Shown here in pieces: positions 1-64,000 of a stretch of DNA of 64,000 nucleotides. Made by a program: the position numbers and the translations under genes. The notes beneath the pieces are model-generated. The model ran no database searches. It was not told where the DNA came from and worked only from the letters and a program-made list of their open reading frames with translations. Origin of the DNA: an uncultured Desulfobacteraceae bacterium. Its GTDB lineage: Bacteria; Desulfobacterota; DSM-4660; Desulfatiglandales; HGW-15. Within the stretch, counting starts at the first letter, position 1. Every line of letters starts with the position of its first letter. The stretch spans positions 31,447-95,446 of the forward strand of contig CAZOLJ010000002.1 in NCBI GenBank assembly GCA_964580575.1. Direction: 5' to 3'.

Positions 1-1
1 C

Positions 2-514
2 ATGGAGGCTCAGATAGGCCCCGGCAGAATCGCCCGCATCGGCAGAGGCGGCGCTTTTCTTGCAAGAATCCTTTCATTAGCCAGCATCAGAGGCATTCTC
101 ACAGGGAGCGTGTTCACGAATTTTGAGGCGAACGGATTACCTTACCAGAGTATAAGCGGACAGGTCACTTTCAACAACGGGAACATGGATCTGACCAATT
201 TTCGATTTGTGAGCTACGCCGTGAACCTAAACGCTCAGGGTCGCATCAACCTCCTTGAAGGGCAAATGGACGTAGGGGCAAGATTGAGGCCTCTCGGCGC
301 GGTGTCAACCGCCATGGGGTTTGTCCCGTTCGTGGGACGGGTTGCAGCAGGCCTTACGGAAATCCACTTCAACCTGAGCGGACCAGTGGACGATCCGCGA
401 GTGTCCCTTACCCCGGGCCAAGGCATAGCGGATTCGATCCAGGATCAGGCAAGAGGGGTGGGCTCGATGTTCAGAGGGGCTGCCGACCTTTTTCGCAGAG
501 ACGAGAACAAATAG
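2..514 (+). CDS. C-terminal part of a large AsmA-like/YhdP-type envelope biogenesis protein (5' end outside window)
   Basis: The ORF is open to the window edge. The C-terminal pattern (...VTFNNGNMDLTNFRFVS..NLNAQGRINLL.GQMDV...HFNLSGPVDDPRVSLTP) resembles AsmA-family C-terminal regions. Confidence 0.5.
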   Translation: MEAQIGPGRIARIGRGGAFLARILSLASIRGILTGSVFTNFEANGLPYQSISGQVTFNNGNMDLTNFRFVSYAVNLNAQGRINLLEGQMDVGARLRPLGAVSTAMGFVPFVGRVAAGLTEIHFNLSGPVDDPRVSLTPGQGIADSIQDQARGVGSMFRGAADLFRRDENK

Positions 515-646
515 ATCAGGAAGTGAGAAGAAGAGGGTGATTGAACGTTGAGCATTGAACAAAGAACATTTAGGCCAAACAACTGGTCTCATTCTGGTGT
601 CGGTGATGAGAGAAAAGTTTGGAGAAGGAAATAGGCTTGGCCTCGC

Positions 647-1081
647 CTAGCCTACCAAAGGATTCCTGACTTTCAACCTCGGAAATCGGCTGAAGTCCCT
701 GTCGCCTGACCACAGTTCGGTCACTCCATGTTGCTGGCACAGTGCAGCGATCCTGGCGTCGTGCACCTGTGGGCCGGACACCCGTCCGGTCTGCAGGATG
801 TTTCGCAGCATCACCCAGTAGTCCTCTAATTCCGAAAGCACAACAAGACTTGGCGATTCCAGCCATGCCTCAACTTGGTCGATGGCCTTTGCGAGAGGGG
901 TCGGAGGAGTGTAGATGCGGGGATGCGTTACGATGGCCAGGAATTCATGAATGCACGGCCACGGAATTGCCCATGGCGCCCGACCTTCAGCCAGCTGAAC
1001 CAGGTGCTCAAATGCAGGTGAGTGCCACGGCGAATCTTCACGGTGCGCATAAACCAAAAGGTTGCTGTCGACAGCGATCAT
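647..1081 (-). CDS. vapC: PIN-domain ribonuclease toxin, VapC family
   Basis: The N-terminus MIAVDSNLLVYA carries the first acidic PIN residue and the C-terminus has DRDFSRF. The 4-nt overlap with the upstream antitoxin ORF is typical TA architecture. It is a paralogue of 13190-13642. Confidence 0.85.
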   Translation of the reverse strand: MIAVDSNLLVYAHREDSPWHSPAFEHLVQLAEGRAPWAIPWPCIHEFLAIVTHPRIYTPPTPLAKAIDQVEAWLESPSLVVLSELEDYWVMLRNILQTGRVSGPQVHDARIAALCQQHGVTELWSGDRDFSRFPRLKVRNPLVG

Positions 1082-1335
1082 CCGCCCCGACCCTCATAGC
1101 TCAGCTCGCGGATCTGTTCCCAGGAAGCGTTGGCAATGTGAGGCTGAATCCCTTTGCCTTTGAACGTCGCCTTCCTGAGCCGGAAGCCGTTACGCCGCTT
1201 GTGCTGAGAAACGATCCGGCGAAGACCCTCTTCGATCAGCGCCTTCAGGGTGGTCTTCTCCCGGTTGGCTACCTTGCGGGCTTCTTCAATAAGACTGTCG
1301 GGTATCTGTACGGTCGTTTTCATATGGGTAACCAT
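1078..1335 (-). CDS. vapB: VapB-type (ribbon-helix-helix-like) antitoxin
   Basis: An 85-aa ORF (TTVQIPDSLIEEARKVA..KTTLKALIEEGLRRIV) overlaps the vapC start. The true start may be the internal MKTTVQ at 1323. Confidence 0.75.
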   Translation of the reverse strand: MVTHMKTTVQIPDSLIEEARKVANREKTTLKALIEEGLRRIVSQHKRRNGFRLRKATFKGKGIQPHIANASWEQIRELSYEGRGG

Positions 1336-1363
1336 ATCATCCCGGTTTCAAATGTCAAGTGCC

Positions 1364-1656
1364 GTAACACTTTAGCTGTTTGAAATTGTCACAGAAAAAG
1401 GCCATAGGGGGTCCCTCCAAAAACAGAAAACGAAGAGGGATCGGGAAAGACTTCGCAGGCAAGGGGCAGCGAAGGCGGGCGGCGAGGGGTCACTGGCACC
1501 TGCCCGGAAGAGTTTACCTGGTGAGTTTCCCGGTAGCCCTCCGCCCGCCTCACCCATGGCCCAAAGCCAGCGACGGTGGTGTGGCTTCTTCGTTGTTCTG
1601 TTTTTAGAGGGACCCCCATGGCCTCAGCCATCCATTTCAAACAGCTAAAGTGTTAC
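1364..1656. mobile_element. MITE-like non-autonomous element (about 70-bp imperfect terminal inverted repeats, GTAA termini, 8-bp TSD caagtgcc)
   Basis: 1364-1386 gtaacactttagctgtttgaaat is the exact reverse complement of 1634-1656. The arms extend imperfectly to about 1436 and about 1587. The identical direct 8-mer caagtgcc sits at 1356-1363 and 1657-1664. No convincing ORF lies inside. Confidence 0.7.
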
Positions 1657-1856
1657 CAAGTGCCTATTTCCTGCCACAATGAGTTGAACAGGAGAAAGGA
1701 AGAACTTCTGGAAGGGTTATGGGGACCGCCTTGCGCGCGGGTATAAGTTACTTATATTGGGCTGTAAGTTGTGAAACGCACGCACGGTTGGACAGCCCAA
1801 AGGGTGTGGGGTTGGGCCTTGGCACAGCGAAAATTAGAGAACAAAGGAGAATAGAA

Positions 1857-2765
1857 ATGAAAAACAAGGTATTTGGCAAAATGATATTATTGGTGGCAGC
1901 CTTTGGGCTTGCCTTTGGGTTCCAATTCTCCAGCATCACCCCCGCTTTTGCGGATAATGCGTCGGATGCTAAGCAGCTCGTGGAAAAGTCGAAGATGACC
2001 TTTGACCGATTTGTAGGGATGAATGAGATGGGGACCTTCCGCGACTTACTGAAGAAAGCGAAAGGCGTTTTTATCTCCCCCCAGGTGCTGGAAGGGGCCT
2101 TTATTTTCGGGTTGTCGGGCGGCAGCGGAGTGCTTGTGGCTCGCGACCCCGGAACAGGGAGCTGGAGCGGGCCTGCTTTCTACACGGTCGGTGAAGCAAG
2201 CTTTGGCTTGCAGGCTGGAGGCAAAGCGTCAGAAGTGATCATGCTCGCCATGACCGAGCGCGGGGTCAACGCGCTTCTCTCTCCCAGCGTGAAGCTGGGA
2301 GCGGACGTGGGAGTGGCGGCAGGGCCTGTGGGAGCAGGGGCCAGCGCAGCTACAGCCAACATCAGCGCGGACATTCTCACGTTCGCCCTTTCAAAGGGAC
2401 TGTACGCCGGCATCTCGTTGGAGGGGGCCGTCGTCGCTGTTCGAAACGAGTGGAACGGGGCTTATTACAGCAAGCCGGGAGTGACCCCGACTGACATTTT
2501 GATTCGCAGGAATGTGAGCAATCCTGGGTCGGCCAAGCTGATTGCGGCTGTTTCAAAAGCTGCAGGTGCCACGAAACAGGCTGAAGAAAAGAAAGCGGCC
2601 CCTCCTGAAGGTGGTGGCAAGTATTATGAGGTCAGGTCCGGGGATTCTTTGTACGAGATTGCAAAGAAACACGGCACTACAGTGGATGAGCTTGTTAAAC
2701 TCAACAACCTCAAGGACAAGAACCATATTCACCCGGGCCAGAAACTTCTTCTTCCCGGAAAATAG
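1857..2765 (+). CDS. Secreted SYLF (Ysc84/DUF500) lipid-binding domain protein with C-terminal LysM domain
   Basis: The RBS aaaggaga precedes the ATG at 1857. There is a signal peptide (MKNKVFGKMILLVAAFGLAFG), a SYLF core (GAFIFGLSGGSGVLVARD...FYTVGEASFGLQAGG...GADVGVAAGPVG) and a C-terminal LysM (YYEVRSGDSLYEIAKKHGTTVDELVKLNNL). Confidence 0.8.
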   Translation: MKNKVFGKMILLVAAFGLAFGFQFSSITPAFADNASDAKQLVEKSKMTFDRFVGMNEMGTFRDLLKKAKGVFISPQVLEGAFIFGLSGGSGVLVARDPGTGSWSGPAFYTVGEASFGLQAGGKASEVIMLAMTERGVNALLSPSVKLGADVGVAAGPVGAGASAATANISADILTFALSKGLYAGISLEGAVVAVRNEWNGAYYSKPGVTPTDILIRRNVSNPGSAKLIAAVSKAAGATKQAEEKKAAPPEGGGKYYEVRSGDSLYEIAKKHGTTVDELVKLNNLKDKNHIHPGQKLLLPGK

Positions 2766-2882
2766 CAGGTAGACTCTGAGCAACTCCCGACTTCCCCTCC
2801 CTTAAAGCCCGTCCTCCGTTGCACAGCTACTGCGGAGGATGGAGGAGGGGTATGGGGGAGGGAGTTGATAGGAGGATCTAGC

Positions 2883-3233
2883 ATGAGGAAGAAAACAGCA
2901 TATGTAATCGCGTTGTTCATGGCCTTGGTCTTTGGTCATGAAGCTTTCGGGCAGACCCAGCTTCATATTCAAAACATACAATCCCAAATTGTGGGATCGC
3001 CGGACAGTGCGGGGAACGTCCAGTTCAGTGTCACGGCGACGGCCTTGAATCCGACGATGTATGGAACTGAGTTTTCCGTGCCGGTCCAGGGTTTGAACAG
3101 CAGCGGTTCCCCTGTGACGACTGTGACTCTGTGGGGCCGCATCGGAGGCCGTGAGACGGGGCCTCTCACCGGACAGGGTTCGCTGCCGGAGGCAACCTAT
3201 GGCTCGATCGTGAATTGGACGCAGGCGATGTAG
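2883..3233 (+). CDS. Small secreted hypothetical protein
   Basis: AGGAGG lies 6 nt upstream of the ATG at 2883, and there is a signal peptide (MRKKTAYVIALFMALVFGHEAFG). I recognise no family. Confidence 0.5.
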   Translation: MRKKTAYVIALFMALVFGHEAFGQTQLHIQNIQSQIVGSPDSAGNVQFSVTATALNPTMYGTEFSVPVQGLNSSGSPVTTVTLWGRIGGRETGPLTGQGSLPEATYGSIVNWTQAM

Positions 3234-3262
3234 GCGAAACGTAAGTAAGGAGGTGCAGAGAA

Positions 3263-3658
3263 ATGAAAACAGTCACTACACTCATCGCAATAGCCCTTGC
3301 AGCATGGTTCGTTGGAGGCGGATGCGCCAGCGCGCCGGGGGTTCCCCAGGGATCAGTTTTGACGGGGGAGTACCAAGGCCGCTTCAACAGCCAATATTCC
3401 TGGGGGAACATCAAAGTCAGGGTGTACGATGCTCCTGATGGGTCCAAGCCGGTATTTGGCGAACTCCAGCCGGAGTCAGGCACGCTGATGGGTGTTTTCC
3501 GCGGCCAAATGAAGGGCTCCAGGCTGGAGGCAGAGTTCTTTGAGGCCAACGGCACAGTCACCGGAGAACTGTCTGCGGACGGTAAAACGATGTCGGGAAC
3601 GTTCAGTTTCCCCAATGTCCTCGGTCCGCCGGCCACATGGAACGCACAGAAGAAGTGA
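3263..3658 (+). CDS. Small lipoprotein, unknown function
   Basis: The RBS is aaggagg. A lipobox-like signal is present (LAAWFVGGGC). I recognise no family. Confidence 0.55.
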   Translation: MKTVTTLIAIALAAWFVGGGCASAPGVPQGSVLTGEYQGRFNSQYSWGNIKVRVYDAPDGSKPVFGELQPESGTLMGVFRGQMKGSRLEAEFFEANGTVTGELSADGKTMSGTFSFPNVLGPPATWNAQKK

Positions 3659-3766
3659 CGGACCTATGGCGTAAGCAGACCCGGTTTCGCTCTTTTCCCA
3701 GGCGAAGATCCTCTCCCAGTCTTTCTTCATGCTGAGCAGGGGACATCTGTTGTTCTTCGCCTCGGA

Positions 3767-4546
3767 TCACTTCATGCTCTTAAGCAAATCCGTCAGCGCC
3801 TGGTCAAAGGCATCGACCCGGATCAAGCCTAGGCGGGGAAACTCGATGTCGAGAATGACGTAAACCGTGAGCGCTATGACCAGGGCGAACCCGAAAACGT
3901 GGAGCCATTTCCGGTCCTTACCTCCCGCCATCGCGTAGCCGGCAAGGAGCGCGCTGGCCAGGGCCACCAGGAAGAGCATTCCGAAAATGATGAACGGCGG
4001 ATGCAGTTGGAGTGCCATGGTCCTTGTAGTGGTGATGTCGATCATCTGATTCAAAGCAGGCAGGAGCAGCATCGGCGCTGTTGGGGAGGCCCCTTGCGCC
4101 TGGGAGGCGGCAACGGCCTGGCTCCAGATCTTTTCCTGCAGTTTCTTGACATTGGACAATTGCGTGTTTGCCGCCTGAGCGTCCGGAAGCTTCCGAAAGA
4201 CCTCCAGCCTGTACGCCACATACTTTCTGAACTCCTCCCGCAAGGTCGGCTGTGCGCCGGCAGGCAGCAGGTCGAGACGCAAATAGGCTGTTCCGATCGC
4301 ATTGGCCTCTTCGACGATCAGGTTCCGCCGGTTGTCGAACCGGGACACAGCGCCAGAGAAGGTGAATGCGATCAGGAGCCCGAGCAGGGCAAAAACCGCT
4401 GCCTCGATGGTTCCGGTTCCGGCGCGTGCGCCCTTGGGGTCGCTCGCCAGATGATTGGCTCCGATCCGGCGGCCCACAGTCAGCAGAATCAGCATGCCGA
4501 CAAACAAAGCGAAAGAAAACAATGCGCTTGCGACCATTCGGTCCAT
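3767..4546 (-). CDS. DUF4239-like (bestrophin-like) integral membrane protein
   Basis: There are N- and C-terminal TM helices around a helical middle, with the pattern ...FTFSGAVSRFDNRR.LIVEEANAIGTAYLRLDLLP. The start is chosen at MDRM, which has GGAG upstream. Confidence 0.5.
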   Translation of the reverse strand: MDRMVASALFSFALFVGMLILLTVGRRIGANHLASDPKGARAGTGTIEAAVFALLGLLIAFTFSGAVSRFDNRRNLIVEEANAIGTAYLRLDLLPAGAQPTLREEFRKYVAYRLEVFRKLPDAQAANTQLSNVKKLQEKIWSQAVAASQAQGASPTAPMLLLPALNQMIDITTTRTMALQLHPPFIIFGMLFLVALASALLAGYAMAGGKDRKWLHVFGFALVIALTVYVILDIEFPRLGLIRVDAFDQALTDLLKSMK

Positions 4547-4924
4547 GGTGAGCTCCGTTTGAGGTGAAGTGAGGGGATCAGGGCTGCCCTTTGGTAAGTG
4601 CAAGTCTAGAGAATCCAGCCTTTGCGTGTCAACCCCTAACCGATCAGGCTTAAAACCTCTTCATTTGAAAAGGGGACGGTGCATGATCCACCCGGAACAT
4701 CTGGATCACTATTCCGAAGAAGGCCATGATTCTCGGCATGTCAAAATATCACTTCAAATCTGCTCGTGAATCAAGCCACCAGCACTTTTCGGTAAAGTGG
4801 CATTCAGGAGACCGAGTCGGGACGGCCTTTTCTTCGTAAGATAGAATCAGGCGGTTAAGCGCATAGAATTGACTTGCAGGTCTTTTTGACATAAAAACTC
4901 CTGCATAAGAGTGGGGGATAAGCA

Positions 4925-5254
4925 ATGAGTACACTCCAGGAGACCGAGAAACTCCTCTCTCAGATGACACGGGGAGAAAAGGCGCAGGTACTCCAATGGG
5001 TGGTGCGTGACCTAGGCGAAGCTTTTCCGGGGATCGAGAGTCAGCCTGGTGTTTCAGGCGGGGAAGCGTGCATCGTTCGCACCCGTATCCCGGTCTGGGT
5101 ACTGGTGCGGGCCAGACAACTGGGAACACCGGAAGCAGAGTTGCTCCGAAGTTATCCAAGTCTGCGCGCAGAGGACCTGGCCAACGCGTGGGCCTATTAC
5201 CGCGGACACCGCGATGAAATTGACCAGCAAATCCGCGAGAATGAAGAGGCCTAA
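4925..5254 (+). CDS. DUF433-domain protein (antitoxin-like partner)
   Basis: The motif GVSGGEACIVRTRIPVWVLV..LG..EAELLRSYPSLRAEDLANAWAYY is typical of DUF433. Confidence 0.8.
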   Translation: MSTLQETEKLLSQMTRGEKAQVLQWVVRDLGEAFPGIESQPGVSGGEACIVRTRIPVWVLVRARQLGTPEAELLRSYPSLRAEDLANAWAYYRGHRDEIDQQIRENEEA

Positions 5255-5258
5255 AGGA

Positions 5259-5600
5259 ATGGCGCGCCTTTATGCGAACGAGAACCTCCCACTCCCGACT
5301 GTTGAAGAATTGAGGCGTCTGGGACACGACACGCTGACCTCTCATGAGGCTGGTAAGTCTGGACAGGCAATGCCTGATGAAGACGTTCTGAGATTCGCCA
5401 GCCACGAGAACAGAATGTTGTTGACGCTCAACCGGAAGCTCTTTATCCGCCTTCACGCGGAAAGCCCTGACCACGCAGGCCTTATCGTATGCGCGTTTGA
5501 TACCGACTTCAGCGCCTTGGCCCATCGCATCCATGCGGCCATCGGGTCGGCAGCCAACCTTTCAGGTCAACTTATCCGAGTTAATCGCCCTCCGACCTAA
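5259..5600 (+). CDS. DUF5615-family PIN-like nuclease (toxin-like partner of DUF433)
   Basis: MARLYANENLPLPTVEELRRLGHDTLT..G.SGQAMPDEDVLRFA..ENRMLLTLNRK.F matches the DUF5615 pattern. It lies immediately downstream of the DUF433 gene. An alternative start at 5241 overlaps that gene's stop. Confidence 0.75.
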   Translation: MARLYANENLPLPTVEELRRLGHDTLTSHEAGKSGQAMPDEDVLRFASHENRMLLTLNRKLFIRLHAESPDHAGLIVCAFDTDFSALAHRIHAAIGSAANLSGQLIRVNRPPT

Positions 5601-5750
5601 TGCAGGCCTTTGGCCTCACCCAGAGAGTGCCAGAGCCCCGAATAGAGTGGCATGGTAGGGTCCAGCCTACGCGTTGAGCTGAACTGCAAGGATGCTGAGG
5701 AATGACCATTATCTAATACAAACGCAATAAGTCCTTTGCCGCTGAACGGC

Positions 5751-5910
5751 ACCCCCTCCCCCTCTCCCCCAGCTTGGGGGAGAGGTTTACCCGCCTCTGG
5801 CGGGTGACCTCCCCCATCAAGGGGAAGGAGATATTTCTACAGTTTTGGCAAACTGGTAATGAAGTGCCCCCTTTGAGGGGGCAACCTGAGGCCACCCGCT
5901 CCGAGGGTGG
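5751..5910. repeat. Array of four C-tract/G-tract hairpin modules (dispersed GC-rich repeat family, copy A)
   Basis: The hairpins are cctctccccca-gc-tgggggagagg (5761-5785), cccgcc-tct-ggcggg (5790-5804), tgccccc-tttga-gggggca (5865-5883) and ccaccc-N7-gggtgg (5892-5910). The 20-mer at 5805-5824 recurs inverted at 41178-41197, and the 15-mer at 5790-5804 recurs at 49603-49617. Confidence 0.7.
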
Positions 5911-6379
5911 AGCCTCACTCTACGGCCGCTACAACCTGGGCAACCTGTACACTGCGCTCAACGAACCGCAGGAGGCTGTCCGGAACTACGAGGCTGCTCT
6001 CAAAATCGATGATCTCTTTTACCCGGCCAAAGTCAACCTGGCCATGCTGTACAATTCGAGGGGTGAAAACGAAAAAGCGGAGAAACTGTTCCGCGAAGTG
6101 GTGGCCAAGCACCCCGAGCTCTATGATGTTGCCTACTCTCTCGGCCTTCTTCTCCAGGCTCTAAAGCGTGACCCGCAGGCAGAAGCCTCTCTCCAGAAAG
6201 CCCTGGCTCTGGAGCCTGCCAACATGGACTACCTCTATGCCCTGGCTGACTTCTACCTCAAAGGTCACCGTTTCACAGACGCCCGAAAGGTGGCTGAAAG
6301 AATGGTTGCGGAACACCCCAATCAGAGGATGGGCCGCGAGATTCTGGAGCTCATCGAGCGACGCCTGAGAAACCAGTAA
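5774..6379 (+). CDS. TPR-repeat protein, probably a 5'-truncated remnant
   Basis: Clear TPR units run from about residue 50 (NLGNLYTALNEPQEAVRNYEAALKID..., PAKVNLAMLYNSRGENEKAEKLF...). The first roughly 45 codons of the ORF are encoded by the repeat array, and there is no credible start or RBS in front of the TPR part. Confidence 0.45.
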   Translation: MGERFTRLWRVTSPIKGKEIFLQFWQTGNEVPPLRGQPEATRSEGGASLYGRYNLGNLYTALNEPQEAVRNYEAALKIDDLFYPAKVNLAMLYNSRGENEKAEKLFREVVAKHPELYDVAYSLGLLLQALKRDPQAEASLQKALALEPANMDYLYALADFYLKGHRFTDARKVAERMVAEHPNQRMGREILELIERRLRNQ

Positions 6380-6881
6380 ACAGTGATCAGTGGCGAGTGA
6401 ACGGTGAGCATTTTTCGCTGGATAGTGGTCAGTAAGCAAGGGAGTTGGCGCGGACAAGGCTCTACTTGTCCGTGAAGCAGGAGAGCGTTCAGGCCAGGGC
6501 AAAGATAACCCGACATGGCCTTAAGTTCTGTTTACGTTCATGCGCAATTGACAGGGTTTACTGAAACGGATGTTATTCCGGTTTGGTTGAACTAAATAGG
6601 AGGAGCATCCGCGGGTACACGAGGGAATCGATATCTTGCCTTGGCGTCATTTCCTGAAGATGCTCTGGAACGGGGAAGTGATCTCCTAGGCGCAGTGACG
6701 AGAGGCTTGTGCCGGCCCAAAAATTAGCGAGAACTGATTTACAAATGGACGTCCCTTTCTTATGTGTGGGTTGGGATCAGCAACAACGGTCGTGCGGATG
6801 AACTCGATTTGGCGGTACGCGACGGCAGAATGCAACGTGGAGAAGCATGACATCTCGGGACTGAGACCATTTCGTTGATAA

Positions 6882-6903
6882 TAATATACAAATTTGTATA
6901 TTA
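6882..6903. repeat. Perfect 22-bp AT-rich palindrome
   Basis: taatatacaaatttgtatatta reads identically on both strands. Confidence 0.8.
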
Positions 6904-7199
6904 GATAGCGGATTCCTGAAACCAGAGGCGATCCTTATCTGCCCCAGAGGCGCCGGGTGGAAGAAGGCGGTGGGTCAAACATGTTCCAGGAAAAACGAGC
7001 CAGACAATCTGAACTGCTCCAATTGCTGCTGTTGGATAATCTCTATGCGCAATAATGATCCGCGCATTGGACTCGGATTTAGCACGGTTCATCCCCCAGA
7101 ATGTCGTTTCGGTGTACCGGAAGGATAGCTTTCGCCCTGTCATCAATACGGTCGGAGATTTGACCCGTGAGATCTGGGATCAAGGCATGAGGGAGTATT

Positions 7200-7896
7200 A
7201 TGAAACCGATGGTCGATGAAAGATCTACTCTGAAGCGCCTGAAACTCATGCCTGTCCTTTTTCGGAAACAGGATGCGGAGAAGGTAACCCCTCATGCTGC
7301 GATCTTCTTATCCCGGGCTCTAAAAAAAGGGGCTGGTGCATCGACTCAATCGCGGGAATTACATCAACTCTTTCTTGCGCGGCTTTCCCCGCGTGGAAGA
7401 AGTAGCCTGCTTTATGCGGCCGCCGGCGTATGTTACCGGCGAATGGGCCTTGAACTACCACGGCATCACCCTGCAATCTCCCGTCGTCTGCACTGTAGCC
7501 ACCTTGGGATCCGCTGTGGGCAGACAGCATAGCATTGAGTATCAGGGCGTTGCGATTGAGTTTTCGAGAATCTCCCCTGCCCTTTTTTTTGGGTTTAGCC
7601 GGATCGATCATTTCTATATGGCCACGCCGGAAAAAGCGATCCTGGATACCTTTTACTTAAGGAAAGCCCTTCCGACTCCGGATGAGTTGGAAGTGGGCGG
7701 CATTGACCTCGACGCTTTGAAAGAAATGGCCGGGAAATTTCCCCAAACCGTATTGAAAGGGATCGCCAGAGGCGGACTGCCTTTTGATCTGCAGGCGCGC
7801 AACAAAAGAACAACGAAGGCGATCAAGAACTTGAGGGCGGGCAAAGGGAAAAGATTCTCGACTTCAAGGGAGCTGTTCAAAGACTTGGGAATCTGA
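7200..7896 (+). pseudogene. AbiEi-family (type IV TA) antitoxin-like gene, frameshifted, with a RelB/DinJ-like C-terminal tail
   Basis: The frame-0 ORF (7200-7532) gives ..VLFRKQDAEKVTPHAAIFLSRALKKG. The +1 frame continues LVHRLNRGNYINSF...PAYVTGEWALNYHGIT...YMATPEKAILDTFYL, which is AbiEi-like. The switch point is the A7G4 run at 7322-7332. The last roughly 40 codons (GGLPFDLQARNKRTTKAIKNLRAGKGKRFSTSRELFKDLGI) resemble the C-terminus of E. coli DinJ as I remember it. Confidence 0.55.
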
Positions 7897-8080
7897 GGCT
7901 GTGTGTTTCATCGGACGTGATACCCAAAAGGGACAGCCATTCCCTCTTGCCGAAATAGAGGCTTTCTGCCGAGGTATCGGCATCTCTCCTTAGGTCCCAT
8001 TCACCTAAAATTGCTGCCCTCTTTGGAAAAGCGCTTTACTGTTAACACATTAGGCATAAGGGGCCAGCCAACAATCCTGC

Positions 8081-8095
8081 TGGCATGGTTCTCGC
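8081..8095 (+). promoter_or_regulatory. Candidate sigma-54 (-24/-12) promoter upstream of the mla-like operon
   Basis: TGGCATG-gttc-TCGCT compares with the consensus TGGCACG-N4-TTGCW. It lies about 136 nt upstream of the 8231 start. Confidence 0.3.
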
Positions 8096-8230
8096 TTGTT
8101 AGCAAGAGGGTTCCTAAGAAGGGTCGCATTATTGGACCAAAGTCCAATAGACGATTTCCTCTGCTTAGGTAGAATAAATTATATTCTTGAGTTCAATATC
8201 GTTCTACGATCCCTCATGAGACCTTGAAAA

Positions 8231-9385
8231 ATGGTAGAGCCCGAACAGACGAAACCCACGACCGTCGGCCTGAGCGCCACAACGCCTGCGGCGGATACGC
8301 TTCTCCTCAAACTCTCGGGGGATTGGAAGATCACCGAGACGCTCCCCTCCACATCTGATGTGGAGAAGTCGATTGACTCAGCCAAGGGTATGCGTCGCCT
8401 CACCTTTGACACCAAAGATCTCGGCGGCTGGGACAGCGGCCTTCTCACCTTTCTCATCAAAATCTTCGAAACATGCTCCAAAGCCAAGATCGAGGTTGTA
8501 AAGGAAGGGCTGCCTGAAGGGGTCCGGAGGCTGATCGACCTGGCCACGGCGGTTCCTGAAAGAGCAGGGGCGAGGAAAGAGGCCAAGAAAGAGGCGTTTT
8601 TCTCCATGGTGGGGGGAAAGGCCGTTGACTTCTACCGTTCCTTCCTGGATATCCTTGGGTTCCTCGGGGAGTCGTCCGTTGCGTTCACAAGGCTCCTGAG
8701 AGGCAAAGCCTCTTTTCGGCGCTCAGACCTGACCTTGCTGCTTCAGGAATGCGGAGCGCAGGCTCTTCCCATTGTCTCGCTCATCAGCCTTTTGGTGGGC
8801 CTGATTCTGGCGTTTGTGGGGGCAATCCAGCTCAAGCTTTTCGGGGCTCAGGTGTACGTGGCGGACATTGTGGCCATAGCCATGGTGCGGGTGATGGGAG
8901 CGATCATGACCGGGATCATCATGGCAGGGAGGACCGGGGCGGCCTTTGCGGCGCAGATCGGGACCATGCAGGTGAACGAGGAGATTGATGCGCTGGAGAC
9001 CATGGGGATCAGTCCTGTGGAGTTTCTGGTGCTTCCGAGGATGATTGCGCTGATCATCATGATGCCCTTGCTGTGCCTGTATGCGGATCTCATGGGAATC
9101 CTGGGAGGGTTGATCGTTGGGGTAGGAATGCTGGACATCAACCCCATTGAGTATTTGAACCGGACCCAGGAGACTCTCACCTTGACCACCTTGTGGATCG
9201 GGTTGTTCCACAGTGCGGTGTTCGGGGTGCTGGTGGCGCTGGCCGGATGTCTTCGGGGCATGCAGTGCGGGAGGAGCGCTTCGGATGTGGGGTATGCGGC
9301 GACCTCGGCGGTGGTGACGAGCATTGTGTCGATCATCGTGGCCACGGCGATCATCACGTTTATGTGTGAGGTGTTGAAGCTGTAG
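8231..9385 (+). CDS. mlaE: MlaE-family ABC transporter permease with N-terminal STAS-like domain
   Basis: The N-terminus has ..LKLSGDWKITE.. (STAS-like), followed by the multi-TM MlaE core (..GAQALPIVSLISLLVGLILAF.GAIQL..FGA...VADIV...). Confidence 0.85.
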   Translation: MVEPEQTKPTTVGLSATTPAADTLLLKLSGDWKITETLPSTSDVEKSIDSAKGMRRLTFDTKDLGGWDSGLLTFLIKIFETCSKAKIEVVKEGLPEGVRRLIDLATAVPERAGARKEAKKEAFFSMVGGKAVDFYRSFLDILGFLGESSVAFTRLLRGKASFRRSDLTLLLQECGAQALPIVSLISLLVGLILAFVGAIQLKLFGAQVYVADIVAIAMVRVMGAIMTGIIMAGRTGAAFAAQIGTMQVNEEIDALETMGISPVEFLVLPRMIALIIMMPLLCLYADLMGILGGLIVGVGMLDINPIEYLNRTQETLTLTTLWIGLFHSAVFGVLVALAGCLRGMQCGRSASDVGYAATSAVVTSIVSIIVATAIITFMCEVLKL

Positions 9386-9400
9386 TTTTAGAGTTTTTTT

Positions 9401-10156
9401 ATGAATGATAATCAGCCCGCCATTGTCGTGAAGGACCTGGACATGGGGTACGGTGACTTTGTGCTCATGCGGAACCTCAATTTTACGGTGAACCGGGGAG
9501 ACGTGTTCATCATCATGGGGGGGAGTGGGTGCGGGAAGAGCACGCTCCTGAAGATCCTGGTGGGTCTCAAGACCCCATCCAAGGGCCAGGTGTTTTACGG
9601 GGACAAGGACTTCTGGGGTGGGGACCCGGGGACGAGGGAAAAGATCCAGAGGCGGTTTGGGATTTTGTATCAGAGCGGGGCGTTGTGGAGTTCCATGACC
9701 TTGGCGGAGAACATAGCGCTTCCGCTGGAGCAGTACACGGACCTGAGCCCGAGCCAGATCCGGGAGGTGGTGTCCTTGAAGCTTGCGCTGGTGGGGCTGG
9801 CTGGGTTTGAGGATTTCTATCCTTCTGAGATCAGCGGGGGGATGAAGAAGAGGGCAGGGCTGGCGAGGGCGATGGCCATGGACCCGGATATCCTGTTTTT
9901 CGACGAACCTTCGGCAGGACTGGACCCGATAAGCTCTCGCCTGCTGGATGACCTGATCCTGGAGCTGAGGGAAAGCCTGAAGACCACCATCGTCGTGGTG
10001 ACGCACGAGCTGGCGAGCATCTTCGCGATCGGGAACAACTCGGTGTACCTGGATGTGGACGAGAGGACCATGAGCGCGAGCGGGGATCCCAGGAAGCTTC
10101 GGGACAATTCCCCGAATCCGAGGGTTCACAAGTTTTTGACAAGAGGAGAAGAATAA
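9401..10156 (+). CDS. mlaF: ABC transporter ATP-binding protein (MlaF-like)
   Basis: It has a Walker A (GGSGCGKST), the signature SEISGGMKKRAGLARA and a Walker B (ILFFDEPSAGLDP). Confidence 0.9.
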   Translation: MNDNQPAIVVKDLDMGYGDFVLMRNLNFTVNRGDVFIIMGGSGCGKSTLLKILVGLKTPSKGQVFYGDKDFWGGDPGTREKIQRRFGILYQSGALWSSMTLAENIALPLEQYTDLSPSQIREVVSLKLALVGLAGFEDFYPSEISGGMKKRAGLARAMAMDPDILFFDEPSAGLDPISSRLLDDLILELRESLKTTIVVVTHELASIFAIGNNSVYLDVDERTMSASGDPRKLRDNSPNPRVHKFLTRGEE

Positions 10157-10160
10157 GGGC

Positions 10161-10260
10161 AAATTCGAAAATTGCGAATTAAGGAATTGAGGAATTGCGA
10201 ATTGAGGGATTGTCAAATCTCCAAATTCCTGAATCCCGCAATTCCAGAATTCCATAATTT
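10161..10260. repeat. Heptad-periodic (gaattgNg-type) inverted repeat element between mlaF and mlaD
   Basis: aaattcgaaaattgcgaattaaggaattgaggaattgcgaattgagggattg is followed by its approximate complement, caaattcctgaatcccgcaattccagaattcc. Confidence 0.6.
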
Positions 10261-10330
10261 CTTTGATCACGGACCAATTAATGAGAAGCAAGTACCCTGT
10301 GTCTCGACAATACTCGTTGCGGAGAATGCT

Positions 10331-11413
10331 ATGAGTAAACCGGTAAGTAGGACAATGATTGGGTTGTTTGTCGTGGGGGCCATTGCCCTGATTGTTGTAG
10401 CAATCGGGGTCCTGGGGTCAGGTAAGTTTTTCACGCAGAAGTTCACCTACTTTATGGTTTTCGAAGGGTCGGTGAAAGGGCTGAACGTCGGGGCTCCGAT
10501 GGTGTTTCGGGGAGTCAAGCTAGGAGCGGTGAGCAGCATTCGAATGTACTTTGATTTCGCAACCAAAGTCCCGATCGTTCTGGTTTACGTGGAATCCGAA
10601 AGAGGGCATGTCATACCCCACAATATAGATGAGGCGACGGCTGAGCGGCTCATAAAGCAAGGGGGGCAGTATGCCTTTATGAAAGAACTCATCGCTCGGG
10701 GGCTCCGTGCTCAGCTGGAAATGCAGAGCATTGTGACAGGTCAGCTCCAAATCTCTCTTGATCTTTTTCCTGACAAACCGGCTGTGTATACCGGGATTGA
10801 TAAAACGGTGATGGAAATCCCAACCATCCCCACGCCTCTCCAGCAACTGGCCAAGAAGCTCGAAAGCCTACCCATTGAAGACATCATGAACAATGTAAAC
10901 TCGGCAGCGGAAGGGATTGCGAAGCTTGCCAATTCGCCGGACCTCAAGGAAAGCATCGCGAACCTCAATATCGCGTTGAAAGACGTTCAAGCTCTGGTGC
11001 GCAATGTGAATGACCAGGTCAAGCCCTTGAGCACGGGACTGTCGGAGACGATCCGAGACATCAGAAAGCTCATTAACAATGCGGACTCTCAGGTGTCATC
11101 CGTTGGGACGAATCTGAACGGGGCCATCGGCGACGGCCGAAAGCTGATTCGAAACGCTGACGGCAGTGTGGACTCTATCAAGGTCAACCTCGACGGTACT
11201 CTCAATGCAGCGACTTCGGCGATCGAAGAGGCGAGAAAATTGATTCAAGATCTGGAGACTTCAGCCAGAGAGGACTCAACGCTCATGTACCGGCTGAACG
11301 AAACCTTGCGCGAAGTGGGAAAAGCGGCCCGGTCCCTGAGCACCCTGGCCGATTATCTTGAAAGACATCCTGAAGCCCTTCTCGGCGGCAAAGGGGATGG
11401 TGGAGGAAAGTGA
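10331..11413 (+). CDS. mlaD: MlaD/MCE-domain substrate-binding protein with long helical C-terminal extension
   Basis: The start is at MSKPVSRTMIGLFVVGAIALIVV (TM anchor). The MCE core is FEGSVKGLNVGAPMVFRGVKLGAVSSI. The ORF-track start at 10172 lies inside the repeat element and is unlikely. Confidence 0.8.
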   Translation: MSKPVSRTMIGLFVVGAIALIVVAIGVLGSGKFFTQKFTYFMVFEGSVKGLNVGAPMVFRGVKLGAVSSIRMYFDFATKVPIVLVYVESERGHVIPHNIDEATAERLIKQGGQYAFMKELIARGLRAQLEMQSIVTGQLQISLDLFPDKPAVYTGIDKTVMEIPTIPTPLQQLAKKLESLPIEDIMNNVNSAAEGIAKLANSPDLKESIANLNIALKDVQALVRNVNDQVKPLSTGLSETIRDIRKLINNADSQVSSVGTNLNGAIGDGRKLIRNADGSVDSIKVNLDGTLNAATSAIEEARKLIQDLETSAREDSTLMYRLNETLREVGKAARSLSTLADYLERHPEALLGGKGDGGGK

Positions 11414-11444
11414 GATGAGAACGCAACACCGAGTAGCAGAAAGT

Positions 11445-11557
11445 AAATTCGAAGCACGAAGCTCGAACTTAATGCAAACGTATTCAATTCGTTGCCATTC
11501 TGCCCCCTCACCCCGCCCTCTCCCCCAAGTTGGGGGAGAGGGGAAGGGTGAGGGGGC
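11445..11557. repeat. Composite intergenic repeat: CGAA-heptad module (11445-11468) plus a 56-nt GC-rich hairpin (11502-11557, copy B)
   Basis: The heptad module reads aaattcgaagcacgaagctcgaac. The sequence gccccctcaccccgccctctcccccaa-g-ttgggggagaggggaagggtgagggggc folds on itself with 2-3 mismatches. Confidence 0.7.
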
Positions 11558-11594
11558 AGTTCCGAATGCAAAAGGAATTGATGCGTTTGTATCA

Positions 11595-12188
11595 GTGCAG
11601 AGGTCTTTGGTCCACCTCGTGGTCGTGCTTGTAGCATTCGCAGTATGCCTTTCAGCCTGTGCAGGGAAGAGCGGATCTTCGCAGTTCTATGTCCTCAGCT
11701 CTTTGCCGCAGCCTAGCCTGAGTGCCGCAGAGGGCGCTGTGATCGGGGTCTTCCCTGTTTCCATGCCTGATTATCTGGACCGGCCCCAGATCGTGACCCG
11801 GGTGAGCGACAACGAAATCAAGCTGGATGAGTTCAGCCGCTGGGCAGAGCCCCTTAAGGACAGCTTCACTCGGGCTCTCGTTCAGAACTTATCCACCCTT
11901 CTGAACACGGCGAAGGTGATCAAGACGACGCAGAGCACAGGCTCTTTAATGTCTTTGCAGGTTGCGGTCGAAGTGGTCCAGTTTGACGGAACCCTTGGCG
12001 GCGACGTAGTCCTGATCGCTAAGTGGGGTCTCTTTGACGCAGACGGCAAGAAGCTCTTGCTCGGAAAAGGGTCCTCGTTCAAGGAACCCACGGGAGCAGC
12101 GACCTACGAAGCACTGGTTGTGGCTCAGAGCAAGGCTGTTGCGGCACTCAGCCGCGAAATCGCCGAAGCGATCAGAACCAAAAGATGA
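11595..12188 (+). CDS. ABC-transport auxiliary lipoprotein (PqiC-like)
   Basis: The GTG start at 11595 gives VQRSLVHLVVVLVAFAVCLSAC (lipobox). This is followed by QFYVLSS...PDYLDRPQIVTRVSDNEIKLDEFSRWAEPL, typical of the PqiC/ABC_trans_aux family. Confidence 0.75.
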   Translation: MQRSLVHLVVVLVAFAVCLSACAGKSGSSQFYVLSSLPQPSLSAAEGAVIGVFPVSMPDYLDRPQIVTRVSDNEIKLDEFSRWAEPLKDSFTRALVQNLSTLLNTAKVIKTTQSTGSLMSLQVAVEVVQFDGTLGGDVVLIAKWGLFDADGKKLLLGKGSSFKEPTGAATYEALVVAQSKAVAALSREIAEAIRTKR

Positions 12189-12354
12189 GAGGTTCCCGGC
12201 CGGGTACGGTTTTCATTCGCCTTCGCCAGGATATTCTGCAGCCTATTTCGGAGAGCATCCACTTTCCCCAAATGCTTTCGGCCCGATAAAGTGGCGAAAG
12301 GCGAGCTTCGGCGCAATTCCGCTCAAGACACCCCGCAGCAAGCTGCTGGGTGCT

Positions 12355-12768
12355 TCATCTTACCGGTTCAATCCGATCCCGGAGTTTTGTCACCCAGGCG
12401 GTCGTGGTTTTTTCAGCGGTGATGAGCGGGATATCTCTGGACAGGCACAAGCTTATGTAAACCGCATCGTAGGCGGTTGCTCCATACTGCAAGGCTGTAT
12501 GCAAGACAACTTTTTCGTCCGGATCACCTCTTTCCAACGGTGCGTCTATGTGAAGTTCGTAAATTTCTCTTGCTAGGTCTTCCGGCAATTCACGACGCTG
12601 AACCAGGGTCCGCAGGACGTTCGCGAATTCCCAGTAATGAAGCGATGGGACGACAAGAACGACTTTTCCAGCCAAGAGTCGTTCCTGCCACGCTCTGGCT
12701 GACGTCGAGAAAACCTCTTCCAGGTACCACGCCACGGCAACGCTGGTGTCCAAGACGTAAGCATTCAC
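12355..12768 (-). CDS. vapC: PIN-domain toxin, VapC family
   Basis: Motifs are MNAYVLDTSVAVAWYL..., ..ATAYDAVYISLC... and ..LITAEK. It overlaps the upstream antitoxin by 4 nt. Confidence 0.85.
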   Translation of the reverse strand: MNAYVLDTSVAVAWYLEEVFSTSARAWQERLLAGKVVLVVPSLHYWEFANVLRTLVQRRELPEDLAREIYELHIDAPLERGDPDEKVVLHTALQYGATAYDAVYISLCLSRDIPLITAEKTTTAWVTKLRDRIEPVR

Positions 12769-13004
12769 CGGGAGTCACGGTCCTTTCGGAGAATGTCGCG
12801 GCTGTCACTTCGCAGCCTGAGCGCTTTGGTTCTGTGGCGAAGACTGTCGAGACGCTCCTTATAAGTCGACCGCCGTCGTTCCTCTGCCTTCATGGCCACA
12901 AATGCAGCCAGTGCTTCCTCAACGAGCGCACGCTTGGTCTTTGCTTTTGAGTGCTTTTGTGCCTCTGCAAGCAAATCGTCGCTTAACTCAATGTTCGTTC
13001 TCAT
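12765..13004 (-). CDS. vapB: VapB-type antitoxin
   Basis: MRTNIELSDDLLAEAQKHSKAKTKRALVEEALAAFV is the RHH-like antitoxin pattern. The gene is translationally coupled to vapC. Confidence 0.75.
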   Translation of the reverse strand: MRTNIELSDDLLAEAQKHSKAKTKRALVEEALAAFVAMKAEERRRSTYKERLDSLRHRTKALRLRSDSRDILRKDRDSR

Positions 13005-13114
13005 ATATCCAAAAATACACCTAGTGTATTCAATGTGTCAAGACTGAAAAACCTCCTTTTGGAGATGGGTCGAAGATGAATTCCCGAAGAACACAGCCTG
13101 GATAATGGACAACC

Positions 13115-13147
13115 AAATCCGAAGCTCGAGATCCGAAGATCGAAACG
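13115..13147. repeat. CGAA-heptad repeat module
   Basis: The sequence aaatccgaagctcgagatccgaagatcgaaacg has NNNCGAA periodicity. Confidence 0.5.
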
Positions 13148-13189
13148 TCTTGATTCAATTAGATAAACGGATTCTGAGTGCGCCGATGC

Positions 13190-13642
13190 TTAGATCTTCG
13201 TATCATTCCCGGCAAGAGGATCTCGAACATCGAGGAAAGGGAACTTGAGGAAATCCCGGTCATGGGTGTAGAGGGTTTTTACCCCATGGGAGCGAAGCAA
13301 AGCCGCCAGATGGGCATCTGGCACCAGATTCCCTCGGGTGGGAACCTCTGAGGTGATGGCGCGGTAGACGGCCCAGAATCCTTCGTCTTCGGACAAAAGC
13401 CGTGCATGAGGGAGGCTGCGAAGGCTTTCGATGTTAGCCATAGCCTCATCGGGGGATAAGGGATGATCGAAGACGGCAGGGTGCGTCGCAATTCGCAAGT
13501 AGCTCATCACCGTCGGCCAACCAACGTAGAAGACTTCTCGTTGAGCAATGCAGGATTCGATAAATGCCTTGGCACGCTCAAAGTGAGGGCTGCCTGTGTC
13601 TGATGCATAAAGCAGAATGTTGACGTCAATGGCGAAACTCAT
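13190..13642 (-). CDS. vapC: PIN-domain toxin, VapC family (paralogue of 647-1081)
   Basis: MSFAIDVNILLYA...VPDAHLAALLRSHGVKTLYTHDRDFLKFPFLDVRDPL is collinear with the 647-1081 protein. Confidence 0.85.
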   Translation of the reverse strand: MSFAIDVNILLYASDTGSPHFERAKAFIESCIAQREVFYVGWPTVMSYLRIATHPAVFDHPLSPDEAMANIESLRSLPHARLLSEDEGFWAVYRAITSEVPTRGNLVPDAHLAALLRSHGVKTLYTHDRDFLKFPFLDVRDPLAGNDTKI

Positions 13643-13902
13643 CGTGGCTTGGAACTCTTGTATCGGGGCGATTCACTTTCCATGACGGCATACAACGCCT
13701 CGTGATCCGCTAAGTCAACGCGGGCGCCCATTTTTTTTGAGATCCATCTGGGTGGCTTGGCTGGAGCCTTGCTCGATTTGCGGTCAGCGAGGGCCTGGGC
13801 CAACAGGTCTGAAATGATCCGGCCGAGGGATCTTCCCTCTTGTTGCCGGATCTTCTTAAGATCCTTCATAACGGAAGTTTCTATGTCGACTGTAGTGCGC
13901 AT
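13639..13902 (-). CDS. vapB: VapB-type antitoxin
   Basis: MRTTVDIETSVMKDLKKIRQQEGRSLGRIISDLLAQAL overlaps the vapC start by 4 nt. Confidence 0.75.
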   Translation of the reverse strand: MRTTVDIETSVMKDLKKIRQQEGRSLGRIISDLLAQALADRKSSKAPAKPPRWISKKMGARVDLADHEALYAVMESESPRYKSSKPR

Positions 13903-14046
13903 GATGCATTGATGATCATATAAACCGCATCAGATGTCAAGGGCTTTTTCGGGTACTCCAAACTCCCTTTTTGTTTTTCGAAGCCTCTCAGATAAAAAAG
14001 AATCCAGACGCCCTGTCTCAACGGTCTTTTCGAAGAAGGTGCCCTT

Positions 14047-14195
14047 GTGGCCATTCTGCTAGTTCAGGGACGCCGCAGGAGACTTGCGGAAGAGTCGCTA
14101 CGGGAGAAAATGGACGAGCTTGAACATTTCTTCGACGTTACCCTGGATTTGTTGTGCGTGGCCAACACGGACGGCTACTTCGTGCGGCTCGGACG
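14047..14195 (+). pseudogene. Fragment resembling the linker and first strands of a PAS-domain sensor protein
   Basis: ..RRLAEESLREKMDELEHFFDVTLDLLCVANTDGYFVRL then loses similarity. No kinase or output domain follows. Confidence 0.35.
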
Positions 14196-14199
14196 GCTG

Positions 14200-14380
14200 G
14201 TTCCCGGGCGGCCGGGAAAGAAACGTCACCCTGGGCATCAACTGGTATATCAACCGGAGATTCGGCCTGATGGCGGGGTATCTTTGGGTCTTTTGCGATG
14301 AGAACGCAAACGACGACGGGATGGTCATCGGCGGCGATCGGCCCCGGATTTTCCAGATGCGGTTCCAGATGCGCTTCTGA
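14200..14380 (+). pseudogene. C-terminal fragment of an outer-membrane porin (OprO/P-like ending)
   Basis: A different frame gives ..NVTLGINWYINRRFGLMAGYLWVF.DENANDDG......RIFQMRFQMRF-stop, a typical beta-barrel C-terminus ending in Phe. The upstream barrel is missing. Confidence 0.4.
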
Positions 14381-14588
14381 ATATTTCTCTCTTGCGCAGC
14401 ACGTGGCTTGTGGAGGGGCGGGGCATCAGCATTTTGCTTGTCTCGCCGTACAATTGCCTGTAAATTTGCGGACAACAACGTGGACCCCCACGGGCAGGTG
14501 CTCCTGGTTTCCTGCGGAGGCGGGTGAAGGATAAATAGAACAAGATCTGTAGGAAAACAGAAAGTGAAAGCCGAGAAGGAGTTCGAAC

Positions 14589-16226
14589 ATGAAAGCAGGA
14601 ATCAAACCCCTCACAAGACGCAAGACATGGAAGGCTCTTAAAGCCCACTATAGGGACGTCCGGGAGCTGCATCTGCGGGATCTCTTCGCACAGGACTCCG
14701 AGCGCGGCGAGCGGATGGCGGTCGAAGCTGCAGGAATCTATCTGGATTACTCGAAAAATCGGGTCACCGACGAAACCGTCAAGCTCCTGATGCAACTGGC
14801 CGAGGAATCCGGATTGCGAGAAAAGATCGCAGCCATGTTCAGCGGGGAGAAGATCAACGTCACGGAAAAGCGAGCCGTCCTGCACGTGGCCCTGCGAGCG
14901 CCGAGAGGGGCATCCATCTTCGTAGACGGAGAGAACATAGTGCCCCAGGTCCACGCCGTGCTCGACAAGATGGCGGACTTCTCCAAGCGCATCCGGAGCG
15001 GTGGCTGGAAAGGCCACACGGGCAAGCGCCTTCGTAATGTTGTCAACATCGGCATCGGCGGCTCCGACCTTGGTCCGGTCATGGCCTACGAGGCGCTGAA
15101 ACACTACAGCGACCGCACCATGACTTTCCGGTTCGTCTCCAACATCGACGCTACAGACTTTGCGGAGGCGGTGCAGGACCTGGACCCGGCTGAGACTCTC
15201 TTCATCGTCTCTTCGAAGACCTTCACCACCCTGGAGACGATGACCAATGCCCAAACAGCTCGCGAGTGGTTGCTCAAGGGACTTGGCGGCGACGTCAAAG
15301 CAGTGGCCAAGCACTTTGTCGCGATTTCCACGAACACCGCCAAGGTGTCCGAGTTCGGCATTGACACGGCCAACATGTTCGAGTTCTGGGACTGGGTCGG
15401 CGGCCGCTACTCCATGGACTCGGCCATCGGCCTGTCCACCATGCTGGCCCTCGGACCGGATCACTTCCGGGCCCTGCTCCGGGGTTTCCACGAGATGGAT
15501 GAGCACTTCCGCACAGCGCCCTTCGAACGCAACCTGCCGGTGCTCATGGCCCTCCTGGCCGTGTGGTACAACAATTTCTTCGGAGCACAGAGCGTGGCGG
15601 TCTTGCCTTACGAACAGTACCTGAAGCGATTCCCTGCATATCTCCAACAGTTGACCATGGAGAGCAACGGCAAGCACGTCACCCTGGACGGGACCGAGGT
15701 GGACTACCAAACAAGCCCGATTTACTGGGGGGAGCCGGGAACCAATGGCCAGCACTCCTTTTACCAGTTGATCCATCAGGGAACCAAGCTCATCCCCTGT
15801 GATTTCATCGCGTTTGTGGAGCCTCTGAACCCGATCGGCCGGCACCATGATCTGCTTCTGGCGAACGTCTTTGCACAAAGTGAGGCTCTGGCCTTCGGCA
15901 AGGCGGCCGAGGAGGTGAGAGAGGAAGGGACGGCGGAGTGGCTTGTTCCACACCGCGTTTTCCAGGGCAACCGGCCGACCAACACCCTGCTTGCTGACCG
16001 GCTTACGCCGGAAACCCTCGGCAAGCTTGTGGCTCTCTACGAGCACGCTGTTTTCACCCAAGGGGCGATCTGGAACATCGACTCGTTCGACCAGTGGGGC
16101 GTGGAGCTTGGCAAGGCGCTGGCCCAGCGGATTGTACCTGAGCTGGAGAACAAGAAAGAGCCGTCTCTCGGCCATGACAGTTCAACGAACAATCTGATCA
16201 GGAGATATCGAAAAGGAAAAAATTAG
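14589..16226 (+). CDS. pgi: Glucose-6-phosphate isomerase
   Basis: The full-length 545-aa protein has conserved PGI blocks ([53 protein letters not shown]). Confidence 0.95.
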
Positions 16227-16260
16227 GTCCCACCTCAGACGTGGCCCGGCAATCTAAAAT

Positions 16261-16370
16261 CCCCCTTAGACGGGGGGAGGGCGAGGGTGGGGGTGGAAAA
16301 GGGAACAACATTTCTAAGCTTTTTCATTTCCCCCTCCCCTTTATCCCCTCCGCAAGGGGAGGGGAGCCTT
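16261..16370. repeat. GC-rich C-tract/G-tract hairpin repeat (copy C)
   Basis: It contains ccccc-ttagac-ggggg, G-rich ggagggcgagggtgggggtgg facing C-rich ccccctcccctttatcccctcc, and cccctcc-gcaagg-ggagggg. Confidence 0.6.
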
Positions 16371-16408
16371 TGATAGCGGGGCCTGGGGGGATTTTGAAAG
16401 GAGCGCTT

Positions 16409-17431
16409 ATGCAAATCGGGATGGTCGGTCTTGGAAGAATGGGCGGAAACATGGTGCGCAGGCTGATGCGTGCAGGTCATGAATTCATTGTTTACTCTGC
16501 GACGGCCAAGACAAGGGAAACCTTTGCCAAGGAGACAGGCGCTTTTGCCGCCTCCTCGATCGACGAGCTTGTGGCCAAGCTCAAGCCGCCGCGCGTGGTT
16601 TGGATCATGGTGCCGGCGGCCGTGACGGATGAGACGTTGAATCAGGTAGTCGACCGACTGCAAAAGGGGGACATCGTCATCGATGGTGGCAATTCCTACT
16701 ACATCGATGACATCCGTCGGGCCAGAGAGCTGGCTCCCAAGGGGATTCACTACGTCGATTGTGGGACAAGCGGTGGGGTCTGGGGGCTCGATCGTGGGTA
16801 TTGTCTCATGATCGGCGGGCCCAAAGAGGCGGTTAAGTACCTAGATCCGATTTTCAAAGCTCTTTCTCCCGGGCGAGGCTCGATTCCCCGAACTCCGGGC
16901 CGGGAAAAAGCCGGCGGCACGGCGGAGGAGGGGTATCTTCACTGCGGGCCGGCCGGCGCAGGCCACTTTGTGAAGATGGTGCACAACGGAATCGAATACG
17001 GCATCATGGCAGCCTATGCCGAGGGGCTCAACATCTTGCACCACGCTAATGTGGGCAAGCAAGACCATGCGATCGATGCAGAGACCACGCCGCTCCGAAA
17101 CCCCGAAGAGTATCAATACGACATGAACTTGCCCGACATCGCAGAACTATGGCGCCGCGGCAGTGTGATCGCTTCGTGGCTGCTGGATCTGACGGCGGCC
17201 GCTCTGATACAGGATCCGGCTCTCTCCGGATTCGCGGGCCGGGTTTCGGACTCAGGCGAAGGGCGCTGGACCTCCAAGGCGGCGATCGATGAGGCTGTTC
17301 CAGCGCCGGTCCTCACGACGGCGCTCTATGAGCGATTCAGCTCGCGGGGCGAAGGGGACTTTGCCGATAAGATCTTGTCCGCCATGCGCTACCAGTTCGG
17401 AGGACACGTGGAGAAAGAGGCAAAGAAGTAA
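16409..17431 (+). CDS. gnd: 6-phosphogluconate dehydrogenase (decarboxylating), short GndA-like form
   Basis: The RBS gaaaggag precedes the ATG at 16409. Motifs are [19 protein letters not shown] (Rossmann), DGGNSYY and [16 protein letters not shown]. The ORF-track start at 16241 lies in the repeat. Confidence 0.9.
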
Positions 17432-17582
17432 GAAATTCGAAATCCGAAGCACGAAACCCGAAACAACACTCAATGATCAGAATTCAAATGACCAAAAGCA
17501 AGGCCCTGGACTTCTGTTTTGAACATTGAAGTATTTGAACTTTGAGTTTGTTTCGAGTTTCGGATTTCGTGCTTCGAATTTG
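17432..17582. repeat. About 150-bp inverted repeat built from NNNCGAA heptads (largest copy of the family)
   Basis: The left arm is aaattcgaaatccgaagcacgaaacccgaaacaa and the right arm is ttgtttcgagtttcggatttcgtgcttcgaattt. The central part contains ttcaaatgaccaaaag / ttttgaacattgaag. It fills the whole gnd-pgl spacer. Confidence 0.75.
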
Positions 17583-17614
17583 GCGAACCAAAGGGTCCGC
17601 TTTGGGAGCGATCG

Positions 17615-18304
17615 TTGGAGATTAGAGTATTGGCGGATGCTGATGCGGTTGCCCGGGACGCTGCCGTTTTCATCGCCGGGGAGGCTCGGGCTGCCGTGGC
17701 CGACCGTGGCCGGTTCATTATCGCGGTGAGCGGCGGTCGCGCACCATGGCAAATGCTGCGCCACCTAGCAGACGAGGAGTTACCCTGGAAGGGCGTGCAC
17801 GTCGTGCAGGTGGACGAACGTGTGGCTCCTGCAGGCGACCCTGACCGGAACCTGACGCACTTAGCCGAGAGCTTGCTCGAACGTGCGCCGCTGCCGCCCG
17901 AACGAATCCACGCCATGCCGGTGGATGAGAAAGACCTGGAGGCCGCGGCCAGGCGCTACGCTCTGACTCTCCGGGAGATCGCCGGCTCGCCGCCGGTGCT
18001 GGACCTCGTCCACCTGGGTCTCGGTACCGACGGCCACACCGCCTCTCTGGTGCCGGGAGATCCGGCTCTTGATGTCACGGACGAGGATGTTGCGTCCACC
18101 GGGCCGTACCAGGGGAGGCGGCGTATGACCTTGACCTATCCCATCCTCAATCGTTCCCGACGTATCCTTTGGATAGTGACGGGGAGTGAGAAAGCGGACA
18201 TGCTGGTGAGGCTGAGGAATGGTGATCCATCGATTCCTGCCGGCAGTGTGCGCCGGGATCATGCCCTGGTGCTCGCCGACCGAGCGGCGGCTGAAAGATC
18301 CTGA
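17615..18304 (+). CDS. pgl: 6-phosphogluconolactonase
   Basis: The TTG start has GGGAG 6 nt upstream. Motifs are ..RGRFIIAVSGGRAP...VHVVQVDERVAP..DPDRN.., ..LGLGTDGHTASL.P and ..WIVTGSEKA. Confidence 0.85.
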   Translation: MEIRVLADADAVARDAAVFIAGEARAAVADRGRFIIAVSGGRAPWQMLRHLADEELPWKGVHVVQVDERVAPAGDPDRNLTHLAESLLERAPLPPERIHAMPVDEKDLEAAARRYALTLREIAGSPPVLDLVHLGLGTDGHTASLVPGDPALDVTDEDVASTGPYQGRRRMTLTYPILNRSRRILWIVTGSEKADMLVRLRNGDPSIPAGSVRRDHALVLADRAAAERS

Positions 18305-19009
18305 AAGCCTTCTGAGCGGCAAAGGTCCGAATCGCGAAAGTCGGGAAAGGAAGGTGGCTCCATCATACTGGGCAAGAAGGTGCGCAGTAAATCCAAGCGA
18401 AGCCTCTGAAGGAGAAGGCTGGATGTTAAGCTTTAATGGTCGAAGATCGACATTCGGGACAGCATGTAGGATGCGTTCAACAGCATCCCCCGCAGGCAAG
18501 CTCACGGTCCACCGCCTCGCGACATGCTTCAAGTTGCGGGAAGGTGTGTACAGTCTCACGGCGCCACCTCGCTCTCGCCGAATGGCGACCGCGCCCAGTG
18601 GCTGAGCCAGTTGGACGAGCTGCAGTTCTGGCGTATCTGTGGGCGGGAGAAACATCAGCCCGGCAAAGCTATCGTCTTTCCATGCAAGGAGCGCACGACT
18701 CCCCTCCGCTGCCTTCCGAGCCAGTTCGCGAGCCTCGATGGACAAAGGAAGAAGGGAGGAGAAGTTCGTGTCTTCGGGGGCGATTATTGCCCCATAAGGC
18801 GGGATCAAACCCTCGTGCACGAACGGCTCCAAAGCAACCAATAGCTCGCTTAAGATATGCTCACGAATCTTCTTCGAGCGTGCCCAGCCCGGAAACAAAT
18901 GCTGGTCGCTCACCCCAGCGAGGTTAAGTTCCTTTCGCAGCAAATCGAGTCGGTTCTTGTCTGTGTTGTCCAGCGTCACTGCAGCCTGACCTCCTGATGC
19001 ACCTGACAA
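17861..19009 (-). pseudogene. Orphan ORF of unknown family; only about 18305-19009 is plausibly ancestral coding sequence, the rest is antisense to pgl
   Basis: The 382-aa ORF overlaps the complete pgl gene by 444 nt in its 3' part. It starts 4 nt after the stop of the Lon-like fragment, so the two were once an operon. I recognise no family. Confidence 0.3.
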
Positions 19010-19013
19010 GACT

Positions 19014-19340
19014 TCATTCCAGAATTGCCCTCATGAATGCGTCCGCGGGGTCCGAGTAAAAGACGATTTTCACCTTCGTCGCCATGTCGTCCGGGAGGTC
19101 CAGAAGCTGCCTTCGCGATGAAATCGGCATGAGAAGGTGGTCATTGACCCATGCGAGCAGAGCCTCGAAACCGACGGCATAACCCGGTCGTGGTATATCG
19201 CTGGACGGATCGGGGTGCTCCTTGATAGTGCGGGTCTTGTTGTCGCCCTGGCAGACTATAACGCGCGGCCCTTTACGAGCCAATCGGTCAAACCTGCGAA
19301 GATCAGAGGCAAAGTATTCACGCGAAATAGATAAATCCAC
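19014..19340 (-). pseudogene. C-terminal fragment of a Lon-protease-like protein (BrxL-like tail pattern)
   Basis: ..HLLMPISSRRQLLDLPDDMATKVKIVFYSDPADAFMRAILE resembles the extreme C-terminus of Lon-like proteases (..vLlP..n..dl.dlP.e...kl.i.FY.dp.dA..kAl). The ORF begins exactly at the junction with the transposase remnant. Confidence 0.3.
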
Positions 19341-19344
19341 TGGA

Positions 19345-19560
19345 CTACGATGCGATCAGACGATTTTCCTTACGGGACTACAATCGAGGAAAGACTATCC
19401 CGACAAACTTCGCAGAGTCAAATTCTTCGATGAAGAGAAGCACAGAAGTTTTTCCTTCCTTACGAATAATTTTATCGTGCCCGCCTTAGAGAACTTCAGA
19501 ACCTACTTCGGGGAAAATACTCTCCTTTCAAATATCACAGGAGATCAGGAAAGAAGAAGG
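19345..19560 (+). mobile_element. Remnant of an IS4-family (DDE_Tnp_1) transposase gene
   Basis: DQTIFLTGLQSRKDYPDKLRRVKFFDEEKHRSFSFLTNNF matches the conserved DQ.I.LTG....YP..LRR....D.E......FLTNN block. Only this short internal piece is present, with a further internal deletion. Confidence 0.5.
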
Positions 19561-19681
19561 CTTGACATCGGAATATGTGTTCACCTATGCTAGGCGCGCT
19601 ATTGACCGAGTGGGCAGGGCTTTCAGAGGAGCCCCTTCCACAGAAGTCATCCCTCTTGTAACATATTGAAATCATTCCTAT

Positions 19682-19755
19682 GCCCCCGTAGCTCAGGTGG
19701 ATAGAGCACCAGATTCCTAATCTGGGTGCCGCGTGTTCGAGTCACGCCGGGGGCA
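19682..19755 (+). tRNA. tRNA-Arg (anticodon CCT)
   Basis: A manual cloverleaf gives acceptor GCCCCCG/CGGGGGC, D stem GCTC/GAGC, anticodon stem CCAGA/TCTGG with loop TTCCTAA, and T stem GCGTG/CACGC with loop TTCGAGT. CCA is not encoded. Confidence 0.9.
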
Positions 19756-19781
19756 CTTTTCTTTCCCACATAATTTTTGGG

Positions 19782-19810
19782 TTGACATTCGATAAAATGC
19801 TGCGTAATTA
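19782..19810 (+). promoter_or_regulatory. Candidate sigma-70 promoter of the rplU-rpmA operon
   Basis: TTGACA (19782-19787), a 17-nt spacer, then TAATTA (19805-19810). Confidence 0.45.
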
Positions 19811-19840
19811 TAAATGTTTCCGATTGGGAGGATGAGTGCA

Positions 19841-20152
19841 ATGTACGCAGTGATCGAAACAGGCGGCAAGCAGTACCGGGTGACCCAGGGCCAGGATTTG
19901 AAAGTGGAAAAGATCCCGGGCCTGGCGGGAGAAGAGGTGGTTTTCGACAAGGTGCTCGTGGTGGCGGACGGCGAAAACGTGACCATCGGCAAACCTTACG
20001 TGGAGAATGCCAAGGTGCTTGCAAAGCTCGCTCGGCAGGCCAAGGACCGGAAGGTCCCTGTGTTCAAGTACAAAAGAAGAAAGGGCTTTCGCCGTAACAA
20101 GGGGCACCGGCAGGATTTTTCGCTGGTGAAGATCGAAGCCATCCAGGCTTGA
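19841..20152 (+). CDS. rplU: 50S ribosomal protein L21
   Basis: MYAVIETGGKQYRV, with the RBS gggagga upstream. Confidence 0.95.
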   Translation: MYAVIETGGKQYRVTQGQDLKVEKIPGLAGEEVVFDKVLVVADGENVTIGKPYVENAKVLAKLARQAKDRKVPVFKYKRRKGFRRNKGHRQDFSLVKIEAIQA

Positions 20153-20219
20153 TCTCCAGACACGGCTAAGCGAACGAATTCGACACGCTGAGAATTCTTG
20201 AAGAAGAGGAACAGAGAGT

Positions 20220-20474
20220 ATGGCACACAAAAAGGCAGGCGGCAGCGCCAAGAACGGTAGAGATAGTGCCGGTCAACGATACGGAGTGAAGAAATACTCG
20301 GGCCAGAAGGTTCGGGCAGGCAACATCCTGGTTCGGCAAATGGGAACCAAGGTCCACCCGGGCGTGAACGTGGGGGTCGGCAAAGACTTCACCCTTTTCG
20401 CCAAGATCGACGGCATCGTCACCTATGAAAGAATGGACCGGTCCCGAAAACAGGTCAGTGTCTACGCGGCTTAG
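20220..20474 (+). CDS. rpmA: 50S ribosomal protein L27
   Basis: [41 protein letters not shown]. Confidence 0.95.
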
Positions 20475-20510
20475 ACTTCATCCGCACCCCTTCCTCATTC
20501 GAGCCAATCT

Positions 20511-21530
20511 ATGGGTTTTATTGACGAGGTTCTGATCACCGTCCGCTCAGGGGACGGGGGAAAGGGCTGCGTCAGCTTCAGGCGCGAGAAATTCATCCCC
20601 AGAGGGGGACCGGACGGAGGAGACGGCGGCAAGGGAGGAAGCGTCTTCTTCCGGGCCACCGAACGACTGGCCACCCTTCTCGATTTCAAATACCGCAGAC
20701 TATTCAAAGCGCGAAACGGCGAACCCGGAAGGGGCAGGAGCCAGACCGGCAAAAACGGCAAGGACATTGTCATCGAGGTCCCGCCCGGCACCCTTCTTTA
20801 CGCCGAAGAGACAGGCCGGGAGATCGCTGATCTCGTGCGTGACGGGCAGGAGGTCCTGATCCTAGAAGGAGGCCAGGGAGGCAAGGGAAACCAGCACTTT
20901 GCCACGTCCACCAACCGGGCCCCTCGCATGGCGCAACCAGGGATTCCGGGCGAGGAGAAAAGGCTGAGGCTTTCCCTCAAGTCCCTTGCGGACATCGGTC
21001 TCATTGGACTGCCCAATGCCGGCAAATCCACGCTCCTGTCCCGGCTCACCACAGCGACGCCCAAGATCGCCGATTACCCCTTCACGACCCTCATCCCCAA
21101 CCTGGGCGTGATGACCCTGGGCGAAGACAAGAAGCTCACAGTGGCCGACATCCCCGGCCTTGTGGAAGGGGCCAGTGAAGGCAAAGGGCTGGGGCACCGC
21201 TTTCTCAAGCACATCGAGAGGACCAGGTTGCTTCTTCACGTGATGGACCTCACCTATTCTCCGGCTCAAGCTCTCCTGGAGGATTTTTTTGTGGTGAGAA
21301 AGGAGCTGGAGGATTACCATGTGAACGTGGCTGCAAAAGACCAGATGGTGGTCCTCAACAAAATAGACCTTTACTCCACTCCACACCGGGATGTAAGAGA
21401 AGTGAAAAAGGCTCTGAAGGCCCTGGGGCTCGAATCCTATCCTGTTTCGGCGCTGACCGGAGAGGGGCTGGAGGAACTCAAGATCGCTTTGTTCAGGAAG
21501 TTTTACGATGGTCCATCTAGAAAACGATGA
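20511..21530 (+). CDS. obgE: GTPase Obg/CgtA
   Basis: The Obg fold (FIDEV.I.VRSGDGGKGCVSFRREKF.PRGGPDGGDGG.GG) is followed by the G domain (GLPNAGKSTLL, DIPGL.EGAS.G.GLG, NKID). Confidence 0.95.
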   Translation: MGFIDEVLITVRSGDGGKGCVSFRREKFIPRGGPDGGDGGKGGSVFFRATERLATLLDFKYRRLFKARNGEPGRGRSQTGKNGKDIVIEVPPGTLLYAEETGREIADLVRDGQEVLILEGGQGGKGNQHFATSTNRAPRMAQPGIPGEEKRLRLSLKSLADIGLIGLPNAGKSTLLSRLTTATPKIADYPFTTLIPNLGVMTLGEDKKLTVADIPGLVEGASEGKGLGHRFLKHIERTRLLLHVMDLTYSPAQALLEDFFVVRKELEDYHVNVAAKDQMVVLNKIDLYSTPHRDVREVKKALKALGLESYPVSALTGEGLEELKIALFRKFYDGPSRKR

Positions 21531-21534
21531 AGCC

Positions 21535-22695
21535 ATGGGAGTTTCAAGGAAGAAACTTCTTCGGCGTGTGAAAAGGGTGGTCGTGAAGGTCGGAAGTGCC
21601 GTGCTCGCAGGCAGGGACGGCCTGAGCCGCAAGGTTCTTTGCGACTTGAGCGATGACATTTTTGGTCTGTGGCAAAGAGGGATCGAGGTGGTTCTCGTCT
21701 CGTCCGGGGCCATTGCCTCGGGCATGAAAAAAATCGGCCTGGCCAGGAGGCCTGATTCCATTTCCCATAAGCAGGCGGTTGCGGCTGTGGGCCAATGCAG
21801 CCTCATGCTGGCCTGGGAAAAAGCGTTCGGCCGCCACGGGCAGAAGGTGGCGCAGATCCTGATCACCCGGGACGACTTCAACCACCGGGGCCGTTACCTC
21901 AATGCGAGGAACACGATTTTCACCCTCCTTTCCTGGAAAATCATACCCATCATCAATGAGAACGACACGGTGGTGGTGGAAGAAATCAAGTTCGGGGACA
22001 ATGACAGCTTGAGCGCCATGGTGACCGACCTGCTGGACGCAGACGTGCTCGTCATGCTCACCAATGAGGACGGACTCTACGACAAAGACCCCCGAACGAA
22101 CGAGGATGCAAAGCTGATCAGGGTCGTGGGGCGGGTGAGCCGGGAGACCCTGAGATATGCCGCTTCAAGACCGGGAAACCTGGGCACAGGCGGGATGCAG
22201 AGCAAGGTCAGGGCAGGCCAAAAAGCTTCTCTTGGCGGAATTCCTGTGGTGATCGCCAACGGCACCAGGCCGGGTGTTCTCGGAGAGATCTTCAAAGGAA
22301 AAGACATCGGGACGGTCTTCCTTCCTCAGGATGTGAACCTGTGCAGCCGGAAGCGCTGGATCGCCTTTACCAAGGCTCCCAAAGGGGAGCTGGTGGTGGA
22401 TCGCGGCGCGGAAAAGGCGCTGCTGGGAGGCGGCAAGAGCCTGCTTCCCTCAGGCATCCGGGAGGTGAGGGGACACTTCGGCCACGGCGACTCGGTGGTC
22501 GTTGTGAACGAGTGGAGCGAGGAACTGGGTGTGGGAATGGTCAACTATGACTCGGGCGACATCCGGAAGATCATGGGCCTGAAAACAACGGAGATTGAAT
22601 CCGTCCTGGGCTTCCGGCATGACGACGAGGTGATCCACCGGGACAACCTGGTCATGACCCGGAACCTGGAACAGGGAGAGGCGGTATGTCTTTAG
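21535..22695 (+). CDS. proB: Glutamate 5-kinase (with PUA domain)
   Basis: Motifs are VVKVGSAVL, INENDTV and FGDND.LSA, with a C-terminal PUA-like segment. The start is chosen at MGVSRKK. Confidence 0.9.
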   Translation: MGVSRKKLLRRVKRVVVKVGSAVLAGRDGLSRKVLCDLSDDIFGLWQRGIEVVLVSSGAIASGMKKIGLARRPDSISHKQAVAAVGQCSLMLAWEKAFGRHGQKVAQILITRDDFNHRGRYLNARNTIFTLLSWKIIPIINENDTVVVEEIKFGDNDSLSAMVTDLLDADVLVMLTNEDGLYDKDPRTNEDAKLIRVVGRVSRETLRYAASRPGNLGTGGMQSKVRAGQKASLGGIPVVIANGTRPGVLGEIFKGKDIGTVFLPQDVNLCSRKRWIAFTKAPKGELVVDRGAEKALLGGGKSLLPSGIREVRGHFGHGDSVVVVNEWSEELGVGMVNYDSGDIRKIMGLKTTEIESVLGFRHDDEVIHRDNLVMTRNLEQGEAVCL

Positions 22696-23942
22696 AAAAC
22701 ATGATCAAAGACATGACCAAGGCGGGGAAAGAGGCCTCGCGGGAGCTTCGCAGAGTGTCAAGGGCCGGGAAAGATGATGCTCTCCGGCTCATGGCCGAAA
22801 AGCTGATGCAAAGGGAAAAGGCGATCCTGCAGGAGAACGAGAAAGACCTTGCTCTCGCCAAGGAGCAGGGCATGAGCCCCGCCCTGCTGGACCGGTTGGC
22901 TCTCGATGCAAAGACCTTGCAGTCCATGGCTGAGGCGCTCGGCGAAGTGGCGGCGCTTCCGGACCCTGTGGGCGAAGTGACGGGCATGTGGAAAAGACCC
23001 AACGGGCTGCAGGTGGGCCGTGTCCGGATCCCCCTCGGCGTCATCGGTTTCATCTATGAATCCCGGCCCAATGTCACGGTCGATGCGGCAAGCCTCTGTC
23101 TCAAGGCCGGGAACGCGGTCATCCTCAAGGGAGGGGCCGAGGCTATTCGTTCGAACCTGATCCTCGGGCATATCCTGGGCGAGGCGCTCAAAGAGACGGG
23201 ACTCCCGGCTGCGGCGATCCAGGTGATCCCCACCACAGAAAGGGAAGCGACCCGCATTCTTCTCCAGCAGGAACAAGAGGTGGATGTCATTATCCCGCGC
23301 GGGGGCGAGGGCCTGATCCGCTTTGTCACAGACCACTCGCGAATCCCGGTGCTCCGTCACTACAAAGGGGTCTGCCATGTGTATGTGGATGAGTTCGCAG
23401 ACCTGGCCATGGCTGCCGAGATTTGTTTCAACGCCAAAGTGCAGCGTCCGGCCGTGTGCAATTCCATGGAAACCATGCTGGTCCACGAGAGCGTGGCGGA
23501 GGCGTTTTTTCCGGCTATGCTCAAGCGGTTCCGCGATGCAGGGGTGGAAATCCGCGGGTGTCTGAAAACCCTGGCCCTCATGCCCGAAACCAAGCCGGCC
23601 GAACCTTCGGACTGGCCTGCGGAGTTCCTGGATCTGATCCTGGCGGTCAGGGTGGTCAAAGGTCTGGAGGAGGCGCTGGATCACATCGAGACTTACAGCT
23701 CCAACCACACGGAAGCGATCGTCACAAACAACTATGACCGGGCTCAGAGGTTCCTTGGAGAGGTGAACTCCTCGGTGGTGCTGGTCAATGCTTCCACCCG
23801 GTTCAACGACGGGAATCAACTCGGTCTCGGATCGGAGATTGGAATCAACACGTCCAAACTCCATGCCTTCGGCCCCATGGGCCTGGCAGAGCTAACCACT
23901 CAAAAGTTTATCGTCTATGGCAGCGGGCAAATCAGGACCTAG
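22686..23942 (+). CDS. proA: Glutamate-5-semialdehyde dehydrogenase
   Basis: Motifs are IYESRPNVTVDAA.LCLK.GNAVILKGG, CN..ETMLVH, HTEAIVT and NASTRF.DG...G.GAE.G.ST.K.HA.GP. Confidence 0.95.
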   Translation: MSLENMIKDMTKAGKEASRELRRVSRAGKDDALRLMAEKLMQREKAILQENEKDLALAKEQGMSPALLDRLALDAKTLQSMAEALGEVAALPDPVGEVTGMWKRPNGLQVGRVRIPLGVIGFIYESRPNVTVDAASLCLKAGNAVILKGGAEAIRSNLILGHILGEALKETGLPAAAIQVIPTTEREATRILLQQEQEVDVIIPRGGEGLIRFVTDHSRIPVLRHYKGVCHVYVDEFADLAMAAEICFNAKVQRPAVCNSMETMLVHESVAEAFFPAMLKRFRDAGVEIRGCLKTLALMPETKPAEPSDWPAEFLDLILAVRVVKGLEEALDHIETYSSNHTEAIVTNNYDRAQRFLGEVNSSVVLVNASTRFNDGNQLGLGSEIGINTSKLHAFGPMGLAELTTQKFIVYGSGQIRT

Positions 23943-24594
23943 ACTGGGGATCCTGGGCGGGACCTTTGATCCCATTCACTACGGCCACCTGCGTCTGGCC
24001 GAGGAGGTCGGGGAGAGCCTGAACCTCGAACACGTCTATCTCATCCCTGCAGCCCTCCCGCCCCACAAAGGGCAAAGGAGAGTGTCCCCCTTTCAGCACC
24101 GGCTCGAAATGACGAGGATTGCCTCCGCGGAATCTCCTCTTCTCAAAGTCCTGGACCTCGAGGCGAGGCGTGAAGGCTTTTCCTACTCCATTGAAACTTT
24201 GAAGATCTTTCACGGTATGGTTCAGCCGGATCTGGACCTTCACTTTGTGCTGGGCATGGACGCTTTCCTTGAGATCGAAACGTGGAAAGATTTCAGAAAC
24301 CTTTTCAACTATGCCCATTTCGTGGTCATCCAGAGGCCGGGCTTTCCGTCGGACATCCTGGAGTCGTTCCTTCCCACCCTTGGAGTGGCCTTTGCGAAAA
24401 AGGATCCGGGGAATGGGTTTGTGGCGCCCTCGGGATACGAGGTGATCTCCATGGAAGCCACTTTGATGGACATTTCCTCCACAAAGATCAGAGCGAAGGT
24501 TGCAAAAGAAAAATCCATTCGGTTTCTTGTCCCGGAGGCGGTGAGGACTTACATTAACAATAGCAATTTGTACAGGTCCCATGAAAGCGCTTGA
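23917..24594 (+). CDS. nadD: Nicotinate-nucleotide adenylyltransferase
   Basis: Motifs are GILGGTFDPIHYGHL and ISST.IR. Confidence 0.9.
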   Translation: MAAGKSGPRLGILGGTFDPIHYGHLRLAEEVGESLNLEHVYLIPAALPPHKGQRRVSPFQHRLEMTRIASAESPLLKVLDLEARREGFSYSIETLKIFHGMVQPDLDLHFVLGMDAFLEIETWKDFRNLFNYAHFVVIQRPGFPSDILESFLPTLGVAFAKKDPGNGFVAPSGYEVISMEATLMDISSTKIRAKVAKEKSIRFLVPEAVRTYINNSNLYRSHESA

Positions 24595-24943
24595 GAAAGC
24601 CCGATTGTGCCGGGAAATCATCCAGGAAAGAAAAGCAGTGGATCCCGTCCTGATGGAAGTGGGTCGGCTTACGTCCTTTACAGATTATTTTCTGGTGGCG
24701 AGCGGCGCCTCGAGCCGGCAGGTTCAGGCGATCAGCCAGCACATGGCGCGAAGGATGAGGGAAGAAGGGTTCAAGCCCATTGGGATAGAAGGAGAACAGG
24801 AAGGCCACTGGGTCCTCATGGACTACGGCGACGTGGTCGTTCACATCTTCTATCAACCGGTGAGAGAGTTTTACGACCTGGAGGGCCTCTGGACAGAAGC
24901 CACGCGGGTAGAGCCTGATGAGAAGAAGAACAAAAAAAATTAG
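24581..24943 (+). CDS. rsfS: Ribosome silencing factor RsfS
   Basis: The pattern is ..K.A.D...ME.....FTDYF...SG.S.RQV.AI......M...G....GIEG...G.WVL.DYGDVVVHIF....R.FY.LE.LW. Confidence 0.9.
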   Translation: MKALEKARLCREIIQERKAVDPVLMEVGRLTSFTDYFLVASGASSRQVQAISQHMARRMREEGFKPIGIEGEQEGHWVLMDYGDVVVHIFYQPVREFYDLEGLWTEATRVEPDEKKNKKN

Positions 24944-26360
24944 AGCCATCCTGACGCCCATCCTCATTTTCTTTTTCCTCCTGTCCTCAGGGAGCCCCCC
25001 GGCCTTTGCTCTTTCCACAGAAGAAGAGAGAGTGGCGGGTGAGGAATTTCGTGCCAGCGTGCGCAGGCAGCTCGACATGGTGGACGACGGCTTTGCGGAA
25101 GACTATATCAATGACTTGGGCCAGTACATCACGCGCGCTCTTGAGACCAAGGCTTTCCCCTTTCAATTTTATCTCGTGAAGGACAATACTCCCAATGCCT
25201 TTGCAGGCCCCGGAGGCCACATTTTTTTCTTCAGCGGTCTCATCAACATGATGGATGACGTGGATGAACTGGCTGCGGTGATGTCTCACGAGATTGGCCA
25301 TGTGTCGGCAAGACATCTGTCCAACCGCATCGAGCAAAACAAAACCATGGCCATCGCGGTTCTTGCGGGCATGCTGGCCGGCGCTCTGATGGGAGGGAAG
25401 GCAGGCGGGGCTATCGCCACGGGCACCATGGCCGCCGGTCTCCAGAAGCAGTTGGCCTACAGCCGCGAGGATGAAAGGCAGGCTGACAACCTGGGATTCA
25501 AGTACATGGAGGAGTCGCGTTTCAATCCTGCGGGAATGATCACGATTATGAAGAGGCTCGAGAGAATGTCTCCTGGCGGAACCGATGCCATTCCGGCTTA
25601 CCTGCTGACCCATCCCGGCGGACCTGAAAGGGTGGCGACCTCGGAGGCCCTGATGTCCCAGTTCGTCCCAAAGGCGGATAGTGCGGAATCCATCCATTTC
25701 CGGAATCTCTTTCCCTACTTCAAGGCGGTCCTCCTTGCCAAATCTATGGATTTTCAAGGGGCAAACCGTTATTTCGGCAAAGAAAGAGAAGCGAATCCCG
25801 AATCCCCCGTGGTCCAGTTCGGACTGGGAGTTGTGCAAAAAGAAAGAATGGATTACCCGAGGGCCATAGAGCATTTTGAGAAGGCCCTCAAAGGAGCACC
25901 CGGTCTCACCCCGATTCTCCTTCACCTGGCGGAGACCTACCAACTCCAGGGGCAGGATCGCAAAGCGATCGAATTGGTTGAACGGGTCTTTAGGACGGAT
26001 GAGCGCAACAAGGCCGCCATGTACATCACCGCCACGTCGTACCAGAACCTGGAGGACTACTCAAAGGCGACCGTCTTCTACGAGAGATTGGTTTCTATGA
26101 GACCGGTCAAAGACGAGGTTTTCTACAACCTCGGGGTTTGCTACGGAAGGCAGGAAAAGCTCGCGGTGGCACACTACAACACCGGGCTTTACTTTCAGAG
26201 GATTTTCGATTTTCAGAAAGCCAGGTACCATTTCCTCAAAGCCGATCAACTGGCCGGAAACGACCAAGGGCTGAAAAACAGAATTTATGAAGCGGCGAAA
26301 ACCCTCCCGAAGGAAAGTATATTCTCCGGTCCCGGTCAGGAATCAAGAAGCCGCAAATAG
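24918..26360 (+). CDS. Periplasmic M48-family zinc metalloprotease with C-terminal TPR repeats (BepA-like)
   Basis: It has a signal peptide, the HEIGH zinc motif (AVMSHEIGHVSARH), ERQADNLG, and TPR units in the C-terminal half. Confidence 0.85.
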   Translation: MRRRTKKIRAILTPILIFFFLLSSGSPPAFALSTEEERVAGEEFRASVRRQLDMVDDGFAEDYINDLGQYITRALETKAFPFQFYLVKDNTPNAFAGPGGHIFFFSGLINMMDDVDELAAVMSHEIGHVSARHLSNRIEQNKTMAIAVLAGMLAGALMGGKAGGAIATGTMAAGLQKQLAYSREDERQADNLGFKYMEESRFNPAGMITIMKRLERMSPGGTDAIPAYLLTHPGGPERVATSEALMSQFVPKADSAESIHFRNLFPYFKAVLLAKSMDFQGANRYFGKEREANPESPVVQFGLGVVQKERMDYPRAIEHFEKALKGAPGLTPILLHLAETYQLQGQDRKAIELVERVFRTDERNKAAMYITATSYQNLEDYSKATVFYERLVSMRPVKDEVFYNLGVCYGRQEKLAVAHYNTGLYFQRIFDFQKARYHFLKADQLAGNDQGLKNRIYEAAKTLPKESIFSGPGQESRSRK

Positions 26361-26379
26361 CCCGCTGGCCAGGGGGATC

Positions 26380-27114
26380 TCAGGATTTTGGCGCTGGGGT
26401 CTTCAACTGGTCCTTGGCTTTGGAATGCCCGGCTTCAGCCGCTTTTTTGAAGTCCTCCATGGCCTTGGGTTTGCTCCCTTTGGCGAGAAAAGCGAGGCCG
26501 CGGTTGTACAGGAGGTCAGGATCTCCGGGTTCTATTTTCAGCCCTGCATCAAAGTCGGTCAGAGCAAGATCGATCCTTCCCATCTGCAACTGAGCGCTGC
26601 CGCGGTTGCAGAGCGCATCCGCTGCATTGGCGTCCAGTTTCATCACCTCTGAAAAATCCTTGATGGCCTCTTCATGCTTCTTCATCTTGGTGTACAGGAG
26701 CCCTCTGTTGTAATAGGCATCCTTATTTTTCCTGTCGAGCTCGATGGCCTTTGAGTAATCTTTTTCAGCGAGTGGAAGGTCCCCCTTGTACTCATACAGC
26801 CAGCCGCGGTTGAAGTAAGCATCAGCATTCTTGTCGTTCACCGAGATGAGGCTGTTGATCTTTTTCAGCTCAAATTCGAAATTAAGGGAGTCTGCCTTTT
26901 TCGCGGGTGCAGCGGGGGCGGCGCTCTTCTCGGGCTCTTGGGCAGGCGCCTGCGGGCCGGAGGGTTTGGGTATGGGCGCCTTGTAGGTTTCGCCCTGGCC
27001 CCACGCGAGCGATAGAAAACCAGAGAGGACAAAGAGCGCGATCATCAGAGAGGTCATCATCTCCCAGGAATGCTTTGAAAACCAAACAGAACATCGGCAG
27101 TTTCCCCCAACCAT
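26380..27114 (-). CDS. Secreted TPR-repeat protein
   Basis: AAGGAGG lies 6 nt upstream of the ATG at 27114. There is an N-terminal hydrophobic signal/anchor and several TPR units (AYFNRGWLYEYKGDLPLAEKDYSKAIELD.., AYYNRGLLY.., ALCNRGSAQ..). Confidence 0.75.
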   Translation of the reverse strand: MVGGNCRCSVWFSKHSWEMMTSLMIALFVLSGFLSLAWGQGETYKAPIPKPSGPQAPAQEPEKSAAPAAPAKKADSLNFEFELKKINSLISVNDKNADAYFNRGWLYEYKGDLPLAEKDYSKAIELDRKNKDAYYNRGLLYTKMKKHEEAIKDFSEVMKLDANAADALCNRGSAQLQMGRIDLALTDFDAGLKIEPGDPDLLYNRGLAFLAKGSKPKAMEDFKKAAEAGHSKAKDQLKTPAPKS

Positions 27115-27497
27115 GGCTTTCCTCCTTTAACGATTGCTCCTGTACGTTTCAAAAACCCGTGGATGAACCGGCCCCCTTCCGGTTTCACCCGGCATGTACC
27201 GCCTTCTGTCCAATCCCAAGGCTTGTGCAAAACAGGGTTATTATACGCTCAAAAAAGGCGCAAATTCAAGAGGCTCCTTAGGGTTTGGATTTCTGACTTA
27301 ACCGGGAAGGGCATCGTCTTTTGGGCGCCAGCAAAATGTTTGACAGCGCCGGAGAGGTGTGTTACCTTGCCGGACAAAATGAATGAGAATTCATTCATTG
27401 CTGAAATCAATAGTATTTTTAGTGAGTAAGACAGAAAAAGGAATCCGAGAATCCTGTATTTCACGGAGAATCATCAACGTTTTAGGAGGTGCGAGGC

Positions 27498-28277
27498 ATG
27501 GAGATCATTGTGTGTGTAAAAAGGGTTCCCATGACCCAGGAGGTTGATCTGGAGATCAACTCCCAGAAGACTGACGTTCGCAAGGACATGCTCGCTTACG
27601 TCATCAACGAATGGGACAACTACGCGATTGAGGAGGCCATACAGATCAAGGAAAAACTGGGCGGAACGGTCACTGCGGTGACCCTCGGAAACGAGGATGA
27701 TGAAGAAGTCCTGCGGCGAAGTTTGGCCATGGGTGCGGACAAGGCCTTCCGGATCGATCCGGGAAACCTGGTGATGGACGCCTTTGTCATCTCCAAAATC
27801 CTGGCGCAATTTATCAAGGGCCAGCCCCACGATCTCGTTTTCACCGGAGTCCAAAGGGATGACCTGAACGAGGGGGCCGTGGGCACCATGCTGGCGGAGC
27901 ACCTGGGCTTGCCTCACGCCGAAGTGGTGAGGAAGGTGGAAGTGGCAGGCAGCGAAGCGACCATTCGGGTGGAGCTGGAAGGCGGCACGGATGAAGTCTC
28001 GAAGATCCAAGTGCCGGCCTTGCTGAGCATCCAGACCGGAATCAACGAGCCGCGCTATGTTTCCATTATGGGCATCCGCAAGGCGGCCAAGAAGGAACTG
28101 AACGTAGCCGGTGTGGATACGCTCGGTCTTGCGGCGGCTGACCTTCAGGCCAGGACCACGGTGGAAGAAATCTTCCTGCCGCCGGAGACCGAAGGGGCCC
28201 AATTCATCGAGGGCGATCCCGGCACAGTTGCGGACGAAATTCTCCGAATCCTCAAAGAAAAGGGGGTGAGCATATAA
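27498..28277 (+). CDS. etfB: Electron transfer flavoprotein, beta subunit
   Basis: AGGAGG lies 8 nt upstream of the ATG at 27498. The N-terminus MEIIVCVKRVP... is typical of EtfB. Confidence 0.9.
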   Translation: MEIIVCVKRVPMTQEVDLEINSQKTDVRKDMLAYVINEWDNYAIEEAIQIKEKLGGTVTAVTLGNEDDEEVLRRSLAMGADKAFRIDPGNLVMDAFVISKILAQFIKGQPHDLVFTGVQRDDLNEGAVGTMLAEHLGLPHAEVVRKVEVAGSEATIRVELEGGTDEVSKIQVPALLSIQTGINEPRYVSIMGIRKAAKKELNVAGVDTLGLAAADLQARTTVEEIFLPPETEGAQFIEGDPGTVADEILRILKEKGVSI

Positions 28278-29236
28278 TGGGCGAGATCTTTGTTGTTGCG
28301 GAACACAGGAAAGGAGAGGTGCGAGAGGTCACCTACCAGATGCTCTGGAAAGCCAACGACCTCTGCCAGAAGCTTTCTCAAACCCTGACGGTCGTCCTGA
28401 TCGGAGCCAAGGACGAGCCTTTCCTCAATGACCTTCAGGAAAGGGCGGACAAAGTCATTGCCGTGGAGGGTCTTGCGAATTTCAACGGCGATCTCTACAA
28501 GGAGATCCTTTTCAGGCTGATCCAGGAACACAAACCCCTGCTCACCCTGGTGGCCCACACCCCTTGGGGAATGGACTTTGCGCCCTCCCTCTCGGTGAAG
28601 CTGGGGTACCCTATCGCAACCGACTGCGTCGATGTGCTCGTGGACAACGGAAAACCCAAGGTCGTGCGGCAGATCTACAACGGGAAACTCTTCTCCAGGG
28701 TAGCTTTCCAGGAGGCGCCGGGTTACCTGATCACCATCCGGAGCGGTGCTTTTCCGGCGGAGAAAGCGGGGGATCACAAGGGAGGAATCGTGCGAATGCC
28801 GGTGCCTGCGGACCTGCCCCAGGCGGTGAAACAGTTTGTTGCTTTCGAAGACGCGGGCGCAGGGGCAGTGGACATCACTCAAGCCGAACTCCTTGTGTCG
28901 ATCGGCCGCGGCGTCGGGGAAGCCGACAAGGTGCCCATGGTCAAAGAGCTGGCGGACAAGATGAAAGGGGTTCTCTCCTGCTCCAGACCGGTGGTGGACA
29001 AGAACTGGTTGCCCAAGTTCCACCAGGTCGGCACCTCCGGGAAATCCGTGAAGCCCAAAGTGTACCTTGCTTTCGGGATCAGCGGAGCTTTTCAGCACGT
29101 GGCTGGCATCACGGGCGCAGGCTGTGTCATTGCCGTCAACAAGGACAAGAAGGCGCCGATTTTCCGGGTAGCGGATTACGGCGTGGTGGAAGATCTCTTT
29201 AAGATTGTGGATGCCCTCAAGGCGAAACTCGCTTAA
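28277..29236 (+). CDS. etfA: Electron transfer flavoprotein, alpha subunit
   Basis: There is a TAATG overlap with etfB. The C-terminal FAD-binding block is ..VSIGRGVG.........LADK....L..SRP.VD..W.....QVG.SG..V.P.VY.A.GISGA.QH..G.... Confidence 0.9.
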   Translation: MGEIFVVAEHRKGEVREVTYQMLWKANDLCQKLSQTLTVVLIGAKDEPFLNDLQERADKVIAVEGLANFNGDLYKEILFRLIQEHKPLLTLVAHTPWGMDFAPSLSVKLGYPIATDCVDVLVDNGKPKVVRQIYNGKLFSRVAFQEAPGYLITIRSGAFPAEKAGDHKGGIVRMPVPADLPQAVKQFVAFEDAGAGAVDITQAELLVSIGRGVGEADKVPMVKELADKMKGVLSCSRPVVDKNWLPKFHQVGTSGKSVKPKVYLAFGISGAFQHVAGITGAGCVIAVNKDKKAPIFRVADYGVVEDLFKIVDALKAKLA

Positions 29237-29260
29237 CCGTGGAGAGTTGTGGAGGCAGGA

Positions 29261-30409
29261 ATGGATTTTACTCTCAGCAAAGAACAGCGGGACATTCAGA
29301 AGGCGGCCAGGGAATTCGCCGTGGGCGAATTTCTCCCTGAGAAAGCCCAGGAGTTTGACAGGAACGAAACCTTTGATCTGAGTATCTGGCGCAAGGCTTG
29401 CGAACTCGGATTTGTGGGCGTGTTCATCGACGAGAAATACGGCGGGGCTGGGCTCGGGTTCCTGGAGCACTGCCTGATCACGGAGGAGTTTTGGGCCGTG
29501 GACGCGGGCATGGGGAATGCGGTGATCACGGCGACCTTCGGCTCTGAACTGCTCAAGCTCTTCGGGACAGAGGAACAAAAGCAGAAGTACCTTCCCCCTC
29601 TGGTGCAGGGAGAGGCGATCATGGGGTGCGCGATCACCGAGCCTGATGCGGGCTCCGACGTGACCGGGGCGATCACCAGCGCAGTAAAGGACAAGGACGA
29701 GTGGGTGATCAACGGGTCCAAGATGTTCATCACCAATGGAACCATCGCGAAGTACATGAATGTTTTTTGCCTCACGGATCCGGACCACAAGGACAGGCAC
29801 CAGAGACACTCCTTCTTTATTGTGGAGACGGACCGGAAAGGGTTTCAGGCCAACAAGCTCCATGGCAAACTGGGCATCCGGGCCAATGACACGGCGGAGG
29901 TCTCTTTTTCGAACGTGCGAATCCCTGCCTCCAACCTGGTGGGCCAGCTCGGTTATGGGTTCAGGCACCTGATGGCTTTCTTCAATCTGACCCGGCTCCA
30001 CATCTGCGCCATGGCGGTAGGCATTGCCCGGGCGGCCCTTGAAGAAGCGAGCAACCACATCAAGAAGCGGAGACAGTTCGGGGTGCCTCTGGCGTCGTTC
30101 CAAGGACTGCAATTCAAGATCGCCGAGATGGCGACCATGATCCGGGCCGCCAGGAACCTCTATTACGAAGCGGTGTGGCTCACGGACCACGGCAAGATGG
30201 ATCATGCGGTCACGGCCATGGCCAAATGGTTTTCGGGGATGGTGGCCGTGAAGTGCGCGGACGAGGCCCTGCAGATGCACGGCGGCTACGGCTACATTGA
30301 TGAGTACAAGGTGCAGAGGATTTACCGGGACGCCAAGATCGTGGAGATCTACGAGGGCACCAAGGAGATCGAGAAAACCATCGTAGCGAAAAATATTCTT
30401 AGGATTTAG
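29261..30409 (+). CDS. Acyl-CoA dehydrogenase
   Basis: Motifs are MDFTLSKEQ..., ..G.AITEPDAGSD......A......W.INGSK.FITNG, ..QFG.PLA.FQ..QFK.AEM and ..Q.HGGYGY..EY.V.R.YRDAKI.EIYEGT.EI. Confidence 0.9.
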   Translation: MDFTLSKEQRDIQKAAREFAVGEFLPEKAQEFDRNETFDLSIWRKACELGFVGVFIDEKYGGAGLGFLEHCLITEEFWAVDAGMGNAVITATFGSELLKLFGTEEQKQKYLPPLVQGEAIMGCAITEPDAGSDVTGAITSAVKDKDEWVINGSKMFITNGTIAKYMNVFCLTDPDHKDRHQRHSFFIVETDRKGFQANKLHGKLGIRANDTAEVSFSNVRIPASNLVGQLGYGFRHLMAFFNLTRLHICAMAVGIARAALEEASNHIKKRRQFGVPLASFQGLQFKIAEMATMIRAARNLYYEAVWLTDHGKMDHAVTAMAKWFSGMVAVKCADEALQMHGGYGYIDEYKVQRIYRDAKIVEIYEGTKEIEKTIVAKNILRI

Positions 30410-30528
30410 TGTCGCTAAGCTCCAGTAGGGAGTAGGCAGAAAGCAGCAGCCTCATCAGCCTACCCCTTACGGCATACTGCTTGATTGTGGCTTTGTGCCC
30501 AAAATCGTGCTATAGGCTTGAAATGGGT

Positions 30529-30560
30529 GGGCCGGTGGTTTTCCATCGGCCCGCTTTGTT
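30529..30560 (+). terminator. Possible intrinsic terminator after the acd gene
   Basis: The stem GGGCCG...CGGCCC is followed by gctttgtt. The U-tract is weak. Confidence 0.3.
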
Positions 30561-30607
30561 CCGGGAAAGAGGAATGAAGGTGGTGATCAGCGGGAGGGGG
30601 CGTAATC

Positions 30608-32470
30608 GTGCTGGATAGAAAGATCGCCCATGTGAATCTGAGCGATGGCTCCTATGAGATCAAGAAGATCCCGATGGAGTGGAGGAGAAAGTTCCTGGGC
30701 GGAAGGGGAATCAACATGCATCTCCTTTCGAAATCCTACCCATCGATCCCTGACCCTTTTTCACCGCAGAACCCTCTCCTTTTCGGAGCCGGCCTCCTCA
30801 CCGGGATTCCGGGGTTCGGGTCAAGAATGAACATCACCTCCCGGTCCCCTGAGTCAGGCCACCTCGGGGATTCCAACATGGGCGGTGAGTTTGGTGCGGA
30901 GATGGTCAAGGCAGGGCTGAGCCACCTCCTGATCACGGGGAAAAGCAAAAAGCCCGTGTACCTCTTCATCAGGGACGGGAGGATCGATTTCTGCGACGCC
31001 CGCAAGCTCAAGGGGCTCGACACGATAGAGACGCAAAAGCGGATTCGTGCTCAAAGGAGGGATCCCAAGGTGCAGGTGGCCTGCATCGGATTGGCAGGCG
31101 AGAACCTGGTCCGTTTCTCCGCCATCCGCTCCGGCATGAAGAGCGCTGCAGGCCGAACCGGGATGGGCGCGGTCATGGGGTCAAAGAATCTCAAGGCCGT
31201 GGCCGTGCGGGGGAACCTGGACATCGGAATCTCGGAGCCGGAGGCCTATCGCAAGTATTATCTCAAGACCCTGGCCGAACTCATGAAAACCAAGTGGATC
31301 CAGGCCTTGGGGAAGCAGGGGACTCCCGTGCTCTTCCGTTACTCCAATGCTCTGGGTTTCCTGAGCGTGCGCAACAACCAGGAGGTGACCATCGGCGACC
31401 AGGGGCCTCTTTTGGAAGCCGAAGCGCTCGAGCCCTACTCCACCGGCATGATGGCGTGCTTCGGATGTCCTGTTCACTGTCGCCACCGGTTCTCCATGGA
31501 AGAGGGAAAGCATCCGGGAACGAGAGGGGAGGGACCTGAGTACGCCTCCATCGGTTCTCTGGGTACAAAGCTGGGCCATCTGGATCTTGAAAACATCATC
31601 TATGCGACGCAACTCTGCAACCTCCATGGACTGGATACCATTTCCACCGGCTCCTACGTGGCCTGGGCCATGGAGCTGTATCAGCGGGGCATCATCGACA
31701 AGAGAACGACGAAAATTCCTTTGAAGTGGGGGGACGGGGAGATCATCGTCGAACTTCTCGACCAGATCGCTCAGCGGAGAGGCTTCGGAGATATCCTGGC
31801 GGAAGGCTCTTTTGCGCGAGAAATCCTTGGGGATGCCTCCCACCCCTATCTTCTGGAAGTCAAAGACTTCCCCATTGAAATGACGGATGAGAGGCTTCCC
31901 AAAAGCTTCGCTCTGGGCATGGCCACTTCCACAAGAGGGGCTTGTCACATGAGAAGCCGTCCCTCGATTGACGCCGTGGGCCTGCCGGAATCGGTTCTGG
32001 AGAAAATGTACGGCGGCCCTGTGAGCGAGCGCCTTTCTTCCTACTTGGGCAAGGCGAGAATGGTCTGGTGGCATGAACTCATGAACGCCGTGTCCGACTC
32101 TCTCGGGATCTGCCGTTTTCAAAGCGTGTTTTCGAGCCCTCACGGATTGGGCTACCCCCATTTCTCACGTCTCATCGATCTCGCGGCAGGCCTTCACCTC
32201 ACTCCCGCGGGGATCAAGAGAACAGGCGAACGGATCTACACACTGGAAAGGCTCATGCTCGCAGGGGAAGGAATTTCCAGGAGCGAAGACACCCTTCCCA
32301 AGAGGTATTTTGAAGAGCCCATTCCCGAGGGGCCTTCCAAAGGGGAAGTGGTGTGCAGAGAGGAGTTCAGCAGGATGCTCGACGAGTACTACAGGCTCCA
32401 CGGTTGGGATGAAGAGGGCATCCCGTCCAAAAGGACGCTCAAGAGACTGGGGCTTTCCAATGAGAATTGA
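30608..32470 (+). CDS. aor: Aldehyde:ferredoxin oxidoreductase family (tungstopterin) enzyme
   Basis: The protein is 620 aa. The N-terminal AFOR_N pattern is (..L.VNLS.G......IP.E....FLGGRG.N..LL). The cluster and pterin region includes C.GC.V.C. The start is GTG. Confidence 0.9.
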   Translation: MLDRKIAHVNLSDGSYEIKKIPMEWRRKFLGGRGINMHLLSKSYPSIPDPFSPQNPLLFGAGLLTGIPGFGSRMNITSRSPESGHLGDSNMGGEFGAEMVKAGLSHLLITGKSKKPVYLFIRDGRIDFCDARKLKGLDTIETQKRIRAQRRDPKVQVACIGLAGENLVRFSAIRSGMKSAAGRTGMGAVMGSKNLKAVAVRGNLDIGISEPEAYRKYYLKTLAELMKTKWIQALGKQGTPVLFRYSNALGFLSVRNNQEVTIGDQGPLLEAEALEPYSTGMMACFGCPVHCRHRFSMEEGKHPGTRGEGPEYASIGSLGTKLGHLDLENIIYATQLCNLHGLDTISTGSYVAWAMELYQRGIIDKRTTKIPLKWGDGEIIVELLDQIAQRRGFGDILAEGSFAREILGDASHPYLLEVKDFPIEMTDERLPKSFALGMATSTRGACHMRSRPSIDAVGLPESVLEKMYGGPVSERLSSYLGKARMVWWHELMNAVSDSLGICRFQSVFSSPHGLGYPHFSRLIDLAAGLHLTPAGIKRTGERIYTLERLMLAGEGISRSEDTLPKRYFEEPIPEGPSKGEVVCREEFSRMLDEYYRLHGWDEEGIPSKRTLKRLGLSNEN

Positions 32471-32831
32471 GGTGAACGAGAAGAAGTGCAGCGGGTGCCG
32501 GCTCTGCGAAACCCTGTGCTCCCTTTTTCATGGAGGAGCTGTGAATGCGGAGAAGTCCGCCATTCGCATCGAGAAGGACGATCTTGACACCAGCATGAAT
32601 TCGCCTTTTGTCTGCCGCCAGTGCAAGACCATGGCATGCCTTGAAGGAGAGAAGGTCACCCCGGAGACGGAGAGAAAGAAGTTCGTTTGGGCCGCGCAAA
32701 GATCGGGCAAGTGCCCTTTCCACGCGTTGAATCCTTTCAAAGGGAAGTCCTACCATTGTGATCTCTGCGGGGGAAACCCTCAGTGCATCAAGGTCTGCAC
32801 CACAGGCGCGCTCGTGATGGGCAGGCGCTAA
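32460..32831 (+). CDS. 4Fe-4S dicluster ferredoxin-domain protein (AOR partner)
   Basis: The ATG overlaps the aor stop. Cysteine motifs are CSGCRLCETLC, CRQCKTMAC and CDLCGGNPQCIKVC. Confidence 0.75.
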   Translation: MRIEVNEKKCSGCRLCETLCSLFHGGAVNAEKSAIRIEKDDLDTSMNSPFVCRQCKTMACLEGEKVTPETERKKFVWAAQRSGKCPFHALNPFKGKSYHCDLCGGNPQCIKVCTTGALVMGRR

Positions 32832-32877
32832 CGGGTTGGCATGAGGAGGCCTGAGGCGCCTGCCGAGAAAAGGGAAA

Positions 32878-33558
32878 ATGATAAACCGGGTTGACCATGG
32901 GAACTCCAGGATGGGCACTGACGAATTCGGAGCCGACCTTCCGATGACAGCGGAAGAATACTTCGTCAAGGCCGTGTATTCCTCAGTGGATGAAACGGTG
33001 GCAGGCGTGCTGGATCGGCTGCGCAGTGAAACGGGCATCGTTCCGAGCTGCAAATTGGGATGTTGCCACTGTTGCCGCTATCGTATCGTCATGAACATTG
33101 CGGAGACCCGCACCCTGGCCCAATACATCAAGCGGGAATTCGCCCCGGAACAGAGGAAGGACCTTCGGGGGCGAACGCAGCGATGGCATGAATGGGACGA
33201 TTCCTTGCGGGGCAGGCGCACGCCGGCCGACAGGGCCAGGCCGAAAGATCCTTCTCCTTATGACCCATGCTGCCCCCTGCTGATCAACGGCGCATGCAGT
33301 GCCTATAGGGTGCGGCCTGTCGTGTGTCGGACCCATTTTGTCTCTTCCCATCCCTTATTCTGCCAAGCGGCTAACGATCCGGAATCCACAGAAGAGTCTC
33401 CGCTGGTGATCGATCTTGTTCTGACGGCGACCAACCCCTTTTCAATGGCCATAAAGGATCATATCGAAAAGGCGGGCTTAGATTACTCCCGGTCGATGAC
33501 GCTTCTTCCGCACGGGCTGGCGAGTGAGATGGGTTGGGATTTCGACGTATCGCCTTGA
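32878..33558 (+). CDS. YkgJ-family cysteine-cluster (zinc/iron-chelating) protein
   Basis: Motifs are CKLGCCHCCRY.. plus ..CPLLINGACSAYRVRPVVCRTH. Confidence 0.65.
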   Translation: MINRVDHGNSRMGTDEFGADLPMTAEEYFVKAVYSSVDETVAGVLDRLRSETGIVPSCKLGCCHCCRYRIVMNIAETRTLAQYIKREFAPEQRKDLRGRTQRWHEWDDSLRGRRTPADRARPKDPSPYDPCCPLLINGACSAYRVRPVVCRTHFVSSHPLFCQAANDPESTEESPLVIDLVLTATNPFSMAIKDHIEKAGLDYSRSMTLLPHGLASEMGWDFDVSP

Positions 33559-33645
33559 TCATGCTTTCAGCGTCCGTCGCCACGGCAGGTGTGACTGTTC
33601 CATGTAGTCCCTTTTAAACGTTACTGATTTCTTGATGAGGAAAAG

Positions 33646-33990
33646 ATGGGGAAACGAGTGTTTGTTGGTGATAAGAAGGCAAGAACTTTCGATGGTGAAA
33701 AGACGACAAAAGTTTTTGATGGGGAAAGGACGGCAAAACTGGGGACTGAAAAGAAGCCCGCCGTTGTCCATGTTCAGACAGAAGAAAGATTGAAAGAAGT
33801 AAGCTCAATCTTTGAAGAGAAGGGGTGGCACTCTATCATTGGATTGGAGCCGGATAAACCGGAGGACCTCACCGAGTTAGAAATATTGCTGAACCCACGC
33901 AAACCAATGATCGCCGAAGACAAGGTTGGACGCAATGAACCCTGTCCCTGTGGCAGCGGGAAGAAATACAAGAAATGCTGTGGTCTATAA
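33646..33990 (+). CDS. Small SEC-C metal-binding-motif protein
   Basis: The C-terminus [20 protein letters not shown] is a SEC-C motif. The N-terminus has a short tandem repeat ([20 protein letters not shown]). Local GC is lower than in the neighbouring genes. Confidence 0.7.
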
Positions 33991-34093
33991 GGCCGTATCC
34001 CATCCGGGACCTTGGGGGGGAGGGGGGTTACGCCGCAGCGCAGGTGCCACGGGTTCCTGCCCGTGGGGCTCCGCTTGATGCTCCGCAGGGCTT

Positions 34094-34564
34094 GTGGGAG
34101 GTTGCTCCTTGCTCCATATCTTTGTAGATGCCGATGCTTGTCCTGTGAAAGAGGAGATTTATCGAGTGGCAAAGCGCTACGACCTCGGCGTCACCCTGGT
34201 GGCGGGGTCGTGGATGCGGATCCCGGAAGAGGAGAACCTATCCCTGAAGGTTGTCGGCGAAGGCATGGACGCGGCAGACGACTGGATCGTCGAGCACGTG
34301 GAGGCCGATGATATCGTGATCACTGCGGACGTGCCGCTCGCGGCCCGATGCCTTGAGAAAGAGGCCTACGCGCTGGGCCCTGCGGGTAAACCGTTCACCC
34401 AAGAGAACATTGGCTCGGTGCTGGCCACTCGCGACCTGCTCTCCGCGTTACGCGATTGCGGGGAGCTCACGGGTGGACCTCCGCCGTTTGCCAAACGCGA
34501 TCGCTCCCGCTTTCTCCATCAGCTCGACGAAGCGGTAGGCGCTATCCGGCGCAAAGGACCATGA
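34094..34564 (+). CDS. YaiI/YqxD-family (UPF0178) protein
   Basis: IFVDADACPVKEEI...IVITADVPLAA..L is the family signature. The true start may be the TTG at 34109, which has GGAGG 7 nt upstream. Confidence 0.8.
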   Translation: MGGCSLLHIFVDADACPVKEEIYRVAKRYDLGVTLVAGSWMRIPEEENLSLKVVGEGMDAADDWIVEHVEADDIVITADVPLAARCLEKEAYALGPAGKPFTQENIGSVLATRDLLSALRDCGELTGGPPPFAKRDRSRFLHQLDEAVGAIRRKGP

Positions 34565-34612
34565 ACCCTGCCCTCCGCCACGGTCGCTTGAGTACTCAGG
34601 CGCAAAAAGTAT

Positions 34613-36013
34613 CTAGAGAGCTGCCAACAGCCGATTCAAGGACTCTTTCGCGTCGCCGAAAAGAGTGATCGTCCTAGCCATCTCATAGAGGGGATTGTTC
34701 ACGCCGGAATATCCGGGTTTTTCGTCCATGTTGCAGACGACCACGACTTTGGCTTCATGGGCCATGAGGATAGGCATCCCCGAGATGGGAGTGCCTTCTT
34801 GTGCGATAGCCGCAGGATTGACGACGTCGCAAGCACCGACAACAAGCACCAGATCCGTGCCGGGGAATTCCGGGTTGATCGCCTCCATCTCCACCAGTTT
34901 CTCATAGTCCACATCCGCTTCAGCGAGCAGGACATTCATGTGCCCCGGCATCCTCCCGGCGACAGGATGAATCGCGAATTTCACGCTCTTTCCAAGTTCT
35001 TCAAGTCGAGAGGCCAACCGGACCACCTGGAATTGAGCCTGGGCCAGAGCCATCCCGTAGCCCGGTATAATGACGATTTTCTCGGCAATCCTTGCGGCTG
35101 AAAGAGCATACTCGAATCCCTCCCCTCCGTCGCCGGTATCGGACAGGATGGGTTTTTCCTTGATGTTCAGGACCTCTCTTGGCCCAGTCCTCTGCTTCGA
35201 CACGCTCCCCATAAAGACCTTGGTCAGCCCTCTGTTCATGGCTGCGCACATCACGTGGGTCAGGATCGATCCGGAGGCGGCCACAGTGGCTCCGCAGGCG
35301 ATGAGCAGGCGATTTTGAAGGGCGATACCGCAAAAGGCGGCTGCCAGGCCTGCCGTGGCATTCAGGAAGGAAATCAGGACCGGCATATCCGCCCCACCGA
35401 TTCGGATCGAGAAAAGAATACCAAGCACGACGGACAAGCCGATCAAGGTCAGAAAGCAGAAAGTAGAGGCCTGAGAATCCGCCTGCCCGGCGATCCCCGC
35501 GACAAGGAGAACGGCGAGACTGCATCCGGCAAGAAGCTGCGAATGGAGGCGAAGCACAACCGGCTGCTGTTTCATCAGGCCTGCGAGCTTGCCTCCGGCA
35601 ATCATGCTTCCGCTGAACGTGGCTGTCCCGATGATCAACCCCAAGAGCCCCGAGACCTCGCCGAGCGTGGTCCCTGCTCCTCCTGTCCCGCGTGTCAACT
35701 CCAGAAAAGCGATCAAGCAGGCGGCAATTCCCCCTGCACCGTGCTGGAAGGCGACCATGGCGGGAATCTGGATCATCTGGATTCGCGCGGCCACGGCCCA
35801 GCCCAAAGCGCCACCTAAAAGGAGAGCCGCGAGCACCAGGCCGGGCTCCACACTCCCATGACGTCCAATGACCAAACCAAAGGCGCAGAGGAGAGCGAAA
35901 GCGGCAGTGAAATTCCCTCTGCGCGCCCCTGGCGGGTTTCGGAATTGAAAGAATCCCAGAAGGAGAAGAAGAATGATCAGGAAATCGGTTCCAAGGATCA
36001 GTCCGGTTTCCAT
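34613..36013 (-). CDS. pntB: NAD(P) transhydrogenase subunit beta
   Basis: The N-terminal half is multi-TM. The C-terminal NADP(H) domain has ..IIPGYGMA.AQAQ..V......L...G..V.FAIHPVAGRMPGHMNVLLAEA.V. Confidence 0.95.
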   Translation of the reverse strand: METGLILGTDFLIILLLLLGFFQFRNPPGARRGNFTAAFALLCAFGLVIGRHGSVEPGLVLAALLLGGALGWAVAARIQMIQIPAMVAFQHGAGGIAACLIAFLELTRGTGGAGTTLGEVSGLLGLIIGTATFSGSMIAGGKLAGLMKQQPVVLRLHSQLLAGCSLAVLLVAGIAGQADSQASTFCFLTLIGLSVVLGILFSIRIGGADMPVLISFLNATAGLAAAFCGIALQNRLLIACGATVAASGSILTHVMCAAMNRGLTKVFMGSVSKQRTGPREVLNIKEKPILSDTGDGGEGFEYALSAARIAEKIVIIPGYGMALAQAQFQVVRLASRLEELGKSVKFAIHPVAGRMPGHMNVLLAEADVDYEKLVEMEAINPEFPGTDLVLVVGACDVVNPAAIAQEGTPISGMPILMAHEAKVVVVCNMDEKPGYSGVNNPLYEMARTITLFGDAKESLNRLLAAL

Positions 36014-36017
36014 GGCC

Positions 36018-36320
36018 TCATCGCCTCAACTCAAAGGGCGCCTTGCCTTTTTTGAAAAGCTTCAGCATGCGATCGGTAATCATGAACCCCCCAAACAGGT
36101 TGAAGGCCGCTGCGACAAGAGCGGCAAAAACCAACAGCTTCTCAACGCCGGTCGTTTCCGAAGAAAACAGGACCAGGCCCCCGAGGATGATGACCGCAGA
36201 AATCGCATTGGTCATGGACATCAGAGGAGTGTGCAGCAGGGGGGGAACCCTGGATATCACGGCATATCCAAAGACAAAAGTCAGAACAAACACTGAAATC
36301 ATAACCAGCAGGTCACCCAT
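36018..36320 (-). CDS. pntA: NAD(P) transhydrogenase subunit alpha, part 2 (membrane)
   Basis: ..FVLTFVFGYAVISRVPPLLHTPLMSMTNAISAVIILGGL.. The start at 36320 has aaggag upstream and an 8-nt ATGGGTGA overlap with the pntAA stop. The ORF-track TTG at 36338 is less likely. Confidence 0.9.
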   Translation of the reverse strand: MGDLLVMISVFVLTFVFGYAVISRVPPLLHTPLMSMTNAISAVIILGGLVLFSSETTGVEKLLVFAALVAAAFNLFGGFMITDRMLKLFKKGKAPFELRR

Positions 36321-37533
36321 GGATCTCTCCTTTCCCAACCTCTTTCGCTGTGGAGGGAGGGAGGGTCCCTAAGGAAGCTCCCATGGCCTTGAGCGCCCCC
36401 TCAAAAAAGATCCTTCTCTCATGGGTCACCAGGGACCGCTGCACGATGTCATCCTCAAGATCCGGCCGGTCCAACCCTTTCTTGAAGAGGTTCTCGACGT
36501 AGTAGTACATATTGTTGGCATAGAGCCAACTGGCAGGAACGGCCATTTGCCCGGGGATATTGGCAATCCCGCAAATGGATACCCCCTTCTTCTCGGCAAA
36601 ACAGCCGAGTTTCGTCAACTCGCAATTGCCGCCCTGGTCAATGGACACGTCGACGATCACTGAACCCGGATTCATGGCCTCAACCATCTGTTGAGTGATC
36701 AAGACAGGAGCGATCTCACCGGGCACCAGAGCGCTCAGAATAAGGACGTCGGCCTCCTTCACGAGCGGGTCCAGTGCTTCTCGCTCCTTCTTCAGCCAGC
36801 TCTCCGGCAAGGCCTTGGCGTAGCCTCCGTCTCCCAGGGCGAGCTCGGGAGGCACCTCGAACCCTGCGACCTTGGCTCCGAGGCTGGCGGCCTCTTTTCT
36901 GGCTTCATCGCGGATATCCACGACCTTAACGACCGCGCCCAGCCTCTTGGCGGTGGCGGCTGCCTGTAGACCGACGACCCCGGCTCCAACAATCAAGAAG
37001 GCCGCAGGTTTCACCATACCGATGGCCGTGCCGATCATGGGGACGAACTTCGACAAATGGTTGGCCGCGATGAGGACCGATCGGTAGCCCGTCACCGTGC
37101 TCATGGAGGTCAGCGCATCCATCCGCTGCGCTCGGGAGATCCTCGGGATGCCGTCCATGGTGAAGGAGGTGATATTGCGTTCCTGCAGCATGAGGACCAG
37201 GGGGTGGTTTGCGGGAGCTGCGGGATGGAGAAAGGTGATCAAGAGGCTTCCTTCCCGAAGCATTTCAGCCTCATGCTTTTGGGTGGCTGCATTGAAGACC
37301 GGTTGCTTCACCTTGAGAATCACGTCAGAGGCAGCGAACAGCTCCTCCGCGCTTGGAACGACCGCTGCCCCCGCCTTTCGATAGTCATCGTCGCTGACAT
37401 AGATCCCTTCTCCAGCAGCGGCCTGGATCGTCACGGTAAAACCCATCTTCACATATTTCTTCACTGTTTCAGGTGTTGCCGCGACTCTCTTTTCCTCTAC
37501 CAGGATCTCTTTGGGAATGCCTATTCTCGACAT
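36313..37533 (-). CDS. pntA: NAD(P) transhydrogenase subunit alpha, part 1 (dI, NAD(H)-binding)
   Basis: MSRIGIPKE....E.RVAATPE.V.K......V.I...AG.... It has an alanine-dehydrogenase/PNT fold with GAGVVGLQAAATAKRLGA. Confidence 0.95.
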   Translation of the reverse strand: MSRIGIPKEILVEEKRVAATPETVKKYVKMGFTVTIQAAAGEGIYVSDDDYRKAGAAVVPSAEELFAASDVILKVKQPVFNAATQKHEAEMLREGSLLITFLHPAAPANHPLVLMLQERNITSFTMDGIPRISRAQRMDALTSMSTVTGYRSVLIAANHLSKFVPMIGTAIGMVKPAAFLIVGAGVVGLQAAATAKRLGAVVKVVDIRDEARKEAASLGAKVAGFEVPPELALGDGGYAKALPESWLKKEREALDPLVKEADVLILSALVPGEIAPVLITQQMVEAMNPGSVIVDVSIDQGGNCELTKLGCFAEKKGVSICGIANIPGQMAVPASWLYANNMYYYVENLFKKGLDRPDLEDDIVQRSLVTHERRIFFEGALKAMGASLGTLPPSTAKEVGKGEIHG

Positions 37534-37623
37534 GGGCGACCTCCTTGTTCAACCCTTCCGAAAAATTGACGGCGCACTTAGTGGACGAAGGTGCCATGGA
37601 CCCTTCTCGTTGCGATTCCTCGG

Positions 37624-38076
37624 TCATGCTTGGGCAGCAGAAGGGGTCTTGCGGTTCGCCAGTTTCTTGAAAAAGCGTTCGGTTCTTTCCCTGAGCAGCG
37701 GGGATTGAGTGTCCCCCATGAGGGATTCCATCTTCTCCAAGACTCTGGATCGGGCCGTGATCTCGTTTTTGGTGCGAATCCTCCTGTCCTTGATCATGAG
37801 ATCCGCCAGTACATCCACGGCCATCGTTCTTGCTTCGATGTACACCTCTTCGTTCAAGACAATGTTCAGCGCCTCCTTGAGCAACTCCTCTGTGGGCTGC
37901 TTGACCTTTCGGATAGCTCCGAGCGCAGCCTCTCTGAGGCGCCAATTGTGAGGATATCTCAGGATTCGAACAAGACCTGCTTGATGCTCGTCCAATGAAT
38001 CCGAATCTCTGAGCCGCTCAAGCTTCTCAAGAACATCCCCCCATTCCATGAGATTCCCAAAAATGTCCGACTGCAT
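37624..38076 (-). CDS. Hypothetical protein with HEAT-repeat-like helices
   Basis: ..NWRLREAALGAIRKV....EELL.EALNIVLNEEVYIEARTMAVDVLADL.. looks HEAT-like. The assignment is weak. Confidence 0.4.
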   Translation of the reverse strand: MQSDIFGNLMEWGDVLEKLERLRDSDSLDEHQAGLVRILRYPHNWRLREAALGAIRKVKQPTEELLKEALNIVLNEEVYIEARTMAVDVLADLMIKDRRIRTKNEITARSRVLEKMESLMGDTQSPLLRERTERFFKKLANRKTPSAAQA

Positions 38077-38155
38077 CTCATCCCTCCTTATCCCGATTTC
38101 TGTGGCTTCTTGAACCCTGCCGTCTTTCTTAATGTAGCCGCAAATGGCGGGCGGT

Positions 38156-38569
38156 CTACCGTCCCAAAAGGCATTCGCCGACCAAAGATTTTTCCTGTGT
38201 GCGCTGCACGCCGGGCTGTCTTATCCTCCCGCATATTTCCTTCGTGAGTTCCTGCAAGGTGTGTGTTTTGAAAATGTGAAAGTTGGCGGGAAGCCTGTTC
38301 TTTTTTTCCCCCAGTGCCGAGATCCAGCTTGCCCAAACGATGACCGTCGTATCGAGAAGGTATCTTCGGAAACTTAAACAGAGATCAATGCCCCTGCCCC
38401 CTCCGAAGAACTCGTCAATCACGAGAAGATCCGGACGATCTCTTTGGATGGTCTGGCTGAGCATCCAGGGATCGGAAATTGTTCGGATGGAATATCCTTC
38501 CTCGAAGAGCTCTTCGCTGAGGAGCATTGAAATGGCTTGGTCGTCGATTGCGATAAGGATGGTGTGCAT
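38156..38569 (-). CDS. Single-domain response-regulator receiver protein
   Basis: MHTILIAIDDQ.....L.E.L.EEGY......D.........RPDLLVIDEFF has the CheY-like acidic pocket and a putative phospho-Asp in LLVID. There is no output domain. Confidence 0.6.
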   Translation of the reverse strand: MHTILIAIDDQAISMLLSEELFEEGYSIRTISDPWMLSQTIQRDRPDLLVIDEFFGGGRGIDLCLSFRRYLLDTTVIVWASWISALGEKKNRLPANFHIFKTHTLQELTKEICGRIRQPGVQRTQEKSLVGECLLGR

Positions 38570-38705
38570 GGCTCTTCCGCATGGATTGGCCGGACGGCAA
38601 AATCCAATCGCCGGCGTGAAATGATGTTAGATAGAATTATCAGTCCGGAGGAGGAGAATGTAAACGGCAAGAAAATAACAGGCTAATCGCAGGTCAAAAC
38701 TGAGG

Positions 38706-39680
38706 TTACTTCATGGACAGAAGGAAGGATCTGAGGTTTGTTTTTTTCTCTTTCAACTTGAGTTTCTTTCTCAAGTTCATCCTGTGGAACTCCACGGCTC
38801 GCGGTGAGCTGTGGAGGAGATCGGCGATCTCCTTTGTGGTTCTTCCCTGACGAACCAGGTCAGCCACCCTGAGCTCCATGGGTGTGACGTTCAGGCACAG
38901 GTTGGTCAGTTTCTGTTGGAAACCTGACGCGAACTCTTTCAAGTGAGTTTCAAGGATGTCCGCGAGCTCCTTTTGGCCCTCATCCAATCCCCTGGTCTTC
39001 AGTTTCTTCAGGTAGGGGAGGATCCGATTTTTTATGTTTTTTGCAACACGATCCTCGAGTTCAGCGCGATCTTCCTCTCTTTTTCGGAGAAGGACCCGCA
39101 GAGCGGTGTTGATCTCCTGGAGTTCCTGATTCATCAAAGCAAGATCCTTTTCCCTTTCCCGCAGTTCTTCTTCCGCCTTCATCTTCTCGATCACACGACC
39201 TAGACGTTCAGCAACCTCATCGAGGAGGTTCCTCTCTTCCCGAAGAAAAGGCCCTTCATGGCTCTTAGGGGTATTCTCAAGATAGACGACATCCACTCTG
39301 CCGACGGCGTTCCCCCGGACTTTGATGGATTGCGATTGGATCCAAAGCGTCTCGCGGAACTCCCTTGATGTCACGATCAGAGTATCGAAGAGGATTCTGG
39401 CACAGGCGATGTCAGGATATTGCCATGCGGATGGGAGGGCATCGGCTGCACCCTGAAGAATCTCAGGGATTGAAATCCCGGGTTTTTCTATAAATCTGGA
39501 AATGCCGTAGAGACAGTCCAGTTCTTTGACGCGCTCTTGAAGCTCGCGGGTTTTTTCCTGGAGGATGATTTCCGTCCCGTGCATTTTCCCGGTGTTCCTT
39601 TTGAGTTGCTCAGTCCTATTCCGAGAATTCTTGTGGATCAGTTTAATCATATGCCGGTCGCTCCAGGATGGCGTAAACAC
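38706..39680 (-). CDS. LuxR/GerE-family transcriptional regulator with N-terminal sensor-like domain and coiled coil
   Basis: The C-terminal HTH is LTPMELRVADLVRQGRTTKEIADLLHSSPRAVEFHRMNLRKKL. The central segment is heptad-rich (EEELREREKDLALMNQELQEINTALRVLL). Confidence 0.75.
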   Translation of the reverse strand: MFTPSWSDRHMIKLIHKNSRNRTEQLKRNTGKMHGTEIILQEKTRELQERVKELDCLYGISRFIEKPGISIPEILQGAADALPSAWQYPDIACARILFDTLIVTSREFRETLWIQSQSIKVRGNAVGRVDVVYLENTPKSHEGPFLREERNLLDEVAERLGRVIEKMKAEEELREREKDLALMNQELQEINTALRVLLRKREEDRAELEDRVAKNIKNRILPYLKKLKTRGLDEGQKELADILETHLKEFASGFQQKLTNLCLNVTPMELRVADLVRQGRTTKEIADLLHSSPRAVEFHRMNLRKKLKLKEKKTNLRSFLLSMK

Positions 39681-40125
39681 CTTCCCCTTCTTCTATAGCA
39701 CGGGTCAATGACCCACTGCGTATTCTGGTCTCAAGGACTCTGATCATGGCTTGAAGACTTTGAGTTGCGAAGGGGCACCCCCTTCTATAAAGATTAGGGC
39801 TCGAATCGTTCTTTCCTTATTGTTTTGATCTGCATGGCGACCGTTAGGTTCTTTCGCGAGTTCATTCCGAAAAAAGGGTGATTCTCCACCTTCATGGCGT
39901 TTTTGGTTTCCGAATAGAATGCTCCTTTTGCCATGCCATGATGAGTAAAGCTCTCTTTCTTTTTCACGTTTAGCCCATTCAAAGACTTCACTTGTTTTGT
40001 ACCTCCAGTCAAAAAGAGCACCTCGCGACGGAAACACATGTTCGTGCATAAGCATGGAATGCATGTTTTGTAATAAAGTCAATCTCATTTTGAAAATATT
40101 TGGTTGGACCAATCTGAAGGCGTGC

Positions 40126-40155
40126 TTGACAGGGGAAGCGAGGACCTCCTATACT
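40126..40155 (+). promoter_or_regulatory. Candidate sigma-70 promoter of the lemA operon
   Basis: TTGACA (40126-40131), an 18-nt spacer, then TATACT (40150-40155). It lies about 55 nt upstream of the GTG at 40211. Confidence 0.45.
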
Positions 40156-40210
40156 TTTAGGTACTGAGTCATGTGCTGGGCGGCCTGAAACCCTTAAAGG
40201 AGGTGCAAAG

Positions 40211-40765
40211 GTGACCTTACTGATCATTCTGGCGATTGTGGTTGTTCTGGGCTTTTTTGTGGTCAGCGTTTACAACGGGCTGGTAAAGGCTCGGAACGAG
40301 GTGAAGAACGCGTGGAGCTCCATCGACGTTCAGCTCAAGCGGAGGCACGACCTGATTCCCAACCTGGTGGAAACGGTCAAGGGGTACGCAGCCCATGAGC
40401 GCGGGACTCTGGAGGCAGTGGTCAAGGCCCGGCAGCAGGCCGTTTCTTTTACAGGGAGCGTGGAGGAACGGGCCAAGGTAGAGAACATGCTCACCCAGTC
40501 CCTCCGGTCCCTCTTCGCCGTGGCCGAGGCCTACCCGGACCTCAAGGCGAATCAGAACTTCTTGAAACTGCAGGAGGAGGTCGCCGGGACCGAGAACAAA
40601 ATCGGTTTCGCCCGCCAGTACTACAACGATGCGACCATGCGGTACAAGAATCGCATCGAGATGTTTCCCAGCAACGTGATTGCAGGGATGTTCAATTTCC
40701 AGCCTGAGCCTTTCTTCCAGCTGGAAGAGCCCGGGGAAAGGGCCGTTCCTCAGGTCAAGTTCTGA
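40211..40765 (+). CDS. lemA: LemA-family membrane protein
   Basis: AAGGAGG lies 7 nt upstream of the GTG. An N-terminal TM is followed by YNGLVKARNEVKNAWSSIDVQLKRRHDLIPNLVETVKGYA.HER.TLEAV and AYPDLKAN.NF..LQ.EL...EN.I..AR..YN. Confidence 0.9.
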   Translation: MTLLIILAIVVVLGFFVVSVYNGLVKARNEVKNAWSSIDVQLKRRHDLIPNLVETVKGYAAHERGTLEAVVKARQQAVSFTGSVEERAKVENMLTQSLRSLFAVAEAYPDLKANQNFLKLQEEVAGTENKIGFARQYYNDATMRYKNRIEMFPSNVIAGMFNFQPEPFFQLEEPGERAVPQVKF

Positions 40766-40805
40766 TCAACCCCACCGTCTCTGTGGCAAATGGAGGTAGC
40801 ATCTT

Positions 40806-41075
40806 ATGATGGAGGTCATTCACAATATCGGCTGGGCCATTGTCTTCTCGGTGGTGGGCGGGCTAGTGGGCATGTTGCTCGTGCTCCTCGCCTCGGTCAT
40901 CGTGCCCAGGCTCATTGACCGCTTCACCCCGCACATCGACGAACAAAAGGAAATCATTCGCGGAAACAGCGCTGTGGCCGAGTACTACGGCAGACTGGTG
41001 AGCGCTGCCATCCTCGGGGTGAGCATTGTGGTGGCTGCAGCGGTACTGGGAGGCGTCATCGCCGCCTTGCATTGA
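40806..41075 (+). CDS. DUF350-family small membrane protein
   Basis: The 89-aa protein has predicted TM helices and matches the pattern ..TP.IDEQ.EI..GN.AVA....G....AILG. Confidence 0.7.
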   Translation: MMEVIHNIGWAIVFSVVGGLVGMLLVLLASVIVPRLIDRFTPHIDEQKEIIRGNSAVAEYYGRLVSAAILGVSIVVAAAVLGGVIAALH

Positions 41076-41114
41076 CGGGCTGCTGAATGGAGGTGTTGAC
41101 GGGATCCTTGAAAT

Positions 41115-41210
41115 CCCCCCTCCCCTTGCCCCTCCCGCCAAGGGAGGGGAATGGCTTAGAACGCCAAGGATGCCCTCCCCCTTGATGGGGGAGGTCAGGT
41201 GGGGGTGATA
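41115..41210. repeat. GC-rich C-tract/G-tract hairpin repeat (copy D, inverted relative to copy A)
   Basis: It contains cccctccc-gccaa-gggagggg (41129-41149) and cctccccc-ttgat-gggggagg (41174-41194). The stretch 41178-41197 is the exact reverse complement of 5805-5824. Confidence 0.7.
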
Positions 41211-41290
41211 GGGCAGGGTTTGCTGAGGATCTGTTTTAGTTAGGATGTTTCGGAGCTGATGAAGAACTCCGGTGCGCCACCAAGGGTCCG

Positions 41291-43132
41291 ATGATGAAGA
41301 AACTTGTCCTGCTCTTTTCAGTGATCGCCATCCTATTGCTCCCTACCCTTTCCTGGGCCAGGGCCGGGGGAGGGTGCTTTCTTCCTGAAAGTCAGATCCT
41401 CAAGGCTGACGGGACAGAGATGCCCATCAGCTCAGTGCAGCGCGGAGACAAGGTGCTGGCCTTCACCTCGGAAGGAAAAACCGTCCAGGCCGAAGTTCGG
41501 AGTCTTGTCCGCACCGAAGCGGACCAATACGTGATCCTTGAAACCGATCGTGCGACCTTGCGGGTCACGGAAGATCATCCCTTCTATGTCGGCGCGGGCA
41601 CCTTCAAGACCCTCGATGTTCTCAAGCCAGGCGACACGGTCATGGCATGGGACGGCCGGTCCCTGACAGAGCAAAAGATCGTTTCCCTCCAGAAGGTGCA
41701 GGAACGGGTCCAGGTCTTTAATCTTCAGACGGATCGTCCTAACACCTTTTTTGCCGGTCATATCGCCGTACACAACAAAGGAGGGGGAGGAGGGGGCGGT
41801 GGAAGGGGTGGGGGCAGCTCCAGGAGTTCCAGTTCAAGCAGGAGCAGCAGCAGGAGCGGGTCAGGCTCTGGCGGAAATGATCCCGGAGCGGTCTTTGTCA
41901 TTTTTTTCCTGCTCATTTTCATCGTTGTCATTGTGCATGTCCTGCGTTCGCAGAAGGGCAGGAAAAGCGAGAACCTCGATTTTGTGTACGACCGCCGGGA
42001 GATCAGCCTCAAGGCTGAGAAGACTGAAAAGCTGCTCGCCTTCATCAGTCAGCAGGATCAGGCGCTTTCGCCGGAAGCCCTGAGGACTCTAGCACAGTCC
42101 ACGTTCCTCAAACTTCAGGAATGCTGGCAGGCCAGGGATTACACTCCTGTCAAGGCGCTTCTGATGCCGGCTCTTTTTGCTCAGCAGCAGGGCCAGGTGC
42201 TAGGCATGGTCCGGAACCACGAGATCAACCGTCTGGAAGAGTTGAAGGTAGAGAAGGTGGATCTGGTGCATGTCCGCTACACAGAGAAAAAAGATCAACG
42301 CGAGTTCACGGCTCTGATCACCGCTTCCGCCAGGGACACCTACGTGGATGACCGGACAGGCGAGTTTCTGCGCGGCGATGACAAACCGGCGCGTTTTCAG
42401 GAATTCTGGACATTCCAGGTCATCGACGGCCAGTGGCTCCTGAGGGAGATCGAACAGGCTGGGGAGTCGGATATCCTCAAGGATGAGAACTTTGCGGAGA
42501 TGCTGACGGACGAGACCGTTCAGGGAATATACCAGGAAGCGGCCAAAGAAGGAGTGGCCGGGCCATGGCTTGCGAAGGGGGAGGAAAAGAAAGCGACCCG
42601 CATCGAGCGGCTCCTCAACTTCCTGGTGCAGACGGACAAGGTCTGGAACCGGCAACAGATGATCGACCGGGCCAGGCAGGTGTTCCTGAGTGTTTACCTC
42701 GCCAGGGAATCAGGAGATTCTGCTCAGGTGCCGGAGCCGGAGCTCTTCCCCGAGGTGGCACAGAACCTGCGCCAGCAGATCCGGCAGTGGCAATCCGACG
42801 GACTCAAGGTGGAGTACCGAAACCTCTGTGTGCGGAAAGCCGAACTCATCCTGGTACGCAACTTCACGGATTCATCCAAAGACGAATTCACGGTGAGGAT
42901 CGATGCCCATGCGCAGAAGATGGTGCGCCGCGGGGATCGGGTGTTCAGCGAGCAAAAGTATGTGACTCCCTTTGAGGAGTACTGGATCTTCGGTCGCCTG
43001 GATGACCGGTGGAAGCTGAAGGAGGTGCTGCCGCCCGGCCGGGGAAAGAAGATGGTCGCCGAAGAGAACGTGGACGAAGAGAGCAGCGCCGGTCAAATCG
43101 AGTGGTATTACCGCCAGTCCCGTGCGACCTAG
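41291..43132 (+). CDS. Membrane protein: signal peptide, Hint/BIL autoprocessing domain, Gly/Ser-rich linker, TM helix, then two Tim44-like domains
   Basis: The signal peptide is MMKKLVLLFSVIAILLLPTLSWA. The Hint domain spans residues 29-162 (CFLPESQIL...TEDHPF...VFNLQTDRPNTFFAGHIAVHN). It is followed by the linker KGGGGGGGGRGGGSSRSSSSSRSSSRSGSGSGG and the TM AVFVIFFLLIFIVVIVHVL. Two repeats of a Tim44-like module follow (..FLKLQECWQARDY..., ..FQEFWTF...DGQWLLREIEQ and ..FEEYWIFGRLDDRWKLKEV). Confidence 0.8.
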   Translation: MMKKLVLLFSVIAILLLPTLSWARAGGGCFLPESQILKADGTEMPISSVQRGDKVLAFTSEGKTVQAEVRSLVRTEADQYVILETDRATLRVTEDHPFYVGAGTFKTLDVLKPGDTVMAWDGRSLTEQKIVSLQKVQERVQVFNLQTDRPNTFFAGHIAVHNKGGGGGGGGRGGGSSRSSSSSRSSSRSGSGSGGNDPGAVFVIFFLLIFIVVIVHVLRSQKGRKSENLDFVYDRREISLKAEKTEKLLAFISQQDQALSPEALRTLAQSTFLKLQECWQARDYTPVKALLMPALFAQQQGQVLGMVRNHEINRLEELKVEKVDLVHVRYTEKKDQREFTALITASARDTYVDDRTGEFLRGDDKPARFQEFWTFQVIDGQWLLREIEQAGESDILKDENFAEMLTDETVQGIYQEAAKEGVAGPWLAKGEEKKATRIERLLNFLVQTDKVWNRQQMIDRARQVFLSVYLARESGDSAQVPEPELFPEVAQNLRQQIRQWQSDGLKVEYRNLCVRKAELILVRNFTDSSKDEFTVRIDAHAQKMVRRGDRVFSEQKYVTPFEEYWIFGRLDDRWKLKEVLPPGRGKKMVAEENVDEESSAGQIEWYYRQSRAT

Positions 43133-43279
43133 CAGGCTGCTGAAAAACGCCCATCTGCGGCGTTACCCTCATTCCTCATCGTTGCGGCGTACTTGTAGGT
43201 ACGCCTCACTCTTCGGCCCGCCGGAGGCGGATAAAAATTGTCGGGTGCCTTGCATCTGTCCGTTTTTGAGCAGCCTGCT
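43131..43279. repeat. About 150-bp structured element bounded by 19-bp inverted repeats (dispersed-repeat type)
   Basis: agcaggctgctgaaaaacg (43131-43149) pairs with cgtttttgagcagcctgct (43261-43279) at 18 of 19 positions. Internal hairpins are ggcgtac-ttgtag-gtacgcc and ccgcc-gga-ggcgg. The left arm overlaps the TAG stop of the Hint/Tim44 gene. Confidence 0.55.
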
Positions 43280-43435
43280 GGAATGGAAAAAACCTAGCCA
43301 TGAACGTCTGCAAGGAACTGATCACGCACGAGGTGTTCCCTGCCCTCGGCTTTCCAGACGCCCCAAGAAGGCTTCTCAAGCTGCCTTTTCAGCAGAGGTT
43401 GGGTTCATCCTTTAGGTCTAAACCTAAAACGGCCG

Positions 43436-43477
43436 TTGACAGCCCCCCTGACGCGTATATACTTTTCTGTGTATACA
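43436..43477 (+). promoter_or_regulatory. Candidate vapB promoter with adjacent palindromic operator
   Basis: TTGACA (43436-43441), a 16-nt spacer, then TATACT (43458-43463). The palindrome TGTATACA lies at 43470-43477. Confidence 0.4.
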
Positions 43478-43538
43478 AACACCGGAGGTCCCCGAAGGGC
43501 TCTAGAAGGGCGTTTTTGCCCGAAGAAAGGAGGCTTTT

Positions 43539-43769
43539 ATGGCGACTGCCCGAGTTTTTAAGTCGGGAAACAGTCAAGCCGTCAGGTTACCGAAGGAATT
43601 CTCTGTGAGGAGCAAGAGGATTGAGATCTTTCGCCGTGGCGACGAGATTGTGCTTCGAGAGCCGGCAAAAGGATTGTCGCGGGCCTTTGAGCTGTTGACC
43701 GAACTACCTGATGATTTTTTTGCTGATGGCCGCAAGGATGGACCTCCACAACATCGGGAGGAATGGTGA
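43539..43769 (+). CDS. vapB: AbrB/MazE/SpoVT-fold antitoxin VapB
   Basis: MATARVFKSGNSQAVRLPKEF is the classic AbrB-type antitoxin N-terminus. It overlaps the downstream PIN ORF by 7 nt. Confidence 0.85.
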   Translation: MATARVFKSGNSQAVRLPKEFSVRSKRIEIFRRGDEIVLREPAKGLSRAFELLTELPDDFFADGRKDGPPQHREEW

Positions 43770-44041
43770 TGCCCATCCGTTACTTGCTTGACACCAACCT
43801 CTGCATTTATATCCAGCGGCAGAGGCCGGGGGAGGTGCTGGCGCGGTTTCAGAAGCTCAAGCCAGGGGATTGTGCCGCGATTTCGGTTATCACCTGGGGG
43901 GAGAGTTGCTTTATGGCGCCGAAAAAAGCCAGCAGCGAAAAAAGGCGCTGGAGGTGATCGAGGAGTTCAAGGGCCTTGTTCCAGTTTTGCCGATGCCGGC
44001 GAATGCCGGGATAGCCTATGGAACCTTGCGAGCGAGGTTCT
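43763..44041 (+). pseudogene. vapC: VapC (PIN) toxin gene, frameshifted and 3'-truncated
   Basis: YLLDTNLCIYIQRQRPGEVLARFQKL.PGD.AISVITWGE then goes out of frame at the G6 run near 43894-43899. The +1 frame continues LLYGAEKSQQRKKALEVIEEFKGLVPVLPMPANAGIAYGTLRARF-stop. The C-terminal third of a normal VapC is missing, and the locus abuts and overlaps the convergent NUDIX gene. Confidence 0.7.
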
Positions 44042-44429
44042 GAATGAATGGAAGCAGTTGAACATCAGGGGGAGGGAGCTGATAGTCGGCCAGTTCATCA
44101 GGCTTCACCCATCGGAGCTCATCACAACCCAAGGGAGTCGGCGCCCCTTTCAGCCAGTGACACTGAAACAGGTGAAGGGTGATGGACTTGGTCTCATAGT
44201 CGTGATCGATTTGAATCAGGTGCTCTACCGCCTTCACCTCCATGGCCAGTTCTTCCCGGAATTCGCGTTCAAGACAGGCTTCCAGGCTCTCTCCGGGTTC
44301 CTGCTTGCCTCCCGGGAACTCCCAGTACCCGGCAAGGTGGCTGCCCGCAGGCCGCCTTGCGATCAGGATATTTCCGTCCTTCCAGACCAAACCCGCAGTC
44401 ACATGAAAATGGGGTATAGATCCTCGCAT
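44016..44429 (-). CDS. mutT: NUDIX hydrolase, MutT-like (8-oxo-dGTP diphosphatase family)
   Basis: The Nudix box is WEFPGGKQEPGESLEACLEREFREELAMEV. The start is chosen at MRGSIPHFHVTAGLVW. Confidence 0.8.
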   Translation of the reverse strand: MRGSIPHFHVTAGLVWKDGNILIARRPAGSHLAGYWEFPGGKQEPGESLEACLEREFREELAMEVKAVEHLIQIDHDYETKSITLHLFQCHWLKGAPTPLGCDELRWVKPDELADYQLPPPDVQLLPFIQNLARKVP

Positions 44430-44525
44430 CGTGGTCCTAGTCGATCGGTGTGTCGCGCAGCCTATCAAGGCGGAAACAGCTGGTGCAAGGTACAAGGTGC
44501 ACGGTGCACGGACAGAGGATAATCA

Positions 44526-46322
44526 CTAACGGAGTTCCTTGAGTCGGAGTCTGAGATAGGCTTCCTCGGCTTCCTGATGACCCGGGGAAATCTCCACGAT
44601 CTTCCTATAGGTCTCCATCGCCTCTTTCGCGTTGCCCTGGCTTTCCTGGAGACGAGCAAGCTGGAGGAGGAGATTCACATCCTTGGGCTTGAGCGCTGCC
44701 AGCTGGCTGAGCTGCACGGCAGCCTCGTCTTCCCTGCCGAGTTTCAATAGAGCAAAGACCAGGTACTGTCTCAGTTCGACATTCTCCGGCCGGGCCTGAA
44801 CACCGGTTTCCATGATCTCAGCCATCTGTTTGAAATCGTTCCGGCCATTGAGATACTCAAAAACAAAGGGGTAAGGGGCCGGGTCGCCGGCATTCAGAGA
44901 AAGCAGGGCCTTGGCGGTGGCAAAGGCGGAGTCTTCTTTTTTCACTTTCCTGTAAAGATCAAAGTGGAAGCGGAGGGTCTCAGCATCCTTTGGATGATTT
45001 TTCGAGTACTTTTCAAAGTGGGAAAGGCTCTTTGCCCAGTCTCCTGCCTCGTACTCGATGACCGCGAGGTTGTAGAGGACGACTTCGTTGTCGGGAAGAA
45101 GGACATTAGCCCTCTCATAGAGATCCTTCAGCATTTTCTTGTCCCCTCTCTTGTCCGCGATCTGTATAAGCAGCATCAGGGCTCTGAGGGAATCGGGCTT
45201 TCGCCTGAGCACCTCGTCGAGATAGGCTTGTGCCTCATCGAGGGCGCCTTTGTTCAAGAGGCTCTCCGCGAGGTTCAGACGGCTCTCCAAATCTTCAGGC
45301 TGAAGCGCCACCGCTTGGGCCAGGAACTGATTGGCCTTTTCTTTGTCCCCTGCTTTTTCATAGAGGGTGGCGAGGTTGTAATAAAGGTTCACGTCTTTCT
45401 TGTCCAGTTCCGCGGCTTTCAGATAGGAGGCGATGGCCTTGTCCTGATCGGTGGTCTCCGTATAAAGGAACCCGAGAGTCTTGTACACGGCCAGCTTGTC
45501 TTTCGGATCGAGCCGGGGCAGAGCCGTCTCGTATTCCCGGATGGCGTCCGGGAGTTTCTTGGCCTTTTCAAGAGTTCTTGCAAGCCGCAGCCGGAGTTCC
45601 GCATCGTCAGGGGTCTTCCGGAGCAAACGTCTCAAAACGGACACGGCTCCGTCCGAGTCCTTCATGCTCTCGTAGACCTCGTAAAGCTCGAAGAACTTCT
45701 GTTCTTCGGGTTTCTCCTTGACCATCTCTTCGAGGAGTTCCGCGGCCTGAGGCCATTTCGTGACCGCTCGGTACTCCTGGATCAGGCGCTCCCTAATCTT
45801 GTTGTCCTGGGGAGTCAAGTGCCGTGCCTCTTCAAGAAGAGCGATCCGTTTCTCAGGGTCGATGGTCCTTTCGGCTTTGTCGATCCAGTCTTCCACATAC
45901 GGTTCAATCACCAGGTCCACATACCCCAACTCCCTGTTTTTCTCCTTCACCCAAACCCTGACGCTGTGCTTCTGAAGCAAGGTTTCCTTTGGGAAGAGGC
46001 TTGCCAGCTGAATTTTGTCATAGGTCAAGGCTTCGACATCCATGCCGACGGCTGAAAGCCGGACCCCGACGTTGAAGGGGATATTGGTGGACACCGCAAG
46101 AATTCTGACCTGATCCTGGGGATGGAACTGAAGGGTGTCGCCCTTGAGCAGTCTCAAGCGGTCGGCGTTCTTTTCCAAGAGGATGAAGTTGAACTGAGGC
46201 GAGGCGTTGTAAAGGCCGGGCCAGATCCACCAGACAAAGCAAAAAGCGCCCACCACCAGAAGCAGGGTGACCATGAAGGCTTTCCTGTTCCGCTGAGGGC
46301 GCTTGCTTTTTCGTCTCTCCAA
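44526..46322 (-). CDS. Membrane-anchored TPR-repeat protein
   Basis: There is an N-terminal TM (AFMVTLLLVVGAFCFVWWIW) and more than 8 TPR units across the C-terminal 400 aa. It lies immediately downstream of secF. Confidence 0.8.
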   Translation of the reverse strand: MERRKSKRPQRNRKAFMVTLLLVVGAFCFVWWIWPGLYNASPQFNFILLEKNADRLRLLKGDTLQFHPQDQVRILAVSTNIPFNVGVRLSAVGMDVEALTYDKIQLASLFPKETLLQKHSVRVWVKEKNRELGYVDLVIEPYVEDWIDKAERTIDPEKRIALLEEARHLTPQDNKIRERLIQEYRAVTKWPQAAELLEEMVKEKPEEQKFFELYEVYESMKDSDGAVSVLRRLLRKTPDDAELRLRLARTLEKAKKLPDAIREYETALPRLDPKDKLAVYKTLGFLYTETTDQDKAIASYLKAAELDKKDVNLYYNLATLYEKAGDKEKANQFLAQAVALQPEDLESRLNLAESLLNKGALDEAQAYLDEVLRRKPDSLRALMLLIQIADKRGDKKMLKDLYERANVLLPDNEVVLYNLAVIEYEAGDWAKSLSHFEKYSKNHPKDAETLRFHFDLYRKVKKEDSAFATAKALLSLNAGDPAPYPFVFEYLNGRNDFKQMAEIMETGVQARPENVELRQYLVFALLKLGREDEAAVQLSQLAALKPKDVNLLLQLARLQESQGNAKEAMETYRKIVEISPGHQEAEEAYLRLRLKELR

Positions 46323-46325
46323 TTC

Positions 46326-47390
46326 CTAACCTTGGGGCCGGGTGTTCTTGCCGGACTGGGTGATCTTGCCTTCCCAGAGCAGCAAGATGGGACTGGCCAC
46401 AAAAATGGAAGAATAAGTCCCGGTGATAATCCCTATGAGCAAGGCGAATGCAAAATCGTGAATCACGGGGCCGCCGAAGATGAGCAGAACGATCAGGACA
46501 ATAAGCGTCGTGGTGCCGGTGAGGATGGTTCTGCTCAGGGTCTCGTTGATGCTGAGGTTGATGATGTCTTTGAAGGTCATTTTTCGGAAACGGCCCAGGG
46601 TCTCCCGGATCCGGTCGTACACTACGATTTTGTCGTTGATCGAGTACCCGACAATGGTCAGGAGAGCGGCAACGATAGAAAGAGACACTTCGCGGTCCGT
46701 CAGGGCAAAGGCTCCCAATGTGATCAGCACATCAAACAGGAGGGAGACAATAGCAGCCATGGCAAATCTCAGGGTCAGGAACCAGCACAGGGCAACCGTG
46801 ACGAAGAGGGCGATGAAGATCAACCAGATGACACCGACTCCGAAGATCGCCGTGAAGGTGGTGGCCGCAATGAGGCAGCCGGCCATAACGATCGCCATGA
46901 GCCACTTCTGCTCGAAGCGGCCGGAGATGTACACCGCCATGATGAGCAAGGCATAGAAGATGGCGTAAAGGGCTTTTTTCCTCAACTCCTCTCCCACCTG
47001 AGGCCCCACCATCTCGACCTGCCGGATGTCGATCTTCTCTCCGAGTTTTTCGCTCAATGCTTTCTGCGATTTCTCTCCCAGGCCCGCGACCTGGATATCC
47101 GGGTTCGTGGTCCGGATCAAATACTCAAAGGCACCGGCTTCTCCGAATTCCTGAATGATGCTCTCCTCGAGCTCTGTCCCTGCCAGGGCTTCTCTGATTT
47201 CAGCGGGACTGTGTTTTTTCTCCAGTTTGACCTGGACCACGACCCCTCCTGTGAAATCCACACCGTAGTTCGGTCCGCCTCTCACGACGAGAAGGAGGAG
47301 GGTCACCAGGATGCACAATCCTGAAAGGGTGTGAGCGAAATATCTTTTCCCCAAGAAATCGATGTTCAGTTTGGACTTGATAATCTCCAT
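46326..47390 (-). CDS. secF: Protein translocase subunit SecF
   Basis: Motifs are ..GPNYGVDFTGG..V.V.., ..YD.L.TLG.FAL......L..VAALLT..GYS.ND.IV.YDRIRE. Confidence 0.95.
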   Translation of the reverse strand: MEIIKSKLNIDFLGKRYFAHTLSGLCILVTLLLLVVRGGPNYGVDFTGGVVVQVKLEKKHSPAEIREALAGTELEESIIQEFGEAGAFEYLIRTTNPDIQVAGLGEKSQKALSEKLGEKIDIRQVEMVGPQVGEELRKKALYAIFYALLIMAVYISGRFEQKWLMAIVMAGCLIAATTFTAIFGVGVIWLIFIALFVTVALCWFLTLRFAMAAIVSLLFDVLITLGAFALTDREVSLSIVAALLTIVGYSINDKIVVYDRIRETLGRFRKMTFKDIINLSINETLSRTILTGTTTLIVLIVLLIFGGPVIHDFAFALLIGIITGTYSSIFVASPILLLWEGKITQSGKNTRPQG

Positions 47391-47461
47391 TCTATCACTC
47401 CGTATCCGGTCAAACCATTCCTAAACAGAAATCCTCACGCTATCCTTAAGGAGCGGCCCGC

Positions 47462-49057
47462 TCAAATGCTGATCGTCTTGAGTCTCTTGTGGGCATAGAG
47501 GTAATCAAAAACAATTCTCGCCATAAACACAGCCGTGAACACGTTGGACACCAGCCCGATCATCAGGGTCACAGCGAACCCTCTTATGGGCCCGGTTCCG
47601 AATTGGAGCAACACCAGGGCGGCGATCATGGTGGTAATGTTGGAGTCCAGAATCGTCACCACGGCTCTTGAAAACCCCGCTTCCATCGCGGCCCGCGCAG
47701 GCTTCCCCATTCTCAGTTCTTCCCGGATGCGCTCGAAGATGAGCACATTGGCATCCACCGACATGGCAATGGACAAGATGACCCCTGCAATGCCTGGGAG
47801 AGTCAAGGTGGCGCCGAAAAGGGCCAGTCCACCCAAAATGAAGGGAATGTTCAAAAGCAGGACGACGCCGGCGATGATCCCCGAAAGCCGGTAGTAGATG
47901 GCCACCAGGACGATAATGATGCTGAGTCCGATGACCATGGACCTGAAGCCCTGGGTAATCGAATCTTTTCCTAGGGAGGGCCCGACGGTTCTCTCCTCAA
48001 GGATAACCACGGGAGCAGGAAGGGCACCGGCCCTCAAAACAATGGCCAGATCCTTGGCGTCTTCCATGGTGAAAGCACCTGTGATCTGGGCTTTTCCGCC
48101 GGAAATCTTGTCCCTGATCACAGGAGCCGAGTAGACCTTGTCGTCCAGAACAATCGCCAGCCTCTTGCCCACGTTATCCCCGGTAATCCGTTCAAAAACC
48201 CTTGCCCCCCTGGAATCAAAGGAAAGGGAAACATAAGGCTCGCCCATCTGTTCGAGCTGGACCCGGGCATCGGTAATGGATTCTCCCGTAAGGGGGGATC
48301 TCTTCTTCAGAAGATAGGGGACATTCGTTTTTCGGCCTGTCTTCCGATCCACGGCGGTTTCCTGAAGGATTTCGCTTCCGGCAGGCACATTCCCCTTGAG
48401 CGCGTCCTCAAGGCTGTTCTCCTCATCGACGAGCTTGAATTCCAAGCGCGCAGTCTTGCCGATGAGATCAATGGCTCTCTTGGGATCCTTGACACCCGGA
48501 AGCTGGATGAGGATCCGGTGGCCGGTTTGAGGACGGATGTCCGGCTCCGTGACTCCGAACTGATCGACCCGGTTCCGGATGGTCTCAAGGGCCTGATCGG
48601 CCGCCATCTTATAGATCTGGGTCCTTTCCTCTTCGAGCAAGGAAAGAAAATAGGTCTTACCTTTTTCGTCCCTCACGCCGGTTTCCAGTCTGAAGCTCGG
48701 GTAGTTTGTTCCTAGAAGCGTTTCAAGATCCTTTGCTTCCTGATCCGGAGCAACCGTCAGATCGATTCCCTCGATCCCTCGTCGTTTCAAGTCAACAACC
48801 CTGATTTTGGTTTTCCGCAGCTCCGGCTTGAGGTCTTCCACAACCCTTTCCAGATAGCTTTCAACCGCTTTCTTCACCTGCACTTCAAGGATCAGGTGCA
48901 CTCCCCCTTGGAGATCAAGACCCAGATGGATCTTGTCCTTGGGCAGAACCCCAGACCACCAGGCCGGAAGCTCCTGGGTCATGGAAGGAACCATGAACAC
49001 AAATGCAACAACGATCAGTGCTGCGGCTATGCCCGCGCGCAAGCCAAGTCTTTTCAT
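47462..49057 (-). CDS. secD: Protein translocase subunit SecD
   Basis: Motifs are ..I.LGLDLQGG.H..LEV.., ..V.DQFGV.EP.I.., ..LP.P........VGP.LG.DSI and ..DANVLIFERIREE. Confidence 0.95.
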   Translation of the reverse strand: MKRLGLRAGIAAALIVVAFVFMVPSMTQELPAWWSGVLPKDKIHLGLDLQGGVHLILEVQVKKAVESYLERVVEDLKPELRKTKIRVVDLKRRGIEGIDLTVAPDQEAKDLETLLGTNYPSFRLETGVRDEKGKTYFLSLLEEERTQIYKMAADQALETIRNRVDQFGVTEPDIRPQTGHRILIQLPGVKDPKRAIDLIGKTARLEFKLVDEENSLEDALKGNVPAGSEILQETAVDRKTGRKTNVPYLLKKRSPLTGESITDARVQLEQMGEPYVSLSFDSRGARVFERITGDNVGKRLAIVLDDKVYSAPVIRDKISGGKAQITGAFTMEDAKDLAIVLRAGALPAPVVILEERTVGPSLGKDSITQGFRSMVIGLSIIIVLVAIYYRLSGIIAGVVLLLNIPFILGGLALFGATLTLPGIAGVILSIAMSVDANVLIFERIREELRMGKPARAAMEAGFSRAVVTILDSNITTMIAALVLLQFGTGPIRGFAVTLMIGLVSNVFTAVFMARIVFDYLYAHKRLKTISI

Positions 49058-49077
49058 TACGGTCTGCTCCTTCAGCG

Positions 49078-49413
49078 TTATTCCTGCGTAGGCACGGATT
49101 CGTCTCTTTTGAGAATCCCTGCAACGGATCCTCGCGACACCTTCACCCTGATTTTGGGGGCGATCTCCATGGTCACCACATCATCGGCGACCCCGGTGAT
49201 CAGTCCATGAAGCCCTCCGGAGGTGACAATTCGGTCCCCTTTCCTGAGGGAGGACAGCAGCGCCTTGTGCTGTTTCGCCTTTTTCTGCTGGGGCCTGATG
49301 AGCAAAAAATAAAAGATCGCAAACATCAGGATCAGAGGAATAAAGGCGCTCATTCCCCCTGCGTCACCGCCGCCGCCGGTTCCCATGGCATATGCTAAAG
49401 AATCCATCCCCAA
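49078..49413 (-). CDS. yajC: Preprotein translocase subunit YajC
   Basis: ..IPLILMFAIFYFLLIRPQQKK.K.H...L.SL.KGD.IVT.GG..G.I. Confidence 0.9.
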   Translation of the reverse strand: MGMDSLAYAMGTGGGGDAGGMSAFIPLILMFAIFYFLLIRPQQKKAKQHKALLSSLRKGDRIVTSGGLHGLITGVADDVVTMEIAPKIRVKVSRGSVAGILKRDESVPTQE

Positions 49414-49541
49414 CCCTCCTCTTCATTTTCAAATCGGTCTTTCCAGAAAGAATCTTGTCCTTATACCATTGTGATTCGAGCAAAACAACCAAAGAATTAT
49501 TCGTTGATGAACTCGTGAAAAGTCGAAAAACGCTCTTTTCC

Positions 49542-49631
49542 GTCATTGCCGCGGAAGCGGGAATCCGTGCGCCTGGAAAGGTCCTCTGGACTCCCGCTCC
49601 TGCCCGCCTCTGGCGGGTTCACGGGAGTGAC
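49542..49631. repeat. About 90-bp dispersed intergenic repeat (gtcattgccgcggaagcgggaatcc ... cgggagtgac type)
   Basis: The imperfect termini are gtcattgccgcg and cacgggagtgac. Internal hairpins are ccgc-ggaa-gcgg and cccgcc-tct-ggcggg, and the latter 15-mer is identical to 5790-5804. Confidence 0.5.
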
Positions 49632-49658
49632 GACGTTGATGATTTTTTGCCGAATGCA

Positions 49659-50762
49659 TCATTCGCGGGTTCGCTCGACAAAACCTTCGCAAAAGTCCCT
49701 GAAGCGATCCTCCTGAATCGCTTGCCGGACGCCGGTCATGAAGCCCATGTAGTAGTGCAGATTGTGAATCGTGTTCAGCCGGTAAGCCAGAAGTTCCTTG
49801 GCCATGAACAGGTGTCTCAGATAGGCCCTCGAAAAGTGGGTGCAGGTGTAGCAGGAGCAGCCCTCCTCCACCGGCCGATCGTCTTCCGCGTAGCAGGCGT
49901 TCTTGATGGCCAAGGGACCGTGTTTCGTGAAAAGCGCGCCGTTCCTTGCGTTACGAGTGGGCAGGACGCAGTCGAACATGTCGATCCCGGCCGCGACCCC
50001 GTCCAGAATATCTTCGGGTTTGCCGACACCCATGAGATAGCGCGGTTTGTCGGCAGGGAGGAAAGGCACGGTTTGCTGAACGACCCGTCGACGGGTCGCC
50101 CGGTCCTCCCCCACCGAGAGGCCGCCCAGCGCATAGCCGTCAAAACCCATGGCCACAAGCTCCCTGGCGCTCCGCTCTCTCAATTCCGGGACCATTCCTC
50201 CCTGGACAATCCCGAAAAGCGCCTGAGAAACGCCGCGAGTACATTGGAGGCACATGGCGGCCCATTGACTCGTGAGCCGGACCGAATTTCGTACATAGTC
50301 GTAATCCGCAGGATAAGGTGCGCATTCATCAAAGGCCATGATCACGTCCGCGCCCAGAGCCTTCTGGATCTCCATAGCCTCGCGGGGACCGATGAAGTGG
50401 GTGGAACCGTCCACATGGGACTGGAACGTCACCCCTTCTTCAGAGATCTTTCTCAGATTGGAAAGACTGTAGACCTGATAGCCGCCGCTGTCTGTGAGGA
50501 TGGCTCCTTCCCAGCTCATGAAGCGGTGAAGGCCCCCTTGCCGCTCAATCAAACCGTGACCAGGGCGCAGATAGAGATGATAGGTGTTGGCCAGCAGGAT
50601 GCCGACCCCGGACTGCTCCAGGTCCTGCGGAGAAAGGGATTTGACGGATCCCTGGGTTCCGACAGGCATGAACACAGGGGTCTCGAACCGACCGTGAGCC
50701 GTGGTGATTTCACCTCGTCTCGCTCTGCTGGAGGCATATTGATGGGTGACCTTGAATTCCAA
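49659..50762 (-). CDS. tgt: Queuine tRNA-ribosyltransferase
   Basis: Motifs are ..G.F.TPVFMPVGT.G.VK.., ..ILTDSGG.Q.., ..DEC.., ..L.GI.QGG.. and the zinc site CSCYTC......YLRHL. Confidence 0.95.
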   Translation of the reverse strand: MEFKVTHQYASSRARRGEITTAHGRFETPVFMPVGTQGSVKSLSPQDLEQSGVGILLANTYHLYLRPGHGLIERQGGLHRFMSWEGAILTDSGGYQVYSLSNLRKISEEGVTFQSHVDGSTHFIGPREAMEIQKALGADVIMAFDECAPYPADYDYVRNSVRLTSQWAAMCLQCTRGVSQALFGIVQGGMVPELRERSARELVAMGFDGYALGGLSVGEDRATRRRVVQQTVPFLPADKPRYLMGVGKPEDILDGVAAGIDMFDCVLPTRNARNGALFTKHGPLAIKNACYAEDDRPVEEGCSCYTCTHFSRAYLRHLFMAKELLAYRLNTIHNLHYYMGFMTGVRQAIQEDRFRDFCEGFVERTRE

Positions 50763-50839
50763 TCCGCTACCTTCTAAACATTCTTGGTTTCATAGAAAGT
50801 CGTCCGGAATGACGCAGCAGGGCGTTTTTCAGCGACCGG

Positions 50840-51895
50840 CTATTGGATCAGCATGGCATCCCCATAACTGTAAAATCGGTATGCCTTCGAAACAGCCTTC
50901 TGGTAGGCTTTTCTGATCAGGTCCAGCCCTGCGAAGGCAGACACGAGAAAAAGCAGGGAAGAGCGGGGCAGGTGAAAGTTGGTGATCAGGGCATCCACGA
51001 CCCTAAAGGAAAACCCCGGTGTAATGAGCAGATCGGTCTTCCCTCGACCGCTCTTCATCTCTCCCTTGGACCCAGCCGCACTTTCGAGAGTCCTCACGAC
51101 GGTGGTTCCCACGGCGACCACACGCCTGCCTTCCCTCTTCGCACGCTCTATGGCGTGGGCAGTCTCCGGTGGAAGGTCGTATTCTTCATACCCCAGCTGG
51201 TGTTCCCGAATATCCCTGGTTCTGACGGGGCGAAAAGTTCCGTGTCCAACGTGAAGAGTCAAAGGGACCAAGGAAATGCCTGCTTGTTCCAGCCTTGCCA
51301 GCAAGTCTGTGGTGAAATGCAGACTGGCCGTGGGCGCGGCCACAGCGCCCCTTCTCTCGGCAAACACGGTCTGATACCGTTCCCGGTCCAACTCAGAGAG
51401 TCGATCCTTTTCCTTTCGTCTGATGTATGGGGGAAGAGGCATCATCCCCCTGTCTTCGAGAAGCGAATCAATGGACGGAGGTCCTTGAAAGGTGATTTGG
51501 ATCAAGCCGTCTTCTCCCAGGTTTTCAGCGACCCCGGAGAGATTGTTTTCAAAGAACAGGCGACTTCCCTTCGTGGGCCGCTTGGATGATCGGAGGAGGC
51601 ACCAGCGCGTCTCCGGCTTACGGGCCTCCTCGTTGCCATGCTCCAGAACCAGTATCTCAATACGGCCGCCGCTTTCTTTGCGACCGAAGAGCCTGGCCGG
51701 AACCACTCTGGTGTTGTTGACCACCAGGAGGTCGCCGGGCAAGAGCAGGTCAGGAAGGTCAAAAAAGTGCCGGTCGTTGAGAGACTCGGTGGAACGGTCC
51801 GCAACCATGAGGCGAGACTTATCCCGGTCCGTGAGAGGGACCTGAGCGATCAGTTCGTCAGGCAGGCTGTAATCATAGTCTTCAATGTCGAACAT
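50840..51895 (-). CDS. queA: S-adenosylmethionine:tRNA ribosyltransferase-isomerase
   Basis: Motifs are MF.I.DYDY.LP.ELIAQ.P...RD.SRLMV.., ..LPPYI.R....D...YQTV.A...GAVAAPTA.LHFT and ..VG.GTF.PV. Confidence 0.95.
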   Translation of the reverse strand: MFDIEDYDYSLPDELIAQVPLTDRDKSRLMVADRSTESLNDRHFFDLPDLLLPGDLLVVNNTRVVPARLFGRKESGGRIEILVLEHGNEEARKPETRWCLLRSSKRPTKGSRLFFENNLSGVAENLGEDGLIQITFQGPPSIDSLLEDRGMMPLPPYIRRKEKDRLSELDRERYQTVFAERRGAVAAPTASLHFTTDLLARLEQAGISLVPLTLHVGHGTFRPVRTRDIREHQLGYEEYDLPPETAHAIERAKREGRRVVAVGTTVVRTLESAAGSKGEMKSGRGKTDLLITPGFSFRVVDALITNFHLPRSSLLFLVSAFAGLDLIRKAYQKAVSKAYRFYSYGDAMLIQ

Positions 51896-52034
51896 CGATG
51901 CAAAACACCGAGAAAAAACACCTATAGGATATAAGGAACAATGTCAAACGATTTCGTCGGTCCGTTTTTACCTTGATATATGCCCTGATAAAAGCTAAAT
52001 TTTGATGATTTTTGTGAAACAGGAACTTCAAAGA

Positions 52035-53144
52035 ATGAACCGGCTCACCATTGAGCTTTCCGCTCTCGCCCACAATCTCGATCAGGTCAAAGCGATTGTG
52101 GGTGAAAACACCAGGGTCATGGGGGTGGTCAAGGCCGATGCCTATGGGCATGGTCTTGTTGCTGTGGCCAAGACCCTGGAGAAAAAAAAGGTTCACTGCC
52201 TGGGGGTCGCCCATCTCCAGGAAGCCCTGGAGTTGAGAAATCGCGGGGTGTCGCTCTCCATCGTGATTCTGTGCGGAATTCGGACGGCAGAAGAAGCGGA
52301 AGCGGTGGTTCACTACGAGCTGATTCCGACCCTCTTTGATCCCGCTGTGGCGGAAAGGCTTGCGGCGGAGGCTGCAAGGAAGAAGACGATTGCGAGGGCT
52401 TACATCAAGGTGGACACGGGCATGGGACGTCTGGGTCTGCTCTCTTCGGAACTGGGGGCATTCCTGAATCAGGTGACCCGGTTCAAGGCAATCCGAATAG
52501 AAGGCCTGACCTCCCATCTTTCTTCGGCGGACGATGCTGAGCCGGAGTTTACGGAGTGTCAAATCCGCGGCTTCAGGAAGGCGATTGAGACAGGCCGAGC
52601 CATGGGGCTCGATCTCACGCTCAACAACCTGGCGAACAGCGCGGGGTTGATGAGATTCAAGGCCGCGCATTTCGACATGGTGAGACCGGGCATCATGCTC
52701 TACGGCGGCCTCCCATCCCCTGACTTCATTCCTTCGGTGCCGCTCCAGCCGGTCATGCGCTTCAGCGGAGAGGTCATCCAGGTGAGAGACTTTCCGGACC
52801 ACACTCCGGTGAGCTACGGCCGGACCTATTACACGCAGGGGCCCAGGAGGATTGCGGTTCTTTCAGCGGGCTATGGAGAGGGGTTGCCCAGAACTCTGTC
52901 CAACAGGGGCAAGGTGTTGGTCCGTGGGAAAAAGGTGTCTGTCACCGGAAGGGTGTGCATGAATATGACCATGGTGGATGTGACAGGATTGGGGGAGGTG
53001 AGGGCCGGCGATGAAGCGGTCTTCCTGGGAACTCAGCAAGGAGAGCAGATCACCGCCGATGATCTGGCCTCATGGGCGGGAACAATTTCCTACGATATCC
53101 TGTGTTCAGCGGGTCAGCGAAACCCGAAGGAATACGTTCGATGA
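52035..53144 (+). CDS. alr: Alanine racemase
   Basis: Motifs are ..L.IELSAL.HNL.......G....VMGVVKADAYGHG (PLP lysine) and ..VSYG..Y........IAV...GY..G. The start is chosen at MNRLTIE. Confidence 0.9.
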   Translation: MNRLTIELSALAHNLDQVKAIVGENTRVMGVVKADAYGHGLVAVAKTLEKKKVHCLGVAHLQEALELRNRGVSLSIVILCGIRTAEEAEAVVHYELIPTLFDPAVAERLAAEAARKKTIARAYIKVDTGMGRLGLLSSELGAFLNQVTRFKAIRIEGLTSHLSSADDAEPEFTECQIRGFRKAIETGRAMGLDLTLNNLANSAGLMRFKAAHFDMVRPGIMLYGGLPSPDFIPSVPLQPVMRFSGEVIQVRDFPDHTPVSYGRTYYTQGPRRIAVLSAGYGEGLPRTLSNRGKVLVRGKKVSVTGRVCMNMTMVDVTGLGEVRAGDEAVFLGTQQGEQITADDLASWAGTISYDILCSAGQRNPKEYVR

Positions 53145-54817
53145 AAAGAAAGGTGGACAGGCTCCTCAAAGAGGCTCTCAAGAAATGCTTCGAGGCCGGA
53201 AAACTGAAAGAAACCTCTTTGCCCGAATATGTGATCGAAATCCCGAACAACTCGGCCCATGGCGATTTTGCCACCAATCTGCCCCTGGTGCTGGCCTCCT
53301 CACAGAGAAAGCGGCCCAGAGATCTGGCGACCGTGGTCGTGGACCACCTGGAGGACGCAGATCAGCTGATCGAAAAAGTGGAGATTGCCGGACCCGGTTT
53401 CATCAATTTCACGATCGCCCCGCGTCAGTGGCAAAGGCTCCTGGGGGATATCCTGGCTCTGGGGGCCGAATACGGCCGAAGCGCCGCGGGCGCGGGCCAG
53501 AAGGTCCTGGTCGAGTTCGTGAGCGCCAATCCCACCGGGCCCTTGCACCTGGGGCACGGCCGGGGAGCCGCCCTGGGCGACACGCTTTGCAGAATCCTGG
53601 AGTTCACAGGCCACGAGGTCGTGCGGGAGTTCTACATCAATGACGCAGGCCAACAGGTTCGCCTTCTCGGAGAGTCGGTGTACAGCCGCTGGAAGCAGAA
53701 GTCTGATCCTGGACATCCGTTTCCTGAAAACGGTTATCACGCCGAGTACATTGGGGACCTGGCCGGCGAGATCACCGGCCATGTGGATCTGGGAGCCCTA
53801 AACCCCGACGAGGCCATAGCCCGCTGCGCTGAATTCGCCAAAGGCCGCTTGCTCGATGAAATCAAAAAAGACTTGGCGGATTTCCGCGTGGCCTTTGACC
53901 TCTGGTCCAGCGAGAGCGACCTCTACGCCTCCGGGCTCATCGACAAGACCTTGGAGTCGTTGCGGGAGAAGGGGGAACTCTATGAGGAGGAGGGAGCCTT
54001 GTGGATCAAGACCTCCGCCTTCGGGGATGACAAAGACCGGGTGATCCGAAAGAGTGACGGCCAGTACACCTACTTTGCCCCGGACATCGCCTATCACATC
54101 GAAAAGTGGAAACGAGGGTTCACCAAGGCCATCAACATCTGGGGAGCGGACCACCACGGGTATGTTCTGCGAATGAAGGCAGCTCTGAAAACGAACGGGA
54201 TCCGGGACGAGTGGCTCTCCGTGCTCCTCCTCCAGCTCGTGAAACTGTGGAGAGGCGGCGAAGAGGTGAAGATGTCCAAGAGGGCAGGGCTTTACGTGAC
54301 CCTGAAAGAGCTGGTGGAGGAGGTCGGTGTGGATTCGGCACGATTCGTGTTCCTGACCAAGAATCACGATTCCCCTCTGGATTTCGACATTGACCTGGTG
54401 AAGAAACAAGATGCGGACAATCCCGTGTACTACGTCCAGTACGCCCACGCAAGGATCTCCAGCGTTTTCAGGAAGGCGGCCTCTGAAAGCCTTTCCCTGC
54501 CGGGTGCGCCTGAGTCGGTTCTGGAGCGGCTTGCGCTGGATGAGGAGATGGCGCTGATCCGGCTCATGGCCGATTTCCCCAATCTCCTTGAAGACATCAG
54601 CCGGACCCTGGAGCCGCACCGTCTCACTTACTATCTGGCGGAGCTGGCATCGCTTTTTCACAAATATTTCAATCTGGGGAGCAAGGAGTCGGAGAAACGG
54701 ATTGTGGGTGAAGATCAAGCCATGAGCCGGGCCAGGCTGTGCCTGATCGAAGGCCTTCGAATTGTGCTTTCGAACGGGCTGCGTCTTCTCGGCATTCACG
54801 CGCCCCAGAGAATGTGA
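53141..54817 (+). CDS. argS: Arginine--tRNA ligase
   Basis: There is an ATGA overlap with the alr stop. Motifs are ..EFVSANPTGPLHLGHGRGA (HIGH-type) and MSKRAG (KMSKS-type), with a DALR anticodon-binding C-terminus. Confidence 0.95.
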   Translation: MKRKVDRLLKEALKKCFEAGKLKETSLPEYVIEIPNNSAHGDFATNLPLVLASSQRKRPRDLATVVVDHLEDADQLIEKVEIAGPGFINFTIAPRQWQRLLGDILALGAEYGRSAAGAGQKVLVEFVSANPTGPLHLGHGRGAALGDTLCRILEFTGHEVVREFYINDAGQQVRLLGESVYSRWKQKSDPGHPFPENGYHAEYIGDLAGEITGHVDLGALNPDEAIARCAEFAKGRLLDEIKKDLADFRVAFDLWSSESDLYASGLIDKTLESLREKGELYEEEGALWIKTSAFGDDKDRVIRKSDGQYTYFAPDIAYHIEKWKRGFTKAINIWGADHHGYVLRMKAALKTNGIRDEWLSVLLLQLVKLWRGGEEVKMSKRAGLYVTLKELVEEVGVDSARFVFLTKNHDSPLDFDIDLVKKQDADNPVYYVQYAHARISSVFRKAASESLSLPGAPESVLERLALDEEMALIRLMADFPNLLEDISRTLEPHRLTYYLAELASLFHKYFNLGSKESEKRIVGEDQAMSRARLCLIEGLRIVLSNGLRLLGIHAPQRM

Positions 54818-54825
54818 GTTCGGGA

Positions 54826-55512
54826 ATGAGCAACAAAACCAATCCATCGAAAAAGACCAAATACCAGATCGAGCTGTCCTCCATGTCTCTGGTCTTCTGG
54901 GCGGTATGTATCCTCTTTTTCATGGGCTGGATCTTTGTGCTGGGAGTCCTGGTCGGACGGGGCTTTCTTCCCGCCAACACGGCCATCGTCGACCTGAAAG
55001 CTCAGGTGATCAAACTGCAGGAGATGGTGGCGCGCACCAAGCGGGCGGATCAAAAACCTCAGGCCAAGGAGCATATCGATCCCGAGCTGAGATTCTATGA
55101 TAAGCTGGAGAGCAAGAAGGAAGACGAGAGAAAGCCCTTCCCGGAGTTGCCTCCTGAGCCCCCTAAGAGCGAAAAAGCGGCCAAGCCTGCTGACACGGCC
55201 CTAGGGGACGTGAAAGCGGACATTGCCAAGAAGGACTCCTCGGTGAAGAAACAGGACATGGCCAAGAGTTCAGACCCTTTTCGATACGTCATCCAGATCG
55301 CAGCCCTGGATGAAAAAGCCAACGCAGAGGATATGGTCAGGAAGCTCTCCGGCCGCGGTGTGGAGGCTTACGTCCAGGAGACGGTCGTCAAAGGCAAACT
55401 CTTCTACCGAGTGAGATGCGGGAAATTTGCGACCAAAGAGGAGGCCAACGATTACGCTCAGAACCTTCCCAAAGAAGCGGGAACGACCTGGCGGGTCTTC
55501 AAGGTCGAGTGA
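54826..55512 (+). CDS. SPOR-domain (peptidoglycan-binding) membrane protein
   Basis: The N-terminal TM (LVFWAVCILFFMGWIFVLGVLVG) is followed by a charged linker and a C-terminal SPOR domain (YVIQIAALDEKANAEDMVRKLSGRGVEAYV......GKLFYRVRCGKFATKEEAN). Confidence 0.8.
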   Translation: MSNKTNPSKKTKYQIELSSMSLVFWAVCILFFMGWIFVLGVLVGRGFLPANTAIVDLKAQVIKLQEMVARTKRADQKPQAKEHIDPELRFYDKLESKKEDERKPFPELPPEPPKSEKAAKPADTALGDVKADIAKKDSSVKKQDMAKSSDPFRYVIQIAALDEKANAEDMVRKLSGRGVEAYVQETVVKGKLFYRVRCGKFATKEEANDYAQNLPKEAGTTWRVFKVE

Positions 55513-55516
55513 CAGG

Positions 55517-55975
55517 ATGATCAGAAAAGCGGTTATTGAGGACATTAAAACGATTCACAAACTGCTCAGCCATTACGGGGATCAAGGGTTGCTGCTGGCG
55601 AGACCCCTGAGCGAACTGTATGATCACCTGCGGGATTTTTTTGTGCTGGTCAGTGATGACCAGGAGCGGAAAATCATCGGAACCTGTGCTCTGGGCATTT
55701 GCTGGGAAGACCTGGCAGAGATCCGCTCTCTTGCGGTTCTGGAGGAGCGGCAGGGGAACAAGCACGCGACAAGGCTTGTGAAAGCCTGTCTCGGGGAAGC
55801 AAGATCCTTCGGCATCAGGCGGGTGTTTGTGCTGACTTATGTGGATGGGTTTTTTGCCAAGCTGGGTTTCAGGACGGTGGAGAAATCCCAACTGCCCCAC
55901 AAAGTCTGGTCCGACTGCTTGAAGTGCTCCAAATTTCCGGAGTGTGACGAAACGGCCATGGTCTTGGACCTGTGA
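55517..55975 (+). CDS. GNAT-family N-acetyltransferase (short ArgA-like amino-acid acetyltransferase)
   Basis: ..IIGTCAL.I.WEDLAEIRSLAV.E..QG...A.RLV.ACL.EAR..G...VFVLTY...FF.KLGF. Confidence 0.8.
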   Translation: MIRKAVIEDIKTIHKLLSHYGDQGLLLARPLSELYDHLRDFFVLVSDDQERKIIGTCALGICWEDLAEIRSLAVLEERQGNKHATRLVKACLGEARSFGIRRVFVLTYVDGFFAKLGFRTVEKSQLPHKVWSDCLKCSKFPECDETAMVLDL

Positions 55976-56014
55976 AGATTCACCACAGAGGCACTGAGGG
56001 CACAGAGAACCAAT

Positions 56015-56048
56015 CTTTCGTTTGCCGTGAGACAGCGGCAAACGAAAG
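56015..56048. repeat. Perfect 13-bp-stem hairpin downstream of the GNAT gene (possible terminator or RNA stabiliser)
   Basis: ctttcgtttgccg-tgagacag-cggcaaacgaaag. There is no trailing T-tract, so it is not a canonical intrinsic terminator. Confidence 0.4.
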
Positions 56049-56185
56049 GGTGGCCTCAGGAAAACCTGGGATTGAACTATTGATGTATGGTGCTTGATTG
56101 AAGGGGAATTGCGGTGATTGAGCTTTTGGATTTCCTCTACTGTCTTCTGTATTGGTGTATTCTCCAGTAATGGAGGTATGAAGTC

Positions 56186-56551
56186 ATGTTTGGGATAGGA
56201 ATGCCGGAGCTGATTGTCATCATGGTGATCGCTCTGATTGTTTTCGGCCCCAAGAAACTGCCGGAGCTCGCCAAGAGCCTGGCCAGGGGCATGGCGGAAC
56301 TGAAAAAAGCCACGGAAGACGTCAAGCAAAGCCTGGAGGAGGATGAAACCCTCAAGGGCGCAAAACAGGACCTGGCCGACTCGATCAGCGGCATTCAAAA
56401 ACAGGTAGAACAGGAAGGATCAGAAGCGATCAAAGCCGAAGAAAGAAAAGAGGGTGAAATGCCGGCAAGCTCCGAGCCGCCCCAAATGGATGAGGCTGGC
56501 GCAACGGGAGCGATCCCCTCTGAGGAGGCGAAGAAAGATGGAGAGCGATGA
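56186..56551 (+). CDS. tatA: Twin-arginine translocase TatA/TatB-family subunit
   Basis: MFGIGMPELIVIMVIALIVFGPKKLPELAKSLARGM. The 121-aa length is closer to TatB-like. Confidence 0.85.
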   Translation: MFGIGMPELIVIMVIALIVFGPKKLPELAKSLARGMAELKKATEDVKQSLEEDETLKGAKQDLADSISGIQKQVEQEGSEAIKAEERKEGEMPASSEPPQMDEAGATGAIPSEEAKKDGER

Positions 56552-57278
56552 AAAGTCGCCTCTCCTGAGCCGCCTTGGGGAGATCAGAAAAAGGCTGGTT
56601 CGCTCTGCGATTGGCGTGGGAATCGGCTTTGCCGTCAGCTACGGGTTTTCCGAGAAGCTCTTCGCACTTCTGGCCTACCCCCTGAAATCCAACATGCCTC
56701 CAGGGGACCGGATGGTTTACACGAGTCTCCCCGAGATGTTCTTGGTCTACATCAAGACAGCCCTGGTGGCCGGGCTTCTTCTGGCCGCGCCCTATGTCTT
56801 CTACCAGATTTACCTCCTGGTCGCTCCGGGGTTTTATCGAAAAGAAAAGAAAAACGTCATCCTCTTTGTCTTGTGCTCCACCGTGCTTTTTGTGGGAGGA
56901 TCGCTTTTCGGTTACTTCGTGGTCTTTCCCTACGGGTTCAAGTTCTTTCTAGCCTTTTCAAACGAGTACCTCCGTGCCCTTCCTTCGGTGAAGCAGTATT
57001 TCTCCTTGTCCGTTAAACTGCTCTTTGCTTTCGGCTTCGTGTTCGAGCTTCCTGTCGTCGCTTTTTTTCTGAGCCGCATGGGCGTGGTAACCGCGGATTT
57101 CCTGAAGCAGAAGCGGCGCTACGCCATTCTTCTTATCTTCATCATCGCTGCCTTTCTGACCCCGCCGGATGTGATCAGCCAGTTCCTGATGGCCCTTCCC
57201 CTCATGGCCCTCTACGAATTCAGCATCCTCATCGCAAAGCTCGCCCGAAAGAAAAAGAAAGATACGGAAGAAGCGTAG
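56538..57278 (+). CDS. tatC: Twin-arginine translocase subunit TatC
   Basis: The start is at MESDEKSPLLSRLGEIRKRL. The six-TM TatC pattern is present (..Y.QIY.LVAPG.Y..EK......, ..FE.PVV..FL...G......L...RRYA......IAA.LTPPDV.SQ). Confidence 0.95.
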   Translation: MESDEKSPLLSRLGEIRKRLVRSAIGVGIGFAVSYGFSEKLFALLAYPLKSNMPPGDRMVYTSLPEMFLVYIKTALVAGLLLAAPYVFYQIYLLVAPGFYRKEKKNVILFVLCSTVLFVGGSLFGYFVVFPYGFKFFLAFSNEYLRALPSVKQYFSLSVKLLFAFGFVFELPVVAFFLSRMGVVTADFLKQKRRYAILLIFIIAAFLTPPDVISQFLMALPLMALYEFSILIAKLARKKKKDTEEA

Positions 57279-57433
57279 GTCATCGATCAGTGCGGATAAA
57301 ACATTGATCACTGAACATTGCAGAGGATCACATGTGAAAACCGAGATTCGACCTTGCAATTCTTATCTGCACCTTTCAATCGGATCTGGCATGGGCTATA
57401 ACAGGGTTATTGAAGTAGGCGTCGGCGGTCAGT

Positions 57434-59590
57434 TCAGTTCCAGAGGGGAATCACCTCCTCATCCTGGGAAATGGGCAACGGCAGCTCCTCAATGGTTCCC
57501 TTGATATCCTCGATTACTGCGGAATGAATAATCGCCGGGGTGACGGAATAGACATGGTCGTCGATAAAAATGCCTCTAGCCCAAGGCACATAACTCCTCT
57601 GATGATTGTCAGTATCATAAACCGGGAGTATTCCCAGCTGTTCAAATCCGTATTCAACAGATACCCGGTAGACATAAACACCGCTTAGGACATATTTGCC
57701 ATAGGTATTAGGTGAAGCGGCGTGAGGCACTTCGTAAAGATCAACAGGAATGGCCAATAGATTGTGCTCCGGCCAAAAGGTGAAAGCCTTATGATTGTAA
57801 TTGGCCTCCGATTGAGTGCCCCGACCTCCGAGGATGAGTTTGTGGGAGAGTTGGGGATTTTCAAATCGGGTCACGTCGAATAGGCTCAGTTGCAAACCCT
57901 GAATCCAGGTGTTGAAACCATCAAAACCAGCATCCTTTCCTATGGTGATCAGATGGTTTTCCCCAAAGGGATGAATGTAATCGGAGTAGCCGGGCACTTT
58001 CAGTTCGCCTATCACTCGCGGTGCCGCGGGATCGGATAGGTCTAGAGTAAACAGAGGGTCTACATTGACGAAGGTGACCAGAAATCCGCGCTTTCCGATG
58101 AACCGGGCTGAATAGATCCGCTCCCCGAAAGCTAACCTCTCTATCTTTCCGATCACGTCAAGAGAGTCGCCGCTTTCCTTTAAGCAATAAATGTTGTTGG
58201 AGATTTGGCTCTGATTGCTGGTCCAGACGTTTGTTGTGGTCGCCATGCGCAAAACATCTTCATATTCGCCCAAGGAAAACTGATTCAAAATGGTTCCATT
58301 AACTCGGCCGCTAGCGACCGCTCTCACCGTATCACCCGTCAGATCAAATTTATAGAGTTCGGTCTGCTGTCGGGACAATGAGTCGACCGCCTCTTCATCG
58401 TTCCAGCGGTCGCTGAGGATGAACAACGCTTTTGTAGAAGTATAAATGCTACTGGCATTGGCTACCATGGCGACACTTTGGAGCGAACCGCTCAACTGGT
58501 CTAGATCAAAGGTAGTGACGGTGGCGATCTCACCGCCGCCGTCTTCGTCAACCGGTTTGTAGAATTGTTGCGGTTCCACCAACGGCAAAACTCGCCCGTT
58601 TTCCGATTTCGGATAGACCAGCCGATAGTAAGGTATTAAATCCTTTATGGTCAGCCCGTTAACACTCTCCTTATTATCATCGATTACCGCCGCCTTGTTT
58701 TTCACACCGGCATGATAGAAATATCTTAAAGGCGGCATGGCGGGAAGGAATTGCTGTACCATATGCAGCTTGTTGTCAATCCGACGGGAAGAGACCAGAT
58801 AGCCCTCAACCTCAACCACTTTTATGAGGTTAGGCGTTGCGGGTTTAGAAATGTCATAGAAGGCCACGCCGACATTGTTTTGATGCCAGCCGTAATCCTG
58901 ACTTCCATTGGGTTTTTCAAAAGGGGTATAACTGCTATACAGTGCCACCAGCACATTCTTGTACAGGTAAAGCTCATTGACATAACCGTATTCTCTCAAA
59001 TCAATAGAGGCTACGGTCTCCATCGGTTCACTAACAGCGACGATATGAACTATTTGGCCGGCCTGAAGGTAGAAAAAGCGGCCGTCGGTCTTCACGGTAT
59101 CGGCTTCATCCACACCGAGTTCCTGGACATTGGTATTGGAGTATCTATCACTGCTCGTATCGGCCCCGGCGCCGCTGAGTGAGACGCTCAATTCATTCCG
59201 CGCCGGCATGATGTCGACCACCGCATCCTTTAGCATATCCTCATACCACCGCACCTTTGTGGCATATTGGTTTTTTAGATAGGTCTCCAGCTCCTTGTAG
59301 CTGGTGAAGGTGCTTAAGCCGCTCTTGACGCCGCCACTGTTCATGCACTTGTGCATATCCCAGAAAAAGTTAGAGCTGCGCGAATTCTTACGGTAACATG
59401 TCATATACCGCTTGAAATAATCCTGGCGGGTCTCGGATAATCTGGATGAAGAGCTTGAATTTATGGATGAGGCGCTTTTGGTGGCCAAACTGGAAGGCGC
59501 TGCAAGGGAGATGTTGTGTAACAACAATAGGACAGCGACAATTGTACCCCAAAAAACAGTTTTGTTTTCTTGTAGCGTGAAGTTCAGCAT
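57434..59590 (-). CDS. Secreted beta-propeller-domain protein (Beta_propel family)
   Basis: The start is at MLNFTLQENKTVFWGTIVAVLLLLHNISLAAP (signal). The family-typical block is ..YSNTNVQELGVDEADTVKTDGRFFYL...., and repeated propeller blades continue to the C-terminus. The gene is about 45% GC against about 57% in the flanks. Confidence 0.7.
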   Translation of the reverse strand: MLNFTLQENKTVFWGTIVAVLLLLHNISLAAPSSLATKSASSINSSSSSRLSETRQDYFKRYMTCYRKNSRSSNFFWDMHKCMNSGGVKSGLSTFTSYKELETYLKNQYATKVRWYEDMLKDAVVDIMPARNELSVSLSGAGADTSSDRYSNTNVQELGVDEADTVKTDGRFFYLQAGQIVHIVAVSEPMETVASIDLREYGYVNELYLYKNVLVALYSSYTPFEKPNGSQDYGWHQNNVGVAFYDISKPATPNLIKVVEVEGYLVSSRRIDNKLHMVQQFLPAMPPLRYFYHAGVKNKAAVIDDNKESVNGLTIKDLIPYYRLVYPKSENGRVLPLVEPQQFYKPVDEDGGGEIATVTTFDLDQLSGSLQSVAMVANASSIYTSTKALFILSDRWNDEEAVDSLSRQQTELYKFDLTGDTVRAVASGRVNGTILNQFSLGEYEDVLRMATTTNVWTSNQSQISNNIYCLKESGDSLDVIGKIERLAFGERIYSARFIGKRGFLVTFVNVDPLFTLDLSDPAAPRVIGELKVPGYSDYIHPFGENHLITIGKDAGFDGFNTWIQGLQLSLFDVTRFENPQLSHKLILGGRGTQSEANYNHKAFTFWPEHNLLAIPVDLYEVPHAASPNTYGKYVLSGVYVYRVSVEYGFEQLGILPVYDTDNHQRSYVPWARGIFIDDHVYSVTPAIIHSAVIEDIKGTIEELPLPISQDEEVIPLWN

Positions 59591-60014
59591 GACGTCTCCT
59601 GTGGTGCTTGGTTGATAAGAGCTTGCCTTTTCCCGGGAAACCCGGCTAAAGCGCCCTTTCGCATCAGGCCAAATCAGACCCACGGATGTTAACGTCGGGA
59701 CGAATGGTTCCTCTCATAGTGGTGATCTGAACATTCGAGACGGCAAAGGGACTCTCTGGGGAGTCGTTTTAGCCCGTATCTACTCCTCCAGGTTCCTCCT
59801 TTGTTCCGCATTCATCAGTAAAGGGTCTCTTGGCTTCCACATAGAAACCATTATGCCATTCCAAGGAGCAATCGTCAAGATATATTATGAATACAAGGAA
59901 GGTCCGGCCAAGACCGAATGTCGGTAACTCCTTGGTTATCCAGGGAATGAATTACTGCAACGGGTGACCTGACCCTAAAGGGGGAGGGCAGGCCGATGAC
60001 AAGAAATCGCGCGG

Positions 60015-60650
60015 TTACATGGCCGTCCCAGGACGCGTCATACGCTTCCGGTAGCGCTGCAACAGGATCAAGCCCATGAGGGGAAACCCCAAAATGGCCA
60101 TGAAACCAACCATGAGATGGACATTCCACCAAACACTCTGCACGACTCCAGCCGCCTGGAGTAAGAGGATGGCCCATACCGCGAACGGGACATGCAGAAA
60201 CAAAGCGGTGATCAGGCCTGGGCTATACGTGCGACGCGCCACAATCGACAACATGACATGGACCAGCGCCTGAAAGATGAAAAAATAGGGCATCCAGGCC
60301 GCAAAGCGTAAATCGTAAACGGCCAGCAAGCCAGATACGGGCAGTGCAAGCCAGATATAACCCATGTTGATCCAGAAAATAGCTGTCTCGTCAGCCAGGC
60401 CGTTCTCTGGGTCTTGCCTGTAAATACCCTGGTTTGCGAACTGCGCGAAGCCACCCGGGAATATATACTCCTCGGTCTCGTGCAGCATGTACAGGGGCGC
60501 GCACAGCAGCATGGCGTACAAAACCAGATTGACGGGCGCAACCAGTACGGTCAGGTAAACCAACAGAAAGACGGCGACAACAAGGCCGGCCCTCATCCAT
60601 TCACGATGAAACCAGCGATAATACTCTGCGATAGTCATTCGTTTAGACAT
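60015..60650 (-). CDS. HXXEE-domain integral membrane protein
   Basis: The protein is multi-TM, with LYMLHETEEYIFPGGF matching the HxxEE signature. Confidence 0.65.
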   Translation of the reverse strand: MSKRMTIAEYYRWFHREWMRAGLVVAVFLLVYLTVLVAPVNLVLYAMLLCAPLYMLHETEEYIFPGGFAQFANQGIYRQDPENGLADETAIFWINMGYIWLALPVSGLLAVYDLRFAAWMPYFFIFQALVHVMLSIVARRTYSPGLITALFLHVPFAVWAILLLQAAGVVQSVWWNVHLMVGFMAILGFPLMGLILLQRYRKRMTRPGTAM

Positions 60651-60875
60651 GGTTAGTCACCCTGCAAGCGTTATGCCCCTCCCGCTTCGGGGCAGGCATT
60701 ACTAACTCTGACCCGAACACGGTTCCCCATTTGGTCCTTTCTGGCTATTCAGTGATGGCGCTGCTTTTTCCCAAGTCGGACTGTACCTGATTCGATCTTG
60801 TGTGTCAAAGACAAAGCCGGCTTGTGTGACAGCCGAATGACAATTCGTTCAGGGCGTTTGTATTGGCCGCTACAG

Positions 60876-62195
60876 TCAAGGAAGGGCTACGAGGCGCTTG
60901 CCGCGGATGCTGTAGAGGGTGGGGTTCTTGATCACTTCGCGGTGATCGTTAAAAACCATCTTGCCCGAGATCCCCGTGAAGTCTTTGGATGCCCGCATTG
61001 CGCGCTGAAGGTCTTGCCTTGTTTTCGGGGCCTCCTTGGCGAGGATGTGGCCAAGGAACATGAGCGTATCGTAACCCTCTGCGGCAAGAATTCCCGGCTC
61101 CGCATCATAGGTTTTTCGGTACAGGGCGACAAACTCTTTGACCGAGGAAGACGGGTTCTGAGCCGAAAAGCCGGAAGGAAAGACCGCGCCCTGAAGGTAC
61201 TCTCCTGCGTGCTCCACCAAGTCGGGAGATTGCCAGAGGCTGGTGCCTAGAAAACGGACACGGAAGACCTTGTGAAAGGGAAATTGGGGAGCGATAAGGG
61301 ATACCTTCTGGGCATTGTCGGGAATGAAGACAGCATCAAAATCGATGATAGGGTTCCCCTCCTTTTCCGAAGAAAAACCAAGGTCAGCGCCCATCTGCGA
61401 AAAAAGGACTTTTTTCTCAACAAGCGCGTCGGCTGCGGACTCGGGCCTAGGATAGTGGAGACCGACCATTTTCCTGATCTCCGCGGCGAAGTCCGTCTCC
61501 TCAGGCCTGTAGGATTCAACAGCCGTGATGCTTCCTTGTGCCTCTTCCACGCTGTCCCAGAAGAGGTTCATCAGGGTCCTGCCGTAGGGGGTGTCCGGAT
61601 AGAGAATCGCAAACCGTGACAACCCCATCTGCCGGGTCGCCTTTTGAACAAGACGTTCCACTTCCATGGCAGAAGTCAGGAAGTTCTGAAAAACCATGTC
61701 GCCTTCGGCGGTAATTCCATCCCTCTGGGTCAGGGTGATGATGGGGACCCCGATCTCTTGGGCTTTCCTCGCCGCAGAGAGAGACGAGCGGCTCGCCAGA
61801 GGCCCGATTACGGAGATCACGTCGCGGGCGGCCAGCTCCTGAACCAGGGAGGCGGCTTCCTCCGCGCTTCCCCGGCTATCCCTGACGATCAGCTGTAGGG
61901 CCACCCCTCGCTGGGTAATCCTGGCGAGGGCGAGTTGGACACCGTTCAACACTTCCTGGCCATAAAGAGCGAAGGATCCGCTTAGGGGCAGCAGGCAACC
62001 GACGGCTTCAGGCCTCACGGCTTGCTCTTCGGCGATCGCATTCCCAACAGCGTCGGAGTCAGGAGAAGGAAGCGCCTTACCACTGGGAACAGGGGGCTCT
62101 GAAAGGGATGCCTGAAAGGGAAAAAAAGCAAAAAAGGCTATCCCCATCGCAAGGAGGAGGATAGCCTTTCGGCCTAACCGAAGCCCGTGGATCAC
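60876..62195 (-). CDS. Periplasmic type-1 substrate-binding protein (Leu/Ile/Val-binding or LpoA-like family)
   Basis: There is a signal/anchor ([17 protein letters not shown]). The core is ..[26 protein letters not shown].. The GTG start overlaps the dnaK stop (GTGA). Confidence 0.75.
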
Positions 62196-64000
62196 TTCTT
62201 CACTTCCTCGAAATCCGCATCGACCACATCATCGTCCTTCTTTGATGCGCCGCCCTGCGGGCCGCCGCCTCCGGCGTCTCCCTGGGCGTGCTGCTGAGAA
62301 GCCCGGGAGTACATCATCTCCGCGATCTTATGAGAGGTCTGGGTGAGCTCGTCGGAGAGTCGTTTGATCTCTTGAGCGTCCTCCCCCTCCATGGCCTTCT
62401 TCAGCTTTTCAATGACCCGGTCCACATCGCCTTTGGTGGATGTGTCGACCTTGTCCCCGAGTTCCTTGATGGACTTCTCGGTGGAGTAGATCAAAGAGTC
62501 CGCCATGTTGCGAGCGTCGACCAGTTCTCTCTTCCTTTTGTCCTCTTCAGCGTGAAGCTCCGCATCTTTGACCAGGTTTTGGATCTCCTGCTCGCTGAGG
62601 CCGCTCGAGGCCGTGATGCGGATGGACTGTTCCTTGTTGGTCCCAAGATCCTTAGCCGAGACGTTGACAATGCCGTTGGCGTCGATGTCAAAGGTCACTT
62701 CAATCTGGGGAAGGCCTCGGGGTGCCGGAGGAATCCCGACGAGCTGGAACCGGCCGAGCGTCTTGTTGCTTGCTGCCATCTCCCGCTCTCCCTGCAGCAC
62801 GTGGATTTCCACAGCCGGCTGGTTGTCCGCAGCCGTGGAAAAGGTCTGGCTCTTCCTCGTGGGAATGGTGGTGTTCTTTTCGATGAGTTTGGTGAAAACA
62901 CCGCCCAGAGTCTCAATCCCGAGAGAAAGCGGGGTCACGTCGAGGAGAAGCACGTCCTTGACCTCCCCTTTCAGGACGCCTGCTTGAATCGCTGCGCCCA
63001 CAGCGACCACTTCATCGGGGTTCACGTTTTTGCTGGGCTCCTTGCCGAAGAGATCTTTCACCTTCTGCTGAACCTTGGGCATCCGGGTCATGCCTCCCAC
63101 CAGAATGACTTCGTCGAGGTCGGAGGTTTTGATTCCTGAGTCTTTGATCGCCATGGTGCAAGGCGCGACCACTTTCTCGATGAGATCATCCACCAAAGCT
63201 TCCAGCTTGGCTCGCGTGAGCTTCATGTTGAGGTGCTTGGGCCCTGTGGCGTCTGCCGTGATAAAGGGCAGGTTGATGTCTGTTTCCTGCGATGAGGAGA
63301 GCTCCATTTTGGCTTTCTCGGCCGCTTCCTTCAGTCGCTGCAACGCCATTTTGTCGGTCCTCAGATCGATGCCCTGGTCTTTCTTGAACTCATGGGCCAG
63401 GTAATCCACCACCCTCAAGTCGAAATCTTCCCCGCCCAGATGGGTGTCCCCGTTGGTGGACTTGACTTCAAAGACGCCTTCTCCGATCTCCAGGATGGAG
63501 ATGTCAAACGTGCCGCCGCCCAAATCAAAGACGGCGATCTTCTTGTCTCCCTTCTTGTCTACTCCGAAGGCGAGAGAGGCCGCGGTCGGCTCATTGATGA
63601 TTCTCAACACATTCAGTCCGGCGATGCGGCCTGCGTCCTTGGTCGCCTGCCTCTGGCTGTCATTGAAGTAAGCGGGGACGGTGACGACGGCTTCCGTCAC
63701 CTTCTCCCCGAGATAATCCTCAGCGGTCTGCTTCATCTTGGTGAGGATCATTGAAGAGATCTCCGAAGGGCTGTAGGCTTGGCCTCTGACCATGACGTGA
63801 GCGTCGCCGTTCTGCGCCTTCACGATCTTGTAGGGAAGGACCTTAACGTCTCTCTGAACTTCTCCTGAATCATATTTGCGGCCGATCAATCGCTTCACGG
63901 CAAAAATCGTGTTGTCGGGATTGGTGATGGCCTGCCTTTTGGCGATCTGCCCGACAAGTCTTTCTCCCTTGTCGGTGAAGGCCACAATCGATGGCGTCGT
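62192..64000 (-). CDS. dnaK: Molecular chaperone DnaK (N-terminal ~35 codons outside window)
   Basis: The reading frame is open to the window edge ([18 protein letters not shown]...). Motifs are DLGGGTFD.S and VILVGG.TRMP.V, with C-terminal ..[14 protein letters not shown]. Confidence 0.95.

Follow-up and report, generated by a model that had tools for sequence, protein, structure and literature searches.

A MITE with putative ISBst12-type ends beside vapBC in an uncultured Desulfobacteraceae bacterium

The sequence at 1364-1656 of the window (the whole 64,000-nucleotide stretch analysed here, from an uncultured Desulfobacteraceae bacterium) is almost certainly a non-autonomous DNA transposon, a MITE, as a first-pass annotation had proposed. 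All hallmarks of a MITE were found, namely a non-coding sequence shorter than ~600 bp, terminal inverted repeats (TIRs), a target duplication of fixed length but varying sequence, multiple copies and an empty site. Our best overall explanation, held with considerable confidence, is that the element is mobilised by a DDE transposase made elsewhere. Judging from its terminal sequences, the enzyme involved is probably a single-ORF transposase of the ISBst12 group of that family. The kind of element is ordinary, a textbook MITE within a known class of genomic parasites; ISBst12-type ends are unusual for a MITE family, and this family, which is large and occurs in relatives of sediment sulfate reducers, has apparently not been described before.

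Structure of the element and its insertion site

The element is 293 bp long and belongs to the '292-bp' members of its family, with one extra base after position 1405; it is assigned to neither strand. A profile built from 40 family members matched it end to end at 1364-1656 (E = 1e-96), as the sole copy in the window. The left TIR (GTAACACTTTAGCTGTTTGAAAT, 1364-1386, plus strand) is the perfect reverse complement (23/23) of the right TIR (1634-1656, minus strand), and the two are flanked by identical 8-bp target-site duplications of CAAGTGCC at 1356-1363 and 1657-1664, each directly adjoining its TIR. Both the TIR pair and the bracketing direct 8-mer agree with the first-pass annotation. The MITE ends can be written as GTAACANTTTAGCT... 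and GTAACANTTTAGCTNTTTGAAAT, or more loosely as the terminal pattern GTAACNNTTTAGC. With 3 mismatches allowed, the TIR 23-mer had no other match in the window, 0 being expected by chance, and among >200 ends elsewhere it varies only at positions 2, 7, 9 and 15. The left and right TIRs are presumed to be binding and cleavage sites of a transposase.

Inward of the TIRs, 10-13 nt of non-complementary spacer precede the point where pairing of the arms resumes. As defined by the 40-copy alignment, the left spacer is an 'A' module (TGTCACAGAAAAA, 1387-1399) that is not complementary to the right spacer, a 'B' module in reverse complement (GGATGGCTGA, 1624-1633). The left subterminal inverted block (GGCCATAGGGGGTCCCTCCAAAAACAGAAAACGAAGAG, 1400-1437) pairs with the right one (1585-1623), with 95% complementarity in the subterminal core (1407-1428 / 1596-1617). 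Further inside, the left half of a GC-rich inner repeat (AGGCGGGCGG, 1473-1482) is 100% complementary to the right half (CCGCCCGCCT, 1541-1550); spacers, blocks and inner repeat are all given on the plus strand. Almost the entire element forms one hairpin on either strand (dG -161 kcal/mol, z ~ -9.7). The arms had earlier been put at ~70 bp, and their imperfect continuation is indeed present, but the pairing runs beyond that length and involves nearly the whole element.

Pfam matches confirmed that the insertion lies between a vapBC module and a SYLF/LysM gene. To the left, on the minus strand, are vapC, with a PIN domain (647-1081, PF01850), and vapB (1078-1323, PF09957), for which the ATG at 1323 is a likelier start than 1335 and whose counterpart in a related genome (L224) was called with 81 aa. 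To the right, 200 bp from the element, lies a Ysc84/SYLF-LysM lipoprotein gene on the plus strand (1857-2765, PF04366 and PF01476). A sigma-70-like vapBC promoter is predicted on the minus strand at 1331-1358 (TTGACA, 16-nt spacer, TATGGT); it has 10/12 matches plus a TG, was the sole match of the promoter scan in 1050-1950, and its sequence is also present in the relative L224, which lacks the element. The TTG of its -35 box falls inside the left duplication copy. The element is thus located at the upstream edge of the predicted -35 box of vapBC, with the core promoter and both genes intact, and we infer that its insertion would be neutral for expression of the neighbouring genes.

Across the family, insertion sites fall in long ORFs in 20% of cases, compared with 71% of random positions. 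The duplicated 8-mers are 69% A+T (vs 49% background), with the A+T richness in their middle, and follow a loose consensus S-A-W-W-W-T-T-S, of which the window's CAAGTGCC is atypical. The second copy in the same genome sits at a tctB/tctA operon junction and supplies the stop codon of tctB.

The element is non-coding. An 83-codon ORF does exist within it (1389-1640, minus strand), and one frame is open over 96/97 codons in most 292-bp relatives. The earlier statement that it contains no credible ORF is nevertheless right: those internal to the element had no Pfam match, and the open frame shows no codon-position bias (variable columns 42/50/48 in 40 copies). The TIR carries a stop codon in all three frames, so that host ORFs are not read through, and read-through was seen in just 3/97 copies. 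It should be noted that gene callers may take the 83-96-codon open frame of the family for a gene. Rickettsia palindromic elements are likewise palindromic repeats with one frame open through the interior, and several of the MITE subfamilies resemble them in that the summed length of element and duplication is divisible by 3 (292+8, 298+8, 301+8, 328+8). Unlike those elements, which are translated in-frame insertions, the MITEs have TIR stops in all frames and avoid ORFs. A coding or in-frame role of this kind was therefore rejected on the combined grounds of TIR stops, rare read-through, ORF avoidance, and lack of codon bias and Pfam matches. A search with Rfam 15 on both strands of 1000-2000 gave 0 matches at E <= 1, nor did we detect a terminator-like site.

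Empty sites and family members

The same locus without the element was found in a relative, L224, which was reached via a 95%-identical homologue of the SYLF-LysM protein and in which the neighbours are also vapBC and asmA-like genes. Window positions 1-1363 align to L224 322-1684 (93.8% identity) and positions 1657-2784 to L224 1677-2810 (91.4%). They share a single CAAGTGCC where they overlap and leave no sequence in between, and a precise deletion artefact was excluded as the origin of this locus. A second filled/empty pair is provided by L187, where the element at 4613-4904 is flanked by TATTCTTC twice, and L194, which has TATTCTTC once; their flanks are 92% identical and gap-free. A further candidate empty site, in L002 for the copy in L138, was rejected, as it belongs to another hairpin repeat family in which the L138 MITE is nested and is a 'related empty site' only. 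When VapB, VapC and the LysM protein were looked up by exact sequence, the same strain alone came back, always with the element. The VapB look-up yielded four assemblies of one strain, and the element sequence is present in all four of these independent assemblies. Since the TIRs and the duplication are perfect and a ~91-94% identical relative lacks the element, this copy is recent.

The second copy (L002 18787-19078) lies ~9 kb outside the window, is 82% identical and is flanked by its own duplication, CATCCGGC/CATCCAGC; two of the four same-strain assemblies reach past the window and hold it. A scan of a genome collection with one genome per species (query GNAACANTNTAGCTNTTTGAAAT) gave at least 111 stretches in at least 27 assemblies, all MAGs, and among the matches listed nearly all came from Desulfatiglandales, Desulfobacteraceae or 'Deltaproteobacteria' MAGs. 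In a metagenome scan, the exact 23-mer of the window occurred in 89 JGI/ENA contigs from wetlands and sediments. Over both collection scans there were >200 further ends. The viral_contigs collection gave 0 TIR matches and the PLSDB plasmids no blastn match.

Computational pairing of the ends resulted in 103 elements of 50-600 bp. The 8-bp duplication was perfect in 53/103 and matched at 7/8 positions in another 25/103, together at 67 distinct sites; the calculated chance of a match of at least 7/8 is ~4e-4 per pair. These elements cluster at 292 bp (the window type), 237, 298, 301, 328 and 340 bp, and the 23-nt terminus is common to several element types with unrelated interiors. There are also deletion derivatives of 67-125 bp. 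Those of 67 bp retain ~33 bp per end and have perfect duplications at at least 5 different sites, which makes the conserved core dispensable for mobility.

Three outcomes anticipated in the first-pass annotation were thus observed: copies in the same genome, in MAGs and in metagenomes have differing flanks and their own 8-bp duplications, relatives have empty sites with a single 8-mer, and the flanking 8-mers do not belong to any longer conserved repeat. Perfect TIRs with unrelated flanking 8-mers occur in a few metagenome copies, which share single flanks with other contigs and are probably assembly chimeras. In one assembly, contigs (L004, L207) break off ~30 nt into the element on either side, as expected of a repeat.

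Conservation and co-variation of the arms

The 40 full-length copies were aligned for analysis of conservation and co-variation. Pairwise identity was 98% in the GC-rich inner repeat (GGCGGGCGG/CCGCCCGCC), 90% in the subterminal blocks and 89% in the TIRs, but fell to ~75% in the asymmetric regions between blocks and core, to 63% in the centre and to 51-56% in the spacers beside the TIRs, which are the least conserved parts. The core is conserved beyond the apparent needs of mobility, because the 67-bp derivatives still transpose.

The arms co-vary strictly between subfamilies, and paired cells make up 97% of the consensus structure. Compensatory changes were found at 18 pairs, 12 of them in the left subterminal block (1400-1437), and cover 106 cells vs 30 in shuffles (0/500 shuffles reach 106), counts that are inflated by common ancestry within a few subfamilies; in slid controls the signal collapses. 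TIR position 7, for example, is C:G in 19 copies, G:C in 11, T:A in 6 and A:T in 2, and never differs on one side alone, and TIR position 15 is G:C in 20 copies, T:A in 10 and C:G in 9. The co-varying columns are strictly Watson-Crick with few G:U states, a pattern more readily reconciled with maintained identity of two DNA ends than with RNA pairing. Each subfamily may track its own transposase variant, or conversion between the arms may take place in a hairpin or cruciform. In some subfamilies, the A and B spacer modules have changed places with respect to the core, an arrangement that inter-arm recombination inverting the core would produce.

An over-conserved core and co-variation at a position that takes all four bases are not predicted by a plain parasitic-MITE model alone. 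These are also the only features of the family likely to give specialists pause.

Candidate transposase and alternative explanations

No transposase gene lies near any end, and the assignment of the MITE to a transposase thus rests on the ends themselves. Both ends of this copy begin with GTAAC, as do those of nearly all family members. The terminus GTAACAGTTTAGC fits the ISBst12-group IR consensus GTAACTAYTCAGC, with a shared end pattern of GTAAC-n-n-y-T-y-AGC, and when compared as GTAACAGTTTAGCT it matches each of ~10 ISBst12-group IRs at 10 of 13-14 anchored positions (chance ~1e-4 per comparison). The canonical IS66 end GTAAGCGTCCGGCG (GTAAGCGTCCGG..., GTAAGCG...) matches at 8/14 anchored positions. 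The published TIRs of ISDge4, an ISBst12-group element, are GTAACTGCTCAGCA and GTGACTACTCAGCA, and its DR is 8 bp long (PMC12898284); the canonical IS66 elements ISPsko1/ISPa75 have the IR GTAAGCGTCCGGCGAACTCACCTT (PMC12888890).

We also read the ends of an ISBst12-type IS (ISGka-type) on the Geobacillus plasmid pHTA426, of four environmental elements and of seven IMG/VR elements. The pHTA426 IS has ends GTAACTATTCAGCCC and the duplication AACTCGTC, and the environmental and IMG/VR ISs have ends GTAACTGCTCAGCCTGAAAT, GTAACTATTCAGC, GTAACTACTTAGCT or GTTACTGCTCAGGC. All of these ISs start with GT(A/T)AC and share ..yTyAG(C), and every one with both flanks readable (n=8) has a perfect 8-bp duplication. 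The IS with the end GTAACTGCTCAGCCTGAAAT also has the TGAAAT found downstream in the MITE. ISBst12-group ISs and the MITE are therefore alike in their GTAAC ends, 8-bp duplications and often A+T-rich duplicated 8-mers. They differ in that the ISs are 1.6-1.75 kb long and encode a DDE_Tnp_IS66 transposase of 450-505 aa, whereas the 293-bp MITE encodes nothing, and in that the conserved terminus of the MITE spans 23 nt, compared with ~14-18 nt for ISBst12-group IRs, and deviates at positions 6, 7 and 10. The canonical three-ORF IS66 elements also start with GTAA, but their IR continues with GCG where the MITE continues with CAG, and they carry tnpA and tnpB accessory genes, whereas the element-bearing loci had no TnpB-like match. 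The canonical IS66 group makes an 8-bp duplication as well.

An autonomous partner with matching IRs, which the first-pass annotation had suggested to look for, was not found in 1.3 Mb of element-bearing loci. Housekeeping genes were the only ORFs in the 4 kb inside each unpaired end. One 4.6-kb pair of ends (L053) was rejected as an IS, as it encloses glycosyltransferase and oxidoreductase genes and represents two separate small elements. The element-bearing loci gave no match to one IS66 TnpB query in tblastn, to IS66 TnpC motif regexes, or in tblastn to the ISBst12-type transposase of pHTA426 or to 120 ISBst12-like transposases. The 23-mer of the MITE is absent from the four environmental ISBst12-like ISs (P0067, P0027, P0113, P0092), whose ends are related but different, and the C-termini of ISBst12-like transposases gave no pointer to a candidate partner. 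Inside the family members, no transposase remnants were found, and there is no sign of an IS origin for the interior. In short-read MAGs, ISs frequently go missing. Of the earlier attribution to IS66, the ends and the duplication length stand, refined to the ISBst12 group, while an autonomous partner and an IS-derived interior were not found; 'IS66-derived' is thus a well-supported reading of the ends rather than a demonstration.

If the MITE is mobilised in this way, its 23-bp termini would be bound and cut by a DDE transposase made elsewhere, and the subterminal blocks are probably also sites of transposase binding or cleavage. The target would be cut with an 8-bp stagger, whose repair would duplicate an 8-mer, here CAAGTGCC.

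We consider it unlikely, although by no means negligible, that the likeness to ISBst12 ends is convergent and that the MITE is mobilised by another 8-bp-duplicating family (ISL3, IS256, IS1595, IS6) or by an undescribed one. The lack of an IS66-family gene near any of ~200 ends is in line with this, as is the MITE terminus itself, which is longer than real ISBst12-group IRs and only ~70-75% identical to them. The inner part of the TIR, AGCTCTTTGAAAT, may moreover bear a loose likeness to ISL3-type ends; however, the duplications set the boundary exactly at GTAAC and not at this inner motif. The recurrent match to ~10 independent ISBst12-group IRs also argues against convergence, and to our knowledge GTAA ends and an 8-bp duplication occur together in the IS66 family alone. 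A quite improbable reading holds that the 23-nt terminus defines an orphan MITE superfamily of uncultivated Desulfobacterota with a diverged or non-IS mobiliser in place of a resident ISBst12-type IS, in which the conserved asymmetric core, the invariant GGCGGGCGG hairpin and the strict co-variation are kept for reasons other than transposase recognition. A host-exapted RNA or DNA element, or arm conversion in a hairpin or cruciform intermediate, would be possibilities within it.

The mobile element may in addition have been co-opted as a functional hairpin, either an RNA that is processed or affects transcripts or a DNA cruciform bound by protein, which we regard as very improbable. Correia and ERIC elements have been reported to undergo RNA processing and to affect neighbouring transcripts, and a role of this kind would account for the invariance of the GC core and for how strictly the arms co-vary. 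The 97% of paired cells, the 18 compensatory pairs and the conservation of the GC core (98%) and subterminal blocks (90%) over the spacers and centre (51-63%) are all consistent with it, as is the finding that transposition does not require the core. However, the substitutions keep strictly to Watson-Crick pairs and G:U intermediates are almost lacking, the 106 cells vs 30 in shuffles partly reflect ancestry shared within a few subfamilies, and the conservation can stem from selection on master copies for transposition efficiency. The lack of an Rfam family and of a terminator-like site, and the occurrence of copies in either orientation and in varied contexts, further argue against a co-opted role. 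The presence of a single copy in the 64-kb window would suit a one-off local palindrome, such as a hairpin with a regulatory role or an artefact of replication or assembly, flanked by a chance 8-mer and not mobile at all, but we give this practically no credence: it is refuted by hundreds of copies elsewhere with their own 8-bp duplications, by exact empty sites and by the same sequence in four independent assemblies.

Classical bacterial MITEs include Correia (Neisseria), RUP (Streptococcus), ERIC/IRU (enterobacteria) and Chunjie (Geobacter). Like these, the present family is small, non-coding, multicopy, mostly intergenic and hairpin-folding, with TIRs, target duplications and deletion derivatives, and it can insert at an operon junction without breaking a gene. 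It differs from them in its termini, duplication length and host clade, and in the unrelated interiors that share one 23-nt terminus; the target duplicated by Correia and RUP is TA, and Chunjie has links with a different IS family. A literature search found no MITE family linked to IS66 or ISBst12.

The general view of transposons is unchanged by this family. Its possible link with ISBst12 is of interest since the mechanism of the ISBst12 group is poorly characterised, and the natural deletion series down to 67 bp suggests that ~33 bp per end are enough for mobilisation. The family is abundant in MAGs of sediment and wetland Desulfobacterota, where it breaks short-read assemblies and makes chimeric joins. 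The copies at the edge of vapBC and at tctB illustrate that elements of this kind can lodge at the borders of genes without destroying them.

A second copy of the MITE within a transporter operon

The same genome carries a second copy of the MITE at 18779-19086 of L002, the contig region that reaches beyond the window, approximately 7.5 kb past its left end. It lies precisely where tctB meets tctA in a tctCBA transporter operon, and the TAA within the MITE terminus GTAAC now serves as the tctB stop codon. The tctB product ends in ...AGW*, whereas at the reconstructed empty site it ends in ...AG* with its own TGA stop. The insertion has thus added a single codon, placed 300 bp between the two genes of the operon, and truncated neither of them.

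MITE copies with mismatched flanks

In six metagenome contigs (L121, L143, L159, L170, L193, and L204), the MITE had perfect terminal inverted repeats, and its flanking 8-mers were unrelated. Single flanks of mismatched copies recurred across contigs, with TATTTTTT found in L193, L195, and L159, and GCGAACTC in L156 and L193. Since these flanks are common to several contigs, the unrelated 8-mers suggest either that contigs were assembled chimerically across the repeat or that MITE copies recombined with one another.

In an environmental ISBst12-like insertion sequence (L248 and L249), the left end was tandemly duplicated, with GTTACTGCTCAGGCACACCAGGAAGTTAATCATTCCCTGGTG occurring twice upstream of the transposase gene.

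Other repeat families

GC-rich hairpin repeats of the CCCTCTCCCCCA-GTTGGGGGAGAGGG type recurred in intergenic regions of the window (5714-5785, 11470-11548, 16330-16363, 41115-41148, and 5805-5828/41174-41197), and two of them fell within a 72-nt direct repeat with 71% identity. These repeats look like REP-like elements. A small palindromic element at 17437-17581 had 25-nt arms (AAATCCGAAGCACGAAACCCGAAAC and its reverse complement, 92%) located 92 nt apart, and a third copy of the arm was found at 11445-11467; this element may represent a second MITE-like family. A third repeat family, consisting of hairpin-forming GACAAAGG/GCACAAAG units, was located outside the window at L002 17040-17180 and also occurred in loci L131, L050, L186, L157, and L138. 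The loop of one such hairpin in L138 is the site where a MITE copy nests.

The vapBC module and its predicted promoter

In two relatives that are 88-90% identical (L223 and L225), the asmA-like gene directly adjoins the SYLF/LysM gene and both vapBC and the MITE are absent, in comparison with window positions 562-1728. From this sequence comparison, the vapBC module itself differs between strains. On the minus strand of window positions 1323-1358, the predicted vapBC promoter has a -10 box (1336-1331) that overlaps an upstream ATG (1335), and the true vapB start is therefore probably the ATG at 1323, matching the gene call at the equivalent position in L224, the relative with an empty site. 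The vapBC mRNA transcribed from this predicted promoter would be leaderless or nearly leaderless.

Follow-up and report, generated by a model that had tools for sequence, protein, structure and literature searches.

A Bacterial-Intein-Like Mini-Hint Domain behind the Signal Peptide of a Tim44-Like Membrane Protein

Introduction

A 613-aa open reading frame in the 64-kb window (the whole stretch of 64,000 nucleotides that was analysed) contains a genuine and complete mini-Hint domain of the bacterial-intein-like (BIL) kind. Two Tim44/NTF2-like domains of the host protein are predicted to lie in the cytoplasm, and a DUF350-like gene (plus a LemA gene in Desulfobacterota) accompanies the host gene. 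This BIL-type (A-type-like) Hint is inserted in the extracytoplasmic Gly-rich tail of what is read as a bitopic inner-membrane protein, and it probably excises itself in the periplasm. The protein belongs to a widespread and apparently undescribed family, and the features on which this account is built are listed in Table 1.

To our knowledge, BIL domains have been known since 2003, but what they are for is still unclear, since their host proteins are secreted, variable and poorly conserved. The family described here sets BIL-type Hints with intact catalytic residues, alone or as ordered arrays, at a single, constant position in a conserved membrane protein, which has a conserved partner gene, in many phyla. 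It can serve as a tractable system for investigating the purpose of Hint self-processing in bacteria, allows one to ask whether a +1 lysine supports ligation as reported for the eukaryotic BUBL BIL2, and opens the question of the function of Tim44-like, DUF350 and LemA membrane modules in bacteria. If it works in the periplasm, such a small Hint, free of an endonuclease and with nothing but Gly and Lys on either side, would be of interest to protein engineers too.

Table 1. Features of the Hint-bearing gene and its surroundings (positions in the window).
Feature	Position	Strand	Basis or remark
Sigma-70-like promoter match TTGACA-18-TATACT, 11/12, upstream of the LemA gene	40126..40155	+	Consensus match only; possible operon promoter
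LemA-family membrane protein, 184 aa; first cassette gene in Desulfobacterota	40211..40765	+	Pfam PF04011, E 6e-61
89-aa two-TM DUF350-like protein, near-constant partner gene	40806..41075	+	Pfam DUF350, 26.4 bits against a cut-off of 26
Whole ORF, 613 aa	41291..43132	+	Signal peptide, RAGGG, Hint, Gly/Ser/Arg linker, TM helix, two Tim44-like domains
Sec signal peptide (predicted), aa 1-23: MMKK, hydrophobic core, SWA↓R	41291..41359	+	Sequence and hydropathy
Five-residue N-extein R-A-G-G-G, aa 24-28	41360..41374	+	Comparison with homologues and Hint-less relatives
Hint/BIL-type autoprocessing domain, aa 29-162, with Cys29, T93xxH96 and H161-N162; family type-2 unit	41375..41776	+	Profiles, AF2, Foldseek, homologues
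+1 Lys163	41777..41779	+	Essentially invariant after each Hint unit in the family
Low-complexity linker, predicted periplasmic, K-G8-R-G3-(S/R)n-GSGSGGNDPG, aa 163-199	41777..41887	+	Composition G16 S13 R4
Single TM helix, aa 200-218, then RSQKGRK on the predicted cytoplasmic side	41888..41944	+	Hydropathy; positive-inside rule
Tim44-like (NTF2-fold) domain 1, aa 249-389	42035..42457	+	Best PF04280 stretch; AF2/Foldseek match to Tim44 C-domain
Tim44-like (NTF2-fold) domain 2, aa ~435-580	42593..43030	+	Second Pfam stretch; NF033779 stretch aa 432-577; second AF2 alpha+beta domain
Terminator-like hairpin and T-run, 3' of the ORF	43242..43258	+	Pattern match only

Identification of the Hint Domain

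The interval 41375-41776 corresponds exactly to residues 29-162, i.e. 134 aa. In the translation, Cys29 lies in the context CFLPESQILKADG, block B is T93-x-x-H96 (RVTEDHPF), and the C-terminus VFNLQTDRPNTFFAGHIAVH161-N162 is followed by Lys163 at the +1 position. The match of this segment to Hint is well beyond chance, with 48.4 bits for Pfam Hint (PF01079; cut-off 29.7, E 1e-12) and 36 bits for PT-HINT (PF07591; cut-off 27.7). Among PDB sequences, phmmer places the segment closest to BIL2 of Tetrahymena (6y75, 1.3e-7) and the BIL domain of C. thermocellum (2lwy, 1.6e-7), while Hedgehog (1.5e-5) and inteins (6e-3 or higher) both score more weakly. The AF2 model of residues 24-170 is all-beta with a mean pLDDT of 92.9, and its best Foldseek match in the PDB is again BIL2 (TM 0.84, E 1e-11); the NpuDnaB and SspDnaB mini-inteins, the C. 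thermocellum BIL and the Hedgehog Hog domain are the other top matches, within a TM range of 0.79-0.84. The unit carries no endonuclease insert, with no LAGLIDADG or HNH Pfam match, and no second Hint occurs anywhere else in the window.

The first-pass annotation had proposed a complete mini-Hint or BIL-like domain lacking an endonuclease insert at this place, and had named profile-HMM searches and structure prediction for Hint and Tim44 as the way to check it. The proposal holds: PF01079, PF07591 and the Tim44 profile PF04280 all score above their cut-offs, and a Hint horseshoe fold is predicted. The horseshoe beta-fold, the Cys/Ser1 nucleophile in block A and the T-x-x-H in block B are those of the HINT superfamily. 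The C-terminal His-Asn without Cys, Ser or Thr at +1 is that of A-type BIL domains, and by phmmer and Foldseek the known BILs are its closest relatives, ahead of inteins and Hog domains. However, A-type BILs are placed in variable regions of non-conserved secreted proteins, whereas the present host, whose export is predicted from its signal peptide, is conserved together with its partner gene in about 10 phyla. The residues required for catalysis are all present, and autocatalytic cleavage is predicted from them.

Signal Peptide, Topology and Tim44-Like Domains

Cys29 is preceded in the translation by MMKKLVLLFSVIAILLLPTLSWA↓RAGGG, where the arrow marks the predicted cleavage site. Signal peptidase would cut after SWA, and the S/A-W-A↓R junction is conserved among the homologues. 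The Hint is followed by K-G8-R-G3-SSRSSSSSRSSSRSGSGSGGNDPG, then by the hydrophobic helix (aa 200-218) and RSQKGRK. A Kyte-Doolittle scan of the 613 residues finds two hydrophobic segments only, at aa ~1-24 and ~197-220. Some relatives carry Cys-rich segments of ~100 aa between the linker and the TM helix. Hint outside and Tim44 inside is the best reading of the topology, because of the SWA↓R site, the positive residues after the TM helix and the Cys-rich ectodomains of relatives at the same position. A lipoprotein reading of the GGG-C sequence was considered and rejected: position -3 is Gly and not Leu, Val or Ile, the hydrophobic core is separated from the Cys by an Arg, and identical G-C junctions are found inside the arrays, between one Hint unit and the next.

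The C-terminal half matches Pfam Tim44 (PF04280) in two stretches with 91 bits against a gathering score of 29.6, and the NCBIfam Tim44/TimA adaptor family (NF033779) with 49.2 bits, under its cut-off of 80. AF2 models it as two NTF2-like domains, and Foldseek ranks the Tim44 C-domains 3qk9 and 2cw9 first among PDB structures. Lower-ranked matches are the substrate-engaged TIM23 complex, NTF2-/VirB8-like conjugation proteins and mitoribosome chains, which we take to be mL45. Domains of the Tim44/mL45/Mba1 type are membrane-associated in mitochondria. The cytoplasmic half has NTF2-like domains in common with the Tim44 C-domain, with mL45/Mba1 and with bacterial Tim44/TimA proteins, but differs from this family in that the domain is duplicated, has its own TM anchor and is preceded by an extracytoplasmic Hint and a Gly-rich tail.

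The layout given in the first-pass annotation is in agreement with these results. The Hint had been placed directly after a signal peptide in a Tim44-like membrane protein, and the signal peptide looks cleavable; the Gly8/Ser-Arg linker, one TM helix and two tandem Tim44-like domains said to lie downstream are found by translation, hydropathy, Pfam and AF2/Foldseek; and its periplasmic Hint with cytoplasmic Tim44-like domains is the topology preferred above. The N-extein had been described as only a signal peptide plus RAGGG, which is correct as to sequence. RAGGG is not an arbitrary remnant, however, since the mature chain of Hint-less relatives also starts A↓RGGGG.

Distribution and Conservation of the Family

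Proteins combining Hint and Tim44-like domains make up over 1,000 clusters at 90% identity, from at least 137 species in about 10 phyla, cultured Legionella included. Legionella lytica and L. saoudiensis are cultivable members. The first-pass annotation knew of no description of this architecture. No description of a Tim44-like protein combined with an intein, BIL or Hint (also with LemA) was found in the literature searched, an absence that is not proof, and searches on DUF350 with LemA and on TimA/Tim44/Caulobacter returned nothing relevant and nothing, respectively. The architecture is not a one-off, being that of a large, multi-phylum family whose members carry 1-5 tandem Hint units.

The window protein, with a single type-2 unit only, is a reduced form within this family; its closest relative (L006) has a unit 1 precisely at the position where the window has none. 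Units are 132-134 aa long and fall into four types that are just 27-40% identical to one another. Neighbouring units are separated by K-G(1-7) only, without a cargo domain, and the architectures met are 2, 12, 123, 1234, 1212, 222 and 12422. Copy number appears to change at the Gly junctions between units.

Conservation of the catalytic and flanking residues is close to complete. Cys1 is present in 138 of the 139 HMM-delimited units taken from 50%-identity representatives, with Ser in the remaining one; Gly occupies position -1 in 137 of these, and 138 end in HN followed by Lys-Gly. HN-KG follows all 371 units of close homologues, across which T93 and H96 are 100% conserved, and almost all of the 120 best homologues have R-[GA]-GGG as N-extein. 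That RGGGG and the +1 Lys-Gly are conserved may reflect what the chemistry requires or, alternatively, what the mature tail requires. Purifying selection probably acts on the whole Hint domain, because the type-2 unit is conserved as well as the Tim44 part or better (48% vs 29% identity in P0245, 53% vs 31% in P0200). The C-terminus of the family is itself conserved across phyla, with 45-92% identity.

Hint-Less Relatives and Insertion History

In six relatives without a Hint (P0213, P0270, P0194, P0195, P0211, P0269), the signal peptide is followed by A↓RGG... and a Gly/Ser/Tyr tail, and then by a TM helix with Tim44 domains behind it. Their mature start is A↓RGGGG with the Gly/Ser tail, compared with A↓R(G/A)GGG-[Hint]n-KGG... 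in Hint-bearing proteins and A↓RAGGG-[Hint]-KGGGGGGGG in the window, so the N-extein RAGGG matches the mature N-terminus of the Hint-less chain. The Hints are an insertion into a pre-existing Gly-rich tail, because the Hint-less relatives share the signal peptide, the A↓RGGGG Gly/Ser tail, the TM helix and the two Tim44 domains. Hint-less homologues with the same flanks constitute the "empty site" expected for inteins; the site itself is of low complexity and not a conserved functional motif.

Whether the Hint is a clade-restricted insertion had also been raised in the first-pass annotation. An insertion into the tail is indicated by the Hint-less relatives, but restriction to one clade is not: in a rough NJ tree built on the C-terminal region, proteins with and without a Hint are interspersed, the method being crude and many "Hint-less" entries being truncated gene calls. 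The evidence leans towards an old gain of the Hint followed by repeated loss.

Comparison with Known BIL Domains

A-type BIL domains, reportedly those of Amitai et al. 2003 and Dassa et al. 2004, are represented by the C. thermocellum domain 2lwy, which is among the best matches to the window Hint (TM 0.81 in structure). Both have a Hint fold of ~135 aa, Cys1, TxxH, a C-terminal His-Asn and no endonuclease, and both belong to exported proteins. Classical BILs lie in hypervariable regions of non-conserved secreted proteins, whereas here the inner-membrane host protein and its partner gene are both conserved. The family units also differ in forming ordered tandem arrays of 1-5, with the -1 Gly and the +1 Lys-Gly essentially invariant.

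BIL2 of the Tetrahymena thermophila BUBL1 polyubiquitin-like locus (6y75, 6tmm) is the best match by both sequence and structure, at an identity of ~23%. It likewise comes from a repetitive locus in which the Hint is preceded by Gly-ending segments. BUBL alternates ubiquitin-like cargo with BILs in the eukaryotic cytoplasm, whereas no cargo separates the units of the present family, for which the bacterial periplasm is predicted.

Proposed Mechanism and Alternatives

In the proposed self-excision, the Sec system would export the N-terminus, signal peptidase would cleave after SWA, and the Hint would fold in the periplasm. The Gly28-Cys29 bond would become a thioester via an N-S acyl shift with T93 and H96 assisting, and cyclisation of Asn162, assisted by H161, would break the Asn162-Lys163 bond. 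The 134-aa Hint would then be released, and a short basic-Gly/Ser tail resembling that of the Hint-less relatives would stay on the membrane protein. This remaining tail would begin K-G8... if there is cleavage only, or with RAGGG joined to Lys163 if there is ligation via the alpha- or epsilon-amine. In relatives, 2-5 units would be processed in series likewise. The Hint could have the role of a removable pro-domain or a conditional switch, or could serve the release of soluble periplasmic Hint proteins.

BIL domains without a +1 nucleophile undergo mainly N- and C-cleavage, although ligation is possible without a nucleophilic side chain (PMC7664689), and BUBL BIL2 forms an isopeptide through the epsilon-amine of lysine (PMC8616854). 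The first-pass statement that the domain cannot be a classical splicing intein is right in that a canonical +1 Cys, Ser or Thr is lacking, but is too strong in view of these ligations. The +1 Lys is a plausible nucleophile because the BUBL BIL2 product is an isopeptide to a C-extein lysine, and by analogy the invariant Lys163 may accept the acyl group of RAGGG. A more specific and doubtful proposal is that the invariant +1 Lys is the splicing nucleophile that takes the N-extein (RGGGG or a preceding K-Gn) from the Cys1 thioester, with arrays of up to five units removed serially in the periplasm as a regulated maturation of a DUF350/Tim44-like (and LemA) inner-membrane complex. The N-extein would reach the lysine either at its epsilon-amine, as an isopeptide, or, once Asn has cyclised, at its alpha-amine. 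If true, such Lys-dependent splicing would be a natural protein-splicing system and would give BIL domains their first defined housekeeping role.

Self-excision alone leaves up to five units and the whole-domain conservation of four unit types unexplained; unit number and four-type conservation hint at an additional function of the Hint bodies. The single Cys could be oxidised in the periplasm of aerobes such as Legionella, which speaks against self-excision.

The conservation of the whole domain above the Tim44 part in distant relatives, and of four unit types in order, would be expected if the units are permanent periplasmic domains that are never excised. Their thioester would be used once for covalent attachment, or the array would be a spacer across the periplasm. 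In the attachment form, the Hint would act as a "dispensing platform" of the Hedgehog or BUBL kind and hand the upstream segment to an external acceptor, an amine or hydroxyl of peptidoglycan, a lipid or a partner protein; the residues that form the thioester are conserved, and BUBL BIL2 transfers its N-extein to lysines of other proteins. The Hedgehog Hog/Hint domain (1at0) has the fold and the thioester-forming Cys1 and TxxH in common with the window Hint. However, the latter lacks a sterol-recognition region or any other lipid-recruiting extension after the Hint, ends in His-Asn followed by poly-Gly, and in single-unit proteins would have the pentapeptide RAGGG as its sole cargo. The His-Asn pair at the C-terminus, which only cleavage requires, varies no more than Cys1, and Hint-less relatives function with the tail alone, which makes permanent domains unlikely. 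Selfish or neutral mini-intein-like passengers that leave a tolerant tail harmlessly, without host function, are unlikelier again. Insertion in a dispensable Gly-rich region, the existence of Hint-less homologues, their mixing with Hint-bearing proteins in the rough NJ tree and the variable copy number are consistent with passengers. Yet no homing endonuclease or remnant of one is left in units of 132-134 aa, and a disordered tail should tolerate imprecise deletion, so that useless inserts would be lost, whereas the units persist in about 10 phyla. Hint conservation that equals or exceeds that of the host domains, and distinct paralogue types in fixed order, also argue against passengers.

Two readings that assign the domain to better-known classes are more remote. 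Class 1 mini-inteins (NpuDnaB, SspDnaB, Mtu RecA) have the horseshoe fold and catalytic blocks A, B and G in common with the window Hint, which contains Cys1, TxxH and His-Asn and has Hint-less homologues with the same flanks. A canonical protein-splicing intein is nonetheless very improbable: such inteins have a +1 Cys, Ser or Thr and occupy conserved functional sites of cytoplasmic housekeeping proteins, usually singly and often with a homing endonuclease, whereas the family units always lack these +1 residues, carry Lys instead, lie in tandem in a low-complexity tail at an exported location, and have BIL domains as their nearest relatives in sequence and structure. The domain might also be a pretoxin-HINT module releasing a C-terminal polymorphic toxin, as some NCBI homologue annotations imply; P0053 is named 'polymorphic toxin-type HINT domain-containing protein' in its source annotation, PF07591 is matched above its cut-off, and pretoxin-HINTs are autoproteolytic Hints (predicted for the window's) in exported proteins. 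They directly precede a variable C-terminus, however, whereas the window Hint is N-terminal and is followed by the linker, TM helix and Tim44-like domains, with no toxin domain. The C-terminus is conserved and not polymorphic, no cognate immunity gene is evident, and the conserved neighbour is the DUF350-like gene upstream, all of which makes a pretoxin module the least credible of the readings.

Gene Neighbourhood

The G/C-rich intergenic hairpins at 41095-41215 were considered and rejected, with stability not significantly above that of shuffled sequence (z -1.68); this intergenic segment has no Rfam match. The genes after the ORF are a MazE-type antitoxin, a 64-aa ORF and a NUDIX gene on the opposite strand, none of which is conserved with the family. 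A link of the DUF350-like partner to Hint-bearing proteins only is ruled out by two of five Hint-less relatives (P0270 and P0194), in which the gene is directly upstream; P0213, P0146 and P0157 have no DUF350-like upstream gene. The LemA gene is found upstream in 35 of the 84 related loci and also adjoins P0044 and P0108. Across phyla, the DUF350-like gene lies directly upstream in 77 of the 84 loci, with 50-96% identity.

Hint domain and architecture of the window protein

The N-terminus of the 613-aa protein reads MMKKLVLLFSVIAILLLPTLSWA|RAGGG and continues into C29FLPESQILKADG. The remaining Hint motifs are RVT93EDH96PF and VFNLQTDRPNTFFAGHIAVH161N162, with K163 as the +1 residue. Pfam Hint (PF01079; 48.4 bits, cut-off 29.7), PT-HINT (PF07591; 36 bits, cut-off 27.7) and Tim44 (PF04280; 91 bits over two stretches) all match above cut-off, and Intein_splicing, Hint_2 and Vint match more weakly; NCBIfam gives nothing beyond sub-threshold Tim44/TimA and intein N-terminal matches. 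The closest solved proteins by sequence are bacterial intein-like (BIL) domains, namely BIL2 of the Tetrahymena polyubiquitin-like locus BUBL1 (6y75/6tmm; E 1.3e-7) and the C. thermocellum BIL (2lwy; 1.6e-7), with Hedgehog (1.5e-5) and inteins ranked behind both. Modelled by AF2 from an alignment of 46 family units, aa 24-170 adopt a Hint fold (mean pLDDT 92.9), and Foldseek places BIL2 first (TM 0.84), together with the NpuDnaB and SspDnaB mini-inteins, the Cth BIL and Hedgehog Hog.

The first-pass annotation had named a signal peptide, a complete mini-Hint domain, a linker, one TM helix and two Tim44-like domains. All of these elements are present, far beyond chance, as judged from Pfam scores, BIL matches, AF2/Foldseek and hydropathy. 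Downstream of the Hint domain the protein reads K163GGGGGGGGRGGGSSRSSSSSRSSSRSGSGSGGNDPG-AVFVIFFLLIFIVVIVHVL-RSQKGRK, and only two segments are hydrophobic (aa ~1-24 and ~197-220). The C-terminal 392 aa are modelled as two alpha+beta NTF2-like domains (pLDDT 76), which come closest in fold to the Tim44 C-domains 3qk9 and 2cw9; the lower ranks include NTF2-like and VirB8-like proteins and chains of the mitoribosome, presumably mL45.

Some relatives carry a Cys-rich extra segment of ~100 aa between linker and TM helix, and Cys-rich segments are typical of extracytoplasmic domains. These stalk segments support a predicted topology with Hint outside and Tim44 inside, as do the SWA|R site and the positively charged residues that follow the TM helix. 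A lipobox reading of GGG-C was rejected. The stalk segments span ~90-200 aa and are apparently of two kinds, FYYDC...CC... (homologues P0171, P0172, P0185, P0190) and C...ECIYVYY...C (P0138, P0139, P0141); the window protein has no such segment.

Features of the window
Feature	Position	Strand	Remark
tRNA gene	19682-19755	+	Rfam 65.6 bits
Response-regulator receiver protein	38156-38569	-	just upstream of cassette
324-aa protein, C-terminal LuxR/GerE HTH	38706-39680	-	long coiled-coil-like middle
Gap, DUF350-like gene to Hint-Tim44 ORF, 215 nt	41076-41290		hairpins around 41113-41200
Hint-Tim44 ORF, 613 aa	41291..43132	+	translation
Hint domain, aa 29-162	41375-41776	+	first-pass coordinates match exactly
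MazE/AbrB-type antitoxin gene and 64-aa ORF, 7-base overlap	43539-43957		PF04014, 29 bits (antitoxin)
NUDIX gene	44016-44495		strand opposite to 64-aa ORF

Tandem Hint units in the family

A homologue search of a 90%-identity clustered collection returned 1,179 matches at E<1e-5 among scored candidates, and Hint and Tim44 occur together in all of the best 120. The lengths of these best 120 are stepped (~610, 740, 880 and 1,010 aa) because the proteins carry one, two, three or four tandem Hint units, each of 132-134 aa with a period of 136 aa. Within the same 120, consecutive units always meet as HN-K-G(1-7)-C, and the first junction follows the pattern [SA]W[AGS]|R-[GA]-GGG-C. Four positional unit types, with 27-40% mutual identity, are old paralogues, yet T-x-x-H is conserved in 100% of 371 units. 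Written as the order of types, architectures among the best 120 are 1234 (62 proteins), 12 (24), 123 (14) and 2 (13), the window protein having a single type 2 unit. Its nearest genome relative, locus L006, has a cassette (LemA gene, 89-aa DUF350-like gene, Hint-Tim44 ORF) that is 86-96% identical, and unit 1 of L006 sits exactly where the window protein has none.

Representatives at 50% identity were scanned exhaustively with HMMER; the TM helix and both Tim44 domains as query gave 1,232 matches at E<1e-3, and 69 of the best 150 carry 1-5 Hints. Among 139 complete units whose limits come from an HMM instead of a motif, 138 begin with Cys and one with Ser (the second unit of P0137), 137 have Gly at -1, and in 138 Lys-Gly comes after HN. 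Units duplicate and get lost over time, since arrays such as 1212 (P0127, P0193), 222 (P0196) and 12422 (P0160) also occur. Conservation of the type 2 unit equals that of the Tim44 part and is higher in distant relatives (in P0245, 48% vs 29%). In the top match of the C-terminal search, P0121 (489 aa, 57% identity), signal peptide, Hint and linker give way to hydrophobic, Gly-rich segments of ~100 aa (MAWCIFIGAVTGGVGGSVYGF...ILGVVGGVGGFIVGAVTGALIAICIEIG), so that the same double Tim44 body carries another kind of N-terminal membrane module. The near-identical homologue P0134 (527 aa) has 83% identity over the first Tim44 domain and an unrelated Arg/Pro/Gly-rich second half, as expected of a frameshift or assembly error in a metagenomic contig.

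Origin of the insertion

In full-length distant relatives without Hint, the signal peptide leads into ...A|RGG... and a stretch rich in Gly, Ser and Tyr, after which come a TM helix and Tim44 domains, as in P0213 (TYA|RGGGGGGTGGGG...), P0270 (SLA|RGGGGSGGSRSGGGG...), P0269, P0211, P0195 and P0194. The same DUF350-like gene as in the cassette lies directly upstream of P0270 and P0194 and is absent upstream of P0213, P0146 and P0157. Because the Hint-less relatives share this layout, the base module is taken as the DUF350-like gene plus a protein with signal peptide, RGGGG tail, TM helix and two Tim44 domains. The Hint array is inserted into this pre-existing tail, directly after RGGGG. Without the Hints, RGGGG would be joined to K-Gn... 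as in a Hint-less mature protein, and C-terminal cleavage alone would yield a mature start K-Gn... mimicking R-Gn. Hint-bearing and Hint-less proteins are intermixed in a crude NJ tree; as many "Hint-less" entries are truncated gene calls, the conclusion is limited to an old insertion that was probably lost repeatedly.

Proposed chemistry and alternatives

According to the literature, BIL domains lack a +1 nucleophile and perform mainly N- and C-terminal cleavage; that they can also ligate "without nucleophilic side chains" is on record too (PMC7664689, which cites Dassa 2004 and Aranko 2013; PMC7765530). BIL2 of BUBL, the closest solved relative of the window Hint, is reported to join the C-terminus of its N-extein to the epsilon-amine of a C-extein lysine as an isopeptide (PMC8616854). 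In the proposed pathway, Sec would export the N-terminus, signal peptidase would cut after SWA, and the Hint would fold. Cys29 would then form a thioester with Gly28, Asn162 would cyclise and free Lys163, and the Hint would be released, with RAGGG either hydrolysed off or transferred to Lys163. A chemical role for the +1 lysine is favoured because this lysine is invariant after every unit, not the last only, and because the R-[GA]-GGG N-extein is constant at five residues with Arg fixed; lysine-dependent ligation is a possibility by analogy with BIL2. That Hint bodies are conserved in full, as are the ordered unit types, suggests that they do more than excise themselves. The interpretation given in the first-pass annotation is partly supported, and the family context and possible lysine-dependent ligation are added to it.

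The Hint could instead use its thioester as a permanent attachment or spacer module, which is possible but fits poorly with the invariant His-Asn and would leave single-unit proteins with RAGGG as their only cargo. A purely selfish mini-intein is unlikely, as there is no endonuclease, purifying selection is strong, and units persist across many phyla although the tail tolerates deletion. The +1 residue does not fit a canonical intein, and the PT-HINT/polymorphic-toxin annotation fails because no toxin with its immunity gene accompanies the Hint.

The domain type and its chemistry are already known. A literature search, as far as possible, found no account of the following, which are new as far as searchable: the Hint-Tim44 host protein, an insertion site fixed in the RGGGG tail and matched by empty-site relatives, tandem arrays in which 1-5 units stand in order, a frame of invariant Gly(-1) and Lys-Gly(+1, +2), conservation of the DUF350-like partner, and the broad distribution that includes cultivable hosts.

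Distribution and gene context

When one genome per GTDB species was scanned by pattern, 137 species had a relative. The 80 loci kept come from Desulfobacterota (Syntrophales, Smithellaceae, Desulfarculaceae), Verrucomicrobiota, Planctomycetota, Lentisphaerota, Kiritimatiellota, Myxococcota, Nitrospirota, Acidobacteriota, and Sumerlaeota and Anaerolineales bins, and include the cultured Legionella lytica and L. saoudiensis. Database labels give generic domain names only: the L. lytica protein WP_400186397.1 is annotated solely as 'TIM44-like domain-containing protein', and homologues elsewhere as 'predicted lipid-binding transport protein (Tim44 family)/intein/homing endonuclease' or 'polymorphic toxin-type HINT domain-containing protein'. 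The Legionella form (L. lytica locus L054, 4703-7178; L. saoudiensis locus L066) has two Hints, a DUF350-like gene overlapping the start of the Hint-Tim44 gene, and no adjoining LemA. Its flanks look Legionella-specific, where an OmpA-like beta-barrel precedes and a leucine-rich-repeat-like protein follows, and this copy may have been acquired by HGT.

Of 84 loci, 77 have the 89-aa, two-TM DUF350-like gene immediately upstream, and its product is strongly conserved (NIGW...PRLIDRLTPNIDEEKEIARGNQAVAEYFGR...AAAVLGGIIAALH). Six of the seven loci without a match have <100 bases of DNA upstream; L060 has ~3.4 kb, yet no DUF350-like match. LemA (PF04011, E 6e-61 in the window) precedes the DUF350-like gene in 35 of 84 loci, apparently deltaproteobacterial/Desulfobacterota-type bins plus two labelled otherwise, and in one Phycisphaerales locus (L040) the LemA match is found on the downstream side instead. 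Weak evidence in the window is consistent with one operon: the LemA gene is preceded by a strong sigma-70-like match, and the ORF is followed by a terminator-like hairpin.

The gap before the Hint-Tim44 ORF is unusually long (about 50 nt in loci L001-L004) and contains two G/C-rich hairpins, CCCCTCCC-GCCAA-GGGAGGGG and CCCTCCCCC-TTGAT-GGGGGAGG. Compared with shuffles, its fold shows no significant gain (z -1.68), and Rfam has no match there; at Rfam gathering level the whole 64-kb window yields nothing but the single tRNA gene. The receiver and LuxR/GerE HTH genes are not kept beside the cassette in the other loci examined. The 64-aa ORF has no Pfam match, its start resembles a PIN/VapC toxin (IRYLLDTN...), and it ends early where the NUDIX gene begins; it may be a truncated vapC.
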